The position numbers and the translations under genes are program-made. The notes under the pieces were generated by a model, which searched no databases, was not told the DNA's origin, and was given only the letters and a program-made list of their open reading frames with translations. A DNA stretch of 64,000 bases. It comes from Malacoraja senta (taxonomy: Eukaryota). The DNA lies in contig CM075995.1 of assembly GCA_038087875.1 (NCBI GenBank), positions 1,056,001 to 1,120,000 on the forward strand, in the 5' to 3' direction. This document shows, piece after piece, positions 1 to 64,000 of the stretch (positions are counted from its first letter, which is position 1; every line of letters starts with the position of its first letter).

Positions 1-437
1 AATAGATCAGTAGATATTTGTTAGAAATGGGTTCCACAGAATGTGGAACAACTTTTGACATATGATGGTATATATATTCTGTTGTGCTGCAGCAAGTAAG
101 AATTTCATTGTTGTATCTGGGACATATGACAATAATACACTCTTGACCACAAGATATTGCAGCGAATTGTGGATGCAGCCCAGACTATCTCACAAAGCAA
201 CCTCCCTTCCATTGACTCCATTTATACCTCACGCTGCCTCGGCAAGGCTAGCAGCATAATCAAGGATGAGTCGCACCTTGGCCACTCCCTCTTCTCCCCT
301 CTCCCATCAGGCAAAAGGTATAGAAGTGTGAAAATGCACACCTCCAGATGCAGGGACAGTTTCTTCCCAGCTATTACAGGCAACTGAATCATCCTACCAC
401 AACCAGAGAGCAGTCCTGAAATATTATCTACCTCATT

Positions 438-2288
438 TGATAAGGTCCCACATAGGAGATTAGCAGGCAAAATTAGAGCACATGGTATTGGGGGTAGGGT
501 GATGACATGGATAGAAAATTGGTTGGCAGACAGGAAACAAAGGGTAGGAATTAACGGGTCCCTTTCAGAATGGCAGGCAGTGACTAGTGGGGTACCGCAA
601 GGCTCGGTGCTGGGACCGCAGCTATTTACAATATATATTAATGATTTGGATGAAGGGATTAAAAGTAACATTAGCAAATTTGCAGATGACACAAAGCTGA
701 GTGGCAGTGTGCACTGTGAGGAGGATGCTATGAGAATGCAGGGTGACTTGGACAGGTTGTGTGAGTGGGCAGATGCAGTTTGATGTGGATAAATGTGAGA
801 TTATCCACTTGGTGGCAAAAACAGGAAGGCAGATTATTATCTAAATTGATTGATTGATTGATTGATTGATTTATTTCTTGTCATTTGAACCTCAAAGAGG
901 CTCAAACGAAACTCCGTTTCCACAGCCATACAAACAAAACAATTCTTACACGACACACAAACAATTCAATTTACAGAAAAACATCCATCACAGTGAATCT
1001 CCTCCTCACTGTGATGGAAGGCAAAGTCATTTCTTTCCCCTGCACCATTTTTCTCCCGATGTTGAAGCCCCAGGCGGGCAATGTTAAGTCCCACGGCCGT
1101 TGAGGCCGCGCCGGGCGGTGTACGGCCCCGCTCCAGTCCAAAAGTCACAAGGTTGGAGCCCCCGGCGGGCGCTGGAATATCCCGCCGCCATTAAAGACGC
1201 TCCGGGCGATTTACGGCCCCACTCCGGGTCGTTCCAACCCCGCGACACGGGCGGGAGAAGTTGCGTTGCGGGAGCTCCGGAAAGCGGTCTCTCACCCGGA
1301 CCCGCGAGCTCCCGATATCACAGTCCACGGGTCTGCAGCTGCAGCTGGAGCTTCGGAGTGAGCAGCAACGAGTCACCACCGCTCCCTGCGCTCCGAGGAC
1401 GGCCAGCTACACAGGCTCCGCGACTGGAGCCCCCAGGTCGTCCCGGTCGGAGGCCGCTCCACGGAGCTAGGCCCCAACGACAACGGAGACCCGACAGGGA
1501 AAAGGTCGGGTCTCCCGTGCAGGGAATAGATTTTTTTTAAAGTTTCCCCCTGGTGTCAAGTTGGGAAAAGAGGAAGTACAATGGGATCTGGGGGGTCCTT
1601 GTTCATCAGTCACTGAAAGTAAGCATGTAGGTACAGCAGGCAGTGAGAAAGCGAATGGCATGTTGGCCTTCATAACATGAGGAGTTGAGTATAGGAGCAA
1701 AGAGGTCCTCCTGCAGTTGTACCTGGCCCTAGTGAGACCACACCTGGAGTATTGTTTGCAGTTTTGGTCTCCAAACTTGAGGAAGGACATTCTTGCTATT
1801 GAGGGAGTGCAGCGTAGGTTCAAGAGGTTAATTTCTGGGATGGCGGGCCTGTCATATGTTGATAGATTGGAGCGGCTGGGCTTGTATACTCTGGAATTTA
1901 GAAGGATGAGAGGGCATCTTATTGAAACATATAAGATTATTAATGGTTTCTGCACGCTAAAGGCAGGAAACATGTTCCAAATGTTGGGGGAGTCCAGAAC
2001 CAGGGGCCATAGTTTAAGAATAAGGGGTAAGCCATTTAGAATGGAGATGAGGAAAAACTTTTGTGAGTTTTGTAAACAGTTGTGAGTCTGCCTCAGAGGG
2101 CGGTGGAGGCTGGTTCTGTGGATGCTTTCAAGAGGGAGTTAGATAGCTCTTAGGGATAGCAGAGTTAAGGGAAATGGAGAGAAGGCAGGAACAGGGTACT
2201 GATTATGGATGATCAGCCATGATCACATTGAATGGCGGTGCTGGCTCGAAGGGCCGAATGCCTTACTCCTGCACCTATTGTCTATTGT
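438..2288 (+). mobile_element. CR1 (HER1-like) LINE, 5'-truncated, interrupted at 846-1550
   Basis: RT motifs [11 protein letters not shown] and KFADDTKL; C-terminal [19 protein letters not shown]; 3' tail ..cctactcctgcacctattgtctattg. The sequence ctaaa|tggtgtcaag is contiguous across the insert. Confidence 0.9.
846..1550 (-). mobile_element. GC-rich non-autonomous retroposon (SINE-like), copy 1
   Basis: (gatt)n tail, tgacaagaaataaa 3' end on the - strand, shared hairpin motif at about 984-1022, GC-rich body; inserted into CR1. Confidence 0.7.
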
Positions 2289-2716
2289 CATTAGTGACCC
2301 TCGGACTATCCTTGCTGGCTTTACCTTGCACTAAATGTTATTTCCTTATCATGTATCTAGACACTGTAAATGGCTTGATTGTAATCATGTATTGTCTTTC
2401 TGCTGACTGGATAGCACGCAACAAAAGCTTTTCACTCTTTTGTTTATTGTCACATGTGACAATAAACAAAACTAACTATCTTGATTGGCATGGGCAAGTT
2501 GGGCTGAAGTGCCTGTTTCTATGCTATAAACTATCTCAAAGAACCAGCACTGAGCTAGATGATCAAGCATTCCATATAATGATCTGGGGTCAAGGTAAGT
2601 CAATTGTGCAATTGGGGTAGAGTGACGGTTTTAAGAATGCCATATCATTGGAATACCCTAAAGAAGCAAGATATTTAGTAAACCTTTTATTATCTCAGAC
2701 TATGTGTCATGGAGGC

Positions 2717-4080
2717 ATAGAGTCATTGATTAATACAGTGTAGAATCAGGCCCTTCGGCCCAACTCGCCCATACAAAATACAATGTGCCAGCTACCCTAG
2801 TCCCACTTGCGTGCGCTTGGTTCATAACCCTCCAAACAGTTGTACCTGTCCAACTGTTTCATAAACAATGGGATATTCGCAGCCTCAATTACCTCTTCTG
2901 GCTGCTTGTTCCATACACCCACCACCCTCTGTGTGTAAAGGTTACCTCTCGGATTCCTATTAAATCTTTTCCCCTTCACCTTGAACCTAGGTGCTCGATT
3001 TCCCTATGGGTAAAAGACTCTGTGCATCTATTCCTCTCATTATTTTGTATATCTCCATATTAAGATCTCCCCTCATCCTCCTACGCTCCATGGAATAGGG
3101 ATCCAGCCTACTCAACCACTCCCTATAGCTCACACCCTCCAGTCCTGGCAACATCCTCATAAATCTTTTCTTAACCCTTTCAAGCTTGACAATATCTTTC
3201 CTATAACATGGTGCCCAGAACTGAACACAATATTCTAAATGCAGTCTCACCAACGTCTTATACAACTGCAACATGATCTCCCAACTTCTATACTCAATAC
3301 GCTGACTGATGGCCAAAGTGCCAAAAGCCTTATTGACCACCTTATCTACCTGCCACTCGACCTTCATGGAACCATGCACTTATACTCCTAGATCCCTCTG
3401 CTCTACAACACTACCCAGAGGCCTACCATTACTGTGTAGGTCCTGCCCTTGTTTGAGGTACCAAAATGCAACACCTCACACTTCTCTGTATTAAATTCCA
3501 TCAAACATTCCCCCGCCCACCTGGCCAATCGATCCAGATCCTGCTGCAATCGTTCACAACCATCTTCACTATCTGCAAAACCACAAACTTTTGTATCATC
3601 ATCAAACTTGCTAATTCTGCCCTGTATGTTCTCATCCAAATCATTGTGCTTAGAGTGCTTCCTTCCATGGAGCTAATTTGCTATCCATTCAGCTATCTCT
3701 CCTTGGATCCCATGAGATCTAACCTTCCATAGCAGCCTACCATGCGGCACCTTGTCGAATGCCTAACTAAAGTCCATGTACACAACATCTGCACCTCTGC
3801 CTTCATCAACCTTTTTGCTCACATCTTCAAAAAAAACAATGCAAATTGTGAGATATGACCTCCCATGTACAAAACCGTGCTGACTGTCCCTAATCAGCCC
3901 TGGCCCAGCCAAATGCCTGAATATCCTATCCCTCGGAATACTCAACAGTAACTTACCAACTACAGATGTTAACCTCACCGGCCTATAGTTCCCAGCATTT
4001 TCCCTGCAGCCCTTCTTGAAAAGAGGCACAACATTTGCCACCCTCCAATCCTTTGGCACCTCTCCTGTATTTAAGAACGA
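2717..4080 (-). mobile_element. CR1 LINE fragment with internal deletions
   Basis: - strand ORFs [41 protein letters not shown]1 3' end near 2717-2830. Confidence 0.88.
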
Positions 4081-4081
4081 T

Positions 4082-4951
4082 TAGGGGCGCCGCATGAAGG
4101 CTGCCTCTGCCTGTCCGTTTTTTCCATCTTTTTTTTATTTTTTATTTTGTTTAAAAGTATGTTGAGGAGGTTTCTTTAGTTTTTCTATGTGGGGGAGGGG
4201 GGGTAGGGTAAGGGGGAAACCGTCTCCCAGTCGCCTCGTGGCGAGGAGGCGACTATTCTCCGAGTCGCGTCCTCGCCCCCTTCCTCGCGGCCTACCAACT
4301 GGATTGGCGCGGCCTTTCCTGCCAGGGACCGGACCAGAGCTCCAGCAGTGGCGGCGCAGCGCTGGATACATTGCGGAGCGGGCAATGCCTCACCTGGGAT
4401 CGCCGTTTTAAGCTCCGGAGTGCTGGACCTGCTGCAACAACATCGCGGGGCTGTGGTTTGAAGAGCTCCTAGCCCGGGCGACGCTGATTCCAACATCGCG
4501 GTGCCCTGGGGCCCTTTTGCCGAGGGCCGCCAGCATGGGTCTCCGCTCGGCGCAGCTTGTGGACTTCGGGAGCCGCGGACTCCGGTAGGAAGTGGCTGAT
4601 TCGGAGGTCCAAGCCACTGAGGTTGTTCTCCCGTTCCGACGTCGGAGTTCCATCATCCCGGCGAGAGGGCCTGAGCATCGGGCCACCCGTAGCGGCGACT
4701 GCGGAGGGCTCGGGAGGTCCCGACCACGGGTGTATATCAAAGAACATCAAAGAGCAGGATGACTGAACTTTGGGCCTTCCCTCACAGTAGGACACTTTGA
4801 TTCCGGTGTGCAGGGGATGTTTATGTTAAAATACTATCGTGTTTTGTTCTCTTTTTATTCGTATGGCTGTATGGTGACCCCAAATTTCACTGTACCAATT
4901 GGTGCATGTGACAATAAATGTCTCTTGAATCTCTTGAATCTCTTGAATCTT
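4082..4951 (+). mobile_element. GC-rich non-autonomous retroposon, apparently full-length copy 2
   Basis: Head ggggcgcc..gtccgtttttt, T-rich and G-rich blocks, GC-rich body, gccttccctcacag motif, Rex-like tail gtgacaataaa plus (tctcttgaa)n. Confidence 0.7.
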
Positions 4952-5169
4952 GACTCATAAGTTTTACCACTCTCAGTCTTTTACCACTTACAGTTGCCTT
5001 CTTGATTAAGCGTGTTTGCAATTATTTTGTGTTGGAGTAAAGCACCACGAGGGAAAGCAAACTCCTGCATATCCTGTACATCTACGATGAAAACAAAATT
5101 TTGGAACGATTCCCAGACACTGCCCAGAGGAACTTTCCTTATAGTGTCCTTGGTCTTGGATGATTGACC

Positions 5170-6210
5170 TAGCAATGTTACAAAATTTTGAGATTTAAAA
5201 AATAAAGTCTGCAATTTATCCCATCAGATAAAGCATAAAAAGAAGTTTAATTTGACACTTAATTCACTTTCATATCTTCAGTATTAAAAAAGTTATGGCC
5301 ATTATCATACTCAGAAATTAGCATCTAGTTCCCTATTGCTTTTCCATTGACTTAACACAAAAGCTGTGATCGAGGACAGTTAAAAGCCCATAACTTTCTT
5401 AAAAATTATGGTAACTGAAAGAAATTTTCAGGTATTATAGATTGAAGCATTCTGAAACAAATATGAAACAATCTTACTTCGAAGACATGAAAGTAAAGCA
5501 TATAATTAGTTAGTTACCTAATTGTAGCTAATTACAAAATTCAATTACTAGATCTAAACATCTATCAATTTCTTAAGAATAGATTAACATTTTTAAATAG
5601 CCTAAGTGTCCAAATAACATTCACACAATAATTCACAATATAACATAATTTTTAAATCTAATTTTCATGAATTTACAGGCCAAATGGAAGGAATTGAATG
5701 TTTAATACCTGTAAATTAATGGGGATTTAATTCATCTTGCGAGTGAGAATTTCTGGAACGCGATCTTTTGGAACGTTCATTTGCGGTGAATTTAACCCCG
5801 TATTGGCATGAAAAATACTGCCGTTAATTCGGGGAATAAAATCACCGTGTCGCATGACAAAATGTGAATTAAAGGCTTCTTAAGAAGCACTTTTATACAT
5901 TTAAAGAAAGCACTTTCGTTTACCTGTCCATTGTGTGAAATCCGTCCCCGTTATTGGCGTTGACGCTTCAGGAGCTGCTTTTAAAATTACTCTAGCGCTG
6001 ACATTGACGATTTAATTTAAAAAAAAAATTCACAAAACGCCGGTAGGAACGATTTTGTCAGCGAAGTTTTGTACTCCAACAAAATATTTCCAGGACAAGG
6101 GAGGATAAACCGCGTTTTAACCCCGCCCCCCCCTTAAAGGCGCCAAAATCGCGCACACGGCCAGTGGCAGAATTACAGCGCGACTGAAGGTAAGTTTTGT
6201 AACATACCTA
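5170..6210. mobile_element. Non-autonomous DNA transposon with TAG...CTA termini
   Basis: TIRs tagcaatgttacaaaatt / aagttttgtaacataccta; flanking direct repeat attgacc at 5163-5169 and 6211-6217; related copy at 16668-18403. Confidence 0.85.
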
Positions 6211-6428
6211 ATTGACCTCCAGCAGGAAATCATCTTCCTTTGTGTGAGGTTCGGCTCCAGCCAATAGAATGGATTCCCTTGATGCCTGTGGACATTGGTT
6301 TTATCTTGGCTCCTTGGCCAAATGGTATTTTGATGTCAAAAGCAGTCATCCTCAACTACCTCTGGAATTTGGCTCTTAAGTCCTTGTTTGGATCAAGACT
6401 ATGACAAGTGGAGTGGTACCGGTGAAAT

Positions 6429-7802
6429 AGACAATAGACAATAGGTGCAGGAGTAGGCCATTCTGCCCTTCGAGCCAGCACCGCCATTCAATGTGATCAT
6501 GGCTGATCATCCCCAATCAGTACCCCTTTCCTGCCCTCCACATATCCCCTGACTCAATTATCTTTAAGGGCCCTATCTAGCTCTCTCTTGAAAGTATCCA
6601 GAGAACAATACAACAATACAATACAATACGGTTTTATTCGTAACATTGCACATAAAGTGCAAGTGAAATGAATTTGCCAGCAGCGGTACAATAATAACGA
6701 ACACACAATACACAATAAAAATTTAACACAAACATCCACCACAGCATTCATCACTGTGGTGGAAGGCACAAAATTTGGCCAGTCCTCCTCCATTTCCCCC
6801 CGTGGTCGGGACCTCAACCCTCCGCAGCCGTCGCTGCGGGCGTCCAGAAGTGCAGACAGGTAAAAGTCCAGGTAAGTCCATAGTCGGCTCTTCCCTACCG
6901 GGGATTGCGGCTTTAGGTTGGTGTAGGCCGCAGGCCGGCCCTCGAACATTTAAAGTCCCCGCCGCGGCAGCCAGAAACACCGCAGACCGCAGGGCCGGCG
7001 GTCGAAGCTCCCCTCCAAGGGTGATGGTAAGTCCATGCCGGGCCCGCGGTAGAAGTTGGCCGCGGGCCGATGGTCAGAGCTTCTTCTCCTCCCGGGTCCC
7101 CTCGAGGGATCCCAGGCTGCGGACGCCGAGCCAGCTGGAGTACCGCAGACCGCGACTTCAGGCTGCCGCGGGCCAGCGAAATGGAGCGCTCCCCTCCGGC
7201 GAGCCCCAGCGAGGGCTCGCCCGCTCCGCGCCGAGAGTCCATGCTGCGCCCGCCGCTGAAGCCCCGGGCCCGTCTCCGGGAAAGGCCGCGCCGATCCTTG
7301 TTGTTAGGCCATGGGGGAGGCGACCTGGAAAAAGTCGCCTCTCCGTGGAGGAGGCGACCGAAACGGTATCCCCCCTTACCCCCCCACAGAGAAACATTAA
7401 AACCATACACTAAAACATACTAAAATAATTTAAAAAGCAGAAAAAAACGGACACGCTGCTGACAGGGCGCCGGCTTGCAGCGCCCCCACCGGCCTCCACT
7501 GCCCTCTGAGGCAGATAATTCCACAGACTCACCACTCTCTGTGAGAAAAAGTGTTTCCTCGTCTCCGTTCTAAATGGCTTACCCTTTATTCTTAAACTGG
7601 CCCCTGGTTCTGGACTCCCCCAACATCGGGAACATGTTTCCTGCCTCTAGCGTGTCCAAACCCTTAACAACCTTATATGTTTCAATAAGATACCCTCTCA
7701 TCCTTCTAAACTCCAGAGTGTACCAGCCCAGCCGCTCCATTCTCTCAGCATATGACAGTCCTGCCATCCCGGGAATTAACCTTGTAAACCTACTCTGCAC
7801 TC
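6429..7802 (-). mobile_element. CR1 3' fragment interrupted by GC-rich retroposon
   Basis: CR1 tail 6429-6604 and C-terminal ORF 7579-7815; gagaac|cggcctcc is contiguous across the insert. Confidence 0.85.
6605..7490 (-). mobile_element. GC-rich non-autonomous retroposon, full-length copy 3
   Basis: (aatac)n tail, hairpin motif 6735-6767, body homologous to 4082-4951 and 51200-51866. Confidence 0.72.
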
Positions 7803-8636
7803 CCACAAAATGCAAGATGGGTATCAGTTAGCAGGGTATTGGTGAACAAATACTGCTTGACAGCAATGTCAATGATGCCTTCCATTATTTTGCTAATGAT
7901 TAATAGACAGATGGAGGAGTAATCAGCAGGACTCTGTCCTGTTTTTTTGTGAAAGGGTCATAACTGGCCAATTTTGCTCATTAAGTGATTCTGATATCAC
8001 CTGGTTCATTGTGATTGTGATGCGTCTAATAGGCATCCACAGTTTCTTATATTTAAGACTAGTTTCCCTGGGTTACTTGGATACAAATAGAATTTGCAAG
8101 TACTCACAAAATTTACTGAAACATCTGTCACGCAAAAACCCTAACTTTCATCTCAACCATGACATGGGCATCTCTGAACTGTCCACACAGACCACAGCAG
8201 ATGTGGATTGTTGATGCACAGAATGAAAGCGGACAACTTAACTGGTCATCTCCAGGCAATACCTATCATCATCAGGAACATGCAAGGGACAGAGTAATCA
8301 TTTTCTGGTCTGCACACATGAAGGGTTTATTACAGTAATAACTTCTGCCTCCCTGATGTAACTACCCGACCTAAATATATAAATTACATTTGTTGCTATA
8401 TAGCTACACCAATCATTCAAAGAGGAAGATTTCCACCAAAACAAACCTGCTAGTAAGTTGCAGAAAACAAATGGAGTATTTTCTGAAGCTTGGTATTGAA
8501 CAGGAATGTCAATACATTTAGAACATGGTGTGCGGTTACAGAGTCATGTACAGCACTGAAACAGGCCATTTGGTCCACCTTTATGCTGATTCAAGTTGGT
8601 AACCTAAGCTACTTCCATTTGCCTACATTTGGCCCA

Positions 8637-8705
8637 TCTATCTATATCTATATAACTAAAACTCTCATCTTGTTTGTGTGTATGTATATGTGTGTGTGTG
8701 GGTGG
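8637..8705 (+). mobile_element. Helitron-like 5' end fragment
   Basis: tctatatctatataactaaaactctcatcttg followed by (tg)n; similar to the head of the element at 59981-60708. Confidence 0.4.
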
Positions 8706-9214
8706 GTGTTATCTGGGCTGCTGCAAGTAACGCGGCTGCAAGTAAGAATTTTGTTGTCCTATTTCGGTATATATGACAATTAAGCATTTGACTTTTGAAG
8801 TCCATTAAATCTCAACTGTTTCCGTTAATTAATATTCTTGCCGAAATAAGAAGGCCAATATGCAACATAATATTATGGCTATGATCTTATTAATGGCGTG
8901 TATAATTGAAGCATAACCTCCCTACTTTTGAATTCAACTCCCTGAGCAATAAATGATAACATTCCATTAGCTTTCCTAATTATTGACCATCAGTAGGTTA
9001 TGCACATCCGCCTTATGGACACCCATAGAAACAAGTGAACTCCCATTGCATATTATTACATTTAAACAAACAATAATGTGGGGGGGAGAAAACTGAAGAT
9101 ACATGAGACTGCGGGTGTTGGAATCTTGAACAGCAAACTGCTGGATAGAACAGGCAGGCAGGCAGGCAGTCACATCAACCATTGATTGTGGGACATCCTG
9201 ATTCTGTACCATTG

Positions 9215-9595
9215 TAGACACAAGGAACTGCATATACTAGATTCTAGCATAGAACACAAAGTGTTGGAGTAACTCAGTGTGTCAGACAGCGTCTATGGAT
9301 TACATGGATAGAGAAAGTTTTGTGTTGGTACCTTCAGACTGATTGTAATGGCAGAGAAAAAGCTGGTAAAGAGGTGGGGGTGCAGGAATCACAGAGGGAG
9401 AGCAGTGAGAGAGGATCTTGCAGAACTCCTGTCAGTAGGAATTGCGGAGTGGGAGTATTGACCCACCTCTTTTGTAGCTTTGTCTCCCCCACTTCAATCA
9501 GTCTGAAGAAGGGTCCCGACCTGAAAAGTGACCTTTCCATGTCCTCCAGGGATGCTCCTCACCCACTGGGTTACTCCAGCACTTTGTGTTCTGCA
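9215..9595. mobile_element. Penelope-derived fold-back (inverted pLTR) element
   Basis: Inverted arms about 9249-9380 and 9462-9592 (gaacacaaagtgttggagtaac ... gttactccagcactttgtgttc) matching the 3' end of the Penelope at 10955-11760. Confidence 0.75.
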
Positions 9596-9849
9596 CCTTT
9601 GTAACAGTAAATATACATTTATGTAAATTGTTCCTCATCAGTAACATTTATTACAATGCTGTGGTTATATTTGCTATAATCGAGAAAATTTGTGAATTTT
9701 CCAACAAGCACAAAAGTGACTCATGGACATCTGTAAAACAGAATGTGGTCATAACAGTTATACTTGCAATACTTGCACACTAGCTTCCTGTGAATCATTC
9801 ATGAAGACAGCAGTGGCAAGAACTACACACAATACTTCAAATTTGGCCT

Positions 9850-10258
9850 AACCTAAGTTTTAGATAGCTGCAACATGACTTCTTGGCTTTTATACTCAAT
9901 GCACCAACTGCTGAAAGCAAGTATGCCATATGCCTTATTTACGACCCTAACTACTTGTGTTGCTACTTTCAGGGAGCTACCGAATTGTACACCAAAAGAG
10001 GTGGGGGAGCAAGAATCACAGGGGGAGAACAGTGAGATAGGATCTTGCAAAGAGTACAAGGAGTTACACCAATAACTCTTTGTACGTCAATGCTCCGGTG
10101 GATCCCACCATTTACTGTATACTTTCCTCTTACATTTGACTTTGCGAAGTGCAATACCTCACACTTGTCCAGATTACACACCATGTGTCAGCCCTTATTT
10201 CCTTTTGGTCTAAATCCTGCTGAATCCTTTGACAACCTTCCTCACTATCCACAATCAC
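9850..10258 (-). mobile_element. CR1 LINE fragment
   Basis: - strand DKCEVLHF, VNKAYGILAF..IEYKSQEVMLQL. Confidence 0.8.
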
Positions 10259-10954
10259 GGCAATCATTTGGAATATGGAATAAAATTTGAGGGAGAAAAG
10301 GAAGGTAAATCAACACATTTTTTCCAACTCTCATTTCTTGATGTATGTACAGATGACGTGACTTTGCATTACAGAAAATTGCAATACAGCTGTTTTCTAA
10401 GAACACAACCCGCTGTAATACATCATCGTTTGTATAGTACCTCTATCTGTTCCCCATTATCCATAAACATATGTTTCTGCTTCAATGAGCTACAATTAAT
10501 TAGATAAACATGATTTCCCTTTCAGATCATAGCCCCACAAAGGATTTATATTTGTTCTTCAGTAATTTACTTAAAGATTGAATTTTCCAAGCGTAGCAAC
10601 AAAAGCAACCATCCATCTTGTCAGAAATGTGTTAATCCACTCAACAGAGCAGGAGAATGTTGTTCTAATAGTAATAGTTGGATTCATAAACTGCAGATCT
10701 TTCAACAGACATTAGAAATGGAGGCGAGAACATACTCTGCTACCCAGAAGGACTGTGAGCCGCGTCTGGGCTCCTTGCTACAGTGGGCAGGGTTCTCCCA
10801 CCTGTCATGGTGAATCATTCATGAGGCCGTGTGTGAACATCACTTTATCCTGCATCACAGTTATAGTATTGCAAAGGCAATACTCAAGGAAACTCAAGTA
10901 CAACAGATAAAGCAAATGGGAAGATACAGAAGATATTAAAAATGCCAATTTTTC

Positions 10955-11760
10955 CGATAATCCCCCGACATTTTCGCCACCTCCAACGGGATCCCACCAC
11001 TGGCCACATCTTCCTATCTCCTCCCCTTTCGGCTTTCCGCAGAGACCGTTCCCTCCATAACTCCCTGGTCAATTCATCCCTTCCCACCCAATCCACCCCC
11101 TCCCCTGGTACTTTCCCTTGCAACCAGGGATGCTGCCTCACCCACTGGGTTACTCCAGCACTTTGTGTTCTGCACCATTGTAACAGTAAATATACAAGTA
11201 TTTACACTTGCCGCTTTACCTCACCCCTCGACTCCATCCAAGGACCCAAGCAGTCTTTCCAGGTGAGGCAGAGGTTCACCTGTACCTCCTCCAACCTCAT
11301 CTATTGCATCCGCTGTTCCAGGTGTCAACTGCTCGATATCGGCGAGACCAAGCGCAGGCTTGGCGATCGCTTCGCCCAACACCTCCGCTCAGTTTGCAAT
11401 AACCAACCTGATCTCCCGGTGGCTCAGCACTTCAACTCCCCATCCCATTCAGAATCCGACCTTTCTGTCCTGGGCCTCCTCCATGGCCAGAGTGAGTCTC
11501 ACTGCAAATTGGAGGAGCAGCACCTCATATTTTGCTTGGGTAGTTTACACCCCAGCGGTATGAACATTGACTTTCTTGCTTTCCTTGCTTTCTCCTTCCC
11601 CTTCCCCTCCCAGCTCCCCCACAGCCTACTGTCTCCGCCTCTTCCTGTCTTTTTCCCGCCCCCCCCCACATCAGTCTGAAGAAGGGTCTCCACCTGAAAC
11701 GTCGCCTATTCCTTCGCTCCATAGATGCTGCCTCACCCGCTGAGTTTCTCCAGCATGTTT
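10955..11760 (+). mobile_element. Penelope-like element, 3' part with GIY-YIG endonuclease
   Basis: ORF 10942-11679: FTCTSSNLIYCIRCSRC..DIGETKRRLGDRFAQHL..PVAQHFNS..LEEQHLIFCLGSLHPSGMNIDF, followed by pLTR sequence. Confidence 0.9.
11672..11708 (+). ncRNA. Minimal type I hammerhead-ribozyme-like motif in Penelope pLTR
   Basis: CTGAAGA-A-[GGGTCTCCACCT]-GAAAC-GTC: hammerhead core boxes, imperfect stem II, palindromic ACGT stem III and GUC triplet; stem I weak. Confidence 0.6.
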
Positions 11761-12199
11761 GCCTAATTTCTCCTCTTTAGTAATTTATATCTGATTAAGA
11801 CATCACAACACTTATGCCTTCATTCATTGGCTTCCATGATTTTCTCCTCAGTAAAAACAGATGAGAAATATTCATTTAATATGACCCCCATCTTTTTTGA
11901 CTCTACTCAAAGATGGTGATGCTGATTTTTAAATGAACGTCACGCTTTTACTCTCAATACTGTATACCTGCAGAATCACATAATTTTCCTTTATATTGTC
12001 TGCAAGATCCATTTCATGTCATATTTTGGCCCTCCTGATTGGCTTCTTCAATGTACCCCTGCACTTCTTATACTCATGAAGGGATTCGCTTCCTTCTCTC
12101 CATAGATGCTGCCTGTCCCGCTGAGTTACTCCAGCACTTTTGTGTCTACCTTCGCTTTAAACCAGCATCTGCAGTTCCTTCCTAAACATTTTGTCCGTC

Positions 12200-12750
12200 C
12201 TGGTTAAAGATGGCTGAGTCTATACGTGTCGGCAGAGCGGCCAACGGAGCCCGGGTCGGGGTCCAGGTCGGCGGAGCGGCCGACGGAGCCCGCGGCTGGG
12301 GCCCGGGTCGGCACCATGGAGGTGTGAAATGGGGCGTTGACAGTGGTGAGGCCTCAGAGGCGGTGAACCGGCGGCAGCGGTGAAGCCTCGTGACGATGGG
12401 GCCTCGGCGGTGGTGAAGCCTCGCGGCGGCAGCGATGCCTCGCGGGTCGACCCGTGGTCAACGGTCAATGAGAGCGTGGGGGGACCGCCGGGAGGGCAAG
12501 AACAATGGAGGCCCTGGCGTGGGGGGACAAAGGACAATGGGGCACAATGGACAATGTGGGGGGGAACAAAGGACAATGGGGACCCAAAGTAGGGGGAGCT
12601 GCTGGGGGTGTGTGTGGTGGGGGACAAAAGAGGACCCGGCATGCTTTGTAACTTTGTCAGCGCCGTAGGTTGCCACTATTTGTATACATTGGGTATTCAA
12701 GCAAGGAATTTCATTGTGCCTAGTCAATTAAGTATTCCTATTCCTATTGA
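12200..12750 (+). mobile_element. Second GC-rich SINE-like element with Rex-like tail
   Basis: aagatggc head, CpG-rich repetitive body, ggacaatggg repeats, aaggaatttcattgtg.. tail with (tattcc)n. Confidence 0.5.
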
Positions 12751-13339
12751 TCCTGACTGTCTAAATCCGACATATATCTGACTGCCCTTTTCCTGACTGG
12801 AATCTCAACATCGCTCATCAAACAGGGTTTCCTAAACTTACCAGCCTTGCCCTTGATGCTAATTGGAACATGCTGCACCCGTGCTGTTGCTATCTGCTTT
12901 TGAAAGCCACCCACTTACAAGCCATCCCCTAACGTGCAAACAGACTCTCCCGATGAACCTTGGCAATTTGCAGCGAAAACCTCCCAAATCAGCCTTGCCC
13001 CAATTTATAGTGGGACCCTAACTTATGGACCAATCCTATGCCTCTTCATAGCTACTTGGTCATGGATCTCAAGGTGCTTCTCCAGTAACTTGCCCAACCT
13101 CATTTCCTTGGAGGAGTTCACACTCTCCAGCAGAACCTTCTATATATCAATTGATGAAGCTTTCTTGAGCACATGTGAGAAATTCCATTCTGTAAAACCC
13201 TTTACACCAGGGGAGAGCCAGTCATAGTCATATGGCATAGAAATAGGCCCTTCACCCAAACCCGTCCATGCCAATCAAGACGCCCCATATAAGCTAGTCC
13301 TGTTTGCCTGCATTTGGTCTATATCCCTCTATATCTTTC

Positions 13340-13667
13340 CTAAGTGTTCGGCTGGCAACCGGAAGGTAGCCGGTTCGAATCCCGCTTTGAGTGCATACTG
13401 TCGTTGTGTCCTTGGGCAAGACACTTCACCCACCTTTGCCTGCGTGTGAATGTGTGTGACTGTGTGTGAGTGATTGGTGGTGGTCGGAGGGGCCGTAGGC
13501 GCAGATTAGCAGCCACGCTTCCGTCAGTCTACCCCAGGGCAGCTGTGGCTACAGAAGTAGCTCACCACCACCGAGTGTGACTGAGGAGTGAATGAATAAT
13601 GCGATGTAAAGCGCCTTGAGTATTAGAAAGGCGCTATATAAAATCCCATCCATTATTATTATTATTA
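13340..13667 (+). mobile_element. tRNA-derived CORE-type SINE with L2-like tail (5'-truncated)
   Basis: B box ggttcgaatccc, CORE-like gtgtccttgggcaagacacttcaccc, tail gtaaagcgccttgag..aaaggcgctatata..(tta)n; inserted in a CR1 3' fragment. Confidence 0.85.
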
Positions 13668-15254
13668 TATTAAATATTGGTATTGTATCAACCTCAACTA
13701 TCTCCTCTGGTAGATCATTGCATATACCCGCTAGTGCATATTAGGTAAGTTGAAATCTCCCACTAATACTATATTGCGTGTGTGTGTGTGTGTTGGGGGG
13801 AGGGGGGGGGGTAAAATTTTGGTATAATTTATCTTTATTCTGTTAAAATCTTATGTTTGTCAAGGAAAAAAATGTGTTTGAGGAACTCAGCTGGTCGGGC
13901 AGCATCTGTGGAGGGAATGGACAGGCATTGTTTCAGGTTGGGAATTTTCAGATAGCATCCGGCATCTGCAGTTTCTTGTATCCTCTTTATTTTTGTCAAT
14001 ATTTTGTTGAAAGAAATAACTGCTGCAAGGTTTTGTAAGATATTAACTAATCTATGAAACATTATTATATGATTAATAATCAATCTGAATTTTTCTATAT
14101 GCTCAGATAATTTGTACCTTTCTACTGTTTTCATAAGTGCACAGCAAGAGTGTCAAGACACAAAGTTAAGCATGTAAACAGTGTTTCTCTTGTGAATGGT
14201 GTTGCGTTGGGTTGAAGTCTTCCCTCGGCACCCTTCTTGCTGCCAGCTATCATGCTGGTTCACACTGATAAATATGTTGAGATCACACCATTGCTCACCA
14301 GAATTGACTGGTGTGTCATCTCAGGCCATTTCTGTTTGCTTTCTTTTGTTGCGCATGCTGCTTGTTTTGATCCTTGAGATGAGAAGTATAAAATGAATGA
14401 ACAGCTGCAGAATTATGTACAGAGGCTCATTGAAACAATAGTATGATGGCATTTAAAAGGTAAATAAAATTACCCGCGTGCATATTAGGTGTTGAAATCA
14501 CCCACTAATACTATTTGCGTGTTGGGGGGGGGGGGGGGGTGGAGGGTGTATATAGTACAGTAAAAAAAAATGTGTCTGGAAGAATTTCGGTTGCTTTTAT
14601 ACAACTAAAATCATCTCTACAATCTACCGCTGAAGTGGAATAGTGAATGAGATGCTGATTCAAAGAATATATTATTCACTTTGGCCATGTTTTATTTTGG
14701 AAAAAAAAAGGAAACACTGACATTTGGTGACAAAGATCACTCCCTACCTTGCAAGTGCTGAATTTGTAGTTAAGCACGCAAAGGGTTTGGAAGAATTCTT
14801 CAAAATAGTTCGAAATTATCTTAATTTATCAAACCTGAAATTCCGTTCTTCCTGCCAAGTAAAGATATTAAATAGTGAAGCGGAAAATGCAATGCACTAC
14901 TTTGACTTGAAGCACAGATATTTTGTTTCTTTCAATAACTACTTCATTTTGCTTCAGTAATAGTTTCAGTGAATTAAATATGGCAACAATACTGTGTACA
15001 TTGTGTTATTCTCTCACTGTGAACTACTAAACGCATAAGCATCAGAATTTACCTCGAATGTAAATTGATTAGTTGTCCATGACAGATAAATAGTTCAATA
15101 ACATTTATACTTGATTGGCGTAGTTATATAAATGACATTTTAAAGTTGGTAGTAACATCTGTAATGTAATTTAAATAAATAACAAAGCATTGCGATTTTT
15201 TAAAGATCTTTACCTCTGATGCCACAACCACAATGCTCTTAAGACTGGAATTGA

Positions 15255-15950
15255 TTGTAGACTTTAGAAGAGCTCCCACGCCCCTCCCCGCACTCATCAT
15301 CAACAACACTGCAGTCACAACTGTGGAGTCATTTGTTCCTCGGAACCAAGGACCTTAAATGGGAGGCCACCATCGACTCCACAGTCAAAAAGGCCCAACA
15401 GAGGGTGTACTTCCTGCGGCAGCTGAGGAAACACAATCTGCCAGAGGCAATGATGGTCCAGTTTTACACTACCATCATAGAGTCTGTCTTCACCTTCTCC
15501 ATCATGGTCTGGTATGGCTCAGCCACCAAGCATGACATCCAGAGTTTGCAGTGCATCGTTTGATCAGCTGAGAAAGTTGTTGGCTGCAACGAACTGTACA
15601 CTGCAAGGGCCAGGAAGCGAGCGGGTAAGATCATCTCTGACCCCTCTCACCCTGGCCAGGAACTCTTTAAAGTACTTTCCTCTGGGAGGCGACTCCGGAA
15701 CATCAAAGCCACCCTAGTTAGACATAAAAACAGCTTATTTCCATGAGCAGTAGCTCTACTCAACAGCCAAAAGTCTGTAGCCTCTTTTTACTCTGGTACT
15801 TTATTTTCACATGTTTAAATTATAATGTTTTATTTTTAATTGTCTGCTGTACATCGTGCTTTTACCATGTGCGAGCAAAGCACCGTCAAATTCCTTGTAT
15901 GTATACATATTTGGCCAATACATTTATTATGATTCTGACTTCTAATTGAG
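15255..15950 (+). mobile_element. Rex1/Babar LINE 3' fragment
   Basis: ORF FLG..DLKW..VKKAQQRVYFLRQLRK..FYTTIIESV..VWYG. Confidence 0.85.
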
Positions 15951-16667
15951 ATTGATGTTCAGTCTGTAGACCATTAGTTTTGTGCCAGTTTGAGGTCTTG
16001 ATTTTCAAATGTCCTTTATCTCAATTGACCAAAGGCTAAGCTGGTGCTTTGAAGGCAGTAGTGAATGTCAAGGGTAATTATCAAATGCACTGGGAATGGA
16101 ACAAAGAAACTCTTGGTGCAGCTTTATGGGCACATTAACGCAACAAGACAACAAATAAATGTACAATAATTAATAAAATAAATTAACAGTAATAGTAGGT
16201 AACCAGACCATAATAGTGCAAGATGATGTACGTAGTAGAATCAATACATATTCCATAGTAGTTTGTTGCTGAGGTGGGATTGTGCAATGCGGTTCAAGAG
16301 CCTGATGGTTGATTGGTAGCAGCGAGATCAGAGTCCGGCCAGGATGATGTGGGTCGTTGATTTGAGTTGTCTTCTTGATGCTGTGTTTCCTCTAGCAGCG
16401 TTAGTTGGTAAGATGGTCATGCCTGCAATGGACCGAACAATGTCCTTCATTTTCTGCAGTCTCCTTCTTGAATCTCTTCATTGGTGTCTGCCTTTGCTTC
16501 TACGGTGGCTTCCATGATATGGGAATGGTTCTTATTTTTGCCATAAACTTTTTTTTTTGCTGGAGGTCAGTGTGATGCAACAGAGCAGGGTTGGTAGGTG
16601 GACCTTGGTATGGCGCATGTTGTGTACAAGGCCCATACTCTTATCAGCTTTGATGATTTGAGCTTGG

Positions 16668-18403
16668 TTGTTCCCTATTGCTTTTCCATTGACTTAACAC
16701 AAAAGGTGTGATCGAGGACAGTCAAAAGCCCATAACATTCTTAAAAATTAAGAGAACCGAATGAATTATTCAGTTATTATAGATTGAAGCATTCTGAAAC
16801 ATATATGAAACATCTTACTTGGATGACCTGAAATTAAAGCATATAATTAGTTAGTTACCTAATTGTAGCTAATTACAAAATGACCGTTGTGATGGAAATA
16901 GTAATAAACTCCCAGACTGCCTTGAAAATTCAAAAATGTGATATTCTCAAGATCAGAACTTTAATATTATTGTATTATATGCTGTAAGTCCATAACAGAT
17001 AGGTAAATAAACTACAATTTCTAGCAAAATTCCAAGTCTTTATGGAGAAGATCAGTTGCTAGCTGGTACATTGGCATATCATAATCAGTAGCATCATCAT
17101 ACTCCTCAGATTGTAACCAATAAGCAACTCTGTACACCTTGTTTTTCCTCAACTTTTCAATTTTGGCATTGTAAACTACAAATTTTTGGTCTTCAAACCA
17201 CACGTGACATGCCTTTCTGCCCGCTACTTTCCCATTAAGAATGTCATGTAGATCATCACATTTGGAGTAGTCCAAATTCAGATCATCTCTGCGAATGCTG
17301 TATAAATCAGTCTCTTTTGCTGGGCATTTGGATTGATAATTTTGCATTTCTTATTCTGAGACATCTGTTTAAAATGTTTTTAAAAAAACATTGAACAGCA
17401 TTAACAGAAACGCGTTATTATTTGCAGTTTTAGAAAAAAAGGTAGAAATGATAAATGTTAAACGCTAAAACAAATAGTAAATACCCAACAAAAAATTCAT
17501 ATTCATCAGTTTCATCAAATCAAAACTAACATTCATCTAATCAATTAAATTCATCTAAATTCAATTACTAGATCTAAACATCTATCCATTTCTTAAGAAA
17601 AGGCTAAAAATTTTAAATAGCCTAAGTATCCAAATAACAAATAACAAACTGATCCCATTCACGCAAGAATTCACAATATAACATGATTTTAAATCTCACT
17701 GTCATGAATTTATATGCCAAATGGAAGGAATTTAATGTTTAATTCCTATAAATTAATCCAGAAACATCCACTCACAAGATCATCAAAATCATTATTTTTT
17801 GCACAATACATCTGACTAAAACTGTACTGTGGATATTTAATATGAAAATATTGATCATGGATGGACAATAACACAAAATATAGATGATTCAGATGTTCTT
17901 ATGACATGATTGTGCAAAAAAAAATAAAAATTGATTAATTTGAGAGTGGATGTTTCAGGAATGTGATCGATTGGAATGTTGCGTTGCCATAAATTTAAGC
18001 CCATATCGGCAGGCAAGACACGGCCAATTCGTATGTGGGCCTAAATAACATTTTTTGCATCATAAGATTAAAATGAAGCCACACTAAAAAGCAAAATAAT
18101 ATGTTAAATAAACGACATACCTTTTGCTTTGTCCTGGTATTGCGATCGTGATGTTGACGCCGTTTTTAATCACGTTTAAGTTCAATCCAGCGACGCAATG
18201 GTCCAGCATTTTTTTTTTTTTAAACTGGGATGGGAAGCGCGAATGTTTTTTCTTCATCAGCTAGCAGCCCGAGGAAATCCCTCTTCGACAACCAAAACAA
18301 ACCTGCATTTTATTCTCCCCCCCCCCCTAAAGCCTCCGGAATCACACGCACAGGCAATGGGAGAACTGGAACGCCGCCGATGGTAGGTTTTGTAACAACG
18401 CTA
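16668..18403 (-). mobile_element. DNA transposon related to 5170-6210, carrying a coding remnant at 17021-17364
   Basis: Near-identical blocks to 5328-5720; right TIR ggttttgtaacaacgcta; extra about 680 bp holding a 108-aa ORF. Confidence 0.8.
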
Positions 18404-18953
18404 ATTATTGTACACACAAGGAACTGCAGATACTGGAATCTATTATCAATAAATAATTAAGGATTATCAATATAAAATGTCGGAAAATATGTAATTTAAA
18501 TATTATTTATAAACAATCGCTGATACATTTTTGGTCTCTGTTACATTGGGTAGATGTAGACTGAAACATCAGGAACTGTGGAGCGCAATACTTAAATCTA
18601 TATATTTTAATTTGGTATGATGATTCCCATATCCATGAAATTGTAATATTTGCAATTTAAACTATTTATTGACTTTAGAGGTTAACTGTAATAAGGGATG
18701 CAAGTACTAATTGGGACGAAATAATTAAGAAGAAAGGAAATCAATTTTCTCAAACATACTTATATTTTTATATAGTACACTCGTGGTGCCAGCATAAGGC
18801 ATGTCATGCCATTTGCTTGCAGAATTTATATATTAACATGACCTTAAATTTCTTTCATCCCTCTTACTGAACAAAACTTCATTTTTGACTTCAATTGTTT
18901 ATCCCCAATAAAAGGCGAAGCTATAAAAACTTGAATATGAGATTTGTGAAAGT

Positions 18954-19010
18954 CATTTTCCTGACATCACTGAGGTTCCCATTTTCCTGACATCACTGAG
19001 GTTCTCATTT
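18954..19010. repeat. 26-bp tandem duplication
   Basis: cattttcctgacatcactgaggttc at 18954 and 18980. Confidence 0.9.
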
Positions 19011-19315
19011 TGTGGGTCAGCTGGACTATTCTGAAAGCGTGACCACAACCTTCCAATTCTGCACAATACTCCCACTCTTTGCATGCTTCTGGACAATTGA
19101 TTAACAATTTCAGATTGTAGCCTCTACACCAATTTTTCTGAACCTCCATTATGGGTGAAGTTCATTTGTCCCTATTTATACCACCTATATTCAGCTTTTA
19201 TTTACTGAATTGTCCCCCTTCCCCATTACTGTCCCCTTTTGGCCTGCACCATCATTTGTCCTGATATTCTCCTTATCACATTTTGTTTTTGTTCTCTCAT
19301 TTTGTCCATCGTTCT

Positions 19316-20320
19316 AATAATAATAATAATAATGCATTTTATTTGCTGGCGCCTTTCTGGACACCCAAGGACACCTTACAGGACATAAAATCACAATACA
19401 TTTATCAATATTAAAATCTTGACACCTTACAATTTAACAAAGAAACATATAAACATATAATCAGAGTAAAATAAGTTATAAAGACATCACAAATACATAA
19501 ATTAAAAACAGAAATTTGATCCAAAGAAGAAGACAACAAAATTCAGAAAACACAATATGAAGGGAGAGCAGCGGCAGCCAAACCGCGCCAGCGTACACTC
19601 TCCCTTCCGACCGCCATGTTGGACATAGACTAACACAGACTAACACAGACACTTAACACTACACACAAAATCATCCCCCCACAATGGTTACCACTGTGGG
19701 GGAAGGCACAATGTCCAGTCCCCAACCCAGTTCTCCCCAGAGTCAGGCCCATCGAGGCCGCCACAGTTGCCTCTATGGAGGCGTGATGTTCCTGGCCGTC
19801 GGGAGAGTCCTCGCAGCGGCTGGAACGGCCGGTTTCCCAGCGGAGTCCATGGCACCTGAAGCCGACAGGGCCGCGCCGATTTGGAGCCACGATTTGGAGC
19901 CACGAGGCACCCGATGTTAAAGTCGGCGCCGCCGCCCGCAGCTGGTCGTTTCACAGACCGGCAGCCCGGAGGTGTTGATCTCGGCGGTCATCGCATACCG
20001 GAGCTCCAGTGCAGCGATCCAGCGCAGCGACCCAGGCAAGGCATCGCCCGCTACGCTCCACGATAGCGCTCCAGCCCTGTGCCGCCGACCGAACCTGAAG
20101 GTGCTGGGCGGCCCCCGTCAGGAAACGGCGCTCCATGCCCACTGGTAGGCCACGAGGACGGGTCGACGGGGCAGCCCGGAGAAAAAGCTGCCTCACCGAC
20201 CAGGTAGGGACCTAGGATATAATTACCCCATTCACCCTACACTTAAAACTATTTAAAAAAAGGTGATTTAAACGGACGGTTGCTGGTTAGCAGCCGTTCC
20301 CCAACATGGCTCCTCCTCCA
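19316..20320 (-). mobile_element. GC-rich non-autonomous retroposon, variant with L2-type tail
   Basis: Head ..aaccgtccgttt, hairpin motif 19674-19707, then 3' module ending aaggtgtccttgggtgtccagaaaggcgcc..aaataaaatgc(att)n. Confidence 0.7.
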
Positions 20321-21277
20321 ACGAGTGTTTCTGAGTGTTTCTGGTTGCTTAAATGTTGTTAGACCTATGAACTCTGTCCTGTTCTGATGATGGGTTATAG
20401 ATCTCAAATGTTAATTGCTTCTCTATATAGATGGATGCTATGTGACTTCTTGAATAGTCTTGTATGTTATTTTTTTTAATTTAAACATCCTCCGTACATT
20501 AATCTCTACCATATATTATTCAGGGATGACTGAAAACATTTAAAATTGGGTGCATGTGCAACTTCCTTTGTTTTTTGTTTCAATGTAGCAAAAATCAGAT
20601 GACTTATCTGTGGTGTTTTCTCATGTAAGAAGCGCAGTGTGTGTTTGCATATCTTAAATCTGAAATTGTCACGTTAATGGAGATAGGAGCATTCCATTTC
20701 CCCAACAGGAATATTTCTAATCTATTGTGCTTTACTTTGACATTGCATGGCATTAGAACTGAACATTTTGTTTGACTTGATTTCACTTTGATTAGGTTTT
20801 GACTAACATCTGTTATTTCATCTGATCAGGAATAATGTTTTGATTCAAATAATGGAGGTAATTTTACGGGTGTAATTTATCAAGGTGAAGCATGCTTTGG
20901 GCAGCTTTGGCGTGCTACTAATCTAAATACTATTAGGTTTTGCAGTTGTGTAAATGAACAGTATTAACAGCAGCAAAAACAAAGCACCTGAGTATTTTGT
21001 TAATTTTTTTTAATGGACCCACTGCATTGTTTACATTTACATTTTATAACAAATTATGCACATAACCAGAAAAAAATATTTCTGCAAGATTGCCTTTAAA
21101 ACAAATCTGCTCCGAGACTCTTGAATATTAAATGGTTCTTTATTATGTACTAATAAATGGCTTATTGGACCTCATATCACCAATTATATAAATATTCCAT
21201 TCAAGTCTTACACAGACGAGGAGAAACAAATGCTCTAGAGTCAGTGAATGGATCTATAAACTATAAATAGGCAAGCC

Positions 21278-21526
21278 TAATAATAATAATAATAATACAT
21301 TTTATTTATGGGCGCCTTTCAAAAGTCTCAAGGACACCTTACAAAGTTTAACAAATAGTAGAAACATGTAAGCGGAATGAAATAAATAGTAAAGACATCA
21401 CGAGTACACAAATTAAAGAGAGAATTCAGTCCAAAAACAAAAATCAAAAACACAATATGGAAGAGAGAGCAGCGGCTACTAAAGCACGCCAGCGTCCACT
21501 CTCCCCTCCGGCAGCCTAGACATAGT
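21278..21526 (-). mobile_element. 5'-truncated copy of the L2-tailed SINE
   Basis: Homologous to 19316-19628, with (taa)n tail. Confidence 0.75.
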
Positions 21527-23689
21527 GAATATGAATGAAAATTACGTGGTGAGACAGGATGAGCAGTGAGCATATTTTCCCGTTTATCTCTGAAAAATTG
21601 TTGCTTTTAAAGATGTCTTGAAGAAAGAGAGGGCATATTGGAGCAGAGATAAGAAGCCCAAAGGACCATCTCATTCACATCTTCTGACAGCCATGTTCTT
21701 TCCTCCAGTTCTCTGAGATCGATCATCTGCTGCAGTTCTAGCTAAGCACCCACTAGGAGAATTAAATATGCCATACCATGGAGTATGCTGTCCAAAAATG
21801 TACATGAGCTGTAATAAATGCTTGGAAAGAGGAAATGATTCTAAAATAGATGTGGCAAGTGTCATGTCATGTCAAAAAATAAAATACTGCTGATGGAAAT
21901 CTGAAATAAAGCAGAATATTTGGACATTTTTCGTCAATTTGTACCTGTAAAAATTATTTAATTTCCTCTGAATAGTGAGTGAATGATTGAAGTATATCTT
22001 GGGGTGGTGTAATTTGGAGGTGATAAATTTAACTAAAGAAGGGAAAGAGGAAACAAGTTGAGAGAATGGCCAAATGTGTGAAATCTGAGTGCTGAAAGCT
22101 GTAATGTGCAAGCTAGAAGGTTAGATGTGGTCGGTGAAGTATGTGTTGTGCTTTGATAAAATATTGTTGGAGTCCAAAGATGCAAGAGGTTAGCATGGGA
22201 GTGGGATGAAGAATTAGACGAAGCATTAAAGTGACAGGCAAATGGAAGCTCGAGACCACTCCTGGAGCCTGAGTTGCGGTGTTGTTCAACGCTGTCATCC
22301 AATCTGTGTTTGATTTTCCCAATGTTGAGATCACATTACTGAATGAGATTACTGAATGCAGAGTGTTAGAAGTTGTATAATTTGCTAATCAAGGGTCAAT
22401 GACATAAATCATTGTTTTTTGCTTCACAATTTCTGTCTCATCTGCTGAGTATTCCAAGTATTTATTTTTTTATCAAGAATCAAATCAAAGTGTTTAATTT
22501 CCATATGTACTGGCAATGGAACAATTCAATTATTTCTTGCTGCAGCTTAACAGGCACAAAGTGGCAATAACATACATATATTCAATAATGCAATAATCAA
22601 TCAAACAATAAATGACTAACTGTTACACTGGCTAACTATAAAAGTGTAAAACTGAAGTCAGTATTGCAACCAACGACATGGTCCATTGATGATCATAGTT
22701 GCAGAGGTTAGTGGCGTGCCATATTCAAGAGCCTGATGGTTATTAGCATCATAATTGTATACACTGGTCAGAAATATAGGCAACTGGAAGATCAGGGGTG
22801 ATAGACTGAAATGGAAGTGCCTTGGAATTCAGTTGTGAATCCGTACTTCAACTTGAGCAGCAAAGGCTCCCACTCCCTGAACATACAGGTGGGCTGTGAG
22901 CATCAGCAGAAAATGTCACTCATCCGTGCCATTCAATGTAAAGGCACCATCGAAATGTTGTCATATCATTACCACAGGTTCCATTGGCAGATGTGGAAGA
23001 TGGCACTTCAGTAGGGAAAATAAACACTCTGACAAAATGCTGACGTTCCCTGTGTATCCACCAATATTAATGAATGAAGAAAGCAAACCTTAACGAAACA
23101 ATTAAATAACAATTTAATGCAATCAGTAAATAATGTTTGTACACACTTGTGACCAGTCACTCTGGATTATTCCTTTACTGCCTGTGTATAATATCAGATG
23201 AAGATGGCATTCGGCTGTGCAACTGAATGTGTTTTTTCAAATCATCTCTTTTAATTGGTGCTATTATTTGCTGATGATATCCAAACTCATAAATTATGAC
23301 TGGTCCACTGGGTGTAATTTCTAGGAAATGATTTTTTTCACATTACCCTAGAAAGCTTTTTGATAGCACTGACCTCCAATGTGCCAACCTTTTACTATCT
23401 GGAGCATTATACTGCATTTAAATCCTCTTATCCTTAAAGGTACTAATTTCAATCATTTATACACTTGGCTTTGCTGGTGACATCTTTTTAGAAGCTGCTG
23501 TATTCTTAATGCAAGGTTCACGTTGACTCTAAGATGAGAGCGTTATCACCCCGTATCAAGGGTAATTGCAGGCATATCCTCTTCTCTGAAGAATGTTATT
23601 GAACCTGGTCATTCAGCAAAATGACCAGATTTGATGAGTTTTTTAAATAATGGGCCAATGTAATATTTTACCCTTCAATATTCCCCCAG

Positions 23690-24550
23690 TCGCAACAGGG
23701 TCCCCCCCTAGTCCTCGCGTTTCACCCCATCAGCCGTCACACACTGCACATAATCCTCTAGACATTTTCGCCACCTCCGAATGGGATCCCACCACGAGTC
23801 ACATTTTGGTTCCCATCTCCACCCCTTTCTGCTTTCCAAAGGAATCGTTCCCTCCAACTCCCTAGTTTACTCATCCATTCACACCCAAACCACCGCCTCC
23901 CCAGGTACTTTCTCTGCAACTGCAGGTGAGGCAACACCTGTCCCTATACCTCCCCACTCGATTCAGTTCAGGGACCAGATGATACAAAAATAGGTGGAAG
24001 GGCAGGTAGTGTAGAGAAAGCAAGGACTCTACACACCTCCGCTCAGTCCACCTTGGCCGACGCGATCTCCCGATTGCCAAACATTTTATCTCCCCCTCCC
24101 ATTCCCATACTGACCTATCTGTCGTGGGTGAGGCCACACGCAAATTGGAGGAACGACACCTTATGTTTTGTTTGGGCAGCTTGCAACCCAGCGGTATAAA
24201 TGTTGATTTCTCTAATTTCAAGTAACCCATTGCATTCCCTCTCTCTCCCCATCCTCCCCCACCCTAGTCATTCTGCTAATCTCACTGGTCATATCCTTTC
24301 ATTATCACCTCCTTTACAGCCAACAATGGACCATTGTGGGCTCCTTGGCTATCAGTGCTGGCTCTAATTTGTTCTGTCCCTTTTCATACCTCTAGTTTCC
24401 CTCTCCCCTGACTCTCAGTCTGAAGAAGTGTTCGACCCATAACATCACCTGTTCCTTTTCTCCGGAGATGCTGCCTGACCCGCTGAGTTACTCCACCATT
24501 TTGAGTCCATCTTCGATGTAAATCAGCATCTGCAGTTCCTTCCTACCCAC
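23690..24550 (+). mobile_element. Penelope-like element 3' fragment (degraded)
   Basis: Homologous to 10955-11760 (aaattggaggaacgacacctt.., cccagcggtat); pLTR with degenerate hammerhead box at 24420. Confidence 0.85.
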
Positions 24551-25422
24551 TTTCCTAACGTTCCTTTTCCTACAAACAACCTGCTCCTATCAACCTGAGC
24601 GAGTTCCTGTCTTATACTTTCAAAGTTGGCCTTATCCTAATTTAGAAATTTTGTTCACCTGCCATACGTGTCAGGCCTCTTGCATTAAAATAAGTGCAAT
24701 TTCAAACAGCATTCCTTCCTCACTCCTGCTTTTCTCCTGCCTATTCTGTCCACTAAACTTTCTCCAATCACCCTCCATACCATCATTGGTCCTTCATAGG
24801 ATCCTACCCCTCTGCCAATATAGTTTCTGTTTCTATTTATAATTTCCTATTTACATTTTTAGAATTTGTGTATATAATAGTCCATGAACAGTATCAAAAG
24901 TCACCCATATAATTCATTAATTGGTATTGGTTAATTATTGTCATGGATATTGAATTACTTTGTTTTGTATGCTATCCAAGAAAATCATCCATAAACAATT
25001 GCAATCATGCCTTACATAATTGCAGAAAGAGAATGGAAACAAAAGTGCAGAATATAAGGTTGCAGCTACAGATGAGGTGGATTAAAAATTAGCAAAATCC
25101 ACCATGAGGTAGGTTGAGACATCAGAGAGACATCCTTAGCTTTTGAGAGGACTGTTCAAGTCTGATAACAGTGGGGAAGAAGCTGCTCTTGACTCTGGCT
25201 GGTGTGTATTTTCATGCTTTTGTCTTTTGCACAACGGGAGAGGGGTGAAGTGGGAATGAACGGGTTTTACTGCTTTCCCAAAGCAGAATTATGTGTAGGT
25301 GGAGTCAATTAGATGAGGGAGGGGGGAGGTCGAAAAGGCTGGTGTCTGTGATGTATGGGGGTGCATCCACAAATCAATATTCTCTTGCCGTCTTGGGCAG
25401 AGCAATTGCCAAACCAAGCTGT

Positions 25423-25584
25423 TTTCAAGAGAGAGTTAGATTTAGCTCTTAGTGCTAAGAGAATCAAGGGATATGGGTAAAAAGCCGGAACAGGGTACAG
25501 ATTTTGGATGATCAGCCATGATCATATTGAATGGTGGTGCTGGCTCGAATGGCCTACTCCTGCACCTATTTTCTATGTTTCTAT
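25423..25584 (+). mobile_element. CR1 3' tail
   Basis: ttcaagagagagttagat..gatcagccatgatcatattgaatgg..cctactcctgcacctatttt(ctatgtt). Confidence 0.85.
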
Positions 25585-25606
25585 CAATACCAATAGGATG
25601 CTTTCT

Positions 25607-26260
25607 AAAGTTCAAAGGTCAGTTTATTGTCACATGTACCAATTAAGGTACAGTGAAATTCGATTTACCATACAGCCATACTAAAGAAAAAGCAACAAGA
25701 CACACAACTACATAAAAGTTATTATAAACATTCCCCACATTCCTCACTGTGATGGAAGGCAATAAAGTCCAATCTTCTTCCTCATTTATTCTCCCACAGT
25801 CGGGGCGATCGAAGGCCCCGCAGCCATCGATCGAAGCCCACGCGTCGGGGCGATCGAAGCCCCTGAAGTCGGTCTTTAACCAGGGACTGCGAGCTCCAGG
25901 ATGTTAAAGTCTACAAGCACCCGCGGTTGGAGCTCCAAGGTCGTTCCCCGACAGGGTTCACAAGCTCCACGATGTTTTCCTGCAGGCTTACGCGATTGGA
26001 TCTCCCAAAGTCAATCTCCACCGAAGGCCGCTAGCTCCTCGATGTTAGGCTGCAGTGCAGACGGAGATACGATACAAAAAAATTGCATCTCCGTCGAGGT
26101 AAGGGATTTTAAAAATCCGTTTCCCCAACCCTCCCACCCCCTCACATAAAACAAGCTAAAGAATACTAAAACATACATTTAACACAAACTATAAAACAAC
26201 AGAGAAGGAAGGGACAGACAGACTGTTGGCTTGGCAGCCATTGCTGGTGCCATCCGGTGG
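25607..26260 (-). mobile_element. GC-rich non-autonomous retroposon copy
   Basis: Rex-like tail (tttattgtcacatgtacc), motif cctcactgtgatggaaggc, head ggcaccagcaatggctgcc..tctgtcc. Confidence 0.68.
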
Positions 26261-26290
26261 TTACTATGGTGCATCTATTGAAATTAGTTA

Positions 26291-28888
26291 TGGGCCTGTC
26301 CCACTTACGCGACTGCAGGAGACTATGCGGTCGCCACATGTTCGCGGGTGGTTGCCGGGTAGTCGCCTTCATGGTCGTGAGGAGTTCCCGCATTCAGGGA
26401 ACTAGTCACGGCCTCATTACGGTTGCCGCAAATTTTTCAACATGTTGAAAAATTAGCGGCTACCAGACTGAAGCTGCCATGGAGAGTAGCAAGAATTTTT
26501 GTGCCGTAGGTGCAGTGGTAGTGGGTTGCCAGGAGGTTGAAGAACCTCGGGCTTCTTAAAAGTGGTCTCCACTCCTTCTCCCCCCTTCCTCCCCCCCCCC
26601 CTTTGCTTTCACCGTCATTTGCACAACAGGCTACCAGTGGTACAGAGGTAGACTTGGAGGAGTACACATCCACTGTGCTCTACTACATCAACTGCTGTGT
26701 GGAGACTGTCACAGTGGAGAAGCAAATAAAGATGTTCCCTAACGGAAACCCTGGATGAACAAGGAGGTTCAGGATATGCTAAGGGCACGCAACAATGCCT
26801 TTAAATCCAGGGACACTTCTGCTTACAGTACGGCCAGGTCGAACCTGAACAGAGGCATAAAAAAGGCCAAAGACGTCCACAGGCAAAGGGTAGAAGACCA
26901 CTTCAACACCGCGGACACCAGAAGCATGTGGCAGGGTGTCAGGGACATCACCGACTACAAGAGCAGCCCCGCCTGCCCCCACGGTGATATCACACTGGCC
27001 AACGAACTAAACACCTTCTTTGCCTGGTTCGAAACTGGCAACACCACCAGGAGTGGAATAACCCCGGCCATGGCGGAGGGACAGGCCTTAACACTGAGCA
27101 CCTAGGAGGTACTGTGCGCTCTGCGTAGGATCAATCCACGCAAGGCTGCAGGCCCGGATGGAGTTCAGGGAAGGGTACTAAGGACTGTGCTGTACAGCTG
27201 GCGGAGGTATTCACGAGAATCTTCAATCTGTCTCTATCCCTGGCAACGGTCCCCAAGTGCCTGAAAACAGCCACCATAGTGCCGGTGCTGAAAAAGTCCA
27301 AAGTCACCAACCTGAACGACTACCGCCCGGTTGCTCTAACTCCAATCCCAATGAAGTGCTTCGAAAGGCTGGTCCTCTCCCATATCAAATCCAGCATCCC
27401 TGCCTCACTGGACTCCCATCAATTTGCATACAGGGCAAATAGATCAACAGAGGATGCCATCTCTCTGGCTCTTCACACTGTCCTGACTCACCTGGACAGA
27501 CAAGGCAAGTATGTGAGGATGCTCTTCATTGACTATAGCTCTGCATTCAATACGGTCATCCCCACCAAGCTCACCACCAAACTCCACCAGCTAGGCCTCA
27601 GCTCGCCGATATGCGATTGGATCCTGAACTTTCTGACGGAGCGACCGCAGGCAGTGAGACTGGGCCCGCACCTGTCCTCCACTATCACCCTGAGCACCGG
27701 CACACCACAGGGCTGTGTACTAAGCCCCATGCTCTACTCCCTCTTCACTCACGACTGTGTCCCTGCATTCGACACCAACACCATCGTGAAGTTTGCAGAC
27801 GAAACAACAGTGATTGGGCTGATCACCAACGGTGATGAAACAAAATACAGAGCGGAGGTGCAGAACCTGGCGGACTGGTGCGCTCATAACAACTTGTCAC
27901 TAAACACCTCCAAGACCAAGGAGCTGATTATTGACTTCAGGAGGTCCCATAATGGAGAATACGCCCCAATCTCCATTTACGGGGAAAGTGTGGAGAGAGT
28001 GTCCAGCTTTAAGTTTCTGGGCACTCACATTTCAGAGGACCTCACATGGTCCATCAACACCGCTGCGCTGGTCAAGAAGGCACAGCAACGACTGTTCTTC
28101 CTGAGGACATTAAAAAAGACTGGTCTGCCCCAACAGCTGCTGACAACGTTCTACCGCTGCACCACAGAGAGCATATTAACGTATGGCATCTCTGTGGTAT
28201 CTCAGCTGCACGGAGGCGGAGAGGAGAGCTCTTCAGCGCGTCGTTCACAGAGCGCAGAGGATCATTGGGACAGAGCTACCAGCCTTGGAGGGCATCTACC
28301 ACACACGGTGCCTCAGGAAGGCCGTCAGCATCCATAAGGACTGATCACACCCTTGTAACGGACTGCTTGAACTACTTCCCTCCGGCAGACGTTACAAGGC
28401 CTTCTACGCCCGAACCTCCAGACTCAGAAACAGCTTTATTCCAAGCGCTATTGCGGCTCTGAACCGGCCCTGCTGAGTGCCCCCCCCACCCCCCCCCCCC
28501 CTGGACAGTCTCCCTCGGATGGTCACGGCACTCAACTTGCTTGCTTATTTATTTATTTACTTTTCCTGTACATCGGTGGAGCTGCATACTAAATCTCGTT
28601 GCACTGACGTGCAATGACAATAAAAGATATTATTATTATTATTATAATTACAGCGTCAAACTTCCTGTTCATCGCGGTGTGTGCCTGTCTCACATTGGCT
28701 TTGCACCGTGTGAATTTCACTCAGACAGTGCTCTCCCCGCTTGCCCTGTCCCTCGCCTGCATTACGGGCTGGTGAAGGAAGCGGTGTTTGTGTCAGTTCC
28801 ACTGTGACAGTCGCCGTTCCAGTCGACTGCCGAAGACTTGACAATCGGCGGCAGTCACCTGAAAAATCGCCTAAGTGGGACAGGCTCA
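26291..28888. mobile_element. PIF/Harbinger-like MITE hosting a nested Rex1 LINE
   Basis: TIRs tgggcctgtcccactta / taagtgggacaggctca with tta/taa flanks; internal palindrome aaatttttcaacatgttgaaaaatt at about 26430-26455. Confidence 0.7.
26630..28650 (+). mobile_element. Rex1/Babar LINE, 5'-truncated, RT nearly intact
   Basis: [63 protein letters not shown]; a stop at 27103 and a few frameshifts; tail gtgcaatgacaataaa..(tta)n. Confidence 0.95.
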
Positions 28889-29882
28889 TAAGAGTCATTT
28901 GGAGTAAAAAGTCATTATGATCGGTTATAGTTGAACAAAAGGTTTGCTACAATAATAGGTTGCTGAACTGAGAATTTTATTCACCACTCACTCTTTAAAA
29001 TAAAGATGTGCAAATGTTCTGATATTAAATGAGAATTTCAGCAAATAATTATTGGTGATAGGGTAAAAATTAGACAGAAATCAAAATATGGCCATTTTTA
29101 TTTTAAGGAATTAACGACTAATGGTACTTGGAAAATGAAAAGTAGACAGTTCTTTAGTATTGAATCTTGAAAAAACTCAGTTTGTAAGGTTGGAATCTTT
29201 GAGATACTAACCCCTACGGTTTCTGCTGGCTCTTTGTACTGCTGCTTTCGAGGCTAATAAGAAGTAAAACTATCGTGCTCTTTTTTAAGGGAGTAAGGTC
29301 TCCACCTATACCAATTGTCAGTAAAATATATTAAAAGTCAGTAGAAATAGTACAGTTACTTACACATTATACATTACAAGCCCATCTGATAAGTTCTAAG
29401 TTGGAGCGAATCTGGGATACATCTTTCATGGAATGGTCCTAAAGCATGGAAATGTTGTGTTCTTCATAGTGATGCTACATTTATAGTGTAAATTTGATGC
29501 TATACTTTATGGGAGATTTAAAAACAAACGATCCACGATTATGAATGAAATATTTTAGATGGATACAGAGATAGTGCTTCCACTTTCAACTGATTGCTCA
29601 TCTAAGACCTGAAATGTCACCCATCCTTTTTCACAGAGATGCTGCCTGACCCGCTGAGTTACTGCATCTATCTTAAGTATAAAAGTAAGTTAGTCACTCA
29701 GATATAAAGAATCTAGGAAGAATGACTTTTCCGAATGGAGCAATTTGCCACATAGAATGGTTAAACAGGTAATATTGCAAAGCGTGGTTGAACAGATAAT
29801 GTTGATGTATTTAAGGCAAGATTTATGAAGAATCATTGGCAAAGCTTAAAAAGTTTTCTCCAGTGCTGTGATGTTGAAGAGT

Positions 29883-30250
29883 AATGATAATAATAATAAT
29901 AATAATAATGGATGGGATTTATATAGCGCCTTTCTAATACTCAAGGCGCTTTACATCACATTATTCATTCACTCCTCAGTCACACTCGGTGGTGGTGAGC
30001 TACTTCTGTAGCCACAGCTGCCCTGGGGCAGACTGACGGAAGCGTGGCTGCTAATCTGCGCCTACGGCCCCTCTGACCACCACCAATCACACACACATTC
30101 ACACACATTCACACACATTCACACGCAGGCAAAGGTGGGTGAAGTGTCTTGCCCAAGGACACAACGACAGTATGCACTCCAAGCGGGATTCGAACCGGCT
30201 ACTTTCCGGTTGCCAGCTGAACACTTAGCCCATTGCGCCATCTGTCGTCC
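29883..30250 (-). mobile_element. tRNA-derived CORE-type SINE with L2-like tail, full-length
   Basis: Near-identical inverted copy of 13340-13667; A box tggcgcaatgg and B box ggttcgaatccc on the - strand. Confidence 0.88.
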
Positions 30251-30299
30251 TACAGTTTGGGGATCTGCATGGTTGACCCTTGTGTATCTCTGTCAGTTC

Positions 30300-30560
30300 A
30301 AGATCTGAATCAGGTTTTGAACACTTGAGCAATCTAGCCTAGTTCAGTATCAAGGGAGTGATGCCTTATTAGATCAGATGTGAAACTGAAGCATTACCTA
30401 TCTCATGAGGTGAATGTAAAAAGACCGTATTCAAGAAATATCACGGATGCCTATTTGAGTCAAAATGTCCTGTTCCTTTGGAGTGGATTCAGTCAGACTT
30501 TGTCTGTTGCCGACTGCTTCATATCCATAAAATATTTTTTTAAATGTTGCCTCTACTAAT
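30300..30560 (+). mobile_element. Highly degraded DeuSINE-like fragment
   Basis: cagtatcaagggagtgatgc..cagatgtgaaactgaag..aggtgaatgtaaaaaga resembles the Deu domain. Confidence 0.4.
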
Positions 30561-30719
30561 GCAACATGCAAGTCAATTTTGCACGGTCATATTTTGTAAA
30601 CAATGTTCAGTCTGTGGCTCTTGTTCATACTTCAGCTAGTAGATAAATATTGACCAAGATACAAATCAAGATCCCATCATATTTCTTGAATGTTACCTTT
30701 TTACATGCATCTAATGTGT

Positions 30720-31005
30720 CATAAGAGTCATACAGTGTGGAAACAAGCCCTTCGACCCAACTTGCCAATGCCGACCAATGTGTCCCATCTACACCAGTCC
30801 CACCTGCCTGCATTTGGCCCATATCCTTCTTACTTTATCCTATCCATGTACCTGTCCAAATGTCTTTTAAATGTCATGATAGTATCTGCCTCAACTACCT
30901 CCTCTGGCAGCTCGTTCCATGTACCATGAGCCTTGGTGTGGAAAAAAATGTTCTTCCAGTTCCTATTGAACATTTCCATCCTCATCCTTAGACCTATCTC
31001 CTCTG
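30720..31005 (-). mobile_element. CR1 3' fragment
   Basis: WNELPEEVVEADTIMTFKRHLDRYM on the - strand. Confidence 0.8.
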
Positions 31006-31261
31006 ATTGTGGTGTTGAGTGATTTAATTTCACATCTTATTCTAATAATGCAGTGCTCTTTTAATACCTAGATTGTGTACACACACTGCTCTAGCCTTCT
31101 ACCCCTGCCCTCCCCAATGGCTGCTTATATCTGACAATTTATTATTTCTAAAATCTCTGGGGTTTTATCTAATTTATGTATTTAAAGTACTGAAATAAAG
31201 GGCAATGTTTATTGAGTATGCTTTTGGTCGTGGAATTAAAATCTGTGGAGGATTTTGAATT

Positions 31262-31981
31262 AGCCTCACCTGGTCCAGGAACACCACTGGGACCGTCAAA
31301 CGGGCCCATCAGCGACTGCACTTCCTGAGGAAACTAAAACAGGCCTCACTCCCCACCAACATCCACAGGACTTTCTACAGGGGTACGGTGGAGTCTGTAC
31401 TCACGTACTGCATAAATACGTGGTACTCCACCTGCAACTGCTCGGACAGGAAGGCTCTGCAGAGGGTAGTAAGGGGAGCAGAGAGGATCATTGGCGTCTC
31501 CCTACCCTCGGTACAAGAACTGTTCCAGAGCCGCTGTCTGAAAAAAGCTCAGAGAATTGCTAAGGACAAACTGCACCCCCTCCACATACACCTGGATCTC
31601 CTGCCATCAGAGCTTCCTGCCATATGCTGTGAGGCTGCTAAACAGCCACTCTGTACTCACAGTCACCTGATTCTGTGGCGTGGCACGGACACTTTAATAA
31701 CTGGCACTGGCCACTTCAATAACTGGCACTGGCCACTCAAATCAGCTGTCCCGGACATGTTTATGATTGGTTTTACTGTATTTTAACGTTGTTGTTTTAC
31801 CTACTTTTTAACTATTTATACTGTTCCATCAGGGACTGGATTGTTTTTAGTGTTATTATGTGTGAAATGTTTTAAATTTCATGTGCGATGCTCCCGGTAT
31901 TCCCTGGGAAACGTCTTTTCATTTTGCACTGTACAACTGTTGCTTGCAAGATGACAATAAAGGTTGATTGATTGATTGATT
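31262..31981 (+). mobile_element. Rex1/Babar LINE 3' fragment
   Basis: ESVLTYCINTWY..DRKALQRVVRGAERIIG..HP; tail gatgacaataaa..(gatt)n. Confidence 0.88.
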
Positions 31982-32574
31982 ACTTATGTTCTAGTGAGTT
32001 GCCTTAAGGATTTAAAAGCTTTATTTCTGTATTCTAATTTAAAACTTCAATCTTTTGATTACCAAACATTTATTGAAAATATGACAAAACAATTTTGCTT
32101 TGTTCATCAAAAAGGAGAAGTAATTTTACTATAACATAAATTGTGGGATTTAAATTATATTTAAAAATAGATTCCACAAAAGAGAAATACTGAAATACAT
32201 AACCTAATTAGTTTCAACTCATATTAATTGCACAGTGCATGTTTAGCACTCAAGGTTTTAATTGGTAGAGCTCAAATATTTTTACATGTTGAAACTGAAT
32301 ATAACAAAGGATTTTATTTTTAAAAATTGATCCAGAAACTGGGTAAATTTGAAGAAAAACATTTTTGTTATAAAAAATATAATGCTATCGTTTCTTAAAG
32401 GTATTGATATTAGATTAAAAGTCAATATTAATTTGTCATCAAAAGCTTTTTGAGTTGGAGGGAGCCTCTGGTAGAAAAAATCCTAAATTGTAACTTTAAA
32501 TTGGATTTTTTGATTATCTGATGTTGTGTCAGAATCATGGCATCAAAATTATGAGGAAGGTGCTGCAAGGTCCC

Positions 32575-32935
32575 GGGTATTGTGAAAGGCCTGGATAGAG
32601 TAGATGTGCAGAGGATGTTTCCACTAGTGAGAGATTCTAGGACCAGAGACCATAGTCTCAGAATTAAAGGACGTTCCTTTAGGATGGAGATGAGGAGGAA
32701 TTTCTTTAGTCAGAGGGTGGTGAATCTGTGGAATTCTTTGCCAAAGAATGCTGTGGGGTCCAAGTCAATGGATATTTTTAGGGCAGAGATAGATAGATTC
32801 TTGATTATTACGGGTGTCGGGGGTTATGGAGGGAAGGCAGGAGAATGGGGTTGAGAGGAAAAGATAGATCAGCCATTATTGAATGGCGGAGTTGATGGGC
32901 CGAATGGCCTACTTCTGCTACTATCACATGAATTT
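32575..32935 (+). mobile_element. CR1 3' fragment
   Basis: KGLDRVD..SRTRDHSLRIKG..FFSQRVVNLWNSLP. Confidence 0.88.
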
Positions 32936-34549
32936 ATGACCTACAGCATGTTCTGTTTTGTTTAAACCAGAGTCAAGGTAGCATCACCATGAATGTGAGC
33001 AAAATGTTCCCGAAAAGAGAATGGTGGGTGTGAAGTCAGTACTCTGCAGTTACAGCAGGTTGAACAACTAAATCTAACATATCCCAATTGTCAGAAAAGT
33101 TGATGCCATGGTTTTATGAGCATTTCAGCTGGGTCCAGAAATTGCACATTTCCGGTTAAATGCAGGCAGCAATGAGAACGAACCACATTAATAGTGAATG
33201 TTGTGTGAAAATTACAATACCATTCTTAGTGTGCATATCATTGCTCTCTGCTCTTGATGATAAACTGTCTGCTGGTAGAAATCTTTGTGTTTCCCTCTCA
33301 TTTATGCTCCATTAGTCAATATTGTAAGCTGTGAATCTTGTTTGCATGTGGTGTAAAACTCATTTAAGTTTTATTGCCACTATTCAAGTGATTGGTTTTG
33401 TAACTTGAGATGGTTTTGAGATTTATGCAGATTTTATTCCAATATTTTATTTTGGTAAATAGTTGTAACTGTGATTGGATGTATGTCTAATTGGTCTTGT
33501 AATGTCAGATCGTTGAAAATATTGGCTTTGTTTTCTTCACAGAGTAACAATGAAACTGTGAATGTTGTTCCTCCACAGCTGATATTTCTCCACCTTACAG
33601 ATTCCATATAGATTCTATACACTGCAGTTAACAGTTGAGCTATTGTTACTGTAAAATAGCCTTAACATCATATGCCATGTGGCATTAAATTTTAGCGCTA
33701 TTCAGAGTGATAATCAGTAACCTCCAAGCTAAAAATAGATGGTAGCTTTTTAGTAACTCATCTTATTTCAGGATGCAATTTAATAACACACAATTATTGG
33801 TGATCCATACAACTGATGCCCAACAGCGCACTTATATCAGAAAGTGGAGGTTGAAAATGTAAGAAATACAAAAGATCTTTTTATATGGCAGCTAATTGGA
33901 GCTGCTCCATTTGCAGTTGAATGAAATGATTGTGCTTGCAGCAATAAACTTGGTATTTAGTGAAACGTGTGTAAGTGGAGTTGCTAATTTTCAATAAGTG
34001 CGATTTTTTGCACCTGCACAATTTCATTCATTTTTATTCTCACTGGAGATTAAAGGATAGCAGTGGGAGGTCTCTGAAATCTTCCATTCAAGCAGCTTTG
34101 AGGGATTTGTAATGCAGCATAAGATACGTAATATTGAGAGAGACTTTCACAGTGAGAGAAGCTTACATAAATTACTTGACTTTTCACAATTAACTAAGTA
34201 CTTGATGGAGTTATGATGAATTCCTTCAAATCAAAAGATGCTGAATAATTATCTCGATAGGAATTGAATGAATAGAATAGAATTCAACAGATCTCTGTGG
34301 TTCTACTGAGCTTTGAGGTGACAGGTTGTAATGGGTTTCCAATGAGGAGTCAATACTGCAGACATGAAAGTGGTTAAATTAGTTGTGGGGTGGGGTAGGG
34401 TAGCTTAATATTTGTTATAATTTAGAGAACCAGACAGCATCTTGTACTGTTCATCAAATGTAACCTTTATTTTTGTGGCCTCCTATGCATTGGCAAAACC
34501 AAGTGCAGACAAAAAAACTGATTTGCAGAGCATCTGCATATAGTCTGTA

Positions 34550-34745
34550 ATGGCCATCCCAAGCTCCTGGTAGCATGCCGTTTTAACTCCTCTTCCCATT
34601 CCCACGCTGACCTGTCCACCTGAAACCTTCTCCACTGTTAGGAGAGGTCAGTGCAAACTAGAGGAACAAGACCTCGTATTCCACTGGGGTAGTCTGGAAT
34701 TCAATGGTATGAACATTGAATTTTCCTATTACAGGTAATCATTAC
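34550..34745 (+). mobile_element. Penelope GIY-YIG C-terminal fragment
   Basis: aaactagaggaacaagacctcgtattcc..ggtatgaacattgaatt, homologous to 11500-11575. Confidence 0.7.
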
Positions 34746-34869
34746 CTCCTCTGCTCCTCTCTCTCTCCTTCCAATACATCTTTGGTCTTTTGTACCCCTT
34801 TAGACCTCCACCAACCATTTTCATCCCCATCCCCCATCTGGTTCCATATATCCTTCATCTCTCCCCTAA

Positions 34870-35815
34870 AATTTAGAATGCTATTTATTGTCATTCAAAC
34901 CTAGGCTTGAACGAAATATTATTACTACAGTTTTTTTTACATTACAAAAAAAAACAAGACCCACACTTAACACAGTTTACATAAACATCCATCACAGTGA
35001 GTCTCCTCACTGTGATGGAAGGCGAAGTCTTATCTCTTCCCTTTATTCTTCACCCGCGGTCCAGCAGTCTAACTGCAGCGTCTAGGCGAACTGGGGCTCC
35101 GGTGTTAAATCCCCTGGCGGACGATGGTAAGTCCTGTGGCCATTTAGCCATGCCGGGCGATGCCAGGCCCCGGCTCCGTGTCCTTCAAACCCCGCGGTTC
35201 AAGCAGTCCAACCCGCAGTCCAACTGCAGCGTCTAGGCGAACTGGGGCTCCGATGTTAAAGCCCCCGGCAGACGATGGTAAGTCCCGTGGCCGCTAACCC
35301 GCGCCGGGCGATGTTAGGCCTCGCTCCGTGTCCTCCAAACCTCGCGATTCCAGCGGGAGAAGTTGCCGTTGCGGGAACTCCAAAAAGCCGTCTCCCACCA
35401 GGGACCTGGAGCTCCTGATGTTCCTGTCCACCGGGCCCGCAGCCGGAGCTTCCGAAACTCCAAAGTCGGGTCGCAGCCGAGCGCCACCACAGGTCTCCCC
35501 GCTCCAAAGCCGGCCAGCTCCGCGATGTCAGGTCCCAGGCTCCGCGACTGGAGCCCCCAGGTTGGTCCCGGCCGGAGTCCGCCGCCGGCTCCACAATGTT
35601 AGGCCCAACGACATCGGAGATCCGACAGGGAAAAAGTCGGGTCCCCGTACAGGGAAGAGATTAACGGTTTCCCCAACATCCCCCCCTCCACCCCCCAGAT
35701 TACACAGCTAAAAAATAATAAAAACTAAGCTCAAGACATACATTTGACAAGACAACAATTTAAAAAAAAGACGGACGACTGTAGTTGAGCCGCTGCCGTT
35801 AGGCGCCGCCACTCC
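34870..35815 (-). mobile_element. GC-rich non-autonomous retroposon, full-length, with internal ~150-bp tandem duplication
   Basis: Close homolog of 846-1550; duplicated block starts at about 35064 and 35215. Confidence 0.72.
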
Positions 35816-35834
35816 CACATTTCCCATTATCATC

Positions 35835-36069
35835 TTGTGCAGGAAGGAAGTGCAGATGCTGTTTTACACTGTTTTACACTGAAGCCAGACACAAATGCTG
35901 GAGTAACTCAGCAGGACAGGCAGCATCTCTGGAGAAAAGAAATGGGTGAAGTTTTGGGTCGAGACCCTTCTTCAGTCTGAAGAAATGTCTCGACCTGAAA
36001 TGTCACCCATTCCTTCTCTCCAGAAATGCTGACAGTCCTGCTGAGTTACTCCAACATTTTGTGCCTATC
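35835..36069. mobile_element. Palindromic Penelope-derived mini-element with 13-bp target duplication
   Basis: Fold-back centred at cttcag-t-ctgaag (35976); tcccattatcatc repeated at 35822-35834 and 36070-36082. Confidence 0.8.
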
Positions 36070-36372
36070 TCCCATTATCATCATCCTTACTTATTAGATT
36101 CCAGTACTGGTGGCCTTTGTGTTCTAGCTTATCAGTTTCCAGCAGCTATTCTCCTGTTGTCCCATCTGGCTCCATCTGCCTACTTTTTTTCTTCCCGCCT
36201 TGTCTGCTTCCATCTATCACACACCTGGCTCTAGACTCTCAACTCCATCCCTCTACCTCCCCAGCTGGCTCAATCTGTCCATCATCTTTCATCTTTCCTG
36301 AGTTCACCTATCACTTGTGACCCCGTTTCACTTCCTCTTCTTAGACATAGAAAATAGGTGCAGGAGGAGGCC

Positions 36373-38877
36373 ATATAACCATAACAGCACGGAAACAGGC
36401 CATCTCGGCCCTTCAAGTCCGTGCCGAACACTTTTTTTTAAAAAACAAATTTAATTCATTTTTTTTTATTTTTTTAAACTCCCCCCTAGTCCCATCTACC
36501 TGCACTCAGACCATAACCCTCCATTCCTTTCCCGTCCATATACCCATCCAATCTATTTTTAAAGTATAACTTCGAACCTGCCTCCACCACTTCCACTGGA
36601 AGCTCATTCCACACAGCTACCACTCTCTGAGTAAAGATGGTCCCCCTAATGTTACCCCTAAACTACTGTCCCTTAATTCTCAAGTCATGTCCCCTTGTTT
36701 GAATCTTCCCTACTCTCAAGGGGAAAAGCTTATCCACGTCCACTCTGTCTAACCCGCTCATAATTTTAAAGACCTCTATCAAGTCCCCTCTTAACCTTCT
36801 GCGCATCAAAGAATAAAGACCTAACTTGTTCAACCTTTCTCTGTAACTTAGTTGCTAAAACCCAGGCAACATTCTAGTAAATCTCCTCTGTACTCTCTCT
36901 ATTTTGTTGACATCCTTCCTATAATTAGGTGACCAAAATTGTACTCCATACGCCAGAATTGGCTTCACCAATGCCTTGTACAATTTTAACATTACATCCC
37001 AACTTCTATATTCAATGCTCTGATTTATAAAGGCCAGCACACCAAAAGCTTTCTTTACCACCCTATCTACATGAGATTCCACCTTCAGGGAACTATGCAC
37101 AGTTACTCCTAGATCCCTCTGTTCAACTGCATTCCTCAATTCGCTACCATTTACCATGTACGTCCTATTTTGATTTGTCCTGCCGAGATGTAGCACCTCA
37201 CATTTGTCAGCATTAAACTCCATCTGCCATCTTTCAGCCCACTCTTCCAAATGGCCTAAATCTCTCTGTAGACTTTGAAAATCTACTTCATTATCCACAA
37301 CACCCCCTATCTTAGTATCATTTGCATATTTACTAATCCAATTTTCCACACCATCATCCAGATCATTGATGTACATGACAAACAACAGTGGACCCAACAC
37401 AGACCCCTGAGGCACCCCACTAGTCACCGGCCTCCAATCTGACAAACAGCCATCCACCATTACTCTCTGGCATCTCCCATTCAGCCACTGTTGAATCCAT
37501 CTTGCTACTCCACCATTAATACCCAACAATTGAATCTTCTTAACCAACCTTCCATGAGGAACCTTGTCAAAGGCCTTACTGAAGTTCATATAGACAACAT
37601 CCACTGCTTTACCCTCATCAATTTCCCTAGTAACCTCTTCGAAATATTCAAGAAGATTAGTCAAGCATGACCTTCCAGGCACAAATCCATGTTGACTGTT
37701 CCTAATCAGACCCTGCTTATCCAGATGCTTACATATATTATCTTTAAGTATCCTTTCCATTAATTTGCCCACCACTGATGTCAAACTAACAGGTCTATAA
37801 TTGCTAGGTTTACTCTTAGAACCCTTTTTAAACAACGGAACAACATGCGCAGTACGCCAATCCTCCGGCACTATTCCCGTTTCTAATGACATTTGAAATA
37901 TTTCTGTCATAGCCCCTGCTATTTCTACACTAACTTCCCTCAATGTCCTAGGGAATATCCTGTCAGGACCAGGAGACTTATCGTTTTCATATTTTTCAAA
38001 AGTGTCCGCACCTCCTCTTCTTTGAATCTCACAGTTTCCATTGCTACTCTGCTTGTTTCCCTTACCTCACATAATTCCATATCCTTCTCCTTGGTGAATA
38101 CCGAAGAAAAGAAATTGTTCAATATCTCCCCCATCTCTTTTGGCTCTGCAGATAGTTGTCCACCCTGACTCTCTAATGGACCAATTTTATTCCTTGTTAT
38201 CCTTTTGCTATTAATATAGCTGTAGAAACCCTTTAGATTTACTTTCACCTTACTTGCCAAAGCAACCTCATATCTTCTTTTAGCTTTTCTAATTTCTTTC
38301 TTAATATTCTTTTTACATTCTTTATACTCCTCAAGCACCTCATTTACTCCATGCTGCCTATAATTATTGTAGATCTCTCTCTTTTTCCGAACCAAGTGTC
38401 CAATTTCCCTTGAAAACCATGGCTCTTTCCAATTTTTACTATTTCCTTTCAACCAAACAGGGACATAAAGATTCTGTACTCTTAAAATGTCACCCTTAAA
38501 TGTATTCTACATCCTTCCCATAAAACAACATGTCCCAATTCACTCCTTTTAAATCCTTTCGCATCTCCTCAAAGTTAGCCTTTCTCCCCAATCAAAATCT
38601 CAACCCTAGGTCCAGTTCTGACCCTCTCCATAATTATATTGAAACTAATGGTATTGTGATCACTGGACCCGAAGTGCTCCCCGACGCATACCTCCGCCAC
38701 CTGCCCTCTCTCATTTCCTAACAGGAGGTCCAGCACTGCCCCCTTCTAGGAGGTACCTCTATGTATAGCTGCAAAAAACTATCCTGCACACATTTTACAA
38801 ACTCCAAACCATCCAGCCCTTTTACAGAATGTGTTTCCCAGTCTATGTGTGGAAAATTGAAATCTCCCAAAACTGAA
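36373..38877 (-). mobile_element. CR1 LINE (2.5 kb, EN remnant plus RT) nested in the 3' UTR of another CR1
   Basis: ORFs 36855-37943 ([20 protein letters not shown]), 37940-38452 and GDFNFPHIDW. Confidence 0.95.
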
Positions 38878-40001
38878 ATTTGGCCCTTCGAGCCAGCACC
38901 GCCATTCATCGTGATCATGGCTGATCGTCCCCAATCAATAACCCGTGCCTGCCTTCTCCCCATATCCCTTGATTCCACTAGCCCCTAGAGCTCTATCTAA
39001 CTCTCTCTTAAATCCATCCGGTGGTTTGGCCTCCACTACCCTCTGTGGCAGGGAATTCCACAAATTCACAACTGTGGGTGAAAACGTTTTTTCTCAAGTC
39101 TTAAATGGCCTCCCCTTCATTCTAAGACTGTGGCCCCTGGTTCTGGACTCGCCCAACATTGGAAATATTTTTCCTGCATCTAGCTTGTCCAGTCCTTTTA
39201 TAATTTTATGTGTTTCTATAAGAGACCCACTCATCCTTCTAAACTCCAGTGAATACAAGCCTAGTCTTTTCAATCTTTCCTCATGACAGTCCCGTCATCC
39301 CAGGGATCAATCTCGTGAACCTACGCTGCACTGCCTCAATCACAAGGATGTCCTTCCTCAAATTAGGAGACCAAAACTGTACACAATACTCCAGATGTGG
39401 TCTTACCAGAGCCCGATACAACAGCAGAAGAACCTCTCCTATACTGAAATCCTCTTGTTATGAAGGCCAACATTCCATTAGCTTTCTTTACTGCCTGCTG
39501 TACCTGCACGCCAACTTTTAGTGACCGGTGTACAAGGACACCCAGGTCTCGCTGCACCTCCCCCTTACCTAACCTAACCCCATTGAGATAATAATCTGCC
39601 CCCTTGTTTTTGCCACCAAAGTGGATAACCTCACATTTATTTAAATTATACTGCATCTGCCACGCATCTGCCCATTCACTCAACCTGTCCAGGTCACCCT
39701 GCAACCTCCTAACATCCTCTTCACAGTTCACTCTGCCACCCAGCTTTGTGTCATCCGCAAACTTGCTTGGTAGTGTTGCTCCTAATTCCCTCTTCCAAAT
39801 CATTAATATATATGGTAAACAGTTGCTGCCCCAACACCAAGCCTTGCGGCACTCCAATCGCCACTGCCTGCCATTCTGAAAAGGACCCGTTCACTCCTAC
39901 TCTTTGCTTCCTGTCTACCAACCAATTTTTTATCATCGTCATCACCCTACCCCCAATACCATGTGCTCTAATTTTAGTCACCAGTCTCCCGTGCGGGACC
40001 T
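38878..40001 (-). mobile_element. CR1 LINE host copy (extreme 3' end at 36342-36372)
   Basis: [28 protein letters not shown]; tail ggcca|tttggcccttcgagcc split by the nested CR1. Confidence 0.92.
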
Positions 40002-40411
40002 TTGTACGGGTTATTTTCACTGGTCACTCTTGATGCAAAGTCTTGATCTAAAACAATGCCAATTTTCACCCCCCTCCCCCATAGATGCTGCTCAGCCCAC
40101 TTAGTTGCTCCAGCAGTTTGCCTTTTGCTGCAGATTCCAGCATCTGCAGTCTCTGCCTTCTTTCTTTCCTTTGTTCCTCACCTCCCCCTGGTGGTAAGCC
40201 AGCATTATGACAATCCAAAACAGACAGATATAATACATTGCACAGCTGATCTACGTATACCAAAATGAGCAACTGATCAATGGGTTAAGGCTATGTGCAT
40301 TGATTGTTTTTGTTTTGTGAGTGTGCCCTTTGGTGATTCCAGGTGTGGCTGTATTATTTGTCAGGGAAAAAAGCCAAGTACAGTTAAACTAATTAGTAAT
40401 GCATTGTACAC

Positions 40412-40550
40412 CAAGTCTGAAGAAGGGTCTCGACCCGAAACGGCACCTATCCATGCTCTCCAGAGGTGCTGCGCTGACCGGTTGAGATACTCCAGCATTT
40501 TGTGTGCTTTTGTGTAATAACCAGCATCTGCAGTTCCTTGTTTTTACACC
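40412..40550 (+). mobile_element. Penelope pLTR fragment starting at the hammerhead-like motif
   Basis: ctgaagaagggtctcgacccgaaacggcacc at 40417-40447 with a perfect GGGTC/GACCC stem; flanked by tacacc on both sides. Confidence 0.8.
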
Positions 40551-41679
40551 TAATTTTATCATGCGTTAACATAGGCAAAAACAAGTGCCTGCTTAAAAGT
40601 TCACTTGGCATGCTGGTTGGTAACATTTCTTCAGGTACATTGCAAGTTTCCAAATGAAACAGTATTTTATTTATTGTTGATTTATTTGCCAGTGAAAAAA
40701 AAAATAATCGTCCAGAGAAACCACACTCTTTGGAGTTTGTCCCATGAGGCAAATGGTTAGTTTTGTGTAATGTTGTTCAGGAGGCTCATTGAAAATTAAA
40801 GGAATAGGAAACATCGCTCTTTTTTTTCTATTATGCTGTGCTCATCCATGGTGACTGGATGAGGGTGGAACATGTCAGCTGGTGCAGTAGAACAAAAACT
40901 TGCACATGCCCAAATCAAATATTTTTGCTAACTTCATGCAACTCATCTGTGATTCTAGGTCATTTGGTTGACAAAAAGAAGAGGAAATTGGCATGCTAGT
41001 TTAAAAAAAATATTTTCCCAGATGTTGAACTGCTCTCAGTCACTCCGATCCTGACTAATTCCTGCAAAATGCAGTAGCAACCTAAATATCTCAGTACTTG
41101 CTGTAAATATTTGTGAGTAAAAATTAGAGCTTTGTTTGGAGGCAGATAAATGCAACAAAATTCACAACTCAATATAGCGCATGGGACATTTGATGAATGA
41201 GTTAAGGCTCTCTAGATGCATTACTGTTTTTCTTTAATGGGCATGATCTTTGATGATGCCGATATGATTGTACTGTTTTCAGAGGAAAAAGCTAAGTACA
41301 GTTAAACTAATTAGTAATGTACAGCACACCAAACTTACCATGAATTAATAATGAGAAAGCAAGTTCCTGCTTAAAAAGAATTGGGTTGGTAACATTGCTT
41401 AAGTTGTATAGCAATTCTCCAGATTTTAGTGTTTCAATGCCAGTAAAATAGCATTTAACTCTAAATAAGAAAAGCGGAAAGTGGCAGTGCACCTGGAATG
41501 TCACAGAAGAAACGCTAAAATTTAGAGACCTATATTAATTAAATGATTAAATGGGATCCTGCATCAGTCTTGAAGAACAGGTTTAATACCAGAATATGGA
41601 GAGGGGTTGGGGGTAAGGGTGGATTAATTCTACTAGTGTATCTGTGCAAGAAACACAATGGCATTACATTTTTTTTAAA

Positions 41680-42260
41680 CTGCAGGCGCTGGAAATCTGA
41701 AACAAAAAGGGAATATTGTTGCAAACACTCGCAGGTCAGGCAACATCTGTGTAAAGAGATACAGATTTAATATTTAGGTTTAAGACCAGACTGCGTAACT
41801 GGAAAAAGAGAAATATGTTCGTTTTCAGGTGCAGAGGTGGGGGGAGAGATGGGTTGAACAAAGGGAATCTCCCTGATAGGATGAGACCAAATGAGTTCAC
41901 GTAGCAATTAGGATCAGATAATGTTGCTTTGTCTGTGTTATGTGTTGCTCATAGCAAAGCGGTGAAATGTACCAAGCAGACTAGACTACACAAGTAAAAA
42001 GAGAAAAAGGAAACCAAAATTATGACTGGCAGTTCTGACACAGTCGGAGTGAGTTACCTAAAGTTGGTGACTTTGATATTGATTCTGGAAGGTTGCAATG
42101 TGCTCAAAAATAGATGAGCTGTTCTTCAAACTTGTAGTGGGCCTCATTGTAACAGCTCATGGATAGATTAATCAAAGTTGGAGTGGGCTGGAAAATTGAA
42201 GTTGCAGCTAGAAGCTTAGGGGCATTCCTGTGGACCGAATAGAGGTGCTCAGCAAAGCAA
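41680..42260 (-). mobile_element. Degraded Penelope-like fragment
   Basis: - strand ..YKFEEQLIYF and pLTR-like tgcaggcgctggaaatctga..ggcaacatctgtg. Confidence 0.55.
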
Positions 42261-43036
42261 AAGTCAATTTTGTCTATTTCCCACAGGTCTGCTGTCATCC
42301 CTTCAGTCCAATTCTAGGAATTGTATTAGTGTATTTCTCATTCCTTGGTAAAGATGATAAATTTTAGGTCCAATCGTCCAAAGTCTCAGATATCATTTGA
42401 GTTTCCATTTTGAGGAACATATGTGGACTAGATGAACGACTTCAGTGTGCCTTGGTCATTTATAAGTTTACCTAGTAATATGTAACTCAGTCACTCAATC
42501 TTTCCGACTGTCAGAACGGGATGTCAGCTCTCTTTATGTGGTGACTCTTTGCGTACCTTGGATATGCAAAACAAAGAATATCACTGTGACTTGTCACGTG
42601 ACAATAAAGATTCATTCATTCATTCATTCAATTATAGTCATGTATACAGTGAAAAGCTTTTGTTTGTGTGCTATCAGTCAAAGAAAAACCTATACATGAA
42701 TACAATCAGGTTATCCACAATGCACAGGTAAAGGTTTTACTGGGAGCACTATGCCTGGAAAACCATTCATCTTTTGGCAGGTGGAGGCTGGCCTCAAGAC
42801 TGAAATCCCAGATTTCAGAACATTGCCAGTCATTCCACTGCGGGCATAGTTTTGGTTGGCAACCATGTGCATTTTTGTGTGATGTTCTTAGGATTATATC
42901 CGATATACTTCAATCATGTAATGGATTCTTGTGCAATGGTGCTAATTTTTTGTTGATCATAGATTTTAAAACGGAGTCCTGCAAAGCTTTAAGAATGATG
43001 AATGTATTTAATTTACAACTATTTAATTCTCTACAG

Positions 43037-43191
43037 GCACATGCACAGCTGGTTCGTGAGATTGATGTAGAAAAGGTGACAATCTTGGAAAACCCTTACG
43101 TGGATGCAATAAAATGTTTATGGGTGGACCCAGGCATCCAGGAATCCTATGACCGAAGGAGAGAGTACCAGTTGTCGGATTCTACTAAATA
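43037..43191 (+). CDS. GNAQ: G protein alpha-q, coding exon 3 (155 bp)
   Basis: Acceptor ttctctacag| and donor TA|gtaagt. Translates [51 protein letters not shown](Y), matching vertebrate Gq exon 3; [17 protein letters not shown] and SDSTKY point to GNAQ rather than GNA11/14. Length and phase 0/2 fit the known gene structure. Confidence 0.95.
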
Positions 43192-43342
43192 GTAAGTTTA
43201 TAAATCTAATTGTTTTCACAATGAAATATGTTTTCCACAAACAATATTTTTCATTTAAGGCGGGAACAAAGATCTACGCTCCGGGTGTGCAAGCAGTTAT
43301 TTCTATGTGATGTAATGTAGATTTTTTTTTTTATCTGTAGAG

Positions 43343-44800
43343 ATATGTAAATCCCCTGGGCCTGATGGTCTGCATCCCAGAGTACTCAAGGAGGTGGCCC
43401 TAGAAACCGTGGACGCATTGGTGATCATTTTCCAATGTTCTCTCGACTCTGGATCAGTTCCTGTGGACTGGAGGGTAGCCAATGTAACTCCACTTTTTAA
43501 GAAAGGAGGGAGAGAAAATGAGGAATTAAAGGCCAGTTAGCAGTACAACGGTAGTGGGGAAGATGCTTGAGTCAATTATTAAAGATGTTATAGCAACGCA
43601 TTTGGAAAGCGGTGACAGGATCGGTCAAAGTTAGCATGGATTTATGAAATGGAAATCATGCTTGACTAATCTGGAATTTTTTGAGGGTGTAACAAGTAGA
43701 ATGAATAAGGGAGAGCCAGTGGATGTGGTGTATCTGGACTTTCAAAAAGCCTTTGACAAGGTCCCACACAAGAGATTAGTGTGCAAAATTAGAGCACATG
43801 GTATTAGGGGTAGGGTATTGACATGGATAGAGAACTGGTTGGCAGACAGGAAGCAAAGAGTAGGAATTAACGGGTCCTTCAGAATGGCAGGCAGTGCCGC
43901 AAGGCTCGGTGCTGGGACCCCAGTTATTTACAATATATATTAACGATTTAGACGAGGAAATTAAATTTGACACCTCCCAAGTTTGCGGATGACACCAAGC
44001 TGCAAGGATAATGCCATGAGGCTGCAGGGTGACAGATAGGTTGGGTGAGTGAGCAGATGCATGGCAGATGCAGTATAATGTGAATAAATGTGAGGTTATC
44101 CACTTTGGTGGCAAGAACAGGAAGGCAGATTATTATCTGAATGGTGTCAGATAAGGGAAAGGGGAGGTGCAACGAGACCTGGGTGTGCTTGTACATCAGT
44201 CACTTAAAGTAAGCATGCAGGTACGACAGGCGGTGAAGAAAGCTAATGGCCTGTTGGCCTTCATTGCGAAAGGATTTGAGGAAGGACACTAATGCTATTG
44301 AGGGTGTGCAGCGTAGGTTCACCAGGTTAATTCCCGAGATGGTGGGACTGACATATTAGGAAAGAATGGGTCGACTGGGCTTGTATTCACTGGAATTTAG
44401 GATGAGAGGGCATCTTATAGAAACATATAAAATTCTTAAAGGATTGGGCAGGCTAGATGCAGGAAAAATGTTCCCGATGTTGAGGGAGTCCAGAACCAGG
44501 GGTCACAGTTTAAGAATAAGAGGTATGCCATTTAGGACTGAGAAGAGAAAAATCATTTTTACCCAGAGAGTTGTGAATATGTGGAATTCTCTGCCACAGA
44601 AGGCAGTGGAGGCCAATTCACTGGATATTTTCAAGAGAGAGTTAGATTTAGCCCTTAGGGCTAAATGAATCAAGGGATATGGGGAAAAAGCAGGATCAGG
44701 GTACTGATTTTAGATGATCAGCCATGATCATATTGAATGGCGGTGCTGGCTAGTAGGGCCGAATGGCCTACTACTGTACCGATTTTTCTATGTTTCTATG
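43343..44800 (+). mobile_element. CR1 LINE, 5'-truncated with deletions
   Basis: KSCLTNLEFFE..VDVVYLDFQKAFDKVPH, SRTRGHSLRI, CR1 tail. Confidence 0.93.
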
Positions 44801-47179
44801 AGACAATAAACTGCAGATGCTACAGTGCTTGATGAACACAAAGTGCTTTATGTTCCTCTGTGTTTGAGATAACTGGTTACTCCATGGATTAAATGTATGA
44901 TGAACTTCAAGGCACAAAGGAGATTAAATACTGACAGACTGAAACAGCAATTTTCAAGTGTAAGCTTAATAATGTTCCATTAAATTTGTAACTTCATAGT
45001 CGCAAGCTCGTGAACTTAACTCATCCAATGTATTCTTTACCAGTTCCTTCACTTTCCATCTCCATCAGATTCAATATGTCAAGAACCCCATTGCCCACAC
45101 TGATTCACATTAATTCTCAATGGTCCATCATCTCAAGACATGAAATAAAATATTTCATCAAGGTTGGTAGATATCTTAATATACAATCACAATCTTTTTG
45201 ATTTCCGCTCCAAACAACTTGGAACCAAATGCACTTGCTTTTCCTTCAGTTCATGGGCATTATTCAGAGTAAAAATCTTTTTTTTTTTAAAGCACATGGA
45301 ATGTACTTTATGCATTGCATGGTGAGAAATATTAACTCTGGGGAATGGAGAATTATTCAATTTCTGAATTAGGTTACGGAAAGTATGGTTGAGATAACTA
45401 AATTCTCCCACAAGCTGAGCAAAGAATGCTGCACAGAGAGCAAGGAGGGAAAGTACAAACTGGTGCAGACTTTGCAGAGGCACGTGGGTCAGTTTGATAA
45501 GGAATTTTGGATTTGGACTAGGAAGTTAAAATTCAGAGTAATTCTAGTGTAGGATGATTGTGTAAGATGTTGAATCTGGCTTGCATTGAAGTTCATACAC
45601 CTGAAATTCCACACTGTAATTGTGGACTGCTTAATTCCATAGGAAAATGGAGGAGAGTTGATAGAATATATATGTTATGATTTTTAAAAGGAATGCAAGA
45701 CAAAAAGTCCTGGGGGTATACACACAGAATTTTTGAAGGTGGCAAGGAAAGTTGATTTTTTTTTTTAAAGGCATATTGATAAATTAAAGTATAGAATAAA
45801 CAAGAATTTATGCTAAATCTTTTTTTAAATCCTCTTTGGGACTTCAGCTGGATAATTATGACCACTTCTGGACGAATGTCATCCTAAACTAGAGTACAGG
45901 GGAAACTTCATAGATTGATAGCAGAAATTAGATGGAGAGGATGGGTAAATGAACATTATTAGCGTCAACAGGAAGAATTTTGATAAGATAATTAAGACTG
46001 TTTAGAATTGGAGGACATAAATGTAAAGTAAATGTCAAAAGAACCAGAAATTATTTGATGAAAAAAATGGTTTTGCAGAAAGTATGAAACTCACTACCTA
46101 ATGAGTCACTAGAAGGGCCATTGAGAATGTTCTCAAAAGGGAAGAATAGGGTAAAAGAAAAACTATAGGGTATAGGGCAGGGAACCAAAGCCAAAATCAT
46201 ATTAATCTTTTAACGAGCCAGCAGAAATAAATAGGCTAAATTATTGGCTTCTGTTATGTATTATTTTCCTATTTTTCATCCTGTAAGATGTGGCATCACT
46301 TCCAAGGCCCGTTTTTGTTGCCTATTCTAATTATATCACTAACCTTGGAAAGATACTGGTAAACCACCTTCTTAAATTGTAGTAGTTCTTTGGTAAAGGT
46401 GCTCCTATAATAGTGTTGAGTAGGGATTTGCAGGCTTTAGACCTAATTTCCATTATCACTAGTTTCATATTATCAAAAAGAAACACAAACACTCAAGGGA
46501 CAAAGGATGCAATCAATATATAGAACAGCACAGCACAGGAACAGTCCCTTCGGCCCATAATGCCCATACTTATGTTAAACGCCTCTGCCTGCACTTGATC
46601 CATATTTCTCTGTTCCCTGCATAACCACATGCCTATCTAAAAGCCACTCAAATGTCACTATTGTATCTGCCTCCATTCCTACCTCACACAGCCACCACTC
46701 TCTCTATGTAAAAAAAACTTTCCCTGCACATCTCCTTTAAACTTATCTGATATAATTCCACCCTGAGAAAAAGGTTCTAACTCTCTCCTATATCTATGTC
46801 TCGCTTCATTTTGTATACTTCTATCAGGTTTCTTCACAGAAAACAATCAAAGTTTGTTCAATCTGTCCAGGCAGGTTCACCCTCTAATCCAGGCAGCATT
46901 CTTTTAAATCTCTTTTATACTCCCCCCAAAGCATCCACGTCCTTCCTGTAATGGGGCGACCAGAACTGCACACAATACTCCCAATTCAGCCTAACCAAAG
47001 TCCTATAATGCTACAACATGACTTCCTGATCCTTGTACATCACTGCTTCAACCTATGAAGATGAGCAAACCATACACCATCTTTACCACACTAACAACTT
47101 GTGTTGCCATTATTAGGGAGCTATGGATTTGGATGCCTTTATACATTAAAGATGTTATGAGTCTTGTTATGATGTTATG

Positions 47180-49863
47180 AGAGCTCTCACAACTTTTTTT
47201 CCCTGTTGCCAGCTTGGCAGCTTTTTAGGTTGCCAAATGATAGTTTAGGTGGTCATTTAAGACGGCTTGCATGACGCGTGCGATAATGTGCTCGGACGAA
47301 GTGCGTAGTTACCAGTGGGAATTATGCTCAATGAAGCATTCACATATTATTTCTGCTTCAAATAAAGTCACAAACTAAACATTCACCAATCAAGACATGA
47401 TATATACCACAATGACATGCAGCAAAATTATAATACAGTATCTCAACTCTTTTTACACATTGCAATGAATGCAATTTCTATTATTTCTTTCCACTTCCAA
47501 ACAAAATTGTGGTTGGATTATTCAGCGTATGATCAACCTGTGTCAATAAATCCTGGACCATGGTAACATATATGCTTAACCATGCACACTACAGATTGAT
47601 GCAAGCATGTTTTCTGTGAAGGACCGAATATTATGACATGGCCATAGCATGGGTCGTTATTGGTATTGGTACAGAAACACTCTCGCTTTCTACATAATTT
47701 ATCTACAACAAAATATACAGGTTGCAAGGAAATTTCTAAAGGCATTTTATGATAATAGCTGTTAAAACCGACTATACCCATCTGACAGGTTAAACATTAC
47801 ACTAACTGACAACAGATGGCCAAAGGACATAACTGCAGCAAATGTTCTTTTGGCAATATGTTTAAAGATGTCAAAATTCCACATTACCGGACATTCAGAT
47901 TAGATGTATGTGTTGTGAACAGCAATGAAGATACCCAGTTTGTACGCACCAGATTTTAAATTATTAATAAACGCTGTTTCCGTCATTCCCACTTCAGAAT
48001 TAACTTAAAAATTAATTATCTCCTGACCAAATTTGTGATGTATATGACTGACTGTAGAAGTAACACCTGGATAAATCCAACATATAGTTGTGAATGTTGC
48101 TCATTAAATAACTACAGTATTAGTTATTTAGTTAAATAACTCCATATTAAGAGCATTGATTTGCTGTTAAAATGAATTCTGTAATACGTGTCAACGGTAG
48201 CAGTGACAATCGAACACAATTTAATGTTTCACGTGTTCACAATTTAATTAATCCATCTTTATGGATTAAAACAGATAATAACATTGGGAATTAAAACATA
48301 TTTGATAGCATTCCGTTATCAAGCAGTTAATGTTTGCTCTGAAGACACAGTAGGGTCAAGGTGGGGGGGGGGGGGTGAATCAGTGCGGGAAGGATAGATG
48401 GCGGGGGGGGGGGGGGTTGAGATGGCAATCGGTGTGGAATGGATGGATTGAGGCTGGGGAATTAGTGCGTGTTGGTTGGAGTAGGTAAAATTGTGAGGGG
48501 AGAGCGCGGGGGGTGTCAGTGGGGTTGAATGGGGGGTTCAGTACGGGATGGACGGGGGGATCTGTGCAGGATGGATGGGGGGAATCAGTGCAGGATGGAT
48601 GGGGAAGGATCAGCACAGGATGAATGGGGGGGTTAAATACAGGATGAATGGGGGGTTCAGTACAGTGGATCGGAGGGTCTGTGCGGGATGAATAGGCAGA
48701 TCACTACTGGATGAATGGGAGGAACACTACAGGATGGATGGGGATCAGTGCAGGATGAATGGGTGGATCAGTACAGGATGAATGAGGGGATCAGTACAGG
48801 ATGGATGGGGAGATCGGTGCAGGATAAATGGAGGAGGGGTCAGTACAGGATGGACTGCAAGATCAGTGCAGGATGAATGAAGGGATCAGTACAGGATGAA
48901 TGGGGGGTTCAATGAAAGATGAATGGGAAGATCACTACAGGATAGATGGGGGGGAGCAGTACAGGATGAATGGGTGGGAGCAGTGCAGGATGGATGGGAA
49001 GGGGGGTCAGTACAGGATGAATTGGGGGACCAGTGTAGGATGGATGGGGGGTGGCAGGAGAATCAATGCGAGGTGGATAGGGTGATCACTGCAGGATGAA
49101 TAGATGGGGGGGTAGATGGGGAGGGGAGCACAGGGGATGTCAGTGAGGACTGAATAGAGGCGGGAATGGGGATCAGTGTGGGATGGAGAGGGGTCCCAGG
49201 ATAAGGGGGTGGAGGGGGGCGTACAAGAGAGATAGAGAGAGAGAGGGGGGGGGTGGGAGGAAGGAAGGTCAGCGCTCCTCAGACAGCACCGGCATCATCG
49301 CCCCGCTGCCTTGGCCGTCCCTGTCCACTGCCAAGTGCCGCCTCCAAACGGGGAGGCAGTTGGGATCTCCTCGCCTCCGCCTCCCCTCCTCCGCCAGCCA
49401 ACAGGAAGGTGCAGGGCCGAGCGGTGCAGGTGCTTCAGACGGCGGAAGGGGGCCTCCCCCTTCCTCCCTACCTCCTTCCACCCGGCCTCGGAGAGGGTTT
49501 GTTTTGAAAGCGGTTATCGCCGTTGGCGGAGTGGCAAGCAGTGGCCGCTATCAAGGCGGGCGGGGTGCGGGAGGAGGAGGTGGAGCCGCTGTGCGGGGCC
49601 TGTCATTCGCTCCGACCCTCCGTCACCCGCACCTAGTATCTTTGCCCCGCACTACAGTCGCCGCCGCCGCTGACACGAAACATCACGTTCCTTTTCTCCA
49701 GAGATGCTGCCTGACCCTCTGAGTTACTCCAGTTTTTTGTGTCTATCTTCGGTATAAATCAGTATCTGCAGTGCCAAGCCGGGCAAAATGACTCAGCATT
49801 TAGGTTGCCCGGCAGCATTTTAGGTGGCCATTGGCACCCGGGCAACCGCTAATTTCGACCCCT
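47180..49863. mobile_element. Putative hAT-like non-autonomous DNA element with internal minisatellite
   Basis: Interrupts the CR1; subterminal taggttgcc / ggcaacc repeats at both ends; right end ..aatttcgacccctg; left TIR and TSD unclear. Confidence 0.45.
48360..49200. repeat. G-rich minisatellite, ~21-23-bp unit gatcagt(a/g)caggatg(a/g)atggggg
   Basis: Dozens of diverged tandem units visible directly. Confidence 0.9.
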
Positions 49864-50350
49864 GTATTAACTACATACTTTCCCCTTACATTCGACCTTC
49901 CAAAGACTAACAGCTCACACTTACTTGGATTAGATTGTATCTGCCATTTTTTTTTGCCTATTTCTGTAGCTAATCTATATCTCACTGTATGCTTCGACAG
50001 CCTTCCTCACTACCTGCAACTTCACCAATTTTGGTGTCATTTGTAAAATTGCGAAACAACACTTCTACATTTACGTTCAAGTCATTTTTATAGATATCAC
50101 AAACAACAGAGATCCTGGTATAGATTCCTGCAGAACTACACTGGTCACAGACTTCCAACCAGAATAACAACTTTCCACCACAGCCCTCCTTCATCTATGA
50201 GTAAGCCAGTTCTGAATCCAAATGACCAAGTCACCATGGACCTCATGCATCTTAATCTTCTGGATCAGCCTAACATGACGGACTTTATCAAATGTCTTAA
50301 TAATATTCGTGACGACAAGATCCACTACCTTGCTCTCATTGATCACCTTT

Positions 50351-50612
50351 GTCTTTGTCGAGAAAAACATTTTTTACACAGAGAGTGGTGAATCTCTGGA
50401 ATTCTCTGCCACAGAATGTAGTTGAGGCCAGTTCATTGGCTATATTTAAGAGGGAGTTAGATGTGGCCCTTGTGGCTAAAGGGATCAGGGGGTATGGAGA
50501 GAAAGCAGGTACAGGATACTGAGTTGGATGATCAGCCATGATCATATTGAATGGCGGTGCAGGCTCGAAGGGCCGAATGGCCTACTCCTGCACCTATTTT
50601 CTATGTATCTAT
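50351..50612 (+). mobile_element. CR1 3' tail inserted antisense into the older CR1
   Basis: gagagtggtgaatctctggaattctctgcc..cctactcctgcacctatttt(ctatgt). Confidence 0.88.
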
Positions 50613-51199
50613 GTCACCTCCTTAAAGAACTCAATCAAGTTTGTAGGACATGACAGCGCAGAAAAGCGGGTAAATCCTATCCCGAAGAATCCGCTTTCAT
50701 AGTTTCCCTACTATTCCCGACGTGAGGACGCCAGCTAAAATTTCCTGGATTATCTCTACTTCCCTTCTTAAACAAAGGAACAACATGGGCTACTCTGCAG
50801 TCCACTGGGACCTCGCCTACGAAGGTACAAGGATCTTTGTCAAGACACTCAGAATCTCCTTTCTTGCTTCTATCAATAATCTCGGAGGGATTAATGCTGT
50901 TCACGAACTCCAAATCCTCCCTGCCCTGGCATATTAGTATTCCCCATAGTGATATCATTGTCCTCCATGCCCGTCTCTTTGGTGAATATAAATACAGCGC
51001 ATTCGGTTAGTGCCTCGTCTACATCCTGTGACTCTGAGCACAAATTCCCTCTATAATGATTGATTGGTCCTACCTTCTCCCTGGTTGCTCTCTTGTTTTT
51101 AATGTACGTATAAAAAGCCATGTGTTTTTTATTAATCATACTCGCCAATGCCATTTCATAGCCCCTTTTGGCTCTATTGATTGCTAACTTGAGATCTTT

Positions 51200-51866
51200 C
51201 CAACTTGTGTCTCTCGGTATGTCTTATGTGGGGGGTGGTGGGGAGGGGTAAGAGGGAAACCGCTTTCGGCCGCCTCCTCCACGGAGAGGCGACTTTTTCC
51301 ATGTCACCTCCCTCGCAGCCTAACACCATGGATTGGAGCGGCCTTTCCCGGAGTTGGGCCCGGAGCATCGGCAGCAGGCGCGGCGTGGACTTTCCATTGC
51401 GGAGCGGGCGAACCCTTGCGGAGCGGGTCGCCAGAGAGGAGTGCTCTGATCGCTGGCCGTGTGACTTTGGCACCGTGGGGACTGTGGTCCGCGGAGCTTC
51501 TAGCCGTGGGCGGGGCGTGGACTTCCTGGGATCCCTCGCCGGAGAAGAGTTCCGACTGCCGGCTGCGGCCTATAACATCCTGAAGCCGCAGACTCTGGCA
51601 GGAAAGTGCCGAGTGTGTTCCACCGCCTGTACATCCGGCCGTCTGTAGCGGCGACTGCGGAGGGTCTATGGCCCCGACCACGGGTGAACAAAGGAGGAGG
51701 ACTGGCTGAACTTTGTTGCCTTCCACCACAGTGAAGAATGCTGTGGTGGATGTTTGCGTTACATTTTTATTGTGTATTGTGTGTTCTTTTTAAGTGTATC
51801 GCTGCTGGCAAATTCGTTTCACTGCATGGGATGTGCATGTGACGAATAAAATATACTTTGACTTTG
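51200..51866 (+). mobile_element. GC-rich non-autonomous retroposon copy
   Basis: gcctcctccacggagaggcgactttttcc shared with 7325-7360(-); hairpin 51722-51750; tail gtgacgaataaa..(actttg)n. Confidence 0.72.
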
Positions 51867-52322
51867 TATCTTCTAAACTTTCTTTCTAAACTTTACGTAC
51901 GCTTTTTTTTAACCAAATTTACAAACTGGGAAACCAAAGTTCCCTTAGCTTGACATCCTCATCCCTCCTCCTTACCGGAATATTTCTGTCCTAAATTCTT
52001 ATCAGCTGGCCTTTAAACGACTTTCACAAGTCAGATTTGGATTTGCGTAATAACAACTCCCTAGCTCCTGTCTAATAATGCAGCAATCTGCCTTACCCTA
52101 ATTTGTTTTGCTGCTGGTTCTGAGAGGACATGACAATTATGATGGCACGCTGGAGGAATGTAGTTTTTTCAGTGGGGTTTTCCATGCCAGTAATGAACAA
52201 CCAACTAGTGTGGAGTAATATGCTTGTGCCATACACATACACCAATCATACAGTTGGGGGTTGGAGTGAGGAAGAAATGCATGAAAATTACAAACACTGG
52301 GAAATGGTACTCAACAAAGTAG

Positions 52323-52660
52323 GGTCATAGAGATACAGCATGGAAACAGGCCCTATGGATCGCCAATTCTGTGCTAGCCATCAAACAGCCATTTAAATGA
52401 ATCCTGTAATTCGACTATTTATTCTCCCCACATTCTCATCAACTCCCCCCACATTCTAACACTCACCTTCACACAAAGGCAATTTACAGTGGCCAGTTAA
52501 TCTACCAACCCACACCACTTTAGGACGTGGAAGAAAATTAGAGCACCTGGAGGAAACACGTAGGGAGAGCAGACAACATTGCACACATGGAGGTCAGGAT
52601 TGAACTTGGATCTCTGATGCCGTGAAGCAGCAACTCGATCAAATGCACCACTGTGCTGCC
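52323..52660 (-). mobile_element. HE1-like tRNA-derived SINE with CR1 tail (older copy)
   Basis: - strand head ggcagcacagtggtgc..ttcaatcctgac, V-domain-like gtgtttcctccaggtgctc, tail ggcctgtttccatgctgtatctctatga. Confidence 0.75.
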
Positions 52661-52679
52661 TTTGTTGGAGCTGTAGTCT

Positions 52680-53730
52680 GATAAGGCCGTGAGTCCAATG
52701 GATTGGTCCAAGGATCCTAAAGGTAGTGCCTGGTGAGACAATTGTTATATTAGCTTTGAATTTCTAAAGTTCTCGACATTTTGGGAAGGTTTCACCTGCT
52801 TGGAAAATAGCAAATTGAAAAAGGGAGAGAGATGGAAAGCAGAAAATGCAGACAAAGTAGCTTAACATTTGTCAGAGGGAAAATGTTAAGTTATTATTAA
52901 AGGTGTTAGGAAAGTTCAAGGGGATTAGGCAAAGTCAAAACTTATTTTCTGAAAGAGAAATTATATTTGACCAACGGAAATCTTTGAAAATGTAACATGC
53001 TGTTGACAAAGAGAAAATGGTGGATGTACTTTTCTTGGATTTCCTGAAGACATTTGATAAAGTGTTATGTCAAATGTTATTGCAGAAAGCAAAAGCTCGT
53101 GGGGTTGGAGGGAGCGTATTTGGGCAGTTTGAAGATTGGCGAGCAAATATTAAACAAGGATTTGACATAAATGGATCTTTTTCTGGTTGGCATTTTTTTT
53201 TTTTTAAGTTGAGGGATTTATAAATTGAGGGGGCATAGATACGGTAGATAGTCTTTATTTGATCAGGTGGGGGAGTCGGAAACTAGAGAGCAGAAATTTA
53301 AGGTAAAACTGGAGAAATTAATATCTGAAGGCAAGTTTTTCCCACAGGAGTAGTTATATGGAAAGTAACTTGGGAAGAGAACATAAGGAGACAAAGGAGG
53401 TTAAGTAAGTGAGTAAAGATTTGGCAATGGAGTACGTTGTGGAAAATGAGAAAGTATTTGTTGTAGTGGGGACAATATAAGAAACATCAAAATGGATGAG
53501 AGAGAGACTGACGTATCGAGGAATCTAGGTGGCTTAGTGCATAATTCATAGAAGACCTGTTGCCAGTCATGGTAATTGGATAGCCAGCAGAATTTGACTT
53601 TATTGCAAGGAAGAGGTACAACAAATACAAAAGTAAGGAAGATTAAGTCTTTATTTAGGGCATGGATGAGGCCACACCTTTGATATTGTGTATAGTATTG
53701 GTCTCCGTCTCTAAGGAAAAACATTAATTT
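52680..53730 (+). mobile_element. Old degraded CR1 LINE
   Basis: VDVLFLDFLKTFDKV..; continues about 55690-55870. Confidence 0.7.
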
Positions 53731-53759
53731 TTTTAAACTAGTTAATCGAAAATATACTG

Positions 53760-55686
53760 TAGTTTGGAGTTTAGTTTAGAGATACAGCGCGGAAACAAGC
53801 CCTTAGGCCGATCGAGTCTGCACCAACCAGCGACCATGCACATTAACACTATCCTACACACACTAGGGACAATTTACACTCACAGTACCCTACATAATGT
53901 TTGGGACAGAGACCCGTCATTTATTTGCAATAGAAAAAAAATCACATGTGGTTAAAGTGCACACTCAGATTTTATTAAAGGGCATTTTTATACATTTTGG
54001 TTTCACCATGTATAAATTACAGCTGTGTTTATACGTAGTCCACCCATTTCAGGGCACCATAATGTATGGGACACATGGCTTCACAGGTGTTTGTAATTGC
54101 TCAGGTGTGTTTAAATGTCTCAATGCAGGTATAAGAGAGCTCTCAGCAACTAGTCTTTCCTCCAGTCTTTCCATCACCTTTTGAAACTTATTGCTGTTTA
54201 TCAACATGAGGACCAAAGCTGTGCCAATGAAAGTCAAAGAAGCCATTATGAGATTGAGAAATAAGAATAAAACTGTTAGAGACATCAGCCAAACCTTAGG
54301 CTTACCAAAATCAACTGTTTGGAACATCATTAAGAAGAAAGAGAGCACTGGTGAGCTCACTAATTGCAAAGGGACTGGCAGGCCAAGGAAGACCTCCACA
54401 GCTGATGACAGATGTATTCTCTCAATAATAAAGAAAAATCCCCAAACTCCTGTCCAACAGATCAGAAACACTCTTCAAGAGTCAGGTGTGGATTTGTCAA
54501 TGACCACTGTCCGCAGAAGACTTCATGAACAGAAATTCAAAGACTACACTGCAAGATGCAAACCACAAAAATAGGATGGCCAGGTTAGTACAAATGGCCA
54601 GTTTGCCAAGAAGTACTTAAAAGAGCAACCACAGTTCTGGAAAAAGGTCTTGTGGACAGATGAGACGAAGATTAACTTATATCAGAGTGATAGCAAGAGA
54701 AAAGTATGGAGGAGAGAAGGAACTGCCCAAGATCCAAAGCATACCACCTCATCTGTGAAACCCGGTGGTGGGGGTGTTATGGCCTGGGCATGTATGTACT
54801 GGCTCACTTATCGTCATTGATGATACAACTGCTGATGGCAGTAGATAATGAATTCTGAAGTGTATAGACACATCCTATCTGCTCAAGTTCAAACAAATGC
54901 CTCAAAACTCATTGGCCGGCAGTTCATTCTACAGCAAGACAATGATCCCAAACATACTGCTAAAGCAACAAAGGAGTTTTTCAAAGCTAAAAATTGGTAA
55001 ATTCTTGAGTGGCCAAGTCAATCTCCCGATCTGAACCCAATTGAACATGCCTTTTATATGTTGAAGAGAAAACGGAAGGGGACTAGCCCCCAAAACAAGC
55101 ATAAGCTAAAGATGGCTGCAATACAGGCCTGGCAGAGCATCACCAGAGCAGACACCCAGCAACTGGTGATGTCCATGAATTGCAGACTTCAAGCAGTCAT
55201 TGCATGCAAAGGATATGCAACAAAATACTAAACATGACTACTTTCATTTACATGACATTGCTGTGTCCCAAACATTATGGTGCCCTGAAATGGGGGGACT
55301 ATGTATAAACACTGCTGTAATTTCTACATGGTGAAACCAAAATATATAAAAGTGGCCTTTATTAAAATCTGACAATGTGCACTTTAAACACATGTGATTT
55401 TTTCTAATACAAATCTCAAATTGTGGAGTACAGAGGCAAATAAATAAATGATGTGTCTTTGTCCCAAACATTATGGAGAGCACTGTGTACAAGCCAATTA
55501 ACCTACAAACCTGTACTTCTATGGAGTGTGGGAGGAAACCGAAGATCTCAGAGAAAACCCACATGGTCACAGGGAGAGCGTACAAACTCTGTACAGACAG
55601 CACCCGTAGTCGGGATCGAACCCGGGTCTCTGGCATTGTAAGCGCTGTAAGGCAGCAACTCTACCGTCGCGCCACCATGCCGCCCC
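53760..55686 (-). mobile_element. HE1-like SINE split by Tc1 (53760-53882 and 55486-55686)
   Basis: - strand head ggggcggcatggtggcg..ggttcgatccc; tail (ctaaa)n at 53760-53780. Confidence 0.8.
53883..55485 (+). mobile_element. Tc1 (DD34E) transposon, full-length, inactivated; transposase about 54206-55231
   Basis: ~200-bp IR/DR-type TIRs cagt..cataatgtttgggaca; HTH MRTKAVPMKVKEAI..GRPRKTS; VLWTDETK, QQDNDPKH, WPSQSPDLNPIE with 34 residues D-to-E; frameshifts and a stop. Confidence 0.96.
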
Positions 55687-55864
55687 AAGGTGAATTGGGA
55701 GGAAGGGTTGTCTTATGAGGAAAAATTGGACAAGCTAGGCTTGCATCTACTGGAGTTTAGAAGAATGAGAGAGGATGTGATGGAAACATATACGATCCTG
55801 AAGGGTCTTGGCAGGATAGGGGAGGACTAGATGTTTTGCTTGGAGATATTATAATAAAAGAAGG

Positions 55865-56660
55865 TCATAGTTCATAGGTTCATGTCATAGGAGCAGAATG
55901 AGGCCATTCTGCCCAGCAAGTCTATTCCGCCATTCAATCATGGCTGATCTATCTTTCCCTTCCAACCCCATTCTTCTGCCTTCTCCCTATAACCCTTACT
56001 AATCAAGAATCTGTCAATATTTGCCTTAAAAATACCCAATGACTTGGCCTCCACAGTCGTCTGTGGCAATAAATTCCAGTTTCACCACCCTCTGACAAAA
56101 AAAACCTAATCTCCTTTCTAAAGGTACGTGCTTTTATTCTGAGGCTGTGCCCTCTGGTTCCAGACTTATCCTCTCCGCATCCACTCGATCCAGGTCTTTC
56201 ACTATTCGGTAAGTTTCAATGAGGTCCCCAACCCTCCCCCCCCCCCCCCCCCCCACCCCCCTCTCCTCATCCTTCTAAACTCCAGCGAGTACGGGCCGAG
56301 TGCCGTCAAACACTCATCATGTGTTAACCCAATCATTTATTGGATCATTCTCGTAAACCTCTCCTGGACACTTTCCAATGCCAGCAGATCCTTCCTTGGA
56401 AATGGGGCCCGAAGCTGCTCGCAATGCTTCAAATGCGGTCTGACCAAATGGTGCATTATAAAGCCTTTGTATTACACTGCTGTTTTTATATTCTAATCCC
56501 CAAAATAAATGCTAACATTACATTTGCCTTCCTTACTACCTCAACTTGCAGATTTGGGAATCCTGCACCAGCACTTCCATTTCCCTTGGTACCTATGATT
56601 TCTGAATCCTCTCTCCATTTTGAAAATAGTCTATGCCTTTATTTCTACTACCAAAATTGA
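55865..56660 (-). mobile_element. CR1 3' fragment
   Basis: tcataggagcagaatgaggccattc..ccattcaatcatggctgatct tail and degraded ORF. Confidence 0.75.
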
Positions 56661-56799
56661 TATTTTTAAAGGCAGAGAGAGATAGATTCCTGATTAGTAA
56701 GGGTGTTAAGGGTTATGGGGAGAAGGCAAGATAATGGGGTGAGGAAGGAGAGATAGATCAGCCATGATTAAATGGCAGAGTAGACTTGATGGGTCGACA

Positions 56800-59466
56800 T
56801 GGGCTTGCAAGGGGTGACATTGAAACAGGAGATGTGGAGTCAGTATGGATAGAACTAAGCAATTGTAAGTGTAAAAATACCATAATGGGACTAATCTACA
56901 GGCCCCCAAACAGTAGCCTGGCAAGTTGAATCAGGAGTTAAAATTAGCATGTAGCAAAAGTAATGCTGTGATTGTTATGGGAGATTTCAACATGCAGGTA
57001 GACTGGGAAAATCCGGTTGATACTGGACCCCAAGAAGCAGACTTTGTAGAGTGCCTTCGTGATGGATTCTTTGAACAGCTTGTATTGGAGCCTACCAGGG
57101 AGAAGGCAATTCTGGATTTAGTGTTATGTAATGAACCGGATTTGATAAAGGACCTCGAGGTTAATGAGCCATTAGGAGGCAGTGACTATAACATGGTCAG
57201 GTTTAATCTACAATTGGAGAGGGAGAAGAGTAGATCGGAGGTGTCAGTGTTACAGTTGAATAAAGGGGACTATGGGGCCATGAGGGAGGAGCTGGCCAAA
57301 GTTGACTGGGAAGATACACTAGCAGGGATGACTGGAACAAAAATGGCAGGTGTTTCTAGGAATAATACAGAAGGTGCAGGATCAGTTCATTCCTAGGAGG
57401 AAGAAAGATTCCAAGGGGCGAAAGGGACGACCATGGCTGACAAGGAACGTCAGGGACAGTATAAAAATTAAAGCGAAGAAGTACAACGTAGCAAAGATGA
57501 GCGGGAAGCAAGAGGATTGGGTAATGTTTAAAGAACAACAGAAGATAACCAAAAAGACAATACGGGGAGAAAAGATGAGGTACGAAGGTAAGCTAGCCAA
57601 GAATATAAAGCAGGATAGTAAAAGCTTCTTTAGGTATGTGAAGAGGAAAAAATTAGTTAAGACCAAAGTTGGACCCTTGAAGACCGAAAAAGGTGAATTT
57701 ATTATGGGGAACAAGGAAATGACAGATGAGTTGAACAGGTACTTTGGATCTGTCTTCACTAAGGAGGACACAAACAATCTTCCTGATATAGTAGTGGCCA
57801 GAGGATCTGGGGTGACAGAGGAACTGAAGGAAATCCACATTAGGCAGGAAATGGTGTTGGATAGACTGATGGGACTGAAGGCTGATAAATCCCCAGGGCC
57901 TGGTGGTCTGCATCCCAGGGTACTTAAGGAAGTGGCTCTAGAAATCGTGGATGCATTGGTGATAATTTTCCAATGTTCTATAGACTCAGGATCAGTTCCT
58001 GTGGATTGGAGGGTAGCTAATGTTATCCCACTTTTTAACAAAGGCGGGAGAGAGAAAACAGGGAATTATAGACCAGTTAGCCTGACATCGGTGGTGGGGA
58101 AGATGCTGGAGTCAATTATAAAAGATGAGATAGCCGCACATTTGGATAGCAGTAGCAGGATCAGTCCGAGTCAGCATGGATTTACAAAGGGGAAATCATG
58201 CTTGACTAATCTTCTGGAATTTTTTGAGGATGTAACTAGGAAAATGGACAAGGGAAAGCCAGTGGATGTAGTGTACCTGGACTTTCAGAAAGCATTTGAT
58301 AAGGTCCCACATAGGAGATTAGTGGGCAAAATTAGGGTACATGGTATTGGTGGTAAAGTGCTGACATGGATAGAGAATTGGTTGGCAGATAGGAATCAAA
58401 GAGTAGGGATTAACGGGTCCCTTTCAGAATGGCAGGCAGTGACTAGTGGGGTACCGCAAGGCTCGGTGCTGGGACCTCAGCTATTTACAATATACATCAT
58501 TGATTTGGATGAAGGGATTCAAAGTAACATTAGCAAATTTGCAGATGACACAAAGCTGGGTGGCAGTGTGAACTGTGAGGAGGAAGCTATGAGAATGCAG
58601 GGTGACTTGGACAGGTTGGGGGAGTGGACAGATGCATGGTAGATGAAGTTTAATGCGGATAAATGTAAGGTTATCCACTTTGGTAGCAAAAACAGGAAGG
58701 CAGATTACTATCTAAATGGCGTCAAGTTGGGGAAAGGGGAAGTACAACGGGATCTGGGGGTCCTTGTACATCAGTCTATGAAAGTAAGCATGCAGGTACA
58801 GCAGGCAGTGAAGAAAGCAAATGGCATGCTGGCCTTTATAACAAGAGGAATCGAATATAGGAGCAAAGAGGTTCTTCTGCAGTTGTACAGAGCCCTAGTG
58901 AGACCACACCTGGAGTATTGTTTGCAGTTTTGGTCCCCTAATTTGAGGAAGGACATTCTTGCTATTGAGGGAGTGCAGCGTAGGTTTACAAGGTTAATTC
59001 CCGGGATGGCGGGACTGTCATATGCTGAGAGAATGGAGCAGCTGGCCTTGTACACTCTGGAGTTTAGAAGGATAAGAGGGGATCTCATTGAAACATATAA
59101 GATTGTTAAGGGCTTGGACACGCTAGAGGCAGGAAACATGTTCCCGATGTTGGGGGAGTCCAGAACCAGGGGCCACAGTTTAAGAATAAGGAGTAATCCA
59201 TTTAGAACGGAGACGAGGAAACACTTTTTCTCAAAGAGAGTGGTGAGTCTGTGGAATTCTCTGCCTCAGAGGGCGGTGGAGGCAGGTTCTCTGGATGATT
59301 TCAAGAGAGAGCTAGATAGGGCTCTTAAAAATAGCGGAGTGAGGTGCTATGGGGAGAAGGCAGGAACGGGGTACTGATTAGGGATGATCAGCCATGATCA
59401 CATTGAATGGCGGTGCTGGCTCGAAGGGCCAAATGGCCTACTCCTGCACCTGTTGTCTATTGTCTA
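56800..59466 (+). mobile_element. CR1 (HER1-like) LINE, most of ORF2, young
   Basis: APE remnant (YRPP, MGDFN, LGGSDYN) and RT in ORFs 56926-57396, 57350-58642 and 58643-59377; one frameshift near 57340 and one in-frame stop at 58640; intact 3' tail. Confidence 0.97.
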
Positions 59467-59980
59467 CTCCAAATGCGGCTTAACCAAAGCCCAATAATGC
59501 TGCAGCATGACTTTCTGATTCTTAAACTCAATGCCCCAATAGATGAAGCCAAACCGAATTGTTAAGTCGAGAAATCTAATAACTTTCTGAGGTCTCAGAC
59601 TTTAATTTATCTTGCTACTATTTCCATAATGTTCCTTCAACTTTCTATTCTACATTGCCTTTTTATTGAGACAAAGTATCTGGTAAGTTTGGTAATTGCT
59701 TGTTGCAAGTGCACCTCCAAGATTCAGTGGCACGACTCACTATTAAAACAGCAATTGTAATCAATGGAATTTAACAGAAATATTTCAGTGATGTATGCCA
59801 ACAAATATCAAACTGGCATTAAAAAACTGATGAAGTAAATACTGAGCTACATCATTTAGGGCTATAATTATTATATGTGGGAGTCCAAAGAATCCCAATG
59901 CAAATTGTGATTTGAATTCTTGTCAGTCTGAGCTACAAATTTACATTATGCTTCAAGCCTGAAATGTATGTTTATAGAAG

Positions 59981-60708
59981 ACTAGACCAAGTGCAGACCC
60001 GTTGGGTCTGCTCCCCCAACGCACCCGTCCCCTGCCCGTAGCCCCCACGGGAGGCAAGGTCCTCCAACTCAACCCCTTGCCGAATGTAAGATTCGAGCAC
60101 TCCTCAGCAAAGATCATAGCTCCTGAGCCTCCCCCAGCACTGGAGTTGAAATAAAAAATATCAATCCACAATTGCAATCCCAATTGACCCTCCCCCTCCT
60201 GTCCTGCCAGGAGCTATGATGGCTATGATCAGCCATGATCACATTGAATGGCGGTGCTGGCTCGAGGGGCCGAATGGCCTACTCCTGCACCTATTGTCTA
60301 TTGTCTATTGGCAACATAGTTGCAGATGTTGGGTGTACTTGCCATGAGATGCCATTGAGCTGAAAAAGTTCAGTGTTGCTGCTAGTGTTCCTGTCTTGCA
60401 ACTTTGTATCAAAGTGTGTTGGCAGCTCTGAGGAATGATTTTAAAGTAGAAAACATTTTAAATTCAAAGTATTTTTAAACATTTTCATTAATAACTCGAG
60501 AAATTAAACTCAGATAGGTTGACTTTGGACTGCAGGGGAAAAGTCTCTACCGGAATATGTAAAAATGTTACATATTTTAATATGTAAAGGCGTACATAAA
60601 GGCATACATAAAGGCGTGTCGTCTTTTCGAGAAGATGTGATTACACACGAACACACACGCACGCACGCACATCCAAGATCAGAGTTATAATAGTTACTAG
60701 ACCAAGTG
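59981..60708 (-). mobile_element. Non-autonomous Helitron-like element containing a CR1 tail (60225-60310)
   Basis: - strand 3' end GACCCaacGGGTC hairpin, tgcacttggt, CTAG|T; head taactattataactctgatcttg plus (tg)n. Confidence 0.65.
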
Positions 60709-60859
60709 ATGATATGATAAAGCAGTAGATTTCACTGAAAAGCAATTTCTGAACAAATTTGTTAGCATACTCAGAATTTGGATACTTTTTGATTTACTAA
60801 TAATTACTTCTGTCTTTTAACCAATAAGTGATGACATTTTTTCAAAAACATACAGGCAT

Positions 60860-61270
60860 TTCATGACCTGGACAAGAAGTATATTTGAGGTATTGTTATG
60901 TGCCAAAGGCAGGAGTCAATGTTACATGTTCCCAGTTCCCATAAACAACAATATTTTATTGTTCTGATAGTTTGTTTTAGTGTCCCTTATTGGGGGTAAT
61001 AAATAGACAAACTGCTGTGATCAATTCCCCTGTACTTACTATCTTGAAAATGTTCTGTGGAATCTTTTATACTGAACTGAGAAAGCTTTTGAGGCCTTGG
61101 TTAACATCTCATCTGAAGGATGGTACCTCTGACAGTGCAGCTGTCACCCAGTTGTACACCCTGGTGTGCCTGATTCAATTTTTGTATTCAATCCACTGAA
61201 CTTGCTAACTTTTTATTCAACTTTGAGCATGTTACCCCAAAGGGACAACTATTATCAATTGGCCAATCTC
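60860..61270 (-). mobile_element. Ancient DeuSINE (SacSINE1/AmnSINE1-like)
   Basis: 61060-61170 gaatcttttat..gaggccttggttaacatctcatctgaaggatggtacctctgacagtgcagc resembles the reverse complement of the Deu domain as I recall it. Confidence 0.7.
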
Positions 61271-61496
61271 CAGCTCAATGGCTCAGATACAATGATGTTC
61301 TGAAAATGGAACAAAAATAATGCATCCCCTCAGCATCAGAGCCAAGAGAGATAGGCTCATTAATTTTAAGAGAAATTTTAATATATCTGCTTTAATTTTT
61401 GCTGAATCTTTTCATAATTTGCTTTCCATAAATAAATCGAGGCACTCCATTAGAGGAGCCGATGCATTATATTTAATTTTCTTTCTTATTTCACAG

Positions 61497-61625
61497 CTAC
61501 CTTAGTGATACTGATCGTATTGCAGCACCTGATTATCTGCCAACTCAACAGGATGTGCTGCGTGTTCGAGTGCCCACAACTGGCATCATTGAGTATCCAT
61601 TTGATCTGGAGAATATAATCCTCAG
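61497..61625 (+). CDS. GNAQ: GNAQ exon 4, upstream alternative copy (4a, G-alpha-11/14-like; 129 bp)
   Basis: Pyrimidine tract and tttcacag| acceptor, AG|gtactg donor, phase 2/2. Open frame [42 protein letters not shown](R); the FDLENII end is typical of G11/G14. Confidence 0.85.
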
Positions 61626-62103
61626 GTACTGATTGGGGCCTGTTGTAAATTTCCTAGGTGCAGATGTTGTGTCTTCCCAGTATTTTCTGGTTTAACATAA
61701 TGACATAAAGTACCACTCAGTTACTCGCATCACTAAATAACTACTGCAACATATCAGAGGCAAAATGCAAAACATTATTGCTTAGTGATTGATATGCATT
61801 GTGTAATTTTAGCCTACAATGTTAAATTTTTTTTTTTAGAATTGATAATGTTCACTAGATCTATATTACAAAATACTGGGAAAATGCACTCTGCGTTCTT
61901 GGGAAAATGGCACAATCTGGTGAGGAAGAGACTTGAATGAAAATAACTGTCCAATGTTACCACCTTAAATAAATTGCCTCAACTCACTAGGACTCCTGTA
62001 GGCAGGGAGAATGGTGATCACCGCCCCATTCTATTTTCCTCACCCTGTTTTCCTTTTCCAATGTCACAGTCTTTGCATTCCTGTTGTTTCTTCCTGTCTG
62101 TAG

Positions 62104-62232
62104 CTATCTTAAAGACTTGGACCGTATATCAGAACCTACCTATCTACCCACTCAACAAGATGTGCTTAGAGTGCGAGTCCCAACAACAGGGATCATTGAA
62201 TACCCTTTCGACTTGCAAACCGTCATTTTCAG
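62104..62232 (+). CDS. GNAQ: GNAQ exon 4, canonical copy (4b, G-alpha-q-like; 129 bp)
   Basis: Long pyrimidine tract and ctgtag| acceptor, AG|gtagaa donor, phase 2/2. Translates [42 protein letters not shown](R), like Gq YLNDLDR...FDLQSVIFR; contains switch I R183/T186 equivalents. Confidence 0.93.
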
Positions 62233-62244
62233 GTAGAAGAAAGT

Positions 62245-62710
62245 TGCTAAACGGTACTAACAGTTTTGGCAATTTGGGCTAAAAGCTTCCATTTTCTAGA
62301 ACTTATTTATTATGCACATTGAGTTTTAAATTTGTAAAATTGTTAGAAATTATTGTTAGAAAATTGTTTAAAATGACAAGTGCATGTTTCATAAATTAAT
62401 ATTTTTAATGTTTTAAAATGATTATGTTACACAGGTTTTTAAATGCTGTTTGTCATATTTAAAGTTACCATGTGATCTGAAATGATAGTTTAATCTTCAG
62501 TGATTTTCTATGAAACATAAATGATTTCGCATTTCAACATGTTATCAGTTGAAGAGCAAGAAATTACTCAAATGTACATCAATTATTTTCTGCCTAATCA
62601 ATAACTGAATTTGATTTTTTGTCCCCCCCCACTGAGTTGTTTCAGTAATACCATGAATATTAGGTTTTGCATGCGAAATTGACTTTTCTATACCTCCCTT
62701 ATTTTGCATG
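62245..62710 (+). promoter_or_regulatory. Candidate intronic splicing-regulatory cluster (QKI/SF1 and RBFOX motifs)
   Basis: TACTAAC at 62255-62261 and TGCATG at 62381, 62668 and 62705, all within 480 nt downstream of exon 4b. Confidence 0.5.
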
Positions 62711-62717
62711 CCAGATT

Positions 62718-62779
62718 TACGACTTTGAGTCCTGAAAAGCGCTATATAAATAAAATGTATTATTATTATTATTATTATT
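62718..62779 (+). mobile_element. L2/SINE 3' tail remnant
   Basis: gactttgagtcctgaaaagcgctatataaataaaatg(tat)n. Confidence 0.7.
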
Positions 62780-62816
62780 GACTAATTATTCAAAAAATTC
62801 ATGACGTTGTGCTCTA

Positions 62817-63641
62817 CAGTGCCCTCCATAATGTTTGGGACAAAGACCCATCATTTATTTATTTGCCTCTGTACACCACAATTTGAAATTTGTAATAGAA
62901 AAAATCACATGTGTTTAAAGTGCACATTGTCAGATTTTAATAAAGGCCATTTTTATACATTTTAGAAATTACAGCAGTGTTTATACATAGTCCCTCCATT
63001 TCAGGGCACCATCATGTTTGGGACACATGGCTTCACAGGTGTTTGTAAGTGCTCAGGTGTGTTTAAATGCCTCCTTAATGCAGGTATAAGAGAGCTCTCA
63101 GCACCTAGTCTTTCCTCCAGTCTTTCCGTCACCTTTGAAAACTTTTATTGCTGTTTATCAACATGAGGACCAAAGTTGTGCCAATGAAAGTCAAAGAAGC
63201 CATTATGAGACTGAGAGACAAGAATAAAACTGTTAGAGACATCAGCTAAACCTTAGGCTTAACATAATCAACTGTTCGGAACATCATTAAGAAGAAAGAG
63301 AGCACTGGTGAGCTTACTAATCGCAAAGGGGCTGGCAGGCCAAGGAAGACCTCCACAGCTGATGATGACAGAAGAATTCTCTCTATAATAAAGAAAATCC
63401 CCAAACACCTGTCCGACAGATCAGAAACACTCTGCAGGAGTCGGGTGTGGATTTGTCAATGACCACTGTCCACAGAAGACTTCATGAACAGAAATACAGA
63501 GGCAACACTGGCAAGATGCAAACCACTGGTTATCCCCAAAAATAGGATGGCCAGGTTACAGTTTGCCAAGAAGTACTTAAAAGAGCAACCACGGTTATGG
63601 AAAAAGGTCTTGTGGACAGATGAGATGAAGATTAACTTATA
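62817..63641 (+). mobile_element. Tc1 transposon, second copy, left half, interrupted by CR1
   Basis: TA|cagtgccctccataatgtttgggaca TIR; homologous to 53883-54682. Confidence 0.93.
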
Positions 63642-64000
63642 TGAAGGCATGAGAGGGGAGCTGGCCAAAGTAGACTGGAAAGGGATCCCAGCAGGAATGA
63701 CGGTGGAACAGCAATGGGAGGAATTTCTAGGCATAATCCGGGAGACGCAGGATCATTTCATTCCAAAAATTAAGAAAGATTATAAGGGGAGTAGGAGGCA
63801 ACCGTGGCTGACAAGAGAAGTTAGGGATAGAATAAAACTAAAAGAAAAGATGTACAACACAGCAAAGAGTAGCCAGAAGCCAGAGGATTGGGAAACTTTC
63901 AACAGAAGGAAACAAAACGGGCAATACGGGCTGAAAAGATGAAGTACGAGGGGAAGCTGGCCAGGAATATAAAAAAGGACAGTAAAAGCTTCTTTAGATA
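63642..64000 (+). mobile_element. CR1 LINE inserted into Tc1, runs off the window
   Basis: MRGELAKVDW..QPWLTREVRD homologous to 57270-57635. Confidence 0.9.

Follow-up and report, generated by a model that had tools for sequence, protein, structure and literature searches.

An ancient tandem pair of fourth exons in the GNAQ gene of the skate Malacoraja senta

Introduction

The G-alpha-q gene (GNAQ) of the skate Malacoraja senta carries two consecutive copies of exon 4 within a 64,000-nucleotide stretch of DNA (the window; C19:1056001-1120000 of a 1.94-Gb genome). This raises the question of whether one locus can make two G-alpha-q isoforms and, if so, how old the arrangement is, what it changes in the protein and what governs the choice between the copies.

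A pair of this kind has been described before. Lokits et al. 2018 (PMC5896119) reported exons 4.1 and 4.2 in the GNAQ genes of gar and coelacanth and in the GNA11 genes of gar, coelacanth and teleosts, proposed either-or splicing as well as an effect of the exon swap on partner interfaces, and dated the duplication to a time before 2R separated GNAQ from GNA11. The skate pair corresponds to this system in gene, exon, tandem arrangement and proposed either-or inclusion, so that the caution attached to the original prediction, which was made from the sequence alone and allowed that an alternative exon 4 might have been noted before, was well placed: both the exon pair and an origin before 2R are published there. 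The available portion of that text names no elasmobranch, and the ghostshark was sampled yet is unlisted for the pair. Its exon tree left out tetrapods, and the same portion of text is silent on which copy tetrapods retained, a point that its Fig. S6 may show. In the vertebrate exon 4 literature, judged from listings and mostly without subscription papers, this was the sole relevant paper that we found; retention of opposite copies by tetrapod GNAQ and GNA11 was not found stated in a search of that literature that most subscription papers fell outside.

Results

The exon pair and its host gene

The arrangement within the window is as follows.

43037..43191, plus strand: GNAQ exon 3, 155 nt, constitutive, the upstream partner for both exon 4 copies
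61497..61625, plus strand: exon 4a, the upstream copy, E197-N198 type, in which L replaces the conserved F201; the minor form in relatives
61626..62103, plus strand: intron separating 4a and 4b, 478 nt, GT-AG, in which AG occurs 20 times; longer than steric exclusion would allow
62104..62232, plus strand: exon 4b, the downstream copy, Q197-T198 type, its peptide equal to copy 2 of Rhinoraja GNAQ; the major form in relatives

Both copies are 129 nt long, are preceded by AG and followed by GT, and share one open phase. They are identical at 90 of 129 nucleotides and different at the other 39, and their peptides differ at 9 of 42 residues (Gq positions 162, 164, 168, 169, 171, 197, 198, 199 and 201, numbered by aligning the exon to 6vu5, a match covering Gq residues 160-201). 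Within the shared core of 25 codons, 16 codons differ and 16/16 of these differences are synonymous; between the copies as a whole, synonymous sites are saturated (pS 0.77) against a pN of 0.146 (Fisher p 1.6e-10), and the 300-nt flanks of 4a and 4b align no better than shuffles. The exon length, phase, spacing, 16 synonymous core codons and nine residue differences of the original prediction were all reproduced. Its further proposal, that the duplication is old and both copies are under purifying selection, is borne out by the saturated synonymous sites, the low pN and the DNA tree described below, and a recent exon duplication is ruled out by the pS/pN contrast, the unrelated flanks and the same tree. 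These observations confirm an intact exon 4 pair in GNAQ, well beyond chance.

The assignment of the host gene to GNAQ also held up. The exon 3 peptide matches mammalian GNAQ at 44/51 positions, versus 37-39/51 for GNA11, and Rhinoraja GNAQ at 50/51, while exon 6 matches GNAQ at 50/51 and GNA11 at 47-49/51; moreover, a GNA14-like exon 1 lies 44 kb beyond GNAQ exon 7 on the same strand, in head-to-tail order. Together, the matches of exons 3 and 6 and the downstream GNA14 rule out a GNA11 gene on a small chromosome. GNAQ exons 5-7 are found further along C19, which thus holds exons 3-7 together with GNA14 exon 1; the remaining exons, 1-2 of GNAQ and 2-7 of GNA14, lie on C1, on either side of a 200-N gap (140301611-140301810). 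Because the assembly really does split GNAQ between C1 and C19, we considered whether the pair might itself be an assembly artefact, or one copy belong to another gene. The probability of this appears negligible, as the pair sits inside a 457-kb gap-free stretch (C19:884950-1342424, with gaps at 884750 and 1342425), the copies are separated by those 39 nucleotide differences, two sequencing runs, one of which may be the source of the assembly, contain 1.00 and 0.98 of the sampled words from 61400-62400, and the tandem order is likewise annotated in 10 other elasmobranchs, a repetition of exon order across species that already refutes an artefact. The split of GNAQ and GNA14 over C1 and C19 is probably a misplaced contig.

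Elsewhere in this genome, one G-alpha exon gave an identical score at C4:11476762 and on a small contig (C5660:42605), which is probably a haplotype duplicate. Repeated searches of the same genome did not find GNA11 or GNA15 exons, though another skate has a GNA11-like gene; these exons are probably absent from the assembly or were overlooked by the search.

Age and fate of the two exon types

The two copies had been predicted to be of G11/G14 type (4a) and Gq type (4b). For 4b this is clearly so, with scores of 71.6 bits on Gq versus 60.2 on G11 structures. For 4a, however, a G11-specific identity did not stand, since it scores 65.9 bits on G11 and 65.6 on Gq; its peptide matches invertebrate single-copy Gq exons at 36-37/42 positions and turtle GNA11 at 38/42, and GNA14 also carries EN. 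The near-equal scores, together with the matches to invertebrate single-copy exons, mark 4a as ancestral-like rather than G11-specific.

Ten named shark and ray species have both copies in their NCBI models, the skate 4a peptide being 41/42 identical to the 4a of stingray and of sawfish, and both are also found in models of gar GNAQ and of gar, coelacanth and teleost GNA11. Among 62 two-copy vertebrate-type proteins that were parsed, 53 have EN in the upstream and QS or QT in the downstream copy, and the other nine are variants, one with QS twice. In a Silurus gna11a model (P0142) the two copies are identical and of Q type, through annotation error or gene conversion.

Of 80 loci obtained from a metagenome scan, two (L097 and L144) are two-exon fish loci, GNA11-like as inferred from their peptides. 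Out of 129 nucleotides, skate 4a shares 105 with the upstream copy of L097 and 90 with that of L144, and 4b shares 105 and 102 with the respective downstream copies, while comparisons across types gave 85-92. Identical codons made up 74/138 in same-type and 50/134 in cross-type comparisons (p 0.008, for three loci and non-independent pairs), although 4a and the L144 upstream copy, with 13/34, were no higher than cross-type. A DNA tree of 13 rows grouped the 4b of the window with the downstream copies of teleost GNA11 (95/92), rejected a clade of the window's 4a and 4b (p-AU 0.00036) and did not place a single teleost GNAQ-like exon (L078) within the downstream-copy group. The copies thus group by exon type across both genes, as expected of a duplication predating the GNAQ/GNA11 split. 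A protein tree of 46 rows, which left out arthropod and Gi rows, agrees but is weak (downstream group 85/77; a GNAQ-only clade not rejected, p-AU 0.068).

We then considered the genes with one copy. When 109 proteins were assigned to a gene from exons 2-3 only, 20 were GNAQ with QS, none GNAQ with EN, 62 GNA11 with EN (many of them redundant human variants) and 12, all from teleosts, GNA11 with QS, the remaining 15 being uncalled or without a parsable exon. Mammalian GNAQ exon 4 matches the downstream copy of gar GNAQ at 41/42 positions and the upstream copy at 33, and tetrapod GNA11 exon 4 has 36-39 matches to upstream versus 32-36 to downstream copies. At the protein level, tetrapod GNAQ is therefore of 4b type and tetrapod GNA11 of 4a type. 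The suggestion that mammalian GNAQ and GNA11 each kept a different member of the pair accordingly agrees with both data sets in tetrapods, and since gene calls from exons 2-3 and the gar/tetrapod matches point the same way, reciprocal retention (4b in GNAQ, 4a in GNA11) is a well-supported reading of these sequences. Tandem exon duplicates divided between daughter genes after gene duplication have been described for CACNA1F/CACNA1S and for the FYN family (Martinez-Gomez et al. 2022, PMC9741552), and GNAQ/GNA11 resembles those cases in that each daughter gene keeps a different ancestral exon. GNAQ/GNA11 has no occurrence in the main text of that paper and is not mentioned in the available portion of PMC8373072.

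Three proteins from sharks and skates to which NCBI gives the name GNAQ (P0238, P0324 and P0332) look like GNA11 orthologues with a Q-type exon 4, and use of the Q-type exon would explain the GNAQ label of such orthologues in databases. No second exon 4 copy was found in one GNA11-like locus over the 5.5 kb searched. We also considered whether elasmobranchs had lost GNA11 and replaced it by splicing; this is ruled out by GNA11-like proteins in Chiloscyllium, Carcharodon/Heterodontus and Rhinoraja.

Arthropod G-alpha-q also has a duplicated exon at this position, with copies that are swapped, and a 43-residue double-inclusion variant is known (PMC4553527, in the portion available). Unlike the skate pair, the arthropod pair has different residue types, with changes inside the core. 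The spacing differs as well: in 4/5 invertebrate two-copy Gq loci (L106, L111, L118 and the exon pair of L121) the copies are 47-51 nt apart, at which steric exclusion is feasible, and in the fifth (L132) 149 nt, whereas the inter-copy intron of fishes measures 478-1001 nt. The arthropod exon duplication is probably independent of the vertebrate one. GNAO1, with its duplicated last two exons, is like GNAQ a G-alpha gene with ancient exon-swap isoforms, but the GNAO1 pair is terminal and affects the receptor-binding C-terminal part, whereas the GNAQ pair is internal, around switch I. In the skate genome the last two G-alpha exons gave two matches each at C2:182376446-182397037, as expected for the duplicated terminal exons of GNAO.

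What the exon changes in the protein

The two copies had been proposed to form a switch over switch I. They do not, because the stretch with R183 and T186, which we take to lie within switch I, is part of the core that is identical in 4a and 4b, and the differences, confined to residues 162-171 and 197-201, flank it. The claim that the exon carries receptor-facing residues fared better: as given in the available portion of the H1R-Gq structure paper, V199 and F201 are among the residues of the pocket that receives the receptor's ICL2 (PMC8027608), and two of the sites that differ between 4a and 4b (199 and 201) belong to this pocket. Since V199 and F201 help to form it, altered receptor coupling is plausible, and the 4a and 4b isoforms may differ in this respect. 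Both isoforms would fold as known G-alpha-q.

Use of the two copies in relatives

No run recorded as RNA was listed as containing the stretch, and the contig runs used here are RNA by our guess. Four of 24 listed runs were mapped over 4a to exon 6, three of them informative. Run X4 has a contig in which 4b, exon 5 and exon 6 follow one another with no intron between them (depth 7.1), and a separate contig that spans 4a (3.74). In X6, two 181-nt contigs hold one exon each behind the same 27-letter lead, at depths of 14.1 (4a) and 37.1 (4b). The lead plus 3 shared first letters makes 30, as do 25 letters plus 5 shared last letters, and because overlaps of 30 letters are expected in a 31-mer graph, the two contigs would, judging by their coordinates, represent alternative paths from exon 3 to exon 5. 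In X1 the depths are 2.4 (4a) and 75.2 (4b). All of these are relatives, with 1-3 differences per exon in X4 and X6, and depth is a poor measure. Exon 4a is thus the minor form in 3/3 informative runs, with a 4a:4b ratio that varies between runs of different organisms. A raw run (X24, 6 in 100 reads sampled) was swamped by repeats, with a depth of at most 0.61 on exon bins. Read depth was also very high over the part of the window from about 62830 to 64000, which marks it as repetitive; by eye, we take this part to be a Tc1/mariner-like remnant followed by LINE-like sequence.

That one locus can make two isoforms therefore agrees with these data, each copy being present in single-exon form in the probable-RNA contigs of relatives (X4, X6). 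The same contigs speak for the mutually exclusive switch that had been proposed, which need not be strict: joint inclusion of 4a and 4b keeps the frame, without a stop, and is annotated. Models of 402 residues with both exons are common, among them an NP_ record for zebrafish gna11a and isoform J of D. melanogaster, in a search that ranks doubled proteins first. No 4a-4b joint was found among the 15 joints listed (301 more lay outside that list, and contigs drop rare forms).

These both-exon models, which recur across many species and include curated-style records, could also mean that 4a is a cassette ahead of 4b, whose inclusion yields a probably misfolded 402-residue product and so lowers active Gq with no second isoform being made. 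The preserved frame would allow this, and a both-exon Anopheles variant has been cloned and judged premature (PMC4553527, same portion). We nevertheless think it very unlikely that 4a acts in this way. The X6 contigs, with their equal length and offset, fit two single-exon paths, unbroken at any 4a-4b branch; an exon that served only to dampen Gq would have no need of a flawlessly preserved catalytic core; and the 4a type is the sole exon 4 of tetrapod GNA11. The both-exon records fit a leaky choice between two alternative exons.

The minor copy may be under weaker constraint. At position 61621 the window has C where relatives have T, giving F201L in exon 4a; position 201 is F in 315/317 stored exon copies and L in none. 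A plain consensus error is argued against by run X18, which contains all sampled words of the stretch. When the window was compared with 14 elasmobranch proteins at the 34 positions that both copies otherwise share, changes were seen in 4a in four lineages (F201L in the window, Y160H in Rhinoraja, P170T in Scyliorhinus, and P170S, P174S and R181Q in Narcine) and in 4b in none. Judged from these sequences, weaker constraint on 4a, or early decay, is possible. In its stronger form this reading would have skates and electric rays losing 4a, with low-level splicing and relaxed selection moving it toward the state of teleost and tetrapod GNAQ, from which this copy is gone. The four changed lineages, an L that none of the 317 stored copies shares and the minor status of 4a in all three informative runs lean towards such a loss, but the counts are small and one change belongs to a shark. 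Moreover, 4a is open, has intact splice sites, keeps its 41/42 identity to the 4a of stingray and sawfish, and has a core with 0 replacements against 16 synonymous changes. We therefore regard ongoing loss as rather unlikely, and treat 4a as a minor exon in use.

Splice signals and the basis of exon choice

Four elements around the pair were compared with other loci.

61626..61631, plus strand: 4a donor GTACTG; the same hexamer follows the upstream copy of L097 and the single exon of L096 (both GNA11-like), and L144 has GTACCC
62081..62103, plus strand: 4b pyrimidine tract and acceptor; the best intron match to L097 (score 32, reached by 2/200 shuffles), with none to L144
62233..62238, plus strand: 4b donor GTAGAA; identical in L097 and L144, while the single-exon teleost GNAQ-like L078 and L079 have GTGAGA
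62256..62261, plus strand: ACTAAC, 24 nt past 4b; also 28 nt past the L097 downstream exon and absent from the first 100 nt of L144, a mere lead

The donors are thus conserved by exon type across genes. ACTAAC is presumably a QKI-type motif. Three TGCATG hexamers, which we take to be RBFOX-type motifs, lie at 62381, 62668 and 62705, within 480 nt past 4b.

Several simple means of exclusion were rejected. Frame shift and NMD would not operate, as 129 and 258 nt are both divisible by 3 and the junction codon is no stop. Steric exclusion is at odds with a 478-nt intron containing 20 AGs, the nearest upstream AG being 36 nt before the end of the 4b acceptor. A U2/U12 mismatch is likewise discounted, because the donors GTAAGT, GTACTG and GTAGAA lack the U12 consensus, as we take that consensus to be.

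Another candidate is RNA structure. One 8-mer is present both beside the donor of 4a, at 61639-61646, and within the pyrimidine tract of 4b, at 62080-62087, and either occurrence can pair with 62183-62190 inside exon 4b, so that competing pairings, together with hairpins that bury the donors, might enforce exclusion. The inverted repeat (I9) is present, a helix is predicted over the 4a donor (p 0.93) and, at spans of 150-300 but not of 600, another over the 4b tract (p 0.87-0.95), intron folding gave a z of -2.62, and across 10 exons 84% of the cells of the donor hairpin were paired, with two-sided change in 2 pairs. On rerunning, however, the intron z was -1.9, with 1/28 control windows reaching -2.5; L097 has no predicted tract-exon helix; the skate donor hairpin is no stabler than synonymous shuffles (p 0.22 and 0.45) and occurs in single-exon genes too; and the structure was derived from the very sequences used to judge it. 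An RNA-structure switch in the skate is not supported beyond chance, and we consider exclusion by competing pairings distinctly improbable. As a separate observation, an exon 4 donor hairpin (exon positions 104-116 with 123-135 of the A2 alignment) is possible in most Gq-family exons, single-copy ones included, and exceeds synonymous shuffles in L097a, L144a and L078, though not in the skate.

We favour regulated competition read by splicing factors, because weak donors are conserved over both genes, synonymous codons near the end of 4b are conserved as well and the tract is partly conserved.

Discussion

The pair in skate GNAQ is real and ancient, and as a gene and kind of arrangement it is largely known; its either-or use is probably leaky. 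What is new is the lineage (sharks and rays), the split of the copies in tetrapods and the conservation of splice signals. We judge it likely that skate GNAQ holds the ancient vertebrate GNAQ/GNA11 exon 4.1/4.2 pair, with leaky either-or use that gives two isoforms and with a later split in tetrapods. Exon 4 would have duplicated in tandem before GNAQ and GNA11 parted. The mRNA would normally take one copy, exon 3-4b-5 as the major and exon 3-4a-5 as the minor form, giving two G-alpha-q proteins of 359 residues that share the GTP-contacting core and differ in flanking residues, including 199 and, in the skate, 201, which line the pocket for receptor ICL2. The choice would be a regulated competition, involving two weak donors, both conserved, and cis-elements specific to each exon type that splicing factors recognise; frame, the length of the intron and the minor spliceosome would not decide it. 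It would be leaky enough to allow some in-frame double inclusion. The isoforms might differ modestly in receptor coupling, and tetrapods would later have retained 4b in GNAQ and 4a in GNA11.

A bolder version, which we offer tentatively and think somewhat less likely to be right than wrong, is that the Gq/G11 difference in this exon predates both genes, having begun as a splice switch under regulation, with a conserved code of its own (weak donors specific to each type, synonymous codons and the pyrimidine tract), that tunes the ICL2 pocket and hence receptor preference by tissue; sharks and rays would retain this switch in GNAQ, tetrapods would have fixed it through retention of 4b in GNAQ and 4a in GNA11, and skates may be losing 4a.

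With these findings, an exon pair already in the literature is documented in sharks and rays too, consistent with an origin that precedes the divergence of jawed vertebrates. Human G-alpha-q and G-alpha-11 are usually regarded as near-redundant, and each apparently uses the exon of an ancient splice pair that the other does not. The two-copy genes of fishes are natural chimeras for asking whether residues 160-201 alone alter receptor coupling.
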